Part shown: positions 1 through 17,526 of the stretch, piece after piece | Layout: every line of letters starts with the position of its first letter | Position numbering within the stretch: position 1 is the stretch's first letter | From: a virus | Lineage: Duplodnaviria; Heunggongvirae; Uroviricota; Caudoviricetes | IMG/VR virus record: IMGVR_UViG_2740892028_000002 | DNA length: 17,526 nucleotides | Reading direction: 5' to 3' (one strand) | Translations under genes and position numbers: made by a program | Notes under the pieces: generated by a model | Database searches by the model: none | Seen by the model: only the letters and a program-made list of their open reading frames with translations | Told to the model about the DNA's origin: nothing

Positions 1-61
1 AAACAATGATCTGGCAGCCTGAGTTCACAGATAAAACACTCTCCAGGAAACCCGGGGCGGT

Positions 62-355
62 TCAATACTTCTCAAGCGGAGTTTCGACAATTCTGTTTTC
101 AATAACACGAATATCGATATCTGGAGCCACGAAGCCCATAGCGCGTTGATAAAGACGATCACTAACTTCTGCATCAGCGACGGCCTTACCCTTTTTTATG
201 GACTCCGAAAACTTAGGATAATCAAGCTTCCACTTGTTAATAGTTGACTCACTGACTTCAAAGAAATCAGCAAGTTCTGCGTCTGTATAGCCCAGCAAGC
301 ACAGTTTGCGTGCCTGTTCGGCATACGCCTCTTGATACTTTGTTGGGCGCGCCAT
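62..355 (-). CDS. terminase small subunit, N-terminal HTH type
   Basis: 97-aa ORF; N-terminal RPTKY...AELADFFEVSESTINKW helix-turn-helix pattern resembles Sf6/P22-like small terminases; start ATG 2 nt after stop of upstream ORF with GGAG upstream; large subunit expected off-window below coordinate 62. Confidence 0.55.
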   Translation of the reverse strand: MARPTKYQEAYAEQARKLCLLGYTDAELADFFEVSESTINKWKLDYPKFSESIKKGKAVADAEVSDRLYQRAMGFVAPDIDIRVIENRIVETPLEKY

Positions 356-357
356 GT

Positions 358-600
358 TTATGCTCCGGTAGTGAACAGGTCTAACGCTTCCTTCGATTTA
401 CGCACCGCTTCAAATGTGCGGATCGTGATATCTGAATTAGCTCCGCCTGACTGGAAGTGAATTTTGAATAACTCAAGCTTCAGCTCGTCAGTGCCAATGA
501 ACTGAAATGCTTCTTCTGCGGCTGCGTTCTGGTTCATGACCAGTTTGTAAATCTCTAACTGGAATTTCTGTTCTTCAGTCATGGGAATAATCTCTGCCAT
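358..600 (-). CDS. hypothetical protein, translationally coupled to small terminase
   Basis: 80-aa ORF; GGAG 6 nt upstream of ATG at 600; stop TAA 2 nt before the terminase start. Confidence 0.5.
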   Translation of the reverse strand: MAEIIPMTEEQKFQLEIYKLVMNQNAAAEEAFQFIGTDELKLELFKIHFQSGGANSDITIRTFEAVRKSKEALDLFTTGA

Positions 601-894
601 TGTTGGCTCCGTTTATCCGTTAAAAGGGATATCAGTTAAGTTATCCCGTGTAGGGTATAAGCCATTGTCGAGACCACTCATTGAATGGTCTCTGCAATAA
701 CCGATGTCTTTCCATCAGTCCGCCACCACAAAGAATCTTTTTTGCCATAAGGCTGGAGGTTCATCTTTCAGTGGCTGCCAGTGTTATTTCCCCACTTACT
801 GGCTTGGGTTGTATCGCTGTACTGCCGTAACTGGTTACCCAGAATAAATTCCGGTTTCATTATCAAGCCCACCCGTAGATGGGCTTTGTAATGG

Positions 895-1152
895 CTACTT
901 CGCTTTTGCTTCCGCTCGCTTACGCCGGCGCTCTTCTTTCCTCTCGGCTTTTGCCATGTCCATGAATGCCTGCATGATCGAGTTCCGCATCATGTAGCTA
1001 ACAAAGTGATGATTGACACAGCCGTTGAGGCGCAGCTGCTCGCCAAACTCATCCACCGAGGCCAATGCTTCCATCATGCCCTTCTCGCCTTTCATGAACT
1101 CTGAGAAGTCGCGCCCCGCTCTGGAGGCGCATTCAATGACACGATCACTCAT
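895..1152 (-). CDS. hypothetical protein with basic C-terminal tail
   Basis: 85-aa ORF; ATGA overlap with upstream KilA-N ORF stop; lysine/arginine-rich tail KAERKEERRRKRAEAKAK. Confidence 0.45.
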   Translation of the reverse strand: MSDRVIECASRAGRDFSEFMKGEKGMMEALASVDEFGEQLRLNGCVNHHFVSYMMRNSIMQAFMDMAKAERKEERRRKRAEAKAK

Positions 1153-1646
1153 CCCGGAAGCCCGGGGATCGTAATCTGCAGCTGGTTAGCCAGGGAGTTA
1201 ATCTCAGCGACCAACACTGGCTTCGTATAGCGCCATGCCGCCAGCCCTTGTCCGCAGAAGCTCGCCATGTCTTTCTTCTGGTCAAACTCATGACATTTCA
1301 TGTTGAGCTGCGCACTTAAGCTGTTGCGATGCTGAAGTTCTCCAGTGAAGTAGTCATCGAGGACTTTATAGGCCGCGTACTTGAACCCGGGGTTTAACCA
1401 AGCCGCATAATCGTAAGCAACAAACTTCCCGCCATATGTTCCACCGTGTACACCGCGCTCAGTAAAAACCACAGATTCGTGGTTTTTCTCCAGCTCGGCT
1501 AAGAACTCTTTGGTCTGCTTGTTTCGCAGGTAGTGGTACGGAGATTCAGATTCACTTTTACCACTGGCTTTCCACATATCAGTGAGGCAGATCATTCCTG
1601 ATTCATCAACACGGATCGGTGTATTAAAAAGCGTGATTGCTTTCAT
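1149..1646 (-). CDS. KilA-N domain protein
   Basis: N-terminal motif ...VDESGMICLTDMWKASGK...YLRNKQTKEFLAEL typical of KilA-N DNA-binding domains; ORF track extends to a GTG at 1682 but ATG at 1646 (MKAITLF) is the more likely start. Confidence 0.6.
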   Translation of the reverse strand: MKAITLFNTPIRVDESGMICLTDMWKASGKSESESPYHYLRNKQTKEFLAELEKNHESVVFTERGVHGGTYGGKFVAYDYAAWLNPGFKYAAYKVLDDYFTGELQHRNSLSAQLNMKCHEFDQKKDMASFCGQGLAAWRYTKPVLVAEINSLANQLQITIPGLPG

Positions 1647-1788
1647 AGCGTCTTTACCTTTTAGAAAGTGAGCCTGTCTCACAGAAAAGCCGCCCGAGAG
1701 AGGTCGCCACCTATAACGGCATTTCTCAGGCTCGCTTACTGAAAGGCTCTCGTTAATATGCGCGTGAGATGCGCGTTTACTGCGGACA

Positions 1789-1812
1789 TAAAAAAGCCCC
1801 GCATCGCGAGGC
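1789..1812 (-). terminator. intrinsic terminator downstream of Rz
   Basis: Minus-strand RNA GCCUCGC-GAU-GCGGGGC hairpin (7 bp with one G-U) followed by UUUUUU, about 35 nt after Rz stop. Confidence 0.6.
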
Positions 1813-1844
1813 TCATTAAATGGACTTTGTGATTTGCAAAAAAA

Positions 1845-2312
1845 TTATTTCAGGCATTGCGTCCTGATGTATTCCTGAAGCGTTCTCAGTGCTGTTTGGT
1901 CGCGGATAATTCCGTCCCGGATACCGAGAACGTTTCGTCCAGCAACTGGAGAGAGTTCGACGGAGGCATCATTGCCCATGCCGGAGGCGCTGGAGGTTTC
2001 GGCTGAGGATGGCATAGGGCATTTTCCTTTGACGAGCACCCTACCACCATTATCAAGCTCGCGCCGAAGAGCATCATTTTCAGCTTTCGCATCAGCTAAC
2101 TCCTTCGTGTATTTAGCATCGAGTGCATCAGCAGTACGCTGGCGCTGCTGCATGTCAGTAATGGTGGCAGTCGCCTGCTTCAGCTCACTGCCTTTTTTAT
2201 CGCGCTGCTCTTTGTAGGCGATGGCGTTATCACGGTAATGATTAACAGCCCATGACAGACAGACGATGATGCAGATAACCAGAGCGGAGATAATCGCGGT
2301 GACTCTGCTCAT
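1845..2312 (-). CDS. Rz: i-spanin Rz
   Basis: 155-aa ORF with N-terminal TM segment, coiled-coil body and proline-rich segment; position after endolysin with ATGA overlap; closely lambda Rz-like. Confidence 0.9.
1886..2092 (-). CDS. Rz1: o-spanin Rz1 lipoprotein, embedded in +1 frame within Rz
   Basis: 68-aa ORF wholly inside Rz; signal peptide with lipobox (IMVVGC) and proline-rich [11 protein letters not shown] segment as in lambda Rz1. Confidence 0.8.
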
Positions 2313-2785
2313 ACCTCAATCTCTCTGACCGTTCCGCCTGCTTCTTTGAATTTTGCAATCAGGCTGTCAGCCTTATGCTCGAACTGACCATAACCAGCCC
2401 CCGGCAGTGAAGCCCAGATATTGCTGCAACGGTCGATAGCCTGACGAATATCACCGCGATCAATCATCGGCAAAGCGCCACGCTCCTTAATCTGCTGCAA
2501 TGCCACAGCGTCCTGGCTTTTCGGAGAGAAGTCTTTCAGGCCAAGCTGCTTACGGTAAGCATCCCACCAACGGGAAAGAAGCTGGTAACGTCCGGCTGCT
2601 GTTGATTTGAGTTTGGGGTTTAGCGTGACAAGTTTGCGAGGGTGATCGGAGTAATCAGTGAATAGCTCTCCTCCTACAATGACGTCATAACCATGATTTC
2701 TGGTTTTCTGACGTCCGTTATCAGTTCCCTCTGACCACGCCAGCATATCGAGGAACGCCTTACGTTGATTATTGATTTCCACCAT
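2309..2785 (-). CDS. R: endolysin, lytic transglycosylase
   Basis: 158-aa translation [53 protein letters not shown]... is essentially lambda R as I recall it. Confidence 0.95.
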
Positions 2786-3092
2786 CTTCTACTCCGGCTT
2801 TTTTAGCAGCGAAGCGTTTGATAAGCGAACCAATCGAGTCAGTACCGATGTAGCCGATGAACACGCTCGTTATATAAGCGAGATTGCTACTTAGTCCGGC
2901 GAAGTCGAGAAGGTCACGAATGAACCAGGCGATAATGGCGCACATCGTTGCGTCGATTACTGTTTTTGTAAACGCACCGCCATTATATCTGCCGCGAAGG
3001 TACGCCATTGCAAACGCAAGGATTGCCCCGATGCCTTGTTCCTTTGCCGCGAGAATGGCGGCTAACAGGTCATGTTTTTCTGGCATCTTCAT
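2769..3092 (-). CDS. S: holin / antiholin with dual-start motif
   Basis: 107-aa translation [39 protein letters not shown]... is essentially lambda S; Met1-Lys2-Met3 dual start; 3' end overlaps R start. Confidence 0.95.
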
Positions 3093-3630
3093 GTCTTACC
3101 CCCAATAAGGGGATTTGCTCTATTTAATTAGGAATAAGGTCGATTACTGATAGAACAAATCCAGGCTACTGTGTTTAGTAATCAGATTTGTTCGTGACCG
3201 ATATGCACGGGCAAAACGGCATGAGGTTGTTAGCGCAACCTCCTGCCACCCACTTTCACGAAGGTCATGTGTAGAAAGCCGCAGCATAACTATCACTGAT
3301 GAATTCAGGATAGCCAGTGGATACGGCTCAGTTTGGGTTGTGGCGGTCGGTGCTGAACTCCGACTTAATGACGATAGGCGTGTACCGACGCCTCGTTTTA
3401 CTTCCTCCGCTTTCACGGCTTCACCCTAGACCAGCTTTACGAAATCCTCGTAAACCTAACCGCGGCAGATATGACCGGCACGGTGTGCCATATCACGGAC
3501 CGGCGGGTGTCTCGTTCACCTGATTAACGCATCAGCCTGCGTATTCACCACAACGATAAGAGCACTGCGCGGCACCTTTCACCAATTCCGCGAGGTCTGC
3601 GGGTTCAATGCTCTTACCTGTTGTGCAAAC
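3093..3630 (-). promoter_or_regulatory. untranslated late-operon leader between tR' and S
   Basis: About 540 nt without a credible ORF; the S-proximal ~250 nt and the tR'-proximal segment (TGCACAACAGGTAAGAGCATTGA on minus strand) match lambda late-leader sequence as I recall it. Confidence 0.6.
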
Positions 3631-3671
3631 AAAAAAGCCACCGTTGCAACTTAAGAGTCACTAACGGCAGC
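3631..3671 (-). terminator. tR'-like intrinsic terminator
   Basis: Minus-strand RNA GCUGCCGUU...AACGGUGGC stem (9 bp, two G-U) followed by UUUUUUGUUUG; immediately followed by lambda-like post-tR' sequence. Confidence 0.6.
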
Positions 3672-3681
3672 TTACCCTCTA

Positions 3682-3711
3682 ATTATGGCTAAATGGCTAA
3701 TTGCATGTCAA
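3682..3711 (-). promoter_or_regulatory. late promoter pR' candidate overlapping 3' end of Q
   Basis: Minus strand TTGACA, 18-nt spacer, CATAAT; -35 lies inside the last Q codons and -10 directly follows the Q stop; predicted transcript of about 45 nt to tR'. Confidence 0.5.
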
Positions 3712-4207
3712 GGTTTTTAACAGCAACATGCTTAACTTTCTCAACACGTTTACGCATTTTGAAAGCATTTTGCATTGGTTGGTACAAAACAAATAATGAC
3801 GCTTTCAGGATGTCGTCAATTTCGTTTCTACAGGTTGCCAGTGAAGGTTTTCTCCATCCCTCGCCACCACGTCCACACATCTTGCGTGGCTTTGCAGTCG
3901 CGTGATAGTAGGATGCAATTGCTCGCTTAGATGAACCATGAGCGTAGTAGCTGAGGAGGATGCCAAAGGCTTTTTTGTCAATGTACATGACGGAATCGAC
4001 GACCTGAGAAATCAACATTCCATCATCATCATTGCACATTGGCCTTGTCATAACTCTTCCCGGCTCTACGCTCTCCATGAACTTCGCTATTACGCTGCTC
4101 ATGCGCTTTTCCAGACGACCTGAATAAACCCATGCGCCCCACAGTTCAAGCCAGCCATTCAGCCACTCGTGCTGCTCTTTGGTGAGGTTTAGTTCTCTTA
4201 TGCCCAC
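3689..4207 (-). CDS. Q: late-gene antitermination protein Q
   Basis: 172-aa ORF with N-terminal LELWGAWV motif of Q-family antiterminators; located between nin region and lysis genes; 10-nt overlap with NinI stop. Confidence 0.7.
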
Positions 4208-4869
4208 GCGCCTTCTCCCTGTACCTGAATCAATGTGAGGTTTCCGCAGAACACTGCGCCGGTATCGATATACATCTGGTTGGAAAACTTGAGTGGTTTC
4301 ACTGCTGGCGTATGACCAAAGATGAACGTGTCCGCTCCTTTGATTTCTTTTACGATCCCGTCTTGTGAGTTGCTGATTCGTTCGCGGTTCCAGATTACCT
4401 GCTGATGATCAACTGGCTTTCCAAACTCGTATTCGTCACAAGGATAATCGGCGTGGCAGATGACATATTTTTTACCTTTGCTCACCAGTTCAATGATTAA
4501 CGGAAGTTCATCTGCTTTATGGGCAAGAGCTTTAGCCAGAATTTCTTTGTCGTAATCGAGATTAAAGAACCAGCCACCGCCATTAAGCAGCCAGTGATTG
4601 ACGTTTCCACGCTCTGATAAGCCATCAATCATCATTTGCTCATGGTTTCCACGTACAGCTCGGAACCAGGGGAATGTGATTAATTCCAGACATTCGACGT
4701 TCTCTGTACCGCGATCGACCAAATCGCCAACCGAGATAAGCAGGTCTTTTTTGGTGTCGAATCCTATCGTCTCCAGTTTTTTCATCAGGTTCGTGTAGCA
4801 TCCGTGCAGATCGCCAACTACCCAAATATTTCGGTATTTGCTGCCATCAATTCTTTCGTAATAGCGCAT
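4198..4869 (-). CDS. ninI: serine/threonine protein phosphatase NinI
   Basis: [28 protein letters not shown]...GNHE metallophosphatase motifs, near identical to lambda PPase; ORF track start at 4944 is a 25-codon upstream extension, true start taken at MRYYE. Confidence 0.9.
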
Positions 4870-5053
4870 CTCTTTCACTCCATCCGCGATGAACCATGAG
4901 AACGTCGTTGACGATGGCGTGCATTTTCCCGTCTTTATCATCAACGTATTTTCTGACCGTACCGCGACTACATTTCAGTCTGCGTGCTACTTCTGTCTGG
5001 TTTCCGTATGCTTCAACGAGCATGTCTGGAATGGTTTTTACTGAGAACGTCAT
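4847..5053 (-). CDS. ninH: NinH
   Basis: 68-aa translation [37 protein letters not shown]... matches lambda NinH (HTH). Confidence 0.85.
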
Positions 5054-5661
5054 GCGGCCTCACTTCTGCTATTTCGCAGGTCTTTGAGTTTCTGTTGGTA
5101 CTCTGCCTTGATCGCCTTGCACTCTTCGACAGTCCAGCGATGGCGGTTATGGTTTGATTCGATTTCGTCTACTGCTTCCTTCCCGATGCGGTTAATCAGT
5201 TCGACGCGATACGGAACGAGATTTCCGCTTTTGTGCTGGTTGCACACCACGCATTGCTTGTGAATATTGCGTTCATCAAATCGGAGTTGAGGCGCCGCAG
5301 CAGTTGTCCGGTAATGCCCGGCATCCCACTGAGCAGACGTGAGCGTTCCGCACGAGATACATGGTAAGTCGCGGTCTCTTTCTCTGATGAAGGCGTTTAC
5401 GGCTTGTTGGGCTTGTTTAATCCAGTAACTGCGGGGCTTTAAGGCGAGTTTTCGAATCTTAAGTTTATCTTTCTGTTTCTGCTCCTCTCGTCGTCGTTTC
5501 TTCTCTGCTGCCTTTTCCGCTTTTTCGCGTTCTTTGCTTCGTCGTTCGAGTGCTATCTTGGTTCCACACTCTGGAGAGCACCACCACTGATTGGCGAATG
5601 CAGGGTGAAACCATTCCCGACATTCATCGTTTTTACATCGTCTTCGCGCTGGTTTAGCCAT
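5050..5661 (-). CDS. ninG: NinG / Rap recombination endonuclease
   Basis: 203-aa ORF, Cys-rich, matches lambda NinG; ATGA overlap with NinH. Confidence 0.9.
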
Positions 5662-5830
5662 CGTCTTCTTCCTCGCGCATCGAGCTATTCGGATCGCTCA
5701 TCAGTTCTGCGCAGCAGTGCTCACACACGTGAACTTCCAGCACATGCAGCTTCTGACCGCAGTTAGCGCACGTTAAAGCCCGCTCGACGCTTTCTTTCTG
5801 GTATTGAAGGGATTGGGATGGGCTAAGCAT
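5654..5830 (-). CDS. ninF: NinF
   Basis: 58-aa ORF not in the track (below size cutoff): [58 protein letters not shown], lambda NinF-like; overlaps NinG start. Confidence 0.7.
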
Positions 5831-6195
5831 TATTGGATTCTCTGCATCATGAGAAAGACAATCATGGCGGCGCGGAGGGGATTTTCATGTATAGCTCGCT
5901 TAGATTTACAGTAGGCCACACCGCGTGCACCCCACTCGTCTTCATCGAGATTGATAATGCTAATCCTGTATTTTTCAATAATCGGCCATGCGTCTGCTGG
6001 GTTTGCGCATGGGTTAAAGGATCCGCGCTCAACTTCTACTTCAACTGCGTCTCCGTTTACAATGTATCCCTCAAATGAGACAAACACCATATCGCCATTC
6101 TCACCTTCTTTGTAATCCGGTGATCCGTTATGAATGGCTTCGAATACCGCCACGTTAATTTCAAAATCACTTAACTGTGAATAATCCATTGTCAT
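5830..6195 (-). CDS. hypothetical nin-region protein, possibly NinX-like
   Basis: ORF track gives 133 aa; start at Met13 (6195) forms an ATGA overlap with the NinE stop; not present in lambda nin region. Confidence 0.5.
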
Positions 6196-6368
6196 TTCCT
6201 CGCACGATGTCTTAGCCACCGGATATCCCACAGGTGAGCCGTGTAGTTGAAGGTTTTTACGTCAGATTCTTTTGGGATTGGCTTGCGTTTATTTCTGGAG
6301 CGTTTCGTTGGAAGGTATTTGCAGTTTTCGCAGATTATGTCGGTGATACTTCGTCGCTGTCTCGCCAC
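6192..6368 (-). CDS. ninE: NinE
   Basis: 58-aa ORF found by hand: GTG start 4 nt after AGGAGG, translation (V)[57 protein letters not shown], lambda NinE-like. Confidence 0.7.
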
Positions 6369-6508
6369 ACGTCCTCCTTTTCCTGCGGTAGTGGTAACAC
6401 CCCTGTTGGTGTTCTTTCACACCGGAGACACCATCGATTCCAGTAAGGTTGATTTGGTCGGAAGCGGTTATCTTCTTTGCATTCACCGCACCGATAACAT
6501 CGCATCAT
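6335..6508 (-). CDS. ninD: NinD-like Cys-rich small protein
   Basis: Within track ORF 6335..6568; likely start at the tandem Met ([30 protein letters not shown]...) overlapping the NinB stop; zinc-ribbon-like CxxC pairs. Confidence 0.55.
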
Positions 6509-6945
6509 GCTGCCCGGTCTCCCCATCGCGATTTCCACTCCAGAGCCAGTCGCGCTTCGTCTGACCACTTAACGCCACGTTCTGTACCGAATGCCTGTAT
6601 AAGCTCTAATAGCTCCGCAAATTCGCTTACACGCATCCTGCTGGTTGACTGGCCTATTACCACAAAGCCATTCCCGGCAAGGTTAGGAACAACATCCTGC
6701 TGCTTTAATGCTGCGGTAAACACACACTTCCAGCTTTCTGCATCCAGCCAGCGACCATGCCATTCAACCTGACGAGAGACGTCACCAAGGCAAGCCCAAA
6801 GCTTTCGGTTTTGGTCTAAGCTGCGGTTGCGTTCCTGAATGGTTACTACGATTGGTTTGGTTGGGTCTGGAAGGATTTGCTGGATAGCTTGAATGGCGTT
6901 CTGCTGATGGATGGGACTTCTTAGTTCAAACGTTAGTTTCCTCAT
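6505..6945 (-). CDS. ninB: NinB recombination mediator
   Basis: 146-aa translation [56 protein letters not shown]... near identical to lambda NinB. Confidence 0.9.
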
Positions 6946-7180
6946 TGCTCACCTTCTGCACGCATGGATTAATTAACGCCAAAATAGCTTCTGGTTTCTC
7001 AATAACATCGAACCGCTCACCACTTGCCATTCTTACAATCGTAATCCCGGCCTCAAATAGGGTTTCGATGTTGTCAGAGTTAACGTACAAGGGCTCATAT
7101 GCACTTCTGGTGCTTTCTATCACGCCTGTGCTTGGTGGCTGATAGATGCTGCATTGCATGGTTAATTTTATAAATGGCAT
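6926..7180 (-). CDS. hypothetical protein
   Basis: 84-aa ORF with AAGGAG 7 nt upstream of ATG; 20-nt overlap with NinB start. Confidence 0.5.
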   Translation of the reverse strand: MPFIKLTMQCSIYQPPSTGVIESTRSAYEPLYVNSDNIETLFEAGITIVRMASGERFDVIEKPEAILALINPCVQKVSNEETNV

Positions 7181-7184
7181 ATAC

Positions 7185-7436
7185 TCACTCCTTCACTTTG
7201 ATTCCAGCGGCGCGGATGGCGTCAGCGCAATAATCGATAGCGCAGTTGTGTCCTTTGTCGAAATCATCCTCAGCCATCACTTTGTCATCGAGTTTTATCT
7301 CGATAGCTGCGCGAGACTTAACCCATGACTGCCAGGCAATCATCTTGATGGCCTGAACGTGAAGTTCTTCGCTGTTGTTAATAGACTCGAACTCTTCACC
7401 AAACCACTCCAAAAACTGCTTTCTTGATTCGTCCAT
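7185..7436 (-). CDS. hypothetical protein
   Basis: Track ORF 7185..7565 trimmed to the internal ATG at 7436, which has GAGGA 5 nt upstream and sits just after the stop of the upstream gene. Confidence 0.45.
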   Translation of the reverse strand: MDESRKQFLEWFGEEFESINNSEELHVQAIKMIAWQSWVKSRAAIEIKLDDKVMAEDDFDKGHNCAIDYCADAIRAAGIKVKE

Positions 7437-7447
7437 ATCAATCCTCG

Positions 7448-7648
7448 TTATGACAGGTTGATTTTCACCCAACCCTTCCCACGCACATTTGCAACAAGCC
7501 CTTTCTTTCTCAGGTATTGCATACGGCGATCGATGGTTTCGATATACATTCCATTGCTCCGCCATTTAAGCCAGATATCAAAAACAGGTGTTGGTCTTTC
7601 ACTCAGCATTGAAAGAATGTTTTGATCTAATTTTTCGTACTTGCTCAC
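7448..7648 (-). CDS. small basic protein, possible winged-helix DNA binder
   Basis: 66-aa ORF, basic C-terminal half (RRMQYLRKKGLVANVRGKGW); ATGA overlap with upstream membrane-protein gene. Confidence 0.45.
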   Translation of the reverse strand: MSKYEKLDQNILSMLSERPTPVFDIWLKWRSNGMYIETIDRRMQYLRKKGLVANVRGKGWVKINLS

Positions 7649-7971
7649 AAATACCCTCTCTCACTTAATCGCGCCCACGCTTCGTTAAACTCTTCTCGGG
7701 TTGCGCCGGATTTTCTTTCTTCAAACATCATGCATTCGCTGATGTCTCCCCATGACTTTGGTCGCTTTTCAGCGAACAGATCATCCCATTCGAATACCCA
7801 GCGGCCTGATTTTCGGTAGTGGTAAATGGTCAGCCATGTTGTGCTGTTCGCTGGATACCCATAGAGAACTTCGACTTTTTGATCACGGTCTTTATGCTTT
7901 TTCAGCAGGATAAAGCCAGCAACCAGCGAAGCTCCGGCAAGAATGATGATTGGAATTTGCCAGTCAGCCAC
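7645..7971 (-). CDS. small membrane protein
   Basis: 108-aa ORF with one N-terminal hydrophobic helix (IPIIILAGASLVAGFILL); GTG start with GAGGGA upstream; first gene after the helicase terminator. Confidence 0.5.
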   Translation of the reverse strand: MADWQIPIIILAGASLVAGFILLKKHKDRDQKVEVLYGYPANSTTWLTIYHYRKSGRWVFEWDDLFAEKRPKSWGDISECMMFEERKSGATREEFNEAWARLSERGYL

Positions 7972-7986
7972 ACTTCCCTCTCCCCC

Positions 7987-8018
7987 AAATAAAAAGGCCT
8001 GCGATTACCAGCAGGCCT
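7987..8018 (-). terminator. intrinsic terminator downstream of helicase
   Basis: Minus-strand AGGCCUGC-loop-GCAGGCCU perfect 8-bp stem followed by UUUUUAUUU. Confidence 0.6.
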
Positions 8019-8043
8019 GTTATTAGCTCAGTGATGTAGATGG

Positions 8044-9420
8044 TCATACGTCAGCCCCTTGTGCATATCGTCTGCCACGCGCAGCAGGTGCATTTGATGC
8101 TGTGCAAATCTGTCTGGCTTCATCCTGGTCACATGCAACAAAGTGTCCGTTACAGAACCGCTGGTAAACCGTACCAAGCGAGCCAAAACGGTTTTTCGTC
8201 ACAATGATTTCAGCAAATGGTGCGGCGCTACTGTTCTCGTCATATACTGCTTCCCGATAGAGCATGATGATTGAGTCTGCGTCCTGTTCAATGCTTCCTG
8301 AATCACGCAAATCTGCGTTTGTCGGGCGTTTGTTTGGTCGCTTCTCAACATCGCGCGAAAGCTGACTCAGGGAGATAACAGGCGTTTTCAGGTCTTTCGC
8401 CATCGCCTTAAGGCTTCCTGAGATGTGAGCAATTGCGAGGTCGTTGCGGTCTGCTTTCGGCTTCTCAATCAGGCCAAGATAATCCGCCATGATGAGTGAC
8501 AGGTTTGGATTTTCCTGTTTGTGCCGTTCTGCGATTGAGCGTATTTCTTCGACCGATAACCGCGAGGCATCGACTACCCATACATCCAAATCTGCAAGCT
8601 GACTCATGCCGTTAGCAACACGTGCCCAGCCCTCGTCATCCATCGATGCAGGATTTCGCAGCACGCTAACCGACATCCTCCCGGCGTTGGCAATACTTCG
8701 CTCTGCAATCTGCAATGCGCTCATTTCCATCGAGAAAATCAACACTCCGCGCCGGACGTCAGAACCAGGAATAACGCGACTTGCAACGCCTTCGGCAATC
8801 TTCAGCGCCAGTTCGGTTTTCCCCATACCAGGACGAGCAGCGATTATCACCAGGTCTTCCGCGTTCATCCCTCCGGTGATGGCATCAAGTTCTTCGATTC
8901 CGGTCTTCAGGGTATCTGACTCTTCTCCGTTCCTCAGACGCCTGTCAAGCGTGTCAGTGTAGTCAGTAATGATTTCCCCTAACCGTACAGGTTTAACCTC
9001 GTCACGGGGCTTTCTGATGGCTGAGAGCCGTTTTACAAGTTCATCCATCGCCTGACTTGATGCGTCGATGGTTCCGCTCTGAATTGGTTCACGCATTTCA
9101 TCCATGATTTCCAGCACCAGACGGCGGTGATAGTTATCCGCGACCATTCCGGCATATCCCTTCAGGTTTGCGGCACTCGGGCAGTTTTTGCTGGTCATCA
9201 GGATTGACGTGAAATGCTCCTCTCCGCACGCCTCGGCAACCATCAGCGCGTCGATTAGGTTTCTGTTTCGCGCCTGTTTGCGGATAACCTCGAAGGCTTT
9301 CCGGTAGAGCGGAATTGAAAACGCTTCCGGCTCAAGCGTTGCCAGAACGTCACTGGCAGTTGGTGTTAATCCACCAATCAGCAGGCCACCGATAACGCTC
9401 GCTTCGATATCCTGTCTCAT
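8044..9420 (-). CDS. replicative DNA helicase, DnaB family (P22 gene 12-like)
   Basis: 458-aa ORF; Walker [16 protein letters not shown], DnaB-like N-terminal domain and C-terminal RecA-fold motifs; ATGA overlap with O-like gene. Confidence 0.9.
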
Positions 9421-10364
9421 GCAATCCCCCTGTCTGCAAACTTCCCTTCCCGTACTCCCGTTAACGAATCTTCCCTCAGCAGGTAATCAAAATCTGCCGT
9501 CCAGCCCGTGTCGTTGTCTCCGAAGTAAAACGGCTTGGCCTGATGCACAAACGCCCTGACATACGCTCTGAAACCGTCCACGTTTGGCGTTTTCAGTTGC
9601 GGAATGATTTTCTTCAGGCGACGTTTGCGTTTCTCGTTGACCGCAACAGCGTGTGGCAGTCTGTCACCGACTTCGGTGTTGTAGGCATTCAGGAAGGATT
9701 CATAGTCGATTCGTTCTGCCTTGCGACGTTCAGGTTTAACCTGCCCATCGCCTCCCCCATTGGGGGGTAGGGGGGTATTATTTATATTCTTGTTAATACC
9801 TTCTTGTTCATGATGTGCGGTTGTTTGTGCGGCTTCATGTGCGCTTTCATGTGCGGCATGTACGCTGAAAGCCGCGCCATTACTGGCTTCGTCATGTGCG
9901 GCGTCATGTGCGGTTGTTTGTGCGGCTTCATGTGCGGGTGAATTGTCCATTTTTTGAGCATATTCATGGTAATTTGTGATGGTGATCACACGACCTTTTT
10001 GCTTCTCTCCATCAATGGTGATCATCCCCTCTTTCACAAAAACCTGAAGCATCCGCTCAACCTGATCACGGCTTGCCGGCTTGCCATGCCTGTCGCATAA
10101 CTGAAGACCTAAATCAGCTGCTGTCACAACCAGTTGACCGGGTTGCAGATGCCATTCATGACCTTTGAAATTCGCTTTGTATGGCTTTCTGGCGGCATTC
10201 AGGAGAAGGTTTTCCCACAGGGTGCGAAGATAAACATCTTTCGCCCATGACTGTTTCAGAATGCTCCGGTACAACGGAATGTAACCAGTTTTCTGGTTCT
10301 CCATCCTGTTGCTCCTGCGCTCGTGTGCGGCGCTGAAATCGTAGATTTTTGCTGTATTGCTCAT
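9417..10364 (-). CDS. replication initiator, lambda O / P22 gene 18-like
   Basis: 315-aa ORF; N-terminal replisome-organiser-like domain; central repeat segment encoded by the iterons; glycine-rich linker; directly upstream of helicase. Confidence 0.75.
9775..9937. repeat. origin of replication: two arrays of four 12-bp iterons plus adjacent AT-rich segment, inside the O-like gene
   Basis: TGTGCGG cores at 9814, 9826, 9838 (TGTGCGC variant), 9850 and 9895, 9907, 9919, 9931 (exact 12-bp phasing); AT-rich TATTATTTATATTCTTGTTAATA at about 9775..9800. Confidence 0.65.
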
Positions 10365-10366
10365 AA

Positions 10367-10639
10367 CTACCTGCCTTGACGAAAGACCTTAAGAACATCG
10401 TTAAACTGACTTACGGATATGTCTTCTTTGAGAAGCTTTTCCAGAAATGCGTTTGGAATGAACGTATATCCCTCCTCTTTTGGTAGAGACGGGAGCAACG
10501 CCCTCGCCTCAGCCTTCAGAAGCTCAGTTCTGGCAACTTTCACAAAAGAGATTTGAGTTCTTTCATCAATGGAACGAAGGAAGCGCAAACGCTTAGCTTC
10601 TTTGTGTGTATCAGGTGGATTAAAGCCTTTGTTTCGCAT
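10367..10639 (-). CDS. hypothetical protein between cII and replication genes
   Basis: 90-aa ORF; GAGGT 7 nt upstream of ATG; stop 2 nt before the O-like start. Confidence 0.5.
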   Translation of the reverse strand: MRNKGFNPPDTHKEAKRLRFLRSIDERTQISFVKVARTELLKAEARALLPSLPKEEGYTFIPNAFLEKLLKEDISVSQFNDVLKVFRQGR

Positions 10640-10661
10640 ATAATTACCTCGTTAGATGTTG

Positions 10662-10961
10662 TTAAAATTCCATTTGTATTTGATCAGAACGCTCGGTCTT
10701 GCACACCGGGCGTTTTTTATTGGTGAGTCCATCAAGCGCATACTTAAAAGCCCTGCCAATCGGACTGATGTCTGATGCCATTCCGAAAGCACACAGAACC
10801 GAAGCAATAAATCTCCAGTCCGTTCTGCTTATCTTCGATTCATGACAGCCAATCATCTTTGCCAGACCGCGCTGGGTAAGCGTTGACAGGTTGATAAGTA
10901 AATCTGTTTCTGCGCGATCAACGTCGCGCTGTGATAGTTTGCTGTAACTTGTTTGTTCCAT
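10662..10961 (-). CDS. cII: CII-like transcriptional activator
   Basis: C-terminal ...LTNKKRPVCKTERSDQIQMEF matches the lambda CII C-terminus (LTNKKRP...TERSEQIQMEF); position downstream of cro and nutR. Confidence 0.8.
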   Translation of the reverse strand: MEQTSYSKLSQRDVDRAETDLLINLSTLTQRGLAKMIGCHESKISRTDWRFIASVLCAFGMASDISPIGRAFKYALDGLTNKKRPVCKTERSDQIQMEF

Positions 10962-10995
10962 TTCTTACTATTTCCATAGGTAAATAATCACTAAT

Positions 10996-11013
10996 ACTCA
11001 TTTTTCGATGAGT
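10996..11013 (-). promoter_or_regulatory. hairpin between nutR and cII (tR1-position)
   Basis: Minus-strand ACUCAU-CGAAAA-AUGAGU stem-loop followed by a U-rich but interrupted tract; weak as an intrinsic terminator. Confidence 0.3.
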
Positions 11014-11025
11014 GATTAATTAGTT

Positions 11026-11060
11026 ACCGCGTTGTCGGCGGTGCAGATTGATAAAGAGCG
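11026..11060 (-). promoter_or_regulatory. nutR: boxA and boxB
   Basis: Minus strand CGCTCTTTA (boxA, 11052..11060) then ACCGCCGACAACGCGGT (boxB hairpin with GACAA loop, 11026..11042), just downstream of cro stop. Confidence 0.65.
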
Positions 11061-11067
11061 GTGTTAC

Positions 11068-11295
11068 TTATGCAGCCAGAAGGTTCTTTTTGCTTATTTC
11101 AAGCATTTCTCTTGCTTGATATTTGCCACCAGAAATCTCTTCGATTTTTGATGCGTATTTAGTTTTCCCAAAAAACTCAGTCTTAGGGAGGAAGCCGTTT
11201 TTGAGCCACTTATAGACAGCCCTTTCGCTAACTCCACAAGCCTTCGCAACTTCAGGGATGCCGACACCTTTAATCGGCTCATCAAGATTTTGCAT
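11068..11295 (-). CDS. cro: Cro-like repressor
   Basis: HTH IPEVAKACGVSERAVYKWLKNG; divergent from cI; start taken at Met12 (AAGGA 8 nt upstream), since the track start at 11328 lies inside the operator region. Confidence 0.7.
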   Translation of the reverse strand: MQNLDEPIKGVGIPEVAKACGVSERAVYKWLKNGFLPKTEFFGKTKYASKIEEISGGKYQAREMLEISKKNLLAA

Positions 11296-11373
11296 AGGAA
11301 TATCCTTTTTCGTACTTTCAGTACGCATTATGATTGAACTGAAAGTTTTTGCAAGTGCTTTAGTATCGTACTC
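11296..11373. promoter_or_regulatory. OR region with divergent pR and pRM and operator palindromes
   Basis: Palindromic elements TACTTTCAGTA (11313..11323) and AACTGAAAGTT (11337..11347) plus CGTACT at 11367; pR on minus strand TTGCAA-16nt-CATAAT; pRM -10 TAGTAT ends 7 nt before cI ATG. Confidence 0.55.
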
Positions 11374-12081
11374 ATGGTTCAGAATGAAAAAGTGCGCAAA
11401 GAATTCGCCCAGCGGCTAGCGCAAGCCTGTAAAGAAGCTGGTCTTGATGAACATGGTAGGGGGATGGCCATAGCCCGTGCCCTTTCTCTTTCGTCCAAAG
11501 GCGTTAGCAAATGGTTTAATGCTGAGTCTTTACCGCGTCAGGAAAAAATGAATGCGCTTGCGAAATTTCTAAACGTTGATGTTGTTTGGCTTCAGCACGG
11601 CACTTCGTTAAATGGAGCGAATGATGAAGATACTCTTTCATTTGTTGGCAAATTAAAAAAAGGGTTAGTGCGCGTGGTTGGTGAGGCAATTCTTGGTGTT
11701 GATGGTGCCATCGAGATGACCGAAGAGCGCGATGGGTGGCTCAAAATTTATAGCGATGATCCTGATGCCTTTGGTCTTCGTGTGAAAGGAGACAGCATGT
11801 GGCCCAGAATAAAATCAGGAGAATATGTACTCATTGAGCCTAACACCAAAGTATTCCCGGGTGATGAGGTGTTTGTCAGAACCATCGAAGGACACAACAT
11901 GATCAAGATTCTTGGCTATGACAGAGATGGAGAATACCAATTTACAAGCATCAACCAGGACCACAGACCAATAACGTTGCCTTATCATCAAGTAGCAAAG
12001 GTGGAGTATGTGGCTGGTATTCTGAAGCAATCTCGCCATCTGGATGACATCGAGGCAAGGGAGTGGCTGAGAAATTATTAA
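11374..12081 (+). CDS. cI: CI repressor, HTH plus S24 LexA-like autopeptidase domain
   Basis: 235-aa ORF; N-terminal HTH, C-terminal GDSM (catalytic Ser) motif; no SD and -10 immediately upstream, consistent with leaderless translation. Confidence 0.9.
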   Translation: MVQNEKVRKEFAQRLAQACKEAGLDEHGRGMAIARALSLSSKGVSKWFNAESLPRQEKMNALAKFLNVDVVWLQHGTSLNGANDEDTLSFVGKLKKGLVRVVGEAILGVDGAIEMTEERDGWLKIYSDDPDAFGLRVKGDSMWPRIKSGEYVLIEPNTKVFPGDEVFVRTIEGHNMIKILGYDRDGEYQFTSINQDHRPITLPYHQVAKVEYVAGILKQSRHLDDIEAREWLRNY

Positions 12082-12205
12082 TACCAATAGCATAGAGACG
12101 AAAATGCGACAGGTTTTAGGTACAAATCATAACCCTATCCACAAACAACGTTGTAAATATACACATAAGACTATTGTAAAAAAAGCTCTATCCCAGTAAA
12201 TGCGG

Positions 12206-12234
12206 TTGCAAAATGGGTTGATCGAGCATATATA
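12206..12234 (+). promoter_or_regulatory. candidate sigma70 promoter for cI-downstream cassette
   Basis: TTGCAA (12206..12211), 17-bp spacer, TATATA (12229..12234); caveat: AAGGAG SD of the downstream GTG overlaps the -10. Confidence 0.35.
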
Positions 12235-12247
12235 AGGAGTATAGTTA

Positions 12248-12610
12248 GTGACCCAAGATGAAACGAATGAATATCTGAAAACCTTAGCATTGGTTCCAAG
12301 TGCAGAGGCCTCCGCAGAGGAGAAGCAGATATATAGCGTCAAAAAGGCTGTAATCGGTCTGATTGAATTTGTTACAACCAGTCTTGAAGAGCTTGGAATT
12401 GAAGGGTTGCATGAGTTAACAAACCCATCTCTTGACGAATTAGATGCAGAGCTAGAGAAACTTGACCAAAAAGCTGATGCAATCAATGAACTAAACTTAA
12501 AGCAAATCATCATATTTGCACAGATTTTAATCAAAAACATAAGAGAAAAGAATCCTGATTTGTGCTCTGAGGGATCAAAACTACTCAAGAGTGCTAAATC
12601 GGGTCTTTGA
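12248..12610 (+). CDS. hypothetical acidic protein in rexAB-equivalent position
   Basis: 120-aa ORF, GTG start with AAGGAG 8 nt upstream; visibly AT-rich relative to flanks; predicted helical and acidic. Confidence 0.5.
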   Translation: MTQDETNEYLKTLALVPSAEASAEEKQIYSVKKAVIGLIEFVTTSLEELGIEGLHELTNPSLDELDAELEKLDQKADAINELNLKQIIIFAQILIKNIREKNPDLCSEGSKLLKSAKSGL

Positions 12611-12633
12611 CACTTACAGAGCGGAGGATAAAC

Positions 12634-12756
12634 ATGTCTAGAACTGAACATATCAAAGATATGCTTAAAAGTGCGGATCGAATCAATCAGATTATTGCTG
12701 AAATGAAGCAGAGAAAAGCAGAAATGCTAGCATCAAAGCTTCCAATGGCAGCATAA
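12634..12756 (+). CDS. 40-aa small basic protein
   Basis: MSRTEHIKDMLKSADRINQIIAEMKQRKAEMLASKLPMAA; GGAGG 7 nt upstream of ATG; terminator immediately downstream; below the ORF-track cutoff. Confidence 0.4.
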   Translation: MSRTEHIKDMLKSADRINQIIAEMKQRKAEMLASKLPMAA

Positions 12757-12763
12757 CCAAAAA

Positions 12764-12787
12764 CACCCGCTTCGGCGGGTTTTCTTA
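12764..12787 (+). terminator. intrinsic terminator ending the cI-side cassette
   Basis: ACCCGC-TTCG-GCGGGT perfect 6-bp stem with tetraloop followed by TTTCTT. Confidence 0.7.
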
Positions 12788-13048
12788 TTCCCCTAAAAAG
12801 ATCAAACAACTCCACATTAGCTTTTTTGTGTCCACAGTTTTCTACCTAGCAGTTTTCTTTGCCTCACGATTCCCCCACCTAAAAACACATAACCAATTGT
12901 ATTTATTGAAAAATTGATAGATACAACTTGCTAAACCACGAAATTCTGATCCCTGCCGCATAACCTTCATCCGCAACATTTACAAAAATAAATTTCCTTA
13001 TATATCAAAATCATATTTCGTAGAGTTAATAAACCACAAAATTTTCGT

Positions 13049-13088
13049 ACCAATAGTTCTTGATAATATCGAACTATTGGTTCATTAT
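13049..13088 (+). promoter_or_regulatory. candidate OL/pL: 11-bp inverted repeat overlapping a promoter-like element
   Basis: ACCAATAGTTC (13049..13059) and GAACTATTGGT (13071..13081), perfect inverted repeats; TTGATA (13060..13065), 17 nt, CATTAT (13083..13088) on plus strand toward N. Confidence 0.4.
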
Positions 13089-13134
13089 TATCGCCATCAG
13101 CAGGACGCTGGTAGCCAAACGGAACAGATTGGCA

Positions 13135-13169
13135 TGCTCTTTAACTTCGATGGGGCGCTGACAAAGCGC
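13135..13169 (+). promoter_or_regulatory. nutL: boxA and boxB
   Basis: TGCTCTTTAAC (boxA, 13135..13145) then GCGC-TGACAAA-GCGC hairpin (boxB, 13155..13169), about 120 nt upstream of N. Confidence 0.65.
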
Positions 13170-13288
13170 AAACAGATACCAAACGAGATGGGTTTGGCGG
13201 TGATGTGAATTGCAGCTGCAACGACAGCAACCAGAAGATCAGCACCTGGCGCATCACCACCAAAGCCATTTCACATGAGGAAAACATC

Positions 13289-13597
13289 ATGACGGTAATC
13301 GTGTACGGAAAATCAACATTTGCAGGAAATGCCAAAACTCGCCGTCATGAGCGGCGCAGAAAGCTGGCTATCGAGCGTGATTCCATCTGCAACATCATCG
13401 ATTCGATCTTCGGCACAGACAGTGAGGAAGCTGTTCAGGAAGAACCGAGAAAGCGTTTAAGTCTTTCTGAAAAAGCAATATCACTCGGCATCATCAGTAA
13501 ATCAAATACAGATGCGAATGGCGGAAGCGTTTGTTTGCCTGAAGTTGCACTGTATGCTGCTGGTTACAGGTCAATGAAATCAATTACGGCGAGATAG
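13289..13597 (+). CDS. N: N-type antitermination protein (P22 gene 24-like)
   Basis: Arginine-rich motif GNAKTRRHERRRKLAIER near N-terminus; start taken at MTVIVYGK (GAGG upstream), since the track ORF start at 13205 is an in-frame 5' extension. Confidence 0.8.
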   Translation: MTVIVYGKSTFAGNAKTRRHERRRKLAIERDSICNIIDSIFGTDSEEAVQEEPRKRLSLSEKAISLGIISKSNTDANGGSVCLPEVALYAAGYRSMKSITAR

Positions 13598-13599
13598 AA

Positions 13600-13866
13600 A
13601 TGACTAGCAAACAAGTATCATATAAATGCTATTGCCCTTTATGTGGAAGAAAATTCAGCGCCAAGGCAGCATGGAAGCATATCAATGATTATCATCCAAA
13701 AGCATCAGAACGTGAGTTGATGATGATAAGAGATGTAAAACGAGAAAAAATTTCTTTCGCAACAAAGCCACTAAACGCCAACAAAAACGCAATATTGTAT
13801 CAAATGCATCGTTCAAGTGGTCCAGATTATTCTGGAGGGCTTCCATCTCTTGGAAAGAAAAAATAA
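13600..13866 (+). CDS. hypothetical zinc-ribbon-like protein
   Basis: 88-aa ORF; CPLCGRKFS...HINDYH resembles a C2H2-type metal site; start 2 nt after N stop. Confidence 0.5.
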   Translation: MTSKQVSYKCYCPLCGRKFSAKAAWKHINDYHPKASERELMMIRDVKREKISFATKPLNANKNAILYQMHRSSGPDYSGGLPSLGKKK

Positions 13867-13999
13867 CCACGCTCATGCTGGTTTTTAATGACATAAATAA
13901 CCCTATTTACTACCGCAAGCCACGCAGTGAAATGGGTGTGACTTGTGTTGGTCGCCAGAAAATGAAATTAGGCAGCAAACCACTTATTTGAGGTGAGAT

Positions 14000-14086
14000 A
14001 TGGAAGAAGAATTTGAAGAGTTCGAAGAGCATCCTCAGGATGTGATGGAACAATACCAGGACTATCCGTATGACTACGACTATTGA
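14000..14086 (+). CDS. possible 28-aa highly acidic peptide
   Basis: MEEEFEEFEEHPQDVMEQYQDYPYDYDY; GAGGTGA SD just upstream; overlaps the start of the next ORF out of frame. Confidence 0.3.
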   Translation: MEEEFEEFEEHPQDVMEQYQDYPYDYDY

Positions 14087-14270
14087 TACAAATCAATGGT
14101 GTGGACAATTCAAGCGATGTAATGGATGCAAGCTGCAATCGGAATGCATGGTTAAGCCTGAAGAAATGTTTCCTGTAATGGAGGATGGGAAATATGTCGA
14201 TAAATGGGCAGTACGAACGACGGCAATGATTGCCAGAGAACTTGGTAAACAGAATAACAAGGCTGCCTGA
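14070..14270 (+). CDS. hypothetical small Cys-containing protein
   Basis: 66-aa ORF with CGQFKRCNGCKLQSEC; weak SD; terminator overlaps its stop. Confidence 0.4.
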   Translation: MTTTIDTNQWCGQFKRCNGCKLQSECMVKPEEMFPVMEDGKYVDKWAVRTTAMIARELGKQNNKAA

Positions 14271-14287
14271 TGGTGGCCTTTATTTTT
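14259..14287 (+). terminator. intrinsic terminator within pL operon
   Basis: AAGGCTGCC-TGAT-GGTGGCCTT (9-bp stem with two G-U) followed by TATTTTT. Confidence 0.55.
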
Positions 14288-14309
14288 GGCATAAACAACA
14301 GAGGCTAAC

Positions 14310-14606
14310 ATGGAATTTAAAGGTACTGAAGGTAAGTGGGAAATAATGATGGACGGCGATGAGATTAAAATCATCCAGGCAGACTCTCTTGAAAATGGCA
14401 CAGGCTGGCGTTCGTATATTGCAATCTGTGAGGAAGTTCAATGCATTGAAGATGCCAATCTAATAGCGGCAGCGCCTGACCTTCTCGAAGCACTTCAGTT
14501 ATTACTTAAGCAAACCAAAAATAGAACAACGACAACATATCCAGAATGGTATGGAGCTGTTAATAAAGGTATCGCAGCAATCAGAAAAGCTCTTGGGGAT
14601 AAGTAA
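14310..14606 (+). CDS. hypothetical protein
   Basis: 98-aa ORF with GAGG upstream of ATG. Confidence 0.5.
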   Translation: MEFKGTEGKWEIMMDGDEIKIIQADSLENGTGWRSYIAICEEVQCIEDANLIAAAPDLLEALQLLLKQTKNRTTTTYPEWYGAVNKGIAAIRKALGDK

Positions 14607-14794
14607 TGAAAGTAAAAATAACTGCTTCTAATACCAGTTTTGTTAGTGTTGGTGATATTACAGAAGTAATAACAAACCATGATGGAACACAAGTTATGTG
14701 GTCTGATTTTTGTAAAAGATATGAGCGAGTCACTTGGTGTAAACTCGTATGGGGAGTCGAATACGAAGAATTACCTGAAATGCATGACGAATAA
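14606..14794 (+). CDS. hypothetical protein
   Basis: 62-aa ORF; start overlaps the stop of the upstream gene (TAATG). Confidence 0.45.
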   Translation: MKVKITASNTSFVSVGDITEVITNHDGTQVMWSDFCKRYERVTWCKLVWGVEYEELPEMHDE

Positions 14795-14889
14795 GCACTG
14801 TGTATTCATTCCAACGAGTGAATACACGGAGCAATGTCGCTCGTAACTAAACAGGAGCCGACTTGTTCTGATTATTGGAAATCTTCTTT

Positions 14890-14916
14890 GCCCTCCAGTG
14901 TGAGGGCGATTTTTTT
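14890..14916 (+). terminator. intrinsic terminator within pL operon
   Basis: GCCCTC-CAGTGT-GAGGGC perfect 6-bp stem followed by G-A-TTTTTTT; 12 nt upstream of the next gene start. Confidence 0.6.
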
Positions 14917-14928
14917 GACGGAGGAAAT

Positions 14929-15240
14929 ATGAAATTACGTGTCTGGCATATCCCGCAAGTACCTATGAAACCGTTCATTGTAGAAGTGGCAAGTGTTGAA
15001 GAGGGTGTTCGCCTGATGGATGCACTGGCTGATTATGACGCCTTTCAGTATGACAACAACATCAAGCCTGACTACTGCAATGCTAACGGCCTTGAGATGT
15101 GGGATGAGAGTCTTACCGATGAAGATTTATCAGAGATGGGGCTTACGGATCGCTGGGTGGATTGGTACAGCGAATGCCAATGTTACGACGACCCACGTAA
15201 ATATCTCGAAAGCCTGAAAGAAGAAACATCAGCCGCCTAA
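14929..15240 (+). CDS. hypothetical acidic protein
   Basis: Start chosen at MKLRVWHIPQV (GGAGG 5 nt upstream); the track start at 14875 would place a terminator inside the CDS. Confidence 0.5.
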   Translation: MKLRVWHIPQVPMKPFIVEVASVEEGVRLMDALADYDAFQYDNNIKPDYCNANGLEMWDESLTDEDLSEMGLTDRWVDWYSECQCYDDPRKYLESLKEETSAA

Positions 15241-15263
15241 GCGCGGCTTTACCGCATACCAAT

Positions 15264-15287
15264 AACGCTTCACTCGAGGCGTTTTCG
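15264..15287 (+). terminator. possible intrinsic terminator upstream of cIII
   Basis: AACGCTTC-ACTC-GAGGCGTT stem (8 bp, one G-U) followed by a short T-run. Confidence 0.35.
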
Positions 15288-15315
15288 TTATGCAATCAAA
15301 CAGAAGGAGCATCCT

Positions 15316-15486
15316 ATGCAACAGTTCGCTATTGCAGGGGCGGCATCGGTTCGCCCTTTCAACCCGATTTTATCGGTACAGCATTCACGAAAAAATATTT
15401 TAACCGGAGCAGACTTTAAACAACCAAGAATGAAAAGTTTGCTCGAAAAGCTTTGGGATATTTTGAAACAACAAGGCCGCCCATGA
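15316..15486 (+). CDS. cIII: CIII-like small protein
   Basis: 56-aa ORF not in the track: MQQFAIAGAASVRPFNPILSVQHSRKNILTGADFKQPRMKSLLEKLWDILKQQGRP; AGGAG 7 nt upstream; N-terminal MQ-FAIAG as in lambda CIII; correct operon position. Confidence 0.5.
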   Translation: MQQFAIAGAASVRPFNPILSVQHSRKNILTGADFKQPRMKSLLEKLWDILKQQGRP

Positions 15487-15567
15487 GTTTTACAGATAAC
15501 TGGTCAGACGAAGAATTCATTCGTCAGATGAACAAAATGCTCAATCAGCACAAAGAACAGGAGAAAG

Positions 15568-15879
15568 ATGATGATTCTGACTCTGAATGATAAGCGTGAA
15601 ATATCGCAAATAATCGCAAGTTTTACTGATGAAGATTACGAACGAATCAACAGTGAAGTTGATCGCCTCTGCAAACGTTGCGACCCAATAAGCGAAATGC
15701 TTCGCTCATATAAACCAGATGAACACACTAAGGACGCTATCGACTGGCTGGAAGATGATGACTGTGACTATCAGGAAAAAGCCGCTGAATGGTTCTGGGA
15801 TGCAATAACCGAAAGAGTTAAGGCTGAATATGCCTTCGCAATATTCAAACGCAGACACATTTATGGAGAAGCAGCATGA
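15568..15879 (+). CDS. hypothetical acidic protein upstream of recT
   Basis: 103-aa ORF; ATGA overlap with the recT start. Confidence 0.5.
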   Translation: MMILTLNDKREISQIIASFTDEDYERINSEVDRLCKRCDPISEMLRSYKPDEHTKDAIDWLEDDDCDYQEKAAEWFWDAITERVKAEYAFAIFKRRHIYGEAA

Positions 15880-16787
15880 GCAATATCGTTGAATTCGTTA
15901 AACAGCAGGAGCAGTTATTCTGCGGAGCATTGACTGAACAGACGGTGACATGGGCTAAGGAAAGCCAGTTTGCAATTCAGTATTTCCAGAAAAATGATTA
16001 CCTGGCTAAAACGGCACTGGCAAATCCAACCAGCGCACAGAACGCCATCATCAATGTTGCGGCGATCGGCATCACCTTAAACCCGGCCAGCAAACTTGCT
16101 TATCTAGTTCCGCGCGACGGCATGGTTTGCCTTGATATCAGCTATATGGGATTGCTCCATATTGCAATGGAGTCTGGTGTTATCTCATGGGGTCAGGCAA
16201 AACTTGTTCATGCTAACGATACCTATGAGTCAAACGGGCTTGATAAAGCACCAACCCATAAATACAACGCCTTCGGTGATCGTGGTGATATCGTTGGCGT
16301 TTACTGCACAGTTAAGACGCCGGCAGGTGATTATCTAACGGAAGAGATGAGTATTGCTGAAATTGAGGCTGTAAGGAAAACAAGCAAGGCGGCATTCAGC
16401 GATAAAGGACCATGGGTAAATCACTGGAATGAGATGGCGCGAAAGACGGTCGTGAAGCGTGCAAGCAAGTATTGGCCTAAGGCATCACGTCTTGATAGTG
16501 CTATTCACGTACTAAACGAAGAAGAAGGTGTATGGACTGAACCAGTTATGCCGCACAAATCAGAGGAAGATATCCGCGAAGATGAACGGAAACGCCAGCA
16601 GGAAATAATGGATAAAGCACAACTTCTTTGCGATGAAATGGCTCAGGCAGAAAACATGGATGATTTGAAGCGATATTTTGCAGAAGCATATCGCCTGACA
16701 TCTAGAATGAAATTGCAGCAGAACGTACAAGCCATTTACATAGAATGCAAAGCGAAACTGGAGGTTGCCAGTGAGCAAACTGTATGA
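15876..16787 (+). CDS. recT: RecT-family single-strand annealing recombinase
   Basis: 303-aa ORF; GPWVNHWNEMARKTVVKRASKYWP matches the conserved RecT core (GPWVTHWEEMAKKTAIRRLFKYLP in E. coli RecT). Confidence 0.85.
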   Translation: MSNIVEFVKQQEQLFCGALTEQTVTWAKESQFAIQYFQKNDYLAKTALANPTSAQNAIINVAAIGITLNPASKLAYLVPRDGMVCLDISYMGLLHIAMESGVISWGQAKLVHANDTYESNGLDKAPTHKYNAFGDRGDIVGVYCTVKTPAGDYLTEEMSIAEIEAVRKTSKAAFSDKGPWVNHWNEMARKTVVKRASKYWPKASRLDSAIHVLNEEEGVWTEPVMPHKSEEDIREDERKRQQEIMDKAQLLCDEMAQAENMDDLKRYFAEAYRLTSRMKLQQNVQAIYIECKAKLEVASEQTV

Positions 16788-17253
16788 AATAGCCAATGAA
16801 TACGCAAAATTGATGGATTCAGATTTAGAGCCAGAGATGATTGCTGACACAATAGAAGGCATGGAAGGAGAATTTACCGATAAAATAGAGCAACTTCTCG
16901 CCATTATTAAAAATGAATCTGGTTATGCTGAACGCCTCAAGGAAGAGGCAAAGTCACTAAATGAGCGAGCCGCAGTAATTCAAAATAAGATTGACAGCAT
17001 TATGGCGTATATAGCGTCATCGCTTGAAATGGTTGGCAAGAAAAAGATTCGAGCAGGTATTCACCAGGTAACAATCCGCAAACCGTCAGAAACTGTAGAA
17101 ATCATCGACTCAAGCGCCCTTCCTCCTGAATACGTTGAGTTCGAAACGACAATTAAAGCCGACAAGCTGGCAATCAAACACCAACTAAAAGCAGGAATAA
17201 ATATCCCCGGTGCTCAACTCAAAGTTGGGAAACCTTCACTTCTTATCAAATAA
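16771..17253 (+). CDS. Gp157-like coiled-coil protein, recombination-module partner
   Basis: Family assignment from recollection of Gp157-like proteins that accompany phage RecT/Erf genes; start taken at GTG 16771 (GGAGG 7 nt upstream) rather than the TTG at 16765. Confidence 0.5.
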   Translation: MSKLYEIANEYAKLMDSDLEPEMIADTIEGMEGEFTDKIEQLLAIIKNESGYAERLKEEAKSLNERAAVIQNKIDSIMAYIASSLEMVGKKKIRAGIHQVTIRKPSETVEIIDSSALPPEYVEFETTIKADKLAIKHQLKAGINIPGAQLKVGKPSLLIK

Positions 17254-17264
17254 CGGTATCGCCT

Positions 17265-17465
17265 ATGAAAAAGACTCCATGGGAGAAATGGGAAGTCGAT
17301 TTCTTGCGCGAAGTGGCGGCGACAATGCCAGTTGAAGTTATCGCAGAAAAACTGGAAAGGACTGAAAAAGCAGTAATGGCGAAAGCAACAAGGATTGGCG
17401 CTGACATTGTTAGCCGACTTCGTGGAAGACGATGGACAAGAGCCGAAGTATCACTTTTCGGGTAA
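17265..17465 (+). CDS. hypothetical protein
   Basis: 66-aa ORF with weak SD; last complete ORF before the window end. Confidence 0.35.
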   Translation: MKKTPWEKWEVDFLREVAATMPVEVIAEKLERTEKAVMAKATRIGADIVSRLRGRRWTRAEVSLFG

Positions 17466-17526
17466 TGACTCCAACTTATTGATAGTGTTTTATGTTCAGA
17501 TAATGCCCGATGACTTTGTCATGCAG

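Follow-up and report, generated by a model that had tools for sequence, protein, structure and literature searches.

A portable KilA-N cassette of enterobacterial lambdoid phages with a conserved mRNA leader that has two alternative folds

The window, a 17,526-nt stretch of phage DNA, carries a compact accessory cassette between the lysis gene Rz and a DUF2560 ORF; all the features described lie on its minus strand (Table 1). The cassette comprises a terminator hairpin (T1), a structured mRNA leader, a gene for a KilA-N domain protein, a gene for a small partner protein and a 3′ hairpin. The first-pass annotation had noted a strong terminator downstream of Rz, a KilA-N gene coupled through ATGA to a gene for an 85-aa protein with a basic tail, and a gap of about 290 bp. 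All of these were recovered: T1 ranks as the strongest terminator-like site in positions 1–3300, the overlap reads TCAT on the plus strand at 1149–1152 and the gap is 294 bp long. The block is 98.3% identical at the DNA level to the hkbK/hkbL pair of phage HK620, in whose homologous region pR′, qut and the late terminator are annotated. Of 5426 complete E. coli genomes, 2743 match the block at least in part and 352 hold 80% of it or more. This near-identity and wide distribution indicate that the arrangement is not due to chance. The gene pair belongs to the common, already catalogued phage accessory genes. Interest lies in the leader, the genes themselves being ordinary.

Table 1. Features of the cassette and its surroundings in the window.
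Feature	Position	Strand	Remarks
Q gene	3689–4207		Late-operon context
Rz	1845–2312	minus	PF03245, E 4.6e-30; Rz1 embedded
T1 terminator hairpin	1788–1814	minus	Consensus scan and fold; 5′ boundary of the cassette
H2 hairpin/palindrome	1760–1774	minus	GCGC/GCGC; small, between T1 and the switch
Structured mRNA leader	1644–1781	minus	Covariance-model match; ATG included at the 3′ end
Fold 1, three-way junction	1695–1752	minus	P1 + P2 + P3; Shine–Dalgarno free
P1	1747–1752 with 1695–1700	minus	CGAGAG with CTCTCG
P2	1724–1744	minus
P3	1706–1720	minus	X GCCGT, Y GTGGC
Fold 2	1657–1746	minus	S1 + S2; Shine–Dalgarno AAAGG paired
S1	1727–1746 with 1657–1676	minus	Helix of ~20 bp, pairing the Shine–Dalgarno
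S2	1715–1720 with 1689–1694	minus	X with Z (GGCGGC)
KilA-N + ORF11CD3 gene (HK620 hkbK counterpart)	1149–1646	minus	165 aa; ATG start, AAGG Shine–Dalgarno
85-aa partner gene (HK620 hkbL)	895–1152	minus	ATGA overlap with the KilA-N gene
3′ hairpin	858–894	minus	Directly after the stop of the 85-aa gene; no T-run in the window
Conserved non-coding segment, ~190 nt	about 695–857	minus
Small hairpins	839–854 and 670–692	minus
Weak terminator-like hairpin + TTTTAA	620–647	minus	Just ahead of the DUF2560 Shine–Dalgarno
Gap between 85-aa gene and DUF2560	601–894	minus	294 bp
DUF2560 ORF	358–600	minus	Next ORF past the gap

The product of the first gene has a two-domain architecture. A Pfam search assigned residues 7–101 to the KilA-N domain (PF04383; E 6.6e-16, 58.5 bits against a cut-off of 23.8) and residues 109–161 to ORF11CD3 (PF10549; E 2.4e-13, 50.5 bits against a cut-off of 25); the C-terminal half, earlier called unrecognisable, is thus a named domain. 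ORF11CD3 is a Bro-network domain that also occurs on P22 Rha and on a P22_AR_N (‘ant-type’) protein, the gene for which sits between R and Rz in relatives; with both of these N-terminal domains it is found behind the same leader as here. In the AlphaFold model (pLDDT 84.9), the KilA-N fold, an APSES-like α/β DNA-binding fold with a β-β-α-α-α-β-β-α order in residues 1–85, is followed by one long helix (residues 86–156), and the ORF11CD3 part is modelled as a single long helix. The best Foldseek matches of this model, the Mbp1 APSES DNA-binding domain, DdrC and Bqt4, are all weak (E 0.06–0.6). PDB sequence searches with both cassette proteins gave chance-level matches only, and no NCBIfam families were matched. 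Since Pfam gave no match to the winged-helix domain Phage_pRha (PF09669) and the N-terminus is occupied by KilA-N, the protein does not belong to the Rha family. ANT/KilAC (PF03374) and P22_AR domains were likewise absent in Pfam searches at E up to 0.01, and the PHROG ‘anti-repressor’ families were matched only weakly (E 3e-4 to 6e-4).

The closest positional counterpart is rha of P22 (orf201) and φ80, located at the same place between Rz and orf80/gene 3. P22 rha is preceded by the same structured leader (103.7 bits with covariance model R1) and followed by the same non-coding segment, and P22 Orf80 is 96% identical to the downstream DUF2560 protein of the window. P22 Rha is built of Phage_pRha and ORF11CD3; the C-terminal domain is common to both proteins, whereas the N-terminal DNA-binding domain is Phage_pRha in one and KilA-N in the other, and P22 has no 85-aa partner gene. 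The KilA-N protein thus occupies the slot of Rha without belonging to its family, and may act as a DNA-binding, Rha- or antirepressor-like regulator made late. According to its title, the study of Henthorn & Friedman (1995; via PMC8951638) describes the Rha phenotype as inhibition of phage growth in IHF-mutant hosts. Phages HK97, HK022 and mEp234 share terminator and leader with the window, as well as the 85-aa gene and the gap; they differ in the first gene (gp73 in HK97), which encodes a 242-aa KilA-N + P63C protein with a KilA-N domain only 22% identical to the present one. The records of HK620 hkbK/hkbL and of HK97 gp73 and its downstream ORF give no function.

The 85-aa protein, which ends in the basic tail KAERKEERRRKRAEAKAK, is predicted by AlphaFold to consist of three helices (pLDDT 93.8). 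A Foldseek search with this model against the PDB returned nothing beyond generic helical bundles and designed proteins (E at least 1.7). The protein matches phrog_875, labelled ‘unknown function’, and no Pfam family; its own family is narrow, with 21 representatives among 1.84 billion proteins. A zinc site made of C8, C45, H48 and H49, invariant in the first alignment, was considered and dropped, as the divergent homologue P0122 lacks C8 and H49. In every complete locus examined, the gene directly follows a KilA-N or Rha gene.

P1 KilA is lethal to the host. By analogy, the KilA-N protein could be a toxin that the 85-aa protein neutralises or chaperones, the terminator and the leader keeping its dose minimal. 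Such a pair would be consistent with the stop/start overlap (ATGA), with the occurrence of the 85-aa protein only beside KilA-N or Rha genes in those loci, with the very tight translational repression predicted below and with the similarity to P1 KilA. This similarity is distant (30% identity over residues 11–127 of the KilA-N protein, about 117 residues) and was not detected past residue 127, and the context of P1 KilA, within the P1 lytic replicon region, differs. However, many Bro-network genes bearing the leader, including P22 rha, have no 85-aa partner, and Pfam, PADLOC and NCBIfam searches matched no toxin or antitoxin family, so that a toxin and its neutraliser seem an improbable description of the two genes.

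T1 consists of the hairpin GAGCCTCGCGATGCGGGGCTT, with nine pairs, six of them G–C, and the T-run TTTTTTAT. Alignment of the upstream regions places it not at the end of the lysis cassette but at the conserved 5′ end of the KilA-N cassette, with whose genes it travels. Homology with the Klebsiella tail-cluster copy begins at T1, and a hairpin with a T-run lies within 90 nt upstream in 93 of 100 distinct leader copies, in the form of 65 different hairpin sequences; T1 is therefore attributed to the cassette. At the other end, the core of the 858–894 hairpin follows the 85-aa gene in nearly all copies and has the form of a canonical terminator in those of the Klebsiella type (GAGCCCACTACGGTGGGC and then TTTTTTATT). 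Far from being empty cargo space, the gap holds this 3′ hairpin and the conserved non-coding segment. The segment (695–860), also present after rha in P22, is found in 159 phage records and is missing from most Stx-type copies.

The cassette is mobile. Copies after Rz are found in P22-like, HK97-like and Stx phages, and phages of Klebsiella and Raoultella have the block inside tail gene clusters. Homology blocks were delineated in ten phages and prophages, in which the neighbouring genes are unrelated. The adjoining packaging modules are P22-like, HK97-like with HNH, P27-type with a tail sheath or those of Stx phages; the proposal of a non-core mobile cassette between lysis and packaging genes thus holds. 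Extra DNA between otherwise adjacent genes, one mark of a moron, is also what is seen here, with unrelated neighbours in HK620, the CX21 prophage and HK97 as well as in Stx phages and the tail clusters of Klebsiella phages.

In the strict sense, as defined for HK97 and HK022, a moron has its own promoter and its own terminator and is expressed from the repressed prophage. The name ‘moron’, given in the first-pass annotation, fits the cassette as mobile accessory DNA; a scan for sigma-70-like sites found no promoter on the minus strand in 1–3300. In the leader alignment, the different types show no conservation at the putative −10 and −35 positions, and a by-eye search of the leader for sigma-70 hexamers and an IHF consensus found nothing conserved. 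A non-canonical or activator-dependent promoter might still lie between T1 and the leader. A classical moron would have its promoter downstream of T1, would be expressed in the prophage and would give the lysogen an advantage, such as superinfection exclusion or abortive infection by a KilA-N protein, as is the case with BstA, described in a preprint as a KilA-N defence protein. The terminator-type hairpins that flank the cassette, its movement as a unit and a weak, candidate-level PADLOC match to PDC-S22 through the KilA-N region (33 bits, E 6.8e-9) are consistent with this. Apart from this match and a chance-level one to QatB, however, PADLOC-DB v2 returned neither BstA nor any named defence system. 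The orientation of the cassette is always that of the late genes and, besides the findings on promoter sites, the interval between T1 and the ATG is occupied by the structured leader, which is predicted to occlude the Shine–Dalgarno; a classical moron is accordingly judged unlikely.

The leader matches covariance models R1 (130.5 bits, E 7e-28) and R2 (115.4 bits) and is present in a single copy in the window. It is about 140 nt long and has two mutually exclusive conserved folds, both with compensatory changes, which compete for strands S1a/P2 and X. The separate hairpin H2 is 100% paired in 48–93 distinct sequences; in Stx-type copies one of its pairs is changed from C–G to U–A and a U-run follows. 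Rfam 15 gave no match on the gene strand in 1640–1820 at E up to 1, and a scan of 1–4300 at the same threshold returned only three chance-level matches, none of them relevant and none from families of the c4, sar or CI-RNA type. No description of the leader was found in the literature on ORF11CD3, hkbK, KilA-N riboswitches and antirepressor RNA motifs.

When the 3′ part of the transcript is left off, the three-way junction (fold 1) has the lowest energy in eight of nine leader types; it is adopted by truncated transcripts of 63 of the 77 natural sequences as compared with 116 of 1540 shuffles. For the full leader, the lowest energy is that of fold 2, with the Shine–Dalgarno sequestered, in all eight representative leaders folded. 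For the window, its energy is −40.7 kcal/mol versus −26.3 kcal/mol for fold 1, and the probability of the Shine–Dalgarno being unpaired in the full leader is 0.00–0.13. Counted in covariance-model alignments that were each fitted to the very fold in question, 86.5% of cells are paired in fold 1 (alignment A7), all seven P1 and all seven P3 pairs covarying on both sides, and for fold 2 the paired shares are 80.1% and 85.7%, with 18 pairs changed on both sides. Slid controls reached 33–55% for fold 1 and 31–57% for fold 2, and the observed values were reached by 0 of 500 shuffles for either fold, although these counts are not probabilities, the leader sequences being related. Duplex energies of cognate strands are lower than those of non-cognate ones for all four helices (−10.6 versus −5.5 kcal/mol for P1, −7.1 versus −5.1 for P3, −9.5 versus −6.2 for S2 and −23.2 versus −14.7 for S1), and the observed sums were reached by only 0–1 of 20000 permutations.

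As a whole, the leader gives a weak thermodynamic signal (z = −1.88; folding is equally good in 7 of 200 shuffles), and RNAalifold on a plain MAFFT alignment recovered only the H2 hairpin. The helices of different leader types are out of register by one column, which the covariance-model alignments and the alignment-free tests accommodate. Combining P1 and S1 in one pseudoknot was rejected on geometric reasoning, as a loop of 0–2 nt would be too short to span a 20-bp stem.

The complementary segments might also act as DNA, as a recombination or homing target driving gene swaps, instead of as an RNA switch. Mosaic breakpoints do coincide with the leader and with the start of the 85-aa gene, and HK97-type phages exchange the KilA-N ORF alone (window positions 1137 to 1741). 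In phage Dewey and in L014, the leader is interrupted by HNH_3-AP2 endonuclease genes and its 3′ part is duplicated, and HNH_3/AP2 has been proposed as a mechanism mobilising Bro genes (PMC10111431). However, the compensatory changes preserve pairing, not sequence, and the frequent G–U pairs fit the sense strand only, as they would be A–C mismatches on the opposite one. In addition, one helix ends exactly at the Shine–Dalgarno, and strand X has two alternative partners, Y and Z, and covaries with each. A purely DNA-level role thus seems very unlikely, though the two roles are not mutually exclusive.

Leaders that control translation by alternative or delayed folding are found in lambda cIII mRNA, hok mRNA and the MS2 maturation gene. 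These, too, have two exclusive structures, one of which buries the Shine–Dalgarno and, as in the predicted folds described here, the less stable structure forms from the 5′ part alone; neither sequence nor Rfam relates them to the present leader. Other Bro-network genes are held down by RNA together with termination or translational occlusion, namely icd-ant of P1 (c4), ant of P22 (sar) and kil/eta of P4 (CI RNA, with terminator read-through; summarised in PMC10111431). Unlike the present leader, for which no antisense partner was seen, these RNAs act in trans as antisense or immunity RNAs.

Taken together, the data are best accommodated, in our view with somewhat better than even probability, by a portable accessory cassette of enterobacterial lambdoid phages that is co-oriented with and embedded in the Q-dependent late operon, has its positional counterpart in P22 rha and joins T1 and the bistable leader to the KilA-N + ORF11CD3 protein, the coupled helical, basic partner and the 3′ hairpin. 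By analogy with lambda, T1 would be passed only by a terminator-resistant, Q-modified RNA polymerase, so that the cassette would be expressed late and not by stray transcription in the lysogen. The nascent leader would first fold as the three-way junction with an open Shine–Dalgarno and would then relax into the long helix, about 14 kcal/mol more stable, in which the Shine–Dalgarno is buried. In the models, fold 2 occludes the ribosome-binding site, which would lower translation. Synthesis of the KilA-N protein and, through coupling, of its partner may therefore be confined to a brief window or to the action of some factor. Late read-through and leader-gated translation would thereby keep low the dose of a DNA-binding, Rha- or antirepressor-like regulator.

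The same leader is found ahead of P22 rha, other Bro-network genes and HNH homing endonuclease genes; its presence ahead of unrelated proteins such as the latter argues against autoregulation. A wider proposal, doubtful at present, is that the terminator and the leader form an undescribed regulatory ‘front end’ shared by the whole enterobacterial Bro network (KilA-N, Rha, P22_AR_N, ANT and AntA, P22 rha included) and also placed ahead of free-standing HNH and T5orf172 endonuclease genes. The leader would then be a true switch sensing a specific signal, such as polymerase speed or Q modification, a host factor (IHF or RNase III, for example), temperature or a ligand at the three-way junction, and would double as a recombination or homing site for domain swaps and hops between late operons.

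The Bro network (KilA-N, Rha, Ant and relatives) supplies some of the commonest unexplained genes of temperate phages, and at least part of the block described here is matched in roughly half of the complete E. coli genomes. Gating of expression by the terminator and the bistable leader, if real, would account for the tolerance of potentially harmful DNA-binding proteins in late operons and would offer a handle on the old rha phenotype of P22 and φ80. It would also correct start-codon annotations, such as that of P22 orf201, and provide a testable RNA family in the model phages P22, HK97 and HK620 and in Stx phages. The common conserved 5′ unit would, in addition, suggest why Bro-network genes shuffle so freely.

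Across the leftmost 4 kb of the window, all genes are encoded on the minus strand (see the table). The first-pass annotation had placed there a terminator behind Rz, a KilA-N gene coupled through ATGA to the gene of an 85-aa protein, and a gap of ~290 bp; all were found at the positions it gave. The terminator (T1), the ~140-nt leader from T1 to the ATG, the gene pair and a 3′ hairpin constitute a cassette with a terminator-first architecture. The 97-aa ORF, which ends at position 62 near the window edge, may be either a fragment or a short variant of a small terminase. Of the 319 positions in the PHROG small-terminase profile, it matches only 132–230.

Features of the leftmost 4 kb and of the cassette leader in the window
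Feature	Position	Strand	Remarks
Q gene	3689–4207	−	
Holin	2769–3092	−	
Endolysin	2309–2785	−	
Rz	1845–2312	−	Rz1 embedded
T1	1788–1814	−	hairpin GAGCCTCGCGATGCGGGGCTT, then TTTTTTAT
Counterpart of Stx-type GCGC hairpin	1760–1774		
S1	1727–1746 with 1657–1676		fold 2; ~20-bp helix, 3′ strand ends on the Shine–Dalgarno
S2	1715–1720 (strand X) with 1689–1694 (strand Z)		fold 2; inner helix
165-aa ORF	1149–1646	−	KilA-N + ORF11CD3
85-aa ORF	895–1152	−	ATG overlaps the preceding stop as ATGA
Gap	601–894	−	294 bp without a convincing ORF
3′ hairpin	858–894		
Conserved non-coding segment	695–857		~190 nt
Small hairpins	839–854, 670–692		
Weak terminator-like hairpin	620–647		GGGATAACTTAACTGATATCCC, then TTTTAA
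DUF2560 gene	358–600	−	
Small-terminase-like ORF	62–355	−	97 aa, helix–turn–helix

The gene pair is ordinary and already catalogued. At the DNA level it shares 98.3% identity with phage HK620 hkbK/hkbL. Of 5426 complete E. coli genomes, 2743 contain at least part of this DNA and 352 contain at least 80% of it. A Pfam profile search of the 165-aa protein found a KilA-N domain (residues 7–101, E = 6.6e-16). The C-terminal half, earlier thought unrecognisable, proved to be ORF11CD3 (PF10549, residues 109–161, 50.5 bits; cut-off 25), a known domain of the Bro network of KilA-N, Rha, Ant and related phage genes. The AlphaFold model (pLDDT 84.9) has the KilA-N α/β fold followed by a single long helix (residues 86–156). 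The structures closest to this model, the Mbp1 APSES DNA-binding domain, DdrC and Bqt4, are all weak matches, but are the relatives one would expect. Another protein, P0148, is 97% identical to the 165-aa protein over 77% of its length and has the Pfam domains Phage_pRha and ORF11CD3, which suggests a recent N-terminal domain swap onto a near-identical C-terminal region.

The 85-aa protein belongs to PHROG 875, a family without a functional label, and matched no Pfam family in the profile search. Its AlphaFold model (pLDDT 93.8) comprises three helices and a basic tail, and a structure search with it gave no informative neighbour. The family is very narrow (21 representatives among 1.84 billion proteins), and its members are enterobacterial wherever the source organism is named. 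Within an immI-like region that also has Arc and Ant genes, a divergent homologue lies 3′ of a Rha gene, so the 85-aa protein is a partner of Bro-network proteins generally. The encoded proteins may constitute a Rha- or antirepressor-like DNA-binding regulator; a toxin–neutraliser pair is a possible alternative.

A map of homology blocks across ten phages and prophages shows the cassette beside packaging genes that are unrelated from phage to phage. The cassette adjoins a P22-like packaging module in HK620, HNH, P27-type terminase, HK97-type head and tail sheath genes in the E. coli CX21 prophage, and HNH gp74 in HK97, HK022 and mEp234. It is also present, with a different packaging module, in Stx phages, and is located within the tail gene cluster of Klebsiella and Raoultella phages. 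Judging from this map, the cassette is a mobile unit. In HK97-type copies the first gene encodes a KilA-N + P63C protein of 242–251 aa, whose KilA-N domain is just 22% identical to that of the window, and the flanks are kept; by this comparison the first gene is exchangeable. HK97, HK022 and mEp234 retain ~82 nt of the DUF2560 gene 5′ end directly upstream of gp74 (in HK97, locus L006 about 3055–3136, corresponding to window 519–600), indicating a mosaic junction inside this gene.

In alignments of the upstream regions, homology starts at the T1 hairpin, even behind differing upstream genes. A hairpin with a T-run is located no more than 90 nt upstream in 93 of 100 distinct leader copies, with 65 different hairpin sequences. 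This pattern indicates selection on the hairpin and T-run, not on one particular sequence, and T1, as the alignment delimits it, belongs to the cassette. Almost all copies also have a hairpin 3′ of the 85-aa stop codon. Klebsiella-type copies have it as a canonical terminator, and in E. coli-type copies, the window among them, its T-run has been lost. Stx-type leaders (e.g., locus L007, Stx2 phage 1717) contain a GCGC hairpin with a compensatory C–G to U–A swap and a U-run behind it, so that two terminator-like hairpins precede the switch in tandem.

The conserved non-coding segment is bordered by GATAATG and GACAATG. It is missing in most Stx-type copies, but P22 has it directly behind rha, and it is found in 159 phage records; the tiny ORFs annotated in its phage Dewey counterpart are unconvincing. 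The weak terminator-like hairpin, just 5′ of the DUF2560 (P22 Orf80) Shine–Dalgarno, is conserved even with a different downstream gene.

In the leader, base pairing rather than sequence is conserved. Two RNA folds that cannot coexist are conserved, and one is predicted to occlude the Shine–Dalgarno. Fold 2 (helices S1 and S2) is the full-length minimum-energy architecture in all eight representative leaders, which cover eight sequence types. Cut before Z, the transcript adopts fold 1, in which P1, P2 and P3 meet in a three-way junction, in eight of nine types. It does so for 63 of 77 distinct natural sequences, compared with 116 of 1540 dinucleotide shuffles. The two folds are incompatible because P2 and S1 have a strand in common, P3 and S2 share X, and P1 would cross S1. 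In the window, fold 2 has an energy of −40.7 kcal/mol versus −26.3 for fold 1, and the unpaired probability of the Shine–Dalgarno at equilibrium is 0.00–0.13.

Both folds are supported by covariation. In an alignment-free test, duplex energies (kcal/mol) of cognate strand pairs versus strands from different leader types were −10.6 versus −5.5 for P1, −7.1 versus −5.1 for P3, −9.5 versus −6.2 for S2 and −23.2 versus −14.7 for S1; the observed cognate sums were reached in just 0–1 of 20000 permutations. Among these related sequences, on covariance-model alignments each fitted to the fold counted, 86.5% of cells were paired for fold 1 (slid controls 33–55%) and 80.1% and 85.7% for fold 2 (31–57%). 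Each fold had 18 pairs changed on both sides, including 7/7 P1 and 7/7 P3 pairs in fold 1, and in each case none of 500 shuffles reached the observed value. The frequent G–U pairs are consistent with a gene-strand RNA. For the leader as a whole, the z-score is only −1.88.

The covariance model found a single leader copy in the window and another (103.7 bits) upstream of P22 rha, whose product is Phage_pRha + ORF11CD3. The P22 copy (locus L178 1088–1233; NC_002371 39501–39646) contains the annotated start of rha (orf201). The leader's conserved ATG is Met24 of orf201, 23 codons downstream and in frame, giving a 178-aa Rha; rha has probably been annotated with too early a start. In other viral contigs the leader stands before genes of 19 protein clusters. 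These include KilA-N proteins with P63C, ORF11CD3 or other C-termini, Rha proteins with ORF11CD3 or other C-termini, an 'ant-type' P22_AR_N + ORF11CD3 gene between R and Rz, ANT/KilAC, AntA, HNH_3 with or without AP2, T5orf172/MUG113 and a TerB-like protein. Since the leader is common to unrelated proteins, it is unlikely that the encoded protein regulates its own expression. Some relatives have a second copy upstream of the P22_AR_N + ORF11CD3 gene between endolysin and Rz (L047 996–1702, L055 448–1162), so two Bro genes putatively gated by the leader can lie within 1.5 kb in one phage.

In phage Dewey (L009 2099–2783) and in L014 (2538–3245), the KilA-N leader is interrupted by an inserted HNH_3–AP2 gene that has a leader copy of its own, and the last ~50 nt (3′ part) of the interrupted leader are duplicated, as also in L084 (3–638). 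The arrangement resembles homing into the leader; the Bro network has been described, with HNH_3/AP2 proposed as a mobilising activity (PMC10111431). It is possible that the leader acts at the DNA level, as a homing or recombination site, and such a role may exist alongside its RNA role.

The Q gene lies ~1.9 kb upstream of T1, and in HK620, where the region is 94% identical, pR′, qut and a late terminator are annotated; T1 would confine expression to Q-modified late transcription. The leader would then limit translation to a kinetic window or to some trigger. A 'moron' in the strict sense, with its own promoter and prophage expression, gets no support from the scan of positions 1–3300 of this strand for σ70-like promoters and is a less likely alternative. 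The leader had no match in Rfam 15, and no description of it was found in the searchable literature. From the sequence comparisons, the terminator and bistable leader appear to represent an undescribed family of cis-regulatory RNAs. What is added to a catalogued gene pair is this terminator-plus-bistable-leader unit, present in classic model phages.

Follow-up and report, generated by a model that had tools for sequence, protein, structure and literature searches.

The locus and its operon

The window examined here, a 17,526-nucleotide stretch of DNA from a virus of the Caudoviricetes, carries on its minus strand a gene for a DnaB-type replicative helicase (8044..9420; Pfam DnaB_C, E 9.5e-78; DnaB N-terminal domain, E 4.5e-13; phrog_19, E 8.7e-136), a terminator hairpin, four small genes that we refer to as g1 to g4, and ninB/orf, which encodes a recombination mediator and is the next conserved nin gene (6505..6945; Pfam NinB, E 2.3e-54). 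The helicase gene is the final gene of the replication module, and all of the features in question, from the helicase to ninB, are read in the same minus-strand direction. An earlier note on this DNA had described a perfect 8-bp-stem terminator after the helicase and, behind it, an accessory cluster that runs into ninB; both are present on the minus strand.

Pfam and PHROG searches of the window give the order Cro, CII, O-like protein, DnaB, NinB, NinI-like phosphatase and Q on the minus strand, with CI (11374-12081) and an N-like antiterminator (13205-13597; phrog_271, E 7e-40) on the plus strand. Directly after cro, nutR signals can be read from the sequence, namely boxA CGCTCTTTA and a boxB-like hairpin. 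The cluster thus has the placement expected of a lambdoid pR operon, in which co-oriented genes run from the replication genes through the cluster to ninB and on to Q. A 174-aa antisense ORF (12651..12127) was considered as an additional gene and set aside; its translation is of low complexity and it is probably spurious.

The GC content of the cluster (42-48%) is slightly under that of the helicase gene and near that of the other nin genes, and the cluster therefore carries no clear foreign-gene signature. A scan for sigma-70-like promoters returned no site in 6400-8400, where 2.3 were expected; this is a weak test, because it relies on a crude consensus scan alone. Rfam and repeat scans of the cluster returned the terminator hairpin only.

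The terminator and the boundary sequence

The hairpin (7985..8018, minus strand; stem 8018..7995, T-run to ~7985) begins 25 nt past the helicase stop codon. Its perfect 8-bp stem, AGGCCTGC / GCAGGCCT, has six GC pairs, closes an 8-nt loop and is followed by TTTTTATTT; the same terminator is found in lambda and in the annotation of phage Sf6. Terminator-like patterns in general are not rare in this DNA (3 against 2.1 expected from shuffles), and the fold of the 66-nt hairpin region has a z-score of only -1.5. The hairpin sits within a longer stretch (7972..8047, minus strand) that comprises tR2 together with the next gene's ribosome-binding site and is a conserved boundary sequence of lambdoid phages. 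This stretch matches both the lambda ren-ninB interval and the Sf6 boundary sequence 'bsq6' at 75 of 76 nt, and in the Sf6 record it is annotated as a tR2 homolog. Judged by this sequence identity, the hairpin is the lambda tR2 terminator, an element that is already well known. Read-through confined to induction, which the earlier note had proposed to check, is the classical N-antitermination property of tR2.

A 27-codon ORF spans the terminator (7964..8047, minus strand). It corresponds to gene 45 of Sf6, annotated there as NinA-like, and its ATG start overlaps the helicase stop as ATGA; in lambda, the same 27-codon ORF joins ren to ninB.

Architecture, relatives and dispensability

Behind the hairpin follow g1 (108 aa), g2 (66 aa), g3 (83 aa), g4 (84 aa) and then ninB. 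The earlier note had counted two 84-aa genes at the end of this series; that length holds for g4, and g3 is one residue shorter. The genes are closely packed: g1 runs into g2 at GTGA, a 4-nt overlap; 11 nt that include GAGGA lie between g2 and g3; the spacing from g3 to g4 is 4 nt, and AAGGAG is located within the 3' end of g3; and g4 overlaps ninB by 20 nt. Such tight stop/start packing of the ATGA type is generic in nin regions (PMC8022706). All four ORFs match existing phage protein families in a PHROG profile search (E 1e-25 to 1e-75), of which only that of g4 bears a functional name, NCBIfam and PADLOC returned no real match for any of them, and in the literature on phiTE_015, on FlbD in prophages and on anti-defence in nin regions we found nothing about g1 to g4.

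Relative to Sf6 genes 45-49, the cluster shows 97.6% identity across 83% of its length, and 6900-8050 is 100% identical to E. coli PEC408. How fixed is this arrangement? Across 80 IMG/VR loci with g1, the gene always lies between the replication module and ninB, yet the replication modules are of three types and the spacings from g1 to ninB take 28 different values. Of these 80 loci, 48 contain g2, 32 have g1 but lack g2, and 2 contain g4. Among 5426 E. coli genomes, just 2 contain at least 80% of the cluster, whereas 2031 contain parts of it. In other prophages, the same slot contains Lar or HNH genes, with Lar replacing g4. In E. coli E2, a single prophage carries P-ren, g1-g2, a phiTE_015-family gene (another allele of g3) and ninB.

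Deletions that remove the orthologs have been isolated in Sf6. Isolate 3-7 (deletion 30436-34441) lost genes 46-56 and isolate 7-3 (deletion 30641-34635) lost genes 46-54; both are viable, both lyse faster, and the terminator was kept in each (PMC5630979). More generally, nin genes are non-essential, and everything beyond cro needs N antitermination (PMC10695390). This dispensability pertains to rich laboratory culture and has no bearing on natural hosts.

g1, a conserved domain with a predicted membrane anchor

g1 (7645..7971, minus strand; gene 46 of Sf6) starts with GTG behind a GAGGGA Shine-Dalgarno sequence. Its product has a single hydrophobic membrane helix predicted at the N terminus (residues ~5-27), in agreement with its earlier description as a single-pass membrane protein, and a conserved domain of ~75 aa for which no known fold was matched. 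An exhaustive profile search collected 36 representatives of 73-133 aa, barring one weak match of 380 aa (E 2.6e-5), and no informative fusions were present among them. The core of the domain contains 15 residues that are invariant from lambdoid phages through jumbo phages. The membrane helix is absent from the homologs in virulent phages, namely Goslar, the 112-kb KookSpook and the group IME207, HC8A and seszw; to judge from these sequences, a membrane anchor is not a feature of the whole g1 family.

The gene neighborhoods of these homologs raise the alternative that g1 is a replication-linked accessory factor that binds the helicase, the replisome or another component of DNA metabolism, and that the lambdoid form tethers this partner to the inner membrane. 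For example, in the siphoviruses IME207, HC8A and seszw, an 87-aa g1 homolog has a divergent primase gene on one side and, on the other, the gene for an ATP-dependent helicase, to which it is start/stop coupled, and in a 148-kb phage-like contig, a g1 homolog is found amid HNH genes and follows a gene for a family A DNA polymerase at a distance of 1.7 kb. In lambdoid phages g1 opens the series of genes that follows the helicase or P-ren, and 15 invariant core residues are what one would expect of a binding surface. However, this support is limited to gene neighborhood, and homology to a helicase loader or another replication protein, which the earlier note had named as a finding that would speak against its own proposal, was not detected in Pfam, PHROGs, NCBIfam or the PDB. 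Moreover, lambdoid g1 is found combined with replication modules of three kinds, from which a recombination boundary separates it; its position in these phages is dictated by operon order; the Goslar homolog adjoins PhuZ and not replication genes; and Sf6 replicates without gene 46. We therefore consider a replication role for g1 to be doubtful.

g2 and the question of a g1-g2 unit

g2 (7448..7648, minus strand; GTG start; gene 47 of Sf6) matches phrog_7185 (E 1e-34). It had been described as a basic, possibly DNA-binding 66-aa protein, a description that is borne out by a pI of 10.2, a net charge of +6.5 and an AlphaFold2 model (pLDDT 91.5) with helices at 3-14, 22-32 and 36-48 and strands at 52-55 and 59-62. 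The best Foldseek matches of this helix-helix-helix-strand-strand model are the winged-helix domains of CymR, IclR, BirA and GntR (TM ~0.75); for CymR and IclR, the probability is 1.0 and the TM-score 0.75, but the E-value is only 6e-3. With its three-helix bundle and beta-hairpin wing, g2 as modelled is a stand-alone winged helix-turn-helix protein. A search of 6850-8100 for operator-like repeats found none.

Do g1 and g2 form a unit? The earlier note had proposed that the membrane protein and its small regulator constitute a superinfection-exclusion or abortive-infection unit standing in the place of ren. The predicted anchor of g1 and the basic, winged-helix character of g2 are in keeping with such a unit, as are the coupling of the two genes through GTGA and the fact that in all 49 close loci (>=95% identity) g1 is immediately followed by g2. 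Early single-pass membrane proteins are, furthermore, capable of excluding superinfecting phage, with T4 Imm and Sp as examples. Against the proposal, the 32 of 80 IMG/VR loci with g1 but no g2 show the pair to be separable from one side, and from the other side, g2 homologs of 65-67% identity are found in Enterobacter prophages behind Ren-like tandem winged-helix proteins, without g1. In virulent phages, the g1 homologs both lack the anchor and occur alone. No PADLOC match goes beyond a chance-level hit for g2 (E 0.028), and no PHROG exclusion family was matched. There is also no promoter-like site within the cluster, which lies behind tR2 in an N-dependent transcript; the coupling of the genes is of the sort generic to nin genes (PMC8022706); and a recognised sie gene is already present in the left operon of the window (14875-15240). 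As to the place of ren, the claim that lambda carries this gene in the position of the cluster did not hold up: tR2 has ren on its upstream side and the cluster on its downstream side, and ren and the cluster coexist in E. coli E2. Taken together, we regard an exclusion or abortive-infection unit as very unlikely.

The viability of the Sf6 deletions indicates that there is no addiction to these genes. A toxin-antitoxin pair, with g1 as toxin and g2 as antidote, was likewise considered and rejected, because 32 of 80 loci have g1 on its own and because removal or truncation of Sf6 genes 46-47 leaves the phage viable. At the same time, given the adjacency in 49 of 49 close loci, g1 and g2 may be functionally linked inside this close lineage, as far as gene order can indicate.

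Two further comparisons concern the affinity of g2 and its neighbors with Ren. Comparison of the g2 profile with the Ren-like upstream protein of the Enterobacter prophages found no homology, and with lambda Ren itself hhalign gave a probability of 0.15%, g2 matching phrog_7185 only. By blastp, none of g1 to g4 gave a significant match to Ren, the results being short chance matches for g1 and none for g2 to g4. Membership of g1 to g4 in the Ren family (phrog_142) was accordingly rejected, as there is no sequence homology and the cluster and Ren lie on opposite sides of tR2.

g3, a cassette-shuffled gene

g3 (7185..7436, minus strand) encodes an acidic protein of the phiTE_015 family (phrog_343, E 1.1e-25; RefSeq name of the identical protein). 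A Pfam search found no match for g3, although PF26207 is present in a 55%-identical homolog (precomputed data), and a sequence search of the PDB returned nothing meaningful. The diversity of this gene is the most interesting side result of our analysis. In 48 loci whose g1 and g2 are ~99% identical, g3 has 31 protein alleles, which resolve into 8 x 8 cassettes in 16 combinations; the allele in the window combines N-half cassette N0 with C-half cassette C0. Five four-combination sets show recombination, with the halves exchanged at three conserved anchors, of which the terminal ones coincide with ribosome-binding and start signals. In other words, by comparison of its alleles, g3 is a cassette-shuffled, hypervariable gene.

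Such variability suggests an alternative for the cluster, in which at least one of the four genes serves counter-defence or host takeover during lytic growth. g3 would be the likeliest candidate, because the exchange of its halves among phages resembles an arms race, against a background of near-identical g1 and g2. The same slot holds Lar, a restriction-alleviation gene, in place of g4 elsewhere, Ren lies just upstream, and the occurrence of g1 relatives in virulent phages would fit a lytic-cycle function. On the other hand, none of the proteins is homologous to a known anti-defence protein in our searches, which were run without a dedicated anti-defence library, and cassette shuffling can also arise from neutral mosaicism at conserved linkers. 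A counter-defence or takeover gene in the cluster is thus a possibility to be taken seriously, if an unlikely one. A more elaborate version, in which g1, g2 and g3 together form an early host-interaction module (serving counter-defence, or exclusion in the lytic cycle) with g1 and g2 near-invariant and g3 setting the specificity, seems to us quite improbable.

g4, a borderline FlbD/SwrD relative

g4 (6926..7180, minus strand) encodes an acidic protein that corresponds to gene 60 of HK022, with 100% identity, and to gene 49 of Sf6, with 92%; it matches phrog_8458 (E 5e-40), a family labelled 'flagellar protein'. A sequence search of the PDB returned nothing meaningful. In Pfam, g4 reaches PF06289 with 25.5 bits, against a gathering cutoff of 24.7 (E 9.7e-6; profile positions 2-57 of 59), and the same family is assigned to g4 homologs in precomputed data. 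On this profile evidence, we class g4 as a borderline member of the FlbD/SwrD family.

A model for the cluster

What, then, is this stretch of DNA? With high confidence, we interpret it as the beginning of the nin region in a lambdoid E. coli prophage of the P22/Sf6 type, holding four separately exchangeable, non-essential delayed-early genes that do not make up one functional unit. To call these genes independent and accessory is to describe their architecture and evolution and not their mechanism. The 76-nt boundary sequence common to lambdoid phages would be the site at which modules are exchanged. In the lysogen, pR would be repressed and g1 to g4 silent, as their operon position and the crude promoter scan suggest; silence in the lysogen is likewise what should follow from the placement of the cluster in the N-dependent delayed-early transcript. 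Upon induction or infection, by analogy with lambda, polymerase from pR would be modified by N at nutR, pass tR1 and tR2 and continue through g1 to g4, ninB and the remaining nin genes to Q, and g1 to g4 would be translated as a chain by way of overlapping or close stop/start signals, like all nin genes.

As for the individual products, our suggestions are tentative. g1 could hold at the inner membrane a conserved cytoplasmic domain with a binding function, whose counterparts in other phages are soluble. g2 might bind nucleic acid by its modelled winged helix. g3 could be a protein of two modules that are exchanged among phages, as would suit a protein whose binding partner varies. Finally, g4 could be a small FlbD/SwrD-like protein, perhaps with the ability to assemble into rings. 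Acting together, the four products would adjust lytic growth, or the interaction with the host, when natural hosts are infected.

Much of this is already known: tR2 is an established terminator, the genes were entered in the Sf6 record when it was annotated, and RefSeq contains the exact sequence. The cluster as it was first described therefore matters little, the four small phage proteins are widespread, and present evidence does not point to a new kind of system. Three observations may serve as starting points for experiments. The g1 domain has been kept from lambdoid prophages to a jumbo phage, often beside helicase genes; the phiTE_015 family displays a clear two-cassette shuffling; and an FlbD/SwrD-like protein occurs in phages of a host without FlbD.

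Comparison with known systems

The FlbD/SwrD family consists of small proteins of flagellar operons in Bacillota, Actinomycetota and spirochaetes that form hexameric rings, with Asn15, Ile19, Glu23 and Pro26-Asp27-Thr28 (B. subtilis SwrD numbering) as conserved residues, and is reportedly absent from Escherichia (PMC13232269). Mapped by a profile offset of 19, g4 appears to keep the ring-holding residues of SwrD, namely N-x-x-x-I (N34, I38) and E39, as well as T47, and has F at position 42, which would correspond to Glu23, with E43 adjacent. By the same mapping, the surface Pro-Asp-Thr would be G-I-T in g4, with G45-I46 replacing Pro-Asp. g4 further differs in an additional N-terminus of 20 residues and in its location in a phage early operon beside ninB instead of a flagellar operon.

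Lambda Ren is, like the products of the cluster, a small accessory protein beside replication genes, and it resembles g2 in that it appears to be a winged-helix protein (weak HTH_Crp_2 and MarR_2 matches; phrog_1687); the g2 homologs of Enterobacter prophages are, in addition, coupled to Ren-like tandem proteins. With the lambda nin region as a whole, the cluster shares its place in the pR operon, the overlapping stop/start chain, non-essentiality and the tR2 boundary sequence, including a ribosome-binding site that belongs to ninB in lambda and to g1 in this prophage. In contrast, tR2 leads directly to ninB in lambda, whereas four genes intervene in this prophage, which has no ren upstream of the terminator as lambda does. 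The cluster shares its slot with P22 ninA, which is flanked by helicase gene 12 and ninB in a P22-like genome (PMC8022706; SPN9CC annotation); here, the NinA-like label is limited to the 27-codon ORF and comes from the Sf6 record.

In Sf6 itself (NC_005344 / AF547987), the gene upstream encodes a different type of helicase (31% identical) and g3 is represented by another allele of the same family, 35% identical to gp48. Order and orientation are otherwise the same, with protein identities of 99% for g1, 98% for g2 and 92% for g4; the terminator and the 27-codon ORF are identical, and ninB comes next with the same 20-nt overlap.

Organization and expression of the cluster

On the minus strand of the window, a DnaB-type helicase gene (9420..8044; DnaB_C E 9.5e-78) is followed after 25 nt by a hairpin (8018..7995) with a perfect 8-bp stem (AGGCCTGC, an 8-nt loop, GCAGGCCT, then TTTTTATTT), and then by four small genes, which we call g1 (7971..7645, GTG start, 108 aa), g2 (7648..7448, GTG start, 66 aa), g3 (7436..7185, 83 aa) and g4 (7180..6926, 84 aa), that run into ninB (6945..6505). 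The junctions are tight: GTGA is common to the g1 end and the g2 start, an 11-nt gap containing GAGGA separates g2 from g3, the g3–g4 gap is 4 nt and AAGGAG falls within the 3' end of g3, and g4 overlaps ninB by 20 nt. These coordinates confirm the arrangement described in the earlier note, a helicase, a terminator and four linked small genes leading into ninB, with two corrections: all features lie on the minus strand, and of the two proteins given there as 84 aa, g4 has that length and g3 does not. Because nin regions in general show tight ATGA-type packing (PMC8022706), the packing is no evidence for g1–g4 as a unit.

The window contains a complete lambdoid early region with CI, Cro, CII, an O-like initiator, the helicase, NinB, a NinI-like phosphatase and Q; the other strand carries N, Ral (restriction alleviation; left operon, 14070-14270, +, phrog_1055), a recognised superinfection-exclusion gene, sie (left operon, 14875-15240, +, phrog_1510), CIII, RecT and Gam. 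Downstream of cro are a boxA (CGCTCTTTA) and a boxB-like hairpin. A 90-aa ORF between cII and the O-like initiator gene (10367-10639, −) falls in phrog_2519 and has no match in Pfam. What, then, drives the cluster? A scan of 6400-8400 for sigma-70-like promoters returned none, versus 2.3 expected from shuffles. In lambda, every gene past cro requires N antitermination, and nin genes belong to the non-essential, delayed-early class (PMC10695390); given position and sequence identity, this should apply to g1–g4 too. In a lysogen these genes would be silent, and N-modified polymerase alone would read past the hairpin, the counterpart of lambda terminator tR2, into g1–g4. A more plausible site of lysogen-expressed function is the lambda rexAB position, where two small ORFs lie 3' of cI in the same orientation as cI (12248-12780, +): one of 120 aa (12248-12610, +; weak match to phrog_16322) and one of 49 aa (12607-12756, +; no match found), both followed by a GC-rich bidirectional terminator (12765-12780). 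A 174-aa antisense ORF at 12651..12127 appears spurious.

The four proteins

The g1 family is small, with 58 clusters in a word-based search; an exhaustive search through 1.84 billion representatives yielded only 36, of 73–133 aa save one weak 380-aa match, and no informative fusions. Its members combine a variable N-terminal hydrophobic helix, whose flanking charges mostly fit an N-out/C-in topology, with a strongly conserved ~75-aa domain (YGYP..WLTxYHxR..FEWDDLF..RP). Relatives occur in virulent phages, namely Goslar, KookSpook and the siphoviruses IME207, HC8A, C1 and seszw (genes of all but C1 at L142 2462-2725, L145 and L146 2962-3225, L144 2953-3273 and L141 2438-2740 of our comparison loci), and the helix is missing in every virulent-phage homolog in the alignment, which comprised all but C1. 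In other words, the proposal that g1 is a single-pass membrane protein stands for its N-terminal helix but does not extend to the family, whose core is accordingly a soluble cytoplasmic domain, with a lineage-specific anchor. In IME207, HC8A and seszw, the g1-family gene lies between a divergent primase gene and an ATP-dependent helicase gene, to which it is start/stop coupled; this neighbourhood provides a weak lead towards replication.

As the earlier note has it, g2 is basic (pI 10.2) and may bind DNA; it is predicted to form a canonical winged helix (pLDDT 91.5), whose nearest structures are the winged-helix domains of CymR, IclR, BirA and GntR (TM ~0.75, probability 1.0, E 6e-3). No sequence homology between g2 and Ren was found. 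The g4 protein narrowly passes the Pfam FlbD threshold (25.5 versus 24.7 bits) and is identical to an HK022 protein; with 12 records, it is rare in phages. SwrD/FlbD proteins form hexameric rings and are absent from Escherichia (2026 preprint, PMC13232269). Judging by profile offset, g4 appears to keep the ring-forming N-x-x-x-I motif and to lack the surface Pro-Asp-Thr motif. An FlbD-like g4 homolog (35% identity), ORF17 of Klebsiella phage vB_Kpn_RAH1 (L143 2501-2725), is annotated 'exclusion protein ren', apparently for its position after P; blastp of g4 against lambda Ren gave no similarity.

The g3 protein belongs to phrog_343, and RefSeq names an identical protein "phiTE_015 family". Across 48 IMG/VR loci (from L003-L082) with ~99% DNA identity in g1 and g2, the gene that follows g2 encodes 31 protein alleles, built from 8 N-terminal and 8 C-terminal cassettes (exchangeable halves, 30–65% identical among themselves) joined at conserved anchors, of which there are three: an initial MDESRK, a central WQASRAAIE and a terminal AAGIKVKE, whose codons contain the ribosome-binding site (AAGGAG) for the gene that follows. 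Sixteen cassette combinations were seen, and five sets in which two N and two C cassettes occur in all four combinations show recombination at the middle anchor. Such shuffling could reflect the mosaicism usual in lambdoid phages, with exchange at short conserved linkers, or a variable partner could be driving the diversification; that g1–g2–g3 form an early host-interaction module with specificity set by g3 is, in our estimation, unlikely.

Gene pairing and the exclusion proposal

All 80 IMG/VR loci encoding g1 that we fetched and scored for neighbours place it between a replication module and ninB; the module is of three types (the window's helicase, a 31%-identical helicase, or neither). 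Of these loci, 48 have g2 behind g1, 32 have g1 on its own and 2 contain g4; the g1-to-ninB distance takes 28 different values. Conversely, g1 lies directly upstream of g2 in 49 of 49 g2 loci, all at least 95% identical and thus representing one recent module only. The pairing does not persist at greater evolutionary distance: in Enterobacter prophages, g2 homologs of 65–67% identity have no g1 beside them, and in a 148-kb phage-like contig a g1 homolog of 43% identity, located near a gene for a family A DNA polymerase, lacks g2. The Enterobacter homologs of g2 show start/stop coupling to proteins of 150 or 222 aa that consist of two or three Ren-like winged-helix repeats in tandem (phrog_142, E 6e-11 and 3e-21; L132 3552-4192 and L134 3336-4192); lambda Ren itself gives weak winged-helix matches. 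At least 80% of the four-gene arrangement is found in 2 of 5426 complete E. coli genomes, and parts of it in 2031. In other E. coli prophages, the g4 slot is taken by a gene for Lar (restriction alleviation) that overlaps ninB, or an HNH endonuclease gene separates g1 from the helicase gene (L138 1320-1502; L140 2227-2838), which marks the slot as a hot spot for small accessory genes.

Could g1 and g2 nevertheless form a superinfection-exclusion or abortive-infection unit, as had been proposed? Early membrane proteins can exclude a superinfecting phage during lytic growth. However, g1 and g2 are separable, g1 has anchor-less relatives in virulent phages, the promoter scan was empty and a recognised sie gene lies elsewhere in the window. 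Among PADLOC models the sole match to g1–g4 was a chance-level one to g2 (E 0.028), and none of the four matched a PHROG family annotated as exclusion. Moreover, experimental evolution of Shigella phage Sf6 yielded viable, faster-lysing isolates with deletions 30436-34441 and 30641-34635, which remove genes 46–56 and 46–54 and retain the terminator (PMC5630979); lytic growth thus does not require the g1–g4 orthologs, and losing them is not toxic. On these grounds we consider the proposal unsupported and an exclusion or abortive-infection role very unlikely.

Comparison with known systems

A 1151-nt stretch of the window recurs with 100% identity in a prophage of E. coli PEC408, a strain that the whole window matches over only 73%; to Sf6 the stretch is 97.6% identical over 83% of its length. 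As in the window, the Sf6 record places genes 46, 47, 48 (a different g3 allele) and 49 between a DnaB-like helicase gene and ninB, and it labels the hairpin, within boundary sequence bsq6, "terminator; homology to phage lambda; tR2". In direct alignment, 75 of 76 bases of window 8047..7972 equal the lambda ren–ninB intergenic region. The match takes in the ribosome-binding stretch GGGGGAGAGGGAAGT, used by ninB in lambda and by g1 in the window. The hairpin lies inside a conserved 27-codon ORF (7964-8047, −; Sf6 gene 45, NinA-like), whose start codon shares the sequence ATGA with the helicase stop and whose stop overlaps the g1 start; lambda has the same ORF as a link between ren and ninB. Should this ORF be translated, termination could be affected by ribosomes passing over the hairpin. 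The earlier placement of lambda ren in the cluster's position is not accurate: lambda ren precedes tR2, consistent with E. coli E2, where the order O, P, ren, g1, g2, a different g3 allele, ninB means that ren and the cluster coexist, with ren upstream. The feature is real but ordinary: lambda tR2 followed by previously annotated, non-essential, mosaic nin-region genes.

Follow-up and report, generated by a model that had tools for sequence, protein, structure and literature searches.

An insert between cI and the tImm flank

Within the window, i.e., the whole stretch of 17,526 nt that was analyzed, a 777-bp insert (approximately 12075-12851) lies between cI on its left and a lambda-type tImm flank, pL, nutL and N on its right, and contains, in this order, a promoter-like block, ORF-A, ORF-B and a hairpin terminator. 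The features of the region, all on the plus strand, are the following:

11374-12081, plus strand: cI repressor gene of the 933W immunity type (Pfam HTH_3 and Peptidase_S24, phrog_4)
12082-12247, plus strand: cI-A spacer, the left part of the insert (166 nt, GC 0.35, no intrinsic terminator)
12206-12234, plus strand: promoter-like block, TTGCAA (12206-12211), 17 nt, TATATA (12229-12234), conserved across loci
12218-12223 and 12240-12245, plus strand: overlapping second reading of a promoter-like block, TTGATC, 16 nt, TATAGT
12234-12239, plus strand: Shine-Dalgarno sequence of ORF-A, AAGGAG, 8 nt before the GTG and within the nearly invariant block TATATAAGGAGTATAGTTAGTG
12248-12610, plus strand: ORF-A, GTG start, 120 aa, pI 4.6, net charge -9
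12623-12627, plus strand: Shine-Dalgarno sequence of ORF-B, GGAGG, 6 nt before the ATG
12634-12756, plus strand: ORF-B, ATG start, 40 aa, pI 9.8, net charge +3
12745-12753, plus strand: C-terminal Met-Ala-Ala of ORF-B, candidate ssrA/ClpX-type degron
12765-12790, plus strand: intrinsic terminator (6-bp GC-rich stem, 4-nt loop, T-tract)
12820-12870, plus strand: right junction of the insert, as aligned with the lambda rexB end and tImm

The cI gene shares 98% nucleotide identity with that of 933W/Stx phages over positions 1-701 of its 708 nt, the match ending at the stop codon, where identity with the 933W-type/Stx-phage backbones is lost altogether, to be regained only at approximately position 12852. 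The insert stands exactly in place of the 933W L0084-L0083-stk-L0081-tM block behind the same cI, and the sequence of the cI-A spacer is absent from 933W in the nucleotide comparison. At the right junction, which aligns with the lambda sequence just distal to the rexB/tImm hairpin, an orphan T-tract (GCTTTTTTGTGTCC) is followed by a duplicated CAGTTTTCT (12835-12843 and 12850-12858) and then by the lambda tImm-distal sequence GTTTTCTTTGCCTCACGAT, with the hairpin itself missing. Both flank alignments, thus, confirm at the nucleotide level the original prediction, made from the letters of this DNA, that a discrete two-gene cassette with a promoter-like block and an intrinsic terminator of its own occupies the rexAB-equivalent slot downstream of cI, and all of the elements that it had described were found where it had placed them. 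Its view of the cassette as low in GC and foreign in composition holds only in part: the dip is real, but modest (0.39 for the cassette vs 0.43 for the 2-kb flanks, with the lowest value in the cI-A gap), which makes “foreign” an overstatement. The pL/N region downstream of the cassette is likewise AT-rich, and in 13/13 loci compared the GC content of the cassette is 4-9 points below that of its flanks.

No intrinsic terminator was detected between the repressor gene and A, either in the window or in any of the 13 related loci compared, which makes read-through from pRM plausible; cI would then be the probable upstream gene of a pRM transcript spanning the cassette, with A and B co-transcribed with the repressor. 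Such a transcript probably ends at the terminator, where the hairpin ACCCGCTTCGGCGGGT (12765-12780) is followed by TTTTCTTATT, and which also scores on the minus strand because an A-run flanks it. A terminator is found within approximately 60 nt downstream of B in 13/13 loci, and this role is played in many loci by the lambda-type tImm hairpin itself.

As for a promoter belonging to the cassette itself, TTGCAA-17-TATATA occurs once in the window, with 0.03 matches expected by chance, and is found in 30 fetched loci at the same distance from the start of A, the exceptions within the main family being L015, L030 (locus begins at gene) and L031/L032 (slightly different hexamers/spacing). Since a generic sigma-70 scan of the region returned five sites vs 4.7 expected, i.e., no enrichment, the support for a promoter comes from conservation and not from the match as such: in alignment A4, upstream conservation begins approximately 47 nt before the A start, while the synonymous sites of the genes are saturated, which suggests that the block may indeed function as a promoter. 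The promoter-like sequence named in the original prediction is present and conserved, but it gains nothing from the generic scan and its geometry is odd, as a transcript starting approximately 7 nt past TATATA would lose the Shine-Dalgarno sequence of ORF-A. A sigma-32-type reading of the upstream block (TTGAAA-N13-15-CCCCATNT), which fits the Aeromonas copy well and the enterobacterial copies loosely, was left as an idea. Folding of the leader was not significant (z = -1.18), and nothing exceeded the Rfam gathering scores within positions 11900-13400, the best matches being far below them.

Two orphan families inherited as a pair

The AlphaFold2 model of ORF-A is all-helical, a bundle of 4-5 helices (pLDDT 75.9, pTM 0.58), which, together with the pI of 4.6, agrees with the acidic helical protein of 120 aa that had been predicted. 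Its family comprises 21 clusters in a search of 5.8 billion proteins and 30 representatives (59-135 aa) in an HMM search of 1.84 billion proteins, shares the hallmark motif G-I/M-x-G-L/M-x-E-L/I-T/V-N/D-P-S-L-D/E-D/E-L, uses GTG or TTG as its start codon in 11 of the 12 enterobacterial groups and is under purifying selection (median pN 0.33 vs pS 0.83). Only G50, P60 and S61 are invariant (alignments A1 and A3), and as none of them is of a catalytic type, this fits a binding protein.

ORF-B is predicted to form a single amphipathic, heptad-patterned helix (approximately residues 7-33) followed by a flexible tail that ends in P-M-A-A-COOH. The 54 clusters of its family are almost all 40 aa long and are likewise under purifying selection (median pN 0.32 vs pS 0.69), and a GGAG-type Shine-Dalgarno sequence with an ATG start precedes B in 19/19 tabulated loci. 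The prediction of a basic 40-aa peptide with a strong Shine-Dalgarno sequence is, thus, correct for the window, but basic character is not general to the family, within which the net charge ranges from -1 to +8.

Neither protein resembles a named family, just as the original prediction had stated. ORF-A found no relative among Pfam, NCBIfam, PADLOC, PDB sequences and profiles or fold libraries, its sole family-scan match being phrog_16322 (function not assigned in PHROGs; E = 1.7e-6), and ORF-B had no match in Pfam, PHROGs, PADLOC or NCBIfam; the PADLOC-DB v2 defence models gave no significant match for A and none for B, and the Pfam/NCBIfam family scans detected no DNA-binding domain in either. 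The profile and structure-based searches also brought up no known housekeeping or structural relative of the 120-aa protein, the fold matches being generic helical bundles with FliS-type chaperone bundles among the weak ones. When 41 A homologues were scanned one by one, no family recurred consistently; a relation of A to AbiEi (E = 0.004, 14.8 bits, 4/41 family members; PADLOC-DB v2) was rejected as noise.

What the two families do have is each other. The A-B pair is present in all 19 distinct loci examined, a small downstream partner being found behind each intact A in 13 enterobacterial groups, in an Aeromonas phage and in 5/5 remote relatives, and the lengths, the Shine-Dalgarno sequences, the pairing and the C-terminus of B are kept over a range that runs from Escherichia through Aeromonas to a Neisseria-like genome. 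In 13 enterobacterial lineages, the pair lies directly downstream of a repressor gene, the repressors being of several unrelated immunity types, while the Aeromonas phage copy is situated between int/dinI and tail-fibre genes; further settings are upstream of tail genes, next to an integrase, on contigs that carry RepL or Rep3/MobC and on a Neisseria-like chromosome, with one chromosomal copy forming an islet of GC 0.31 within a chromosome of GC 0.52. To judge from these settings, A and B travel together between prophages, plasmid-like contigs and chromosomes, as addiction or defence modules do.

The cassette is, at the same time, rare: it was found in 4/5426 complete E. coli genomes, no match to it was obtained by megablast among 50,697 phage records, and tblastn of A returned one distant Klebsiella phage, plus one Aeromonas phage for the distant subtype, and nothing among 72,556 plasmids. 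The products of A and B are annotated as “hypothetical” only, and searching the literature by accession and by theme retrieved no description of either. Such a strict pair, recurring in distant proteobacteria on prophages, plasmid-like contigs and chromosomes without any functional annotation, could define a new minimal toxin-antitoxin/defence architecture.

The Ala-Ala end of ORF-B

M1, A39 and A40 are the only invariant columns of the B alignment (alignment A2). The Ala-Ala C-terminus is found in 52/54 B clusters, usually as (K/R)KAA, and KAA ends all five remote B relatives, whereas the terminal alanines are encoded by all four of the GCN codons. The tail of B in the window, PMAA, differs from this usual KAA. 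Two entries considered as natural non-AA variants were rejected as such, P0070 being a frameshift-ridden assembly full of ambiguous codons and P0071 a truncated remnant adjoining a type I R-M system.

Such an end is strongly reminiscent of known C-terminal degradation signals. Flynn et al. are said to have reported in 2003 that ClpX recognizes, among others, the tails of MuA (...RRKKAI) and YbaQ (...AKKVA). In an E. coli degron screen, 91% of the top-100 C-terminal tags ended in Ala-Ala, the top tags depended on ClpXP, and the dominant ClpXP-dependent C-terminal degrons were Ala-Ala tags preceded by neutral or positively charged residues (PMC10862746). By the criteria of that work, B has a free Ala-Ala end, non-acidic residues preceding it and an accessible tail, with Pro or polar residues following the helix in several of the B tails (PMC10862746). 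As 39% of the AA-ending tags were weak in the same screen, with Leu, and not Lys, favored as the antepenultimate residue, a terminal Ala-Ala alone is not sufficient for a degron (PMC10862746). The family-wide usual tail of B resembles the ssrA ...LAA and ClpX signals in its free Ala-Ala and preceding basic residues, and differs from the ssrA tag in being encoded in the genome instead of being added by tmRNA, as well as in having Lys/Met at -3 in place of the favored Leu. The resemblance suggests that B might be degraded in this manner, which would make it a candidate natural case of a regulatory peptide with an ssrA-like tag encoded in the genome, and ClpXP-controlled lability of a 40-residue protein with an invariant Ala-Ala end is a concrete and cheaply testable idea.

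Candidate roles and known systems

The cassette shares much of its organization with lambda rexA-rexB, which likewise fills the stretch from the cI stop codon to the tImm flank with two genes on the cI strand that end at a terminator, no terminator following cI. A and B have, in contrast, no sequence relation to the Rex proteins (Pfam, PHROGs and NCBIfam give no Rex match), and while RexA and RexB are 279 and 144 aa long (from annotated coordinates), A and B are small and predicted to be soluble, with a degron-like tail on B. RexB of lambda is a membrane protein, and BstA is much larger than A or B. The slot genes rexAB, 933W stk and 434 hex share a transcript with the repressor, are expressed in the lysogen and function in exclusion (PMC3564112), and bstA of Salmonella BTP1 is another exclusion gene co-transcribed with the repressor downstream of cI (PMC8585504); 933W stk (PMC3564112) and BstA (PMC8585504) represent prophage-encoded exclusion/abortive-infection functions at this very position. 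The 933W Ser/Thr/Tyr kinase and BstA are proteins unrelated to A and B, and the cassette has no detectable enzymatic or DNA-binding domain; it is a further occupant of the cI-tImm interval, unrelated to the rexAB, 933W stk, 434 hex and BstA described there.

Our preferred reading, to which we would give a probability of roughly 0.4, is that A and B are expressed in the lysogen as a toxin-antitoxin-like pair gated by proteolysis, with the exclusion of competing phages or the stabilization of the carrying element as its likely role. The mobile A-B-terminator operon, sitting where lambda has rexA-rexB, would owe its transcription in the lysogen most likely to pRM read-through, to which its own conserved promoter-like block might add. 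A would be a stable, acidic, non-enzymatic helical-bundle protein to which the helix of B binds, and the exposed (K/M)-Ala-Ala tail of B would bring about its rapid turnover by ClpXP (or ClpAP/FtsH). Because B would be both short-lived and better translated (ATG and GGAGG vs GTG for A), the A:B balance could report on ongoing gene expression and protease activity; were the supply of B to stop or proteolysis to shift, as might happen when a superinfecting phage shuts off the host, the element is lost or the prophage is induced, free A (or the loss of the A-B complex) would act on the cell or the invading phage. The suggestion of an exclusion, abortive-infection or toxin-antitoxin-like module in the original prediction is compatible with all of this, and is somewhat strengthened by the mobility of the pair as a unit and by the invariant Ala-Ala, but the searches yielded no defence or toxin homology.

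Modules with a labile partner (Phd-Doc/ClpXP, MazEF/ClpAP, RnlAB, SocAB) are similar in that two small co-directional genes are inherited together on mobile elements, with one partner, here B, predicted to be unstable and translation signals that favor an excess of it. Unlike in type II systems, however, no recognized toxin or antitoxin fold or family was found in A or B (Pfam, PADLOC, NCBIfam, PDB), B is a single helix of only 40 aa and A is devoid of conserved catalytic residues; the classical scheme of type II autoregulation is also inapplicable, B lacking a DNA-binding domain. A broader claim, possible but doubtful in our view, would be that of an unrecognized family of proteolysis-timed two-protein switches, amounting to a new toxin-antitoxin/abortive-infection type and an alternative to rexAB in lambdoid phages. 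In such a switch, a peptide of 30-54 residues with a hard-wired ssrA-like (K)AA tag and minute-scale turnover by ClpXP would gate an orphan helical-bundle effector, and the whole would have spread on prophages and plasmids, from Neisseria-like genomes and Aeromonas to Enterobacterales.

Against the preferred reading, an acidic helical bundle without a conserved active site makes an unusual toxin, such proteins being more often antidotes or chaperones. In a first alternative, the roles might be reversed, with B as the active inhibitor or toxin that is restrained by proteolysis and by binding to an acidic antidote/chaperone A encoded upstream, a scheme resembling TomB-Hha/YmoB-YmoA or the type VI SocAB, whose toxin is a substrate of ClpXP. 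We regard this as unlikely, even though an acidic gene of ~120 aa followed by a small basic one is the canonical antitoxin-toxin and tomB-hha order, the helix core of B (L-A-x-R-L-N-E-I-V-A-E-M) is more conserved than the surface of A, and the weak matches to FliS-type bundles are to chaperones. Against it, hhalign gave a probability of 0.1% both for A vs E. coli TomB (Pfam YbaJ), the resemblance being one of generic fold only, and for B vs Hha, which is 72 aa long and has no AA tail; B is mildly basic or neutral in several lineages, and a labile toxin alone supplies no trigger for addiction or abortive infection.

Rather improbable, too, is that the pair tunes the lysis-lysogeny switch or induction threshold of its own prophage, as cIII, RexA and Hex do. 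The position directly behind the repressor in the 13 enterobacterial lineages, where the genes are probably co-transcribed, and the DinI-like neighbor in the Aeromonas phage would suit such a role. The small amphipathic-helix peptide cIII of lambda inhibits a host protease. There are precedents in the slot itself in 434 Hex, which is translated behind the repressor on the pRM transcript and blocks RecA-stimulated repressor cleavage (PMC3564112), and in lambda RexA, which biases the lysis-lysogeny switch (PMC11077077). The same pair, however, lies behind repressors of unrelated immunity types and is also found at a distance from any repressor gene (ahead of tail genes, on contigs with Rep3/MobC or RepL and on the Neisseria-like chromosome), which makes a repressor-specific partner unlikely, and the family scans show no similarity to cIII or RexA.

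Very improbable, in turn, is that the pair modulates host proteolysis, be it through B as a ClpXP decoy/competitive inhibitor or through A as an adaptor/anti-adaptor, thereby protecting further Clp substrates (e.g., phage replication proteins or host antitoxins) from degradation, an effect that has been claimed for lambda RexB. The ClpX-type tail of B would be in line with this, as would the report that RexB, the occupant of the slot in lambda, prevents MazE degradation (PMC4255059). The expression expected from pRM read-through is, however, low and hard to square with saturating an abundant protease, A resembles neither SspB nor the RssB anti-adaptors nor any family in Pfam, and a decoy needs no strictly co-inherited partner of 120 aa. 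That A and B are spurious ORFs or decaying passengers without function, which their rarity and their purely “hypothetical” annotation might suggest, is scarcely credible and already contradicted by the conservation data, given pN well under pS in both, the conserved upstream block and the features kept from Escherichia to the Neisseria-like genome.

A few observations concern how these genes are called. B is often missed in annotation, PGAP not calling the 33-aa variant in E. coli genomes. An antisense ORF (12127-12651, minus strand) was rejected, as it is mostly not kept in related loci, while the sense frame is under purifying selection. What cluster listings give as a 74-aa “truncated A” corresponds to the C-terminal portion of ORF-A, starting at the internal Met53.

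Layout of the immunity region and the insert behind cI

The window covers immunity and early genes of a lambdoid prophage, with the features of relevance arranged as follows.

Features of the window (coordinates, strand where assigned, description)
ends ~11328, minus: cro-like gene, divergent
11374-12081, plus: cI-type repressor gene, by domain content (HTH and S24)
12248-12610, plus: ORF-A (A, 120-aa acidic product), GTG start, AAGGAG 8 nt upstream
12634-12756, plus: ORF-B (B, 40-aa peptide), ATG start, GGAGG 6 nt upstream
12765-12790, plus: hairpin terminator, ACCCGCTTCGGCGGGT and TTTTCTTATT
12820-12870: right junction of the insert; orphan T-tract GCTTTTTTGTGTCC, duplicate CAGTTTTCT, then tImm-distal sequence
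13060-13088: pL-like promoter
13135-13169: nutL, P22-type, with boxA TGCTCTTTAAC and boxB GCGCTGACAAAGCGC
13289-13597: N gene, P22-type, product with N_peptide domain
13600-13866: 88-aa Cys-rich ORF, zinc-finger-like (CPLCGRKF...H...H), directly after N
14070-14270: ral, early-left operon
14875-15240: sieB-like superinfection exclusion gene, early-left operon
15876-16787: recT (RecT), early-left operon
16765-17253: Mu-Gam-like end-protection gene, early-left operon

All the elements of the two-gene cassette listed in the original prediction were found where it had placed them, and the rexAB-equivalent slot that it proposed is borne out by the alignments of both flanks. The window's cI is 98% identical to that of the Stx phage 933W and of ~140 Stx and related phages, this identity breaking off 7 nt before the stop codon, downstream of which 933W itself carries L0084, L0083, stk and L0081, followed by the terminator tM; similarity to the Stx-phage backbone picks up again at ~12852. 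On the right, the flank (GTTTTCTTTGCCTCACGAT...ACACATAACCAATTGTATTTATTGAAAAAT) aligns with lambda sequence lying 3' of the tImm terminator hairpin at the rexB end. The insert of 777 bp (~12075-12851) is therefore located exactly at the place of lambda rexA-rexB. At its right junction the 9-nt CAGTTTTCT is duplicated (12835-12843 and 12850-12858), with lambda tImm-distal sequence, devoid of the tImm hairpin, following the duplicate; the T-tract and the duplicate look like recombination scars of module exchange at the terminator. The cassette was also described as low in GC, and the dip is real, although only modest (0.39 versus 0.43 in the flanks); cassette GC lies 4-9 points under that of its own flanks in 13 of the 13 loci compared.

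Some observations concern the neighbouring elements. An A-run (CCAAAAACA) before the cassette's terminator hairpin (12765-12780) makes the minus strand score as a terminator too, so that termination may be bidirectional. The N ORF as listed (130 aa) is over-extended, its N_peptide domain beginning only at residue 29, and the true start is therefore probably the ATG at 13289; the protein has a P22-type arginine-rich motif (GNAKTRRHERRRKLAIER), and the phage thus pairs 933W immunity with a P22-type N/nut system. The 88-aa Cys-rich ORF is matched end to end by phrog_20899 (E = 2e-64), whose function is unknown. With the sieB-like gene, the prophage has another exclusion function in addition to the cassette.

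An orphan gene pair retained across hosts and elements

Judging by their substitution patterns, A and B both code for protein and are under purifying selection: in a set of 12-13 non-redundant loci, saturation at synonymous sites goes with limited non-synonymous change in both (median pN/pS of 0.33/0.83 in A, 0.32/0.69 in B). A long antisense ORF over the cassette is not conserved and was ruled out. Only 4 of 5426 complete E. coli genomes carry the exact cassette, within a torS/torT prophage, where both genes are annotated as hypothetical; relatives are more widespread. Those of A amount to 21 clusters when 5.8 billion proteins are searched, and to 30 representatives, all of 59-135 aa and without fusions, when 1.84 billion are searched exhaustively by HMM; those of B form 54 clusters, spread over Escherichia, Klebsiella, Enterobacter, Citrobacter, Cronobacter and Yersinia, and further over Serratia, Pantoea, Hafnia, Morganella, Providencia and others. 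A returned no match among protein families, defence models or solved structures, and the orphan status originally suggested for both proteins is upheld: the module is unrelated to any described family.

A is acidic in all members (pI 4.3-5.3, net charge -3 to -11) and is modelled by AlphaFold2, from a 41-sequence alignment, as all-helical with moderate confidence (pLDDT 75.9, pTM 0.58; predicted helices 3-14, 23-58, 61-78, 82-99 and 103-119). Invariance is confined to G50, P60 and S61, which belong to the motif ...G-I-x-G-L-x-E-L-T-N-P-S-L-D-E-L at the predicted helix 2/3 junction; as no conserved catalytic-type residue is seen in the family alignment, A is more likely to be a binding protein than an enzyme.

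A 40-aa ORF, starting with ATG behind a GGAG-type Shine-Dalgarno sequence and followed by a terminator, lies 21-69 nt after A in 46 of 47 IMG/VR loci (the exception being one disrupted copy), and likewise downstream of A in Klebsiella phage vB_Kpn_RAH1. The downstream ORF of a distant E. coli subtype is 33 aa long, and here a lambda-type tImm hairpin stands directly 3' of its stop codon. This subtype (L034, 3968-4519; a 126-aa A of 28% identity, B ending in KKAA) is complete in 32 of the 5426 E. coli genomes (e.g., NZ_CP019250.1), where PGAP calls only the larger gene and overlooks the peptide.

In the IMG/VR loci, a same-strand HTH + S24 repressor gene, of several unrelated sequence types, is always upstream, and none of 13 loci has a terminator between it and A. 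Elsewhere the pair lies between int/dinI and the tail-fibre genes in Aeromonas phage AsXd-1, ahead of tail genes L/K/I/J in L058 and beside an integrase gene in L060; L056 and L061 are contigs on which it is accompanied by RepL or Rep3/MobC plasmid genes. One further copy (L059, 2253-2790) is an islet of GC 0.31 in a chromosome of GC 0.52, between darP and tsaD, and its terminator consists of two inverted copies of GCCGTCTGAA, the DNA uptake sequence of Neisseria; the family therefore extends to betaproteobacterial chromosomes outside prophages. Such movement of both genes together between prophages, plasmids and chromosomes is typical of addiction and defence modules, and argues against a function bound to one particular repressor.

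Directly 3' of hsdS of a type I restriction-modification system lies a truncated B-like ORF (L054, 3001-3096; 31 aa) lacking the Ala-Ala tail and having no A gene beside it, probably what is left of the gene at a recombination junction within a defence island. In E. coli 214-4 (L001, 16255-18680), an IS66-family element has inserted immediately 3' of the cassette, separating it from the early-left genes, with no N gene annotated in the interval, so that this prophage copy is probably defective.

The Ala-Ala tail of B and the possible role of the pair

The cassette ranks among the accessory (moron) pairs of the cI-tImm slot and the toxin-antitoxin-like pairs, and what is distinctive and testable about it is the hard-wired Ala-Ala tail on its small partner. 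Read directly from its sequence, B is one amphipathic helix (heptad positions I7, M10, A14, I17, I21, M24 and M31) with a short tail, and its only invariant alignment columns are Met1 and the terminal Ala-Ala, preceded by a nearly invariant Lys. The tail is present in 52 of 54 clusters, the other two being a copy from an assembly ridden with frameshifts and ambiguous bases and a truncated remnant, and, since its Ala codons range over all four GCN codons across loci, it is the protein that is constrained. Five remote A homologues have partners with little else in common with the window's B, and these end in KKAA, RKAA, KKAA, QKAA and KKAA; the Aeromonas partner ends in KKAA.

ssrA-like ClpX degrons are marked by a free C-terminal Ala-Ala after neutral or basic residues, which suggests a constitutively short life for B. 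In an E. coli pentapeptide screen, 91% of the 100 strongest tags ended in Ala-Ala and the strongest were ClpXP-dependent, although Ala-Ala by itself was insufficient and Leu was favoured at position -3 (PMC10862746).

The best-supported model is of a pair expressed in the lysogen and gated by proteolysis with toxin-antitoxin-like logic: labile B would be continuously synthesised and degraded, stable helical A would be its partner, and A would change state when the supply of B is cut off or proteolysis is altered. We give this reading, with exclusion/abortive infection or stabilisation of the carrying element as the likeliest role, a probability of roughly 0.4; the role is suggested by the slot (rexAB, 933W stk, 434 hex, BstA) and by the element-hopping distribution. 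The original interpretation is partly supported: the slot, the character of a cassette and the lack of known relatives are as proposed, with exclusion, abortive infection or toxin-antitoxin activity as the candidate function. The reverse polarity, with B as the effector and A as its antidote or chaperone (TomB-Hha-like or SocAB-like), seems a good deal less probable. That the pair adjusts the prophage's own switch, in the manner of Hex, RexA or cIII, is doubtful, being weakened by the pairs remote from any repressor gene, and slightly less probable still is a ClpXP decoy or modulator, which echoes the reported blocking of degradation of the labile antitoxin MazE by lambda RexB (PMC4255059) but fits poorly with low expression and an obligate 120-aa partner. 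Another moron in the cI-tImm slot would not by itself astonish specialists; a family-wide degron-like tail, strict pairing and a broad host range together make the cassette a good experimental target.

Signals for expression

Despite saturation at synonymous sites, the lineages share a conserved stretch of some 47 nt ahead of the A start (TTGAAA-N6-TTGAT-N-(C/T)ATATA-AGGAG-TATAGT-TA-GTG); Rfam families and leader folding yielded no family and no significant structure. The promoter-like TTGCAA-17-TATATA of the original prediction is indeed present (one match in the window versus 0.03 expected), its offset from the A start being the same in 30 loci, but RNA beginning ~7 nt past the TATATA -10 element would miss A's Shine-Dalgarno sequence. 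The overlapping reading TTGATC-16-TATAGT would start within codon 2-3, and it is not universal (L010, L027, L002, L031 and L032 each lack one hexamer). Speculatively, read-through RNA from the repressor-gene promoter pRM might translate both genes and RNA of the putative internal promoter only B, which would reinforce the ATG-versus-GTG asymmetry favouring B.

In Aeromonas phage AsXd-1 (L052, 2870-2990) the conserved block is still discernible, and it contains TTGAAA-N14-CCCCATCAT, which fits the sigma-32 consensus well and raises the idea of stress-responsive transcription of the cassette; the same block also reads as TTGATT-16-TATGAT, followed by a leader of ~40 nt.

Follow-up and report, generated by a model that had tools for sequence, protein, structure and literature searches.

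A probable mosaic of lambda-like and P22-like modules, with a predicted PreS sRNA gene, in the N to cIII interval of a lambdoid phage

What do the small genes that a lambdoid phage carries between N and cIII do, and what are the terminator-like hairpins among them for? The window analyzed here (the whole stretch of DNA, 17,526 nt) raises both questions, as an earlier note had described six small ORFs in this interval as having no recognizable function, had read three hairpins as terminators that break up the operon, and had proposed the ORFs as candidate anti-defense or host-modulating genes. All six ORFs and all three hairpins were found where that note had placed them, and a Shine-Dalgarno-like sequence or translational coupling was found for every one of the ORFs; its placement of the interval in the early-left operon of a lambdoid phage, between N and cIII, also holds, and a P22-type nutL and N are present. 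We conclude that the interval is very probably the accessory segment, N to cIII, of the early-left (pL) operon of a mosaic lambda/P22-like phage or prophage, with modules that are each known elsewhere; what is new is the combination, a fresh mosaic of known modules, and the interval is otherwise routine. Specifically, i) three of the six ORFs do have a recognizable identity, as Ral, the P22 gene 17 product, and lambda orf28; ii) the second terminator is more than punctuation, being tL2a, the 3′ end of PreS (LPR1), an sRNA gene that had been overlooked; and iii) the other three ORFs, called A, D, and E below, are real genes in existing uncharacterized families. The modules follow one another in the order nutL; P22-type N; A; the 3′ remnant of a lambda-type N gene; orf28-ral with the ral-stop hairpin; D-E; PreS/tL2a; gene 17; the cIII leader hairpin; and cIII (Table 1). 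The sixth ORF is open from a TTG start (14875-15240), and its first ATG, at 14929, gives a protein of 103 aa.

Table 1. Features of the N to cIII interval and its borders, in window coordinates
Feature	Position	Strand	Evidence
nutL	13135..13169	+	boxA-like TGCTCTTTA 13135-13143; P22-type boxB GCGCTGACAAAGCGC 13155-13169; exact pattern matches
N antiterminator, P22 gene-24 type	13289..13597	+	PF25694 N_peptide, E = 6.5e-37, full length; phrog_271
ORF A, 88 aa	13600..13866	+	phrog_20899, E = 2e-64
Remnant, lambda-type N gene 3′ end (recombination scar)	13875..13991	+	translation compared with lambda N
orf28 homologue, 28 aa	14000..14086	+	protein identical to lambda orf28; phrog_16060, E = 7e-19
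ral, restriction alleviation, 66 aa	14070..14270	+	PF11058, E = 4.9e-48, 161 bits vs cut-off 25, residues 1-66 of 66
ral-stop hairpin, terminator-like, spans ral stop codon	14259..14287	+	9-bp stem (14259-14280) then TATTTTT
ORF D, 98 aa	14310..14606	+	phrog_1273, E = 4.8e-31; PF27050 via homologues
ORF E, 62 aa	14606..14794	+	phrog_10407, E = 1.5e-45; C-terminal part of phrog_16117
12-bp hairpin directly 5′ of PreS	14800..14827	+	fold of 14795-14916; conserved with lambda
PreS (LPR1) sRNA gene	14829..14916	+	87/87 exact match to lambda lpr1 at 14829-14915
tL2a, PreS terminator hairpin and U-tract	14888-14916	+	8-bp stem (14888-14909) then T7
P22/ST64T gene 17 homologue	14929..15240	+	PF17420 (GP17), E = 7.3e-56, 186.8 bits vs cut-off 25, residues 1-98 of 98; phrog_1510
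cIII leader hairpin ("weaker terminator")	15264..15287	+	scan 15264-15283, weaker; second hairpin before it, 15231-15248
cIII-like gene, downstream boundary	15316..15486	+	phrog_550, E = 1e-22; HK140 annotation

In the mosaic map, 13093-13848 is 99.2% identical to phiKp_30; 13975-14302, a block that takes in the ral-stop hairpin, is 96.3% identical to lambda; 14275-14610 is 96.7% identical to mEp043; 14795-14915 is 100% identical to lambda over 121 nt; and 15254-16000 is 99.2% identical to HK140. In lambda and HK140, the ral block, which ends at window position 14302, is followed after about 10 nt by the PreS block, which begins at 14795; the window has D-E (14310-14794) between them. The E. 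coli prophage PEC408 carries 13911-16000 at 99.7% identity, including ral, D, E, PreS, gene 17, and cIII, and a prophage of E. coli isolate 30602_1#64 (NZ_OZ040490) carries N, A, orf28, and ral at 98.6%, but no single record, whether one of these two or HK140, unites both halves of the interval as the window does, and at least 80% coverage of 13000-16000 was reached by no record searched.

The window shares gene order and strand with the lambda pL segment N-(sieB)-orf28-ral-PreS/tL2a-ea10-cIII, and the likeness extends to an identical orf28, the same 17-nt overlap of orf28 with ral, Ral itself (64 of 66 residues identical, 97%), the hairpin at the ral stop codon, all of PreS with its seed and tL2a, and the cIII leader hairpin. 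It departs from lambda in several respects: N is P22-type, and the lambda-type N survives only as a 3′ remnant; sieB, which lies on the opposite strand in lambda, is missing, and the zinc-finger gene A follows N; D-E stands between the ral hairpin and PreS; and gene 17 replaces ea10. With the early-left operon of P22, ST64T, and L (24-sieB-ral-...-17-c3), the window has in common the P22-type N and matching boxB, and then ral, a probable PF27050 (Y8K6) gene, and a gene 17 whose product is identical to ST64T gp17 at 96 of 103 residues (93%), all upstream of cIII; it differs in lacking sieB and in having a downstream recombination module of the RecT type rather than Erf/Abc.

The P22-like side of the mosaic begins with nutL, which is placed downstream of a promoter-like site (13060-13088) and upstream of N, and whose two elements we take to be the P22 consensus boxA and boxB sequences. 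The arginine-rich motif of the window N is GNAKTRRHERRRKLAIER. The lambda-type remnant beyond ORF A has a translation that ends in ...GVTCVGRQKMKLGSKPLI, to be compared with ...GITCSGRQKIKGKSIPLI at the end of lambda N, and the DNA from 13911 on aligns with the PEC408 and mEp043 N genes at their 3′ ends.

The small Cys-rich protein of the earlier note proves to be Ral, and so belongs to a characterized family, an outcome that the note itself had counted against its proposal, here for this one ORF. By eye, window Ral differs from allele AFH20603 at the same two substitutions that separate it from lambda Ral. AFH20603 relieved type I restriction in the screen of Silas et al. Lambda ral is conditionally essential in the presence of active type I restriction-modification, while orf28 and ea10 are non-essential; by analogy with lambda biology, window Ral would relieve type I restriction through enhanced modification. 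Gene 17 lies between ral and cIII in the pL operon, at the lambda ea10 position, and bears the P22 annotation "superinfection exclusion gene product 17", after the phenotype that gave the family its name; the genes for which the passages covered of Silas et al. name a phenotype do not include the ST64T allele.

A terminator scan of 12000-17526 on both strands found 11 terminator-like sites, compared with 4.3 ± 2.0 in shuffles, and the three hairpins were among the sites that the scan reported on the + strand, the third as a weaker one. All three have lambda counterparts. The ral-stop hairpin (fold of 14250-14295, -16.5 kcal/mol, z = -2.7) also follows ral in lambda. The cIII leader hairpin (fold of 15225-15295, -26.4 kcal/mol, z = -5.3) hardly varies across lambda, HK140, and two prophages that are more distant, and lies directly upstream of the cIII Shine-Dalgarno sequence. 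Between them, the second terminator (fold of 14880-14920, -12.9 kcal/mol, z = -2.8) closes the PreS match, which takes in the 18-nt seed (14863-14880) deleted in the lpr1-delta-seed mutant and which occurred in 0 of 200 shuffles; the limits of lambda lpr1 are those of primers P1107/P1108, and the seed is the 18 nt removed by primers P970/P971 (bioRxiv 10.1101/2024.10.31.621285). The predicted RNA folds at -28.9 kcal/mol (z = -3.1), and 325 phage records contain the wider block 14795-14916 at 95% identity or more. A search of 12500-16000 with Rfam 15 left PreS unmatched, the sole hit being a chance rsmX-like one at the cI-side terminator.

In lambda, PreS lies between ral and ea10 with tL2a as its 3′ end; it depends on Hfq and binds it, activates dnaN translation, and represses alaS, so that phage replication is boosted (bioRxiv 10.1101/2024.10.31.621285). 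Sequence, seed, terminator, and position 3′ of ral on the pL strand are identical in the window, where the predicted RNA gene follows E instead of ral; the precursor would thus be the 3′ UTR of E, and termination or processing at tL2a would, as in lambda, free PreS RNAs of about 88 nt and 68 nt.

The insert that separates ral from PreS consists of D and E, whose stop and start overlap (TAATG). We provisionally assign D through its homologues to PF27050 (Phage_P22_Y8K6; "XkdD/Y8K6 family"): of 163 homologues, almost every one listed has a precomputed match to PF27050, those with such a match being 51-99% identical to D, and one PGAP annotation of the D gene uses the XkdD/Y8K6 name. D itself had no match in a Pfam set that lacks the PF27050 model. 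The AF2 model of D has a low-confidence N-terminal sheet and a confident helical hairpin (H45-70/H77-95); Foldseek gave no match in the PDB at E < 0.4, and its helical-hairpin matches were non-specific. E has homologues in 21 protein clusters; it matches RB49 ORF076c and its relatives in their C-terminal part at 55-59% identity and Salmonella phage SP069 at 54%, and represents a small domain common to RB49-like T-even phages and a 9NA-like phage. D and E were also considered as an obligate pair, and this was rejected: in mEp043, D is followed by an unrelated 52-aa ORF, and in other prophages PF27050 is followed by DUF551. Most likely D and E are mobile, low-GC accessory cargo at the junction of the ral hairpin and PreS.

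Are the six ORFs then undescribed anti-restriction, anti-defense, or host-takeover genes, with terminators that just gate their expression? The neighborhood of ral is a recognized home of counter-defense genes and abortive-infection triggers, for example the orf184 that lies beside ral in Silas et al.; the GC content of A and E is low (0.37 and 0.34, respectively) and their distribution patchy; and virulent phages that are unrelated also carry E or the N-terminal half of D, all of which is typical of mobile accessory genes. The note's description of the interval as an accessory-gene hotspot, its operon punctuated by terminators, is supported. Against the proposal itself, i) Ral, gene 17, and orf28 are already described; ii) an sRNA has its end in the second terminator; iii) there was no sequence match to a solved structure in the PDB for A, D, or E and no significant fold match for A or D; iv) none of the six ORFs matched PADLOC at E < 0.01, a null that speaks against a defense role and not against anti-defense, since PADLOC models defense proteins; and v) the gene set that Silas et al. 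tested includes none of A, D, E, and orf28, as judged by a peptide-string search of the supplements. An NCBIfam search returned nothing useful. Nothing was found that points A, D, or E toward anti-defense, and we regard the proposal as rather unlikely. We also considered whether one of the ORFs is orf184 of Silas et al., the ral neighbor that triggers gop-beta-cII, and rejected this, as orf184 is a different protein that is absent from the window.

ORF A begins 2 nt past the N stop codon and encodes a basic protein (pI 9.9) with a disordered tail that ends in GGLPSLGKKK. The C2H2-like motif that had been noticed in it, C12-x2-C15-x11-H27-x4-H32, holds up: across the family, H27 and H32 do not vary, C12 and C15 hardly do, and F19 is also invariant or nearly so (13-member alignment). 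The AF2 model (strands E9-11 and E18-20, helices H24-31 and H37-50; pLDDT 84-89 over residues 11-50) predicts one beta-beta-alpha finger plus one more helix, and phmmer with A also pulls multi-finger eukaryotic proteins. All Pfam zinc-finger models stay below threshold on A (the best, zf-Di19, at 19.6 bits vs a cut-off of 27.5), and Foldseek with the model found nothing significant in the PDB or BFVD (all E > 0.4), so that A is better called C2H2-like than a member of the family by threshold.

Might A, orf28, and E be, in part, chance ORFs or decaying remnants? All three are short, the Shine-Dalgarno sequences of A and E are weak or moderate, the A homologue P0003 has a frameshift-like N-terminus, and a genuine N-gene remnant lies in the same interval. 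The coding sequences themselves argue otherwise. Comparison of A with its 75%-identical homologue P0006 gives pN = 0.21 and pS = 0.88-0.91 (saturated), and the zinc ligands of the family are kept down to 26% identity, so that by its pattern of substitution A is a real gene under purifying selection. orf28, which has a strong Shine-Dalgarno sequence (GAGGTGA) and encodes a very acidic protein (12 D/E, pI 4.05), differs from the copy in locus L008 at four nucleotides, all four at third codon positions, and its ORF is intact in 7 loci. E is conserved in T-even-type phages at the identities given above, and W32, C36, Y39, E40, and W44 are invariant in the alignment of its nine closest relatives. 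Chance or decay is, we believe, a very improbable explanation of these ORFs.

The company that A keeps suggests where it may act. A is found in 14 of 5426 complete E. coli genomes and in 1 of 50,697 phage records. For its relatives with the tail GGLPSLGKKR, the gene starts 2-35 nt beyond a P22-type N, and does so also next to divergent N genes of 26-34% identity; more distant relatives are the first gene called after a cI-like repressor, with no N called there. Some of these distant relatives also have an N-type tail: with an HMM of N C-termini, P0169 scores 20.3 bits (reached by 0 of 1000 shuffled decoys, compared with 2 of 1000 for the score of P0163 and 6 of 1000 for that of P0162), it alone scores significantly, and in pairwise BLASTP it matches the window N at E = 0.002. 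A itself as an N homologue was rejected, as hhalign of family against family was negative and Pfam N_peptide matches no member.

Such synteny with N, or occupation of its place, together with the N-type tail of P0169, the basic charge, the zinc finger, and a conserved IRDARR helix, would fit a protein that acts on the elongation/antitermination machinery, as a partner of N or an alternative to it, rather than on host defenses. Several observations tell against this: the same HMM gives the window A only 0.5 bits, and A and its subgroup have no similarity to the N tail; the profile-profile and N_peptide comparisons are negative; no boxA motif was seen in the leader of the N-less zinc-finger phage L021; chimeras of a zinc-finger core and an N tail may be by-products of the recombination that left the N remnant just downstream of A; and tight linkage alone can account for the synteny. 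We think this account of A unlikely. It is equally speculative, and we advance it as a long shot, that the family as a whole comprises unrecognized small C2H2 immediate-early proteins tied to the position of N, which would act on the elongation/antitermination complex as a cofactor, a modulator, or a zinc-finger alternative to N, and not as generic anti-defense proteins. The most probable role of A is that of an immediate-early partner of N, with transcription or the host as its target.

To return to the operon as a mosaic of known modules, its expression would follow the lambda and P22 pattern. RNA polymerase initiated at pL and modified by N at nutL would read through the hairpins, by analogy with both phages, and D, E, gene 17, cIII, and the recombination genes would then be N-dependent; in an operon punctuated by intrinsic terminators, textbook knowledge leads one to expect read-through to depend on N. 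The first predicted intrinsic terminator comes after N, A, orf28, and ral, so that these four could be made earliest, although Rho-dependent terminators between N and ral could alter this picture of A, orf28, and ral as immediate-early genes. For the window phage, we infer N-dependence, PreS production, and Hfq binding from identity to lambda.

The wider meaning of the locus lies first in PreS. Of the 11 annotated phage records listed, 10 have no feature marked over the PreS block, and the remaining one, HK75, marks the terminator only, so that annotation pipelines and readers see just a terminator or an intergenic gap; recognizing PreS changes how "terminators" in lambdoid pL operons are read. 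The window also shows the build-up of accessory genes at both junctions that flank PreS, where D-E stands on the upstream side and gene 17 or ea10 on the downstream side. Finally, if the conserved association between N and a zinc-finger gene has to do with antitermination, a regulatory system that is among the best studied would gain a component.

The window comes from a lambdoid phage or prophage whose pL operon lies on the plus strand, and all six small ORFs (A to F) that the earlier note placed between N and a cIII-like gene are present, each with plausible translation signals or coupling: ORF A starts 2 nt past the N stop codon; a Shine-Dalgarno sequence, GAGGTGA, precedes ORF B, which shares 17 nt with C; the stop codon of D and the start codon of E run together in TAATG; and F is preceded by GGAGG. 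Downstream of the interval lie the cIII-like gene, a 103-aa ORF, and RecT. Operon segments of this type are known: N, orf28-ral, PreS/tL2a, gene 17, and the cIII leader are all familiar modules, and ORFs A, D, and E are members of three existing, uncharacterised families. What the earlier note observed is confirmed, whereas its interpretation holds in part: the reading as an N-to-cIII segment of the pL operon stands, but three of the six ORFs, C (ral), F (gene 17), and B (orf28), all taken to have no recognisable function, were already known, and the second of its terminators ends an sRNA, PreS.

Features and closest-match blocks of the N-to-cIII interval
Feature	Position	Strand	Remark
boxA	13135-13143	+	upstream of N
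P22-type boxB	13155-13169	+	GCGCTGACAAAGCGC; upstream of N
P22-type N gene	13289-13597	+	PF25694, E = 6.5e-37
ORF A	13600-13866	+	88 aa
Remnant, 3′ end of lambda-type N	13875-13991		just 3′ of ORF A; DNA homology from 13911
ORF B	14000-14086	+	28 aa
ORF C	14070-14270	+	66 aa
Terminator-like hairpin 1	14259-14280	+	scan; -16.5 kcal/mol
ORF D	14310-14606	+	98 aa
ORF E	14606-14794	+	62 aa
ORF F	14875-15240	+	from TTG; first ATG, 14929, gives 103 aa
Terminator-like hairpin 2	14888-14909	+	scan; -12.9 kcal/mol
Terminator-like hairpin 3	15264-15283	+	scan; -26.4 kcal/mol for whole 15225-15295
Match, Klebsiella phage phiKp_30	13093-13848		99.2%
Match, lambda	13975-14302		96.3%
Match, mEp043	14275-14610		96.7%
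Match, lambda	14795-14915		100%
Match, HK140	15254-16000		99.2%

The "Cys-rich small protein" of the earlier note, ORF C, is Ral, a characterised family (PF11058 over its full length, E = 4.9e-48; 64 of 66 residues identical to lambda Ral). Compared by eye with the allele of Ral found to relieve type I restriction in the accessory-gene screen of Silas et al. (bioRxiv 10.1101/2023.04.06.535777), it shows the same two substitutions as against lambda Ral. Lambda ral is conditionally essential where host type I restriction-modification is active, and orf28 is non-essential (PMC10695390). ORF F encodes the product of P22/ST64T gene 17 (PF17420, E = 7.3e-56; 96 of 103 residues identical to ST64T gp17), and ORF B encodes a protein identical to that of lambda orf28, with the same 17-nt overlap with ral. 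All four nucleotide differences between this orf28 and that of a prophage with an 88%-identical ral region fall at third codon positions, with a single amino acid change (E to D), a pattern suggestive of a translated peptide under constraint.

A consensus terminator scan of 12000-17526 on both strands found 11 terminator-like sites, compared with 4.3 ± 2.0 in shuffles, and scan and folding (z-scores -2.7 to -5.3) together recovered the three hairpins previously claimed between N and cIII. They are conserved lambda features, the second of them the end of an sRNA gene: i) the first hairpin also spans the ral stop codon in lambda, as seen in the sequence 3′ of lambda ral; ii) lambda, HK140, and two distant prophages carry the third in nearly invariant form 5′ of their cIII Shine-Dalgarno sequences, and we assign it to the cIII leader; and iii) about 10 nt past its ral block lambda matches window 14795-14915 at every position, in a block that ends GCCCTCcagtgtGAGGGCGATTTTTT just before ea10. 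In lambda, LPR1/PreS is an Hfq-dependent, lytic-cycle sRNA of ~88 nt, processed to ~68 nt, which lies between ral and ea10 with terminator tL2a as its 3′ end; it activates translation of dnaN, represses alaS, and promotes replication of the phage DNA (10.1101/2024.10.31.621285). When lpr1 and its 18-nt seed are delimited by the Table S5 primers of that study, the resulting 87-nt sequence matches window 14829-14915 exactly; on this evidence the second terminator is tL2a, the 3′ end of a PreS gene that the earlier note overlooked. The block 14795-14916 is found in 325 phage records at no less than 95% identity, and of the 11 annotated records listed, 10 have no feature marked over it, while HK75 marks a terminator; Rfam 15 holds no match to it. 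Directly 5′ of PreS, a 12-bp hairpin at 14800-14827, 100% identical in lambda, might set the 5′ end or processing of the sRNA. The scan predicted no plus-strand intrinsic terminator between pL and 14259, so N, A, orf28, and ral might be made before antitermination, to judge by intrinsic terminators; Rho-dependent termination could alter this.

A gap of about 10 nt separates the ral and PreS blocks of lambda and HK140, whereas in the window ORFs D and E (14310-14794) are inserted between the two. ORF D has 163 homologues in enterobacterial prophages; among those listed, nearly all have a precomputed hit to PF27050 ("Phage_P22_Y8K6"), and one PGAP record names the gene "XkdD/Y8K6 family phage-associated protein". 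The family motifs are N-terminal MEFKGTxGxW, then EDAxLIAAAPDLLEALQ, and C-terminal AAISKALGEE; in our alignment of homologues (A1) KGTxGxW, LIAAAPDLLEAL, and AAISKALGEE are invariant, and the second and third are separated by a hypervariable stretch of 20-40 residues, differing in length as well as sequence, that looks like a diversifying specificity region. In the AF2 model of D (pLDDT 72.7) a helical hairpin is predicted with confidence and a three-stranded sheet weakly, and the model has no significant fold match; residues 4-52 resemble ORFs of Klebsiella, Salmonella, Cronobacter, and Proteus phages of ~145 kb. ORF E, with 21 protein clusters only, shares 55-59% identity with the C-terminal part of RB49 ORF076c and of its relatives in Krischvirus-type T-even phages, and is 54% identical to an ORF of Nonanavirus SP069 (L012 1492-1668), and 50% identical to an Aeromonas phage ORF, a small domain common to temperate lambdoid prophages and to these phages. 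RB49 ORF076c (L011 1312-1671) sits in a cluster of small hypothetical genes 3′ of gp38, and SP069 we take, from its genus, to be a 9NA-like phage. Of 5426 complete E. coli genomes, 60 carry D and E together at 80% coverage or more; we rejected an obligate pair, as D is followed by an unrelated 52-aa ORF in mEp043 and a PF27050 gene by DUF551 in other prophages. The GC content of ORFs A (0.367) and E (0.344), compared with 0.41-0.47 in their neighbours, is consistent with recent horizontal acquisition.

Comparison of ORF A with its 75%-identical homologue P0006 (pN 0.21, pS 0.88-0.91) identifies it as a real gene, and a rare one (14 of 5426 E. coli genomes and one phage record). Among 1.84 billion representative proteins searched with phmmer we found a family of 60-90-aa proteins, together with eukaryotic multi-finger proteins; the family shares CPxCG-x2-F-x7-HIxxxH and a helix ASDxELxxIRDARR, and one subgroup ends in GGLPSLGKKR. 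The C2H2-like motif of the earlier note is borne out by this conservation and by an AF2 model in which a beta-beta-alpha finger and a further helix (residues 11-50, pLDDT 84-89) are followed by a disordered tail, but matches to Pfam zinc-finger models and in fold searches were all below threshold. In ten loci of divergent prophages, GGLPSLGKKR-type members start 2-35 nt past a P22-type N just 26-34% identical to that of the window, and we read ORF A as an immediate-early partner of N. In four further loci distant relatives are the first gene called after a cI-like repressor, with no N called; these N-less contexts (L019-L022) hold P0155, P0162, and P0169, and P0163 is a further such relative. 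The C-terminus of P0169, a protein for which the contig collection lists 178 blocks, resembles P22-type N (LPSMSLYATTHKKNGRVKDVTARC), and an HMM of N C-termini gives it 20.3 bits, a score reached by 0 of 1000 shuffled decoys; P0163 and P0162, which end in VTAR, are weaker (2 and 6 of 1000 decoys). ORF A and its subgroup gave no score against this HMM, and whole-family comparisons with N were negative; a role for ORF A at the elongation complex we consider possible but unlikely, and the window's own protein lends it no support. Another locus, L013 (GCA_020268605.1, CP084222.1, 1-7255), carries N-like and cro-like genes in tandem, two of each. The zinc-finger gene follows one of the N-like genes, and a 174-aa ORF weakly matching the beta-clamp central domain follows the other; a GmrSD_N gene is nearby, and the locus may represent tandem or nested immunity regions.

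Two small overlapping ORFs 3′ of cI, 12248-12610 (120 aa) and 12607-12756 (49 aa), occupy the position of lambda rexAB and are closed just before pL by a strong bidirectional terminator (ACCCGCTTCGGCGGGT, 12765-12780); they have weak matches alone (phrog_16322, E = 1.7e-6; sub-threshold AbiEi-like) and may be lysogen-expressed morons. The acidic 103-aa ORF at 15568-15879 (phrog_3486) overlaps the RecT start in ATGA and is conserved beside RecT in other prophages too, HK140 and PEC408 among the examples.

Neither among phage records nor among complete E. coli genomes does any entry span 80% or more of 13000-16000, and the segment is a mosaic of blocks with different closest matches; 13911-16000 is present in E. 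coli PEC408 at 99.7%, and 13093-14312 in E. coli NZ_OZ040490 at 98.6%. The intact P22-type N and ORF A both lie upstream of the lambda-type N remnant, whose translation ends GVTCVGRQKMKLGSKPLI (lambda N ends GITCSGRQKIKGKSIPLI). The remnant looks like the scar of an N-allele replacement and indicates that recombination has exchanged N alleles at this site; the same recombination could also have made the zinc-finger/N-tail chimeras. The points worth carrying forward are the overlooked PreS sRNA and the linkage of N to a zinc-finger gene.
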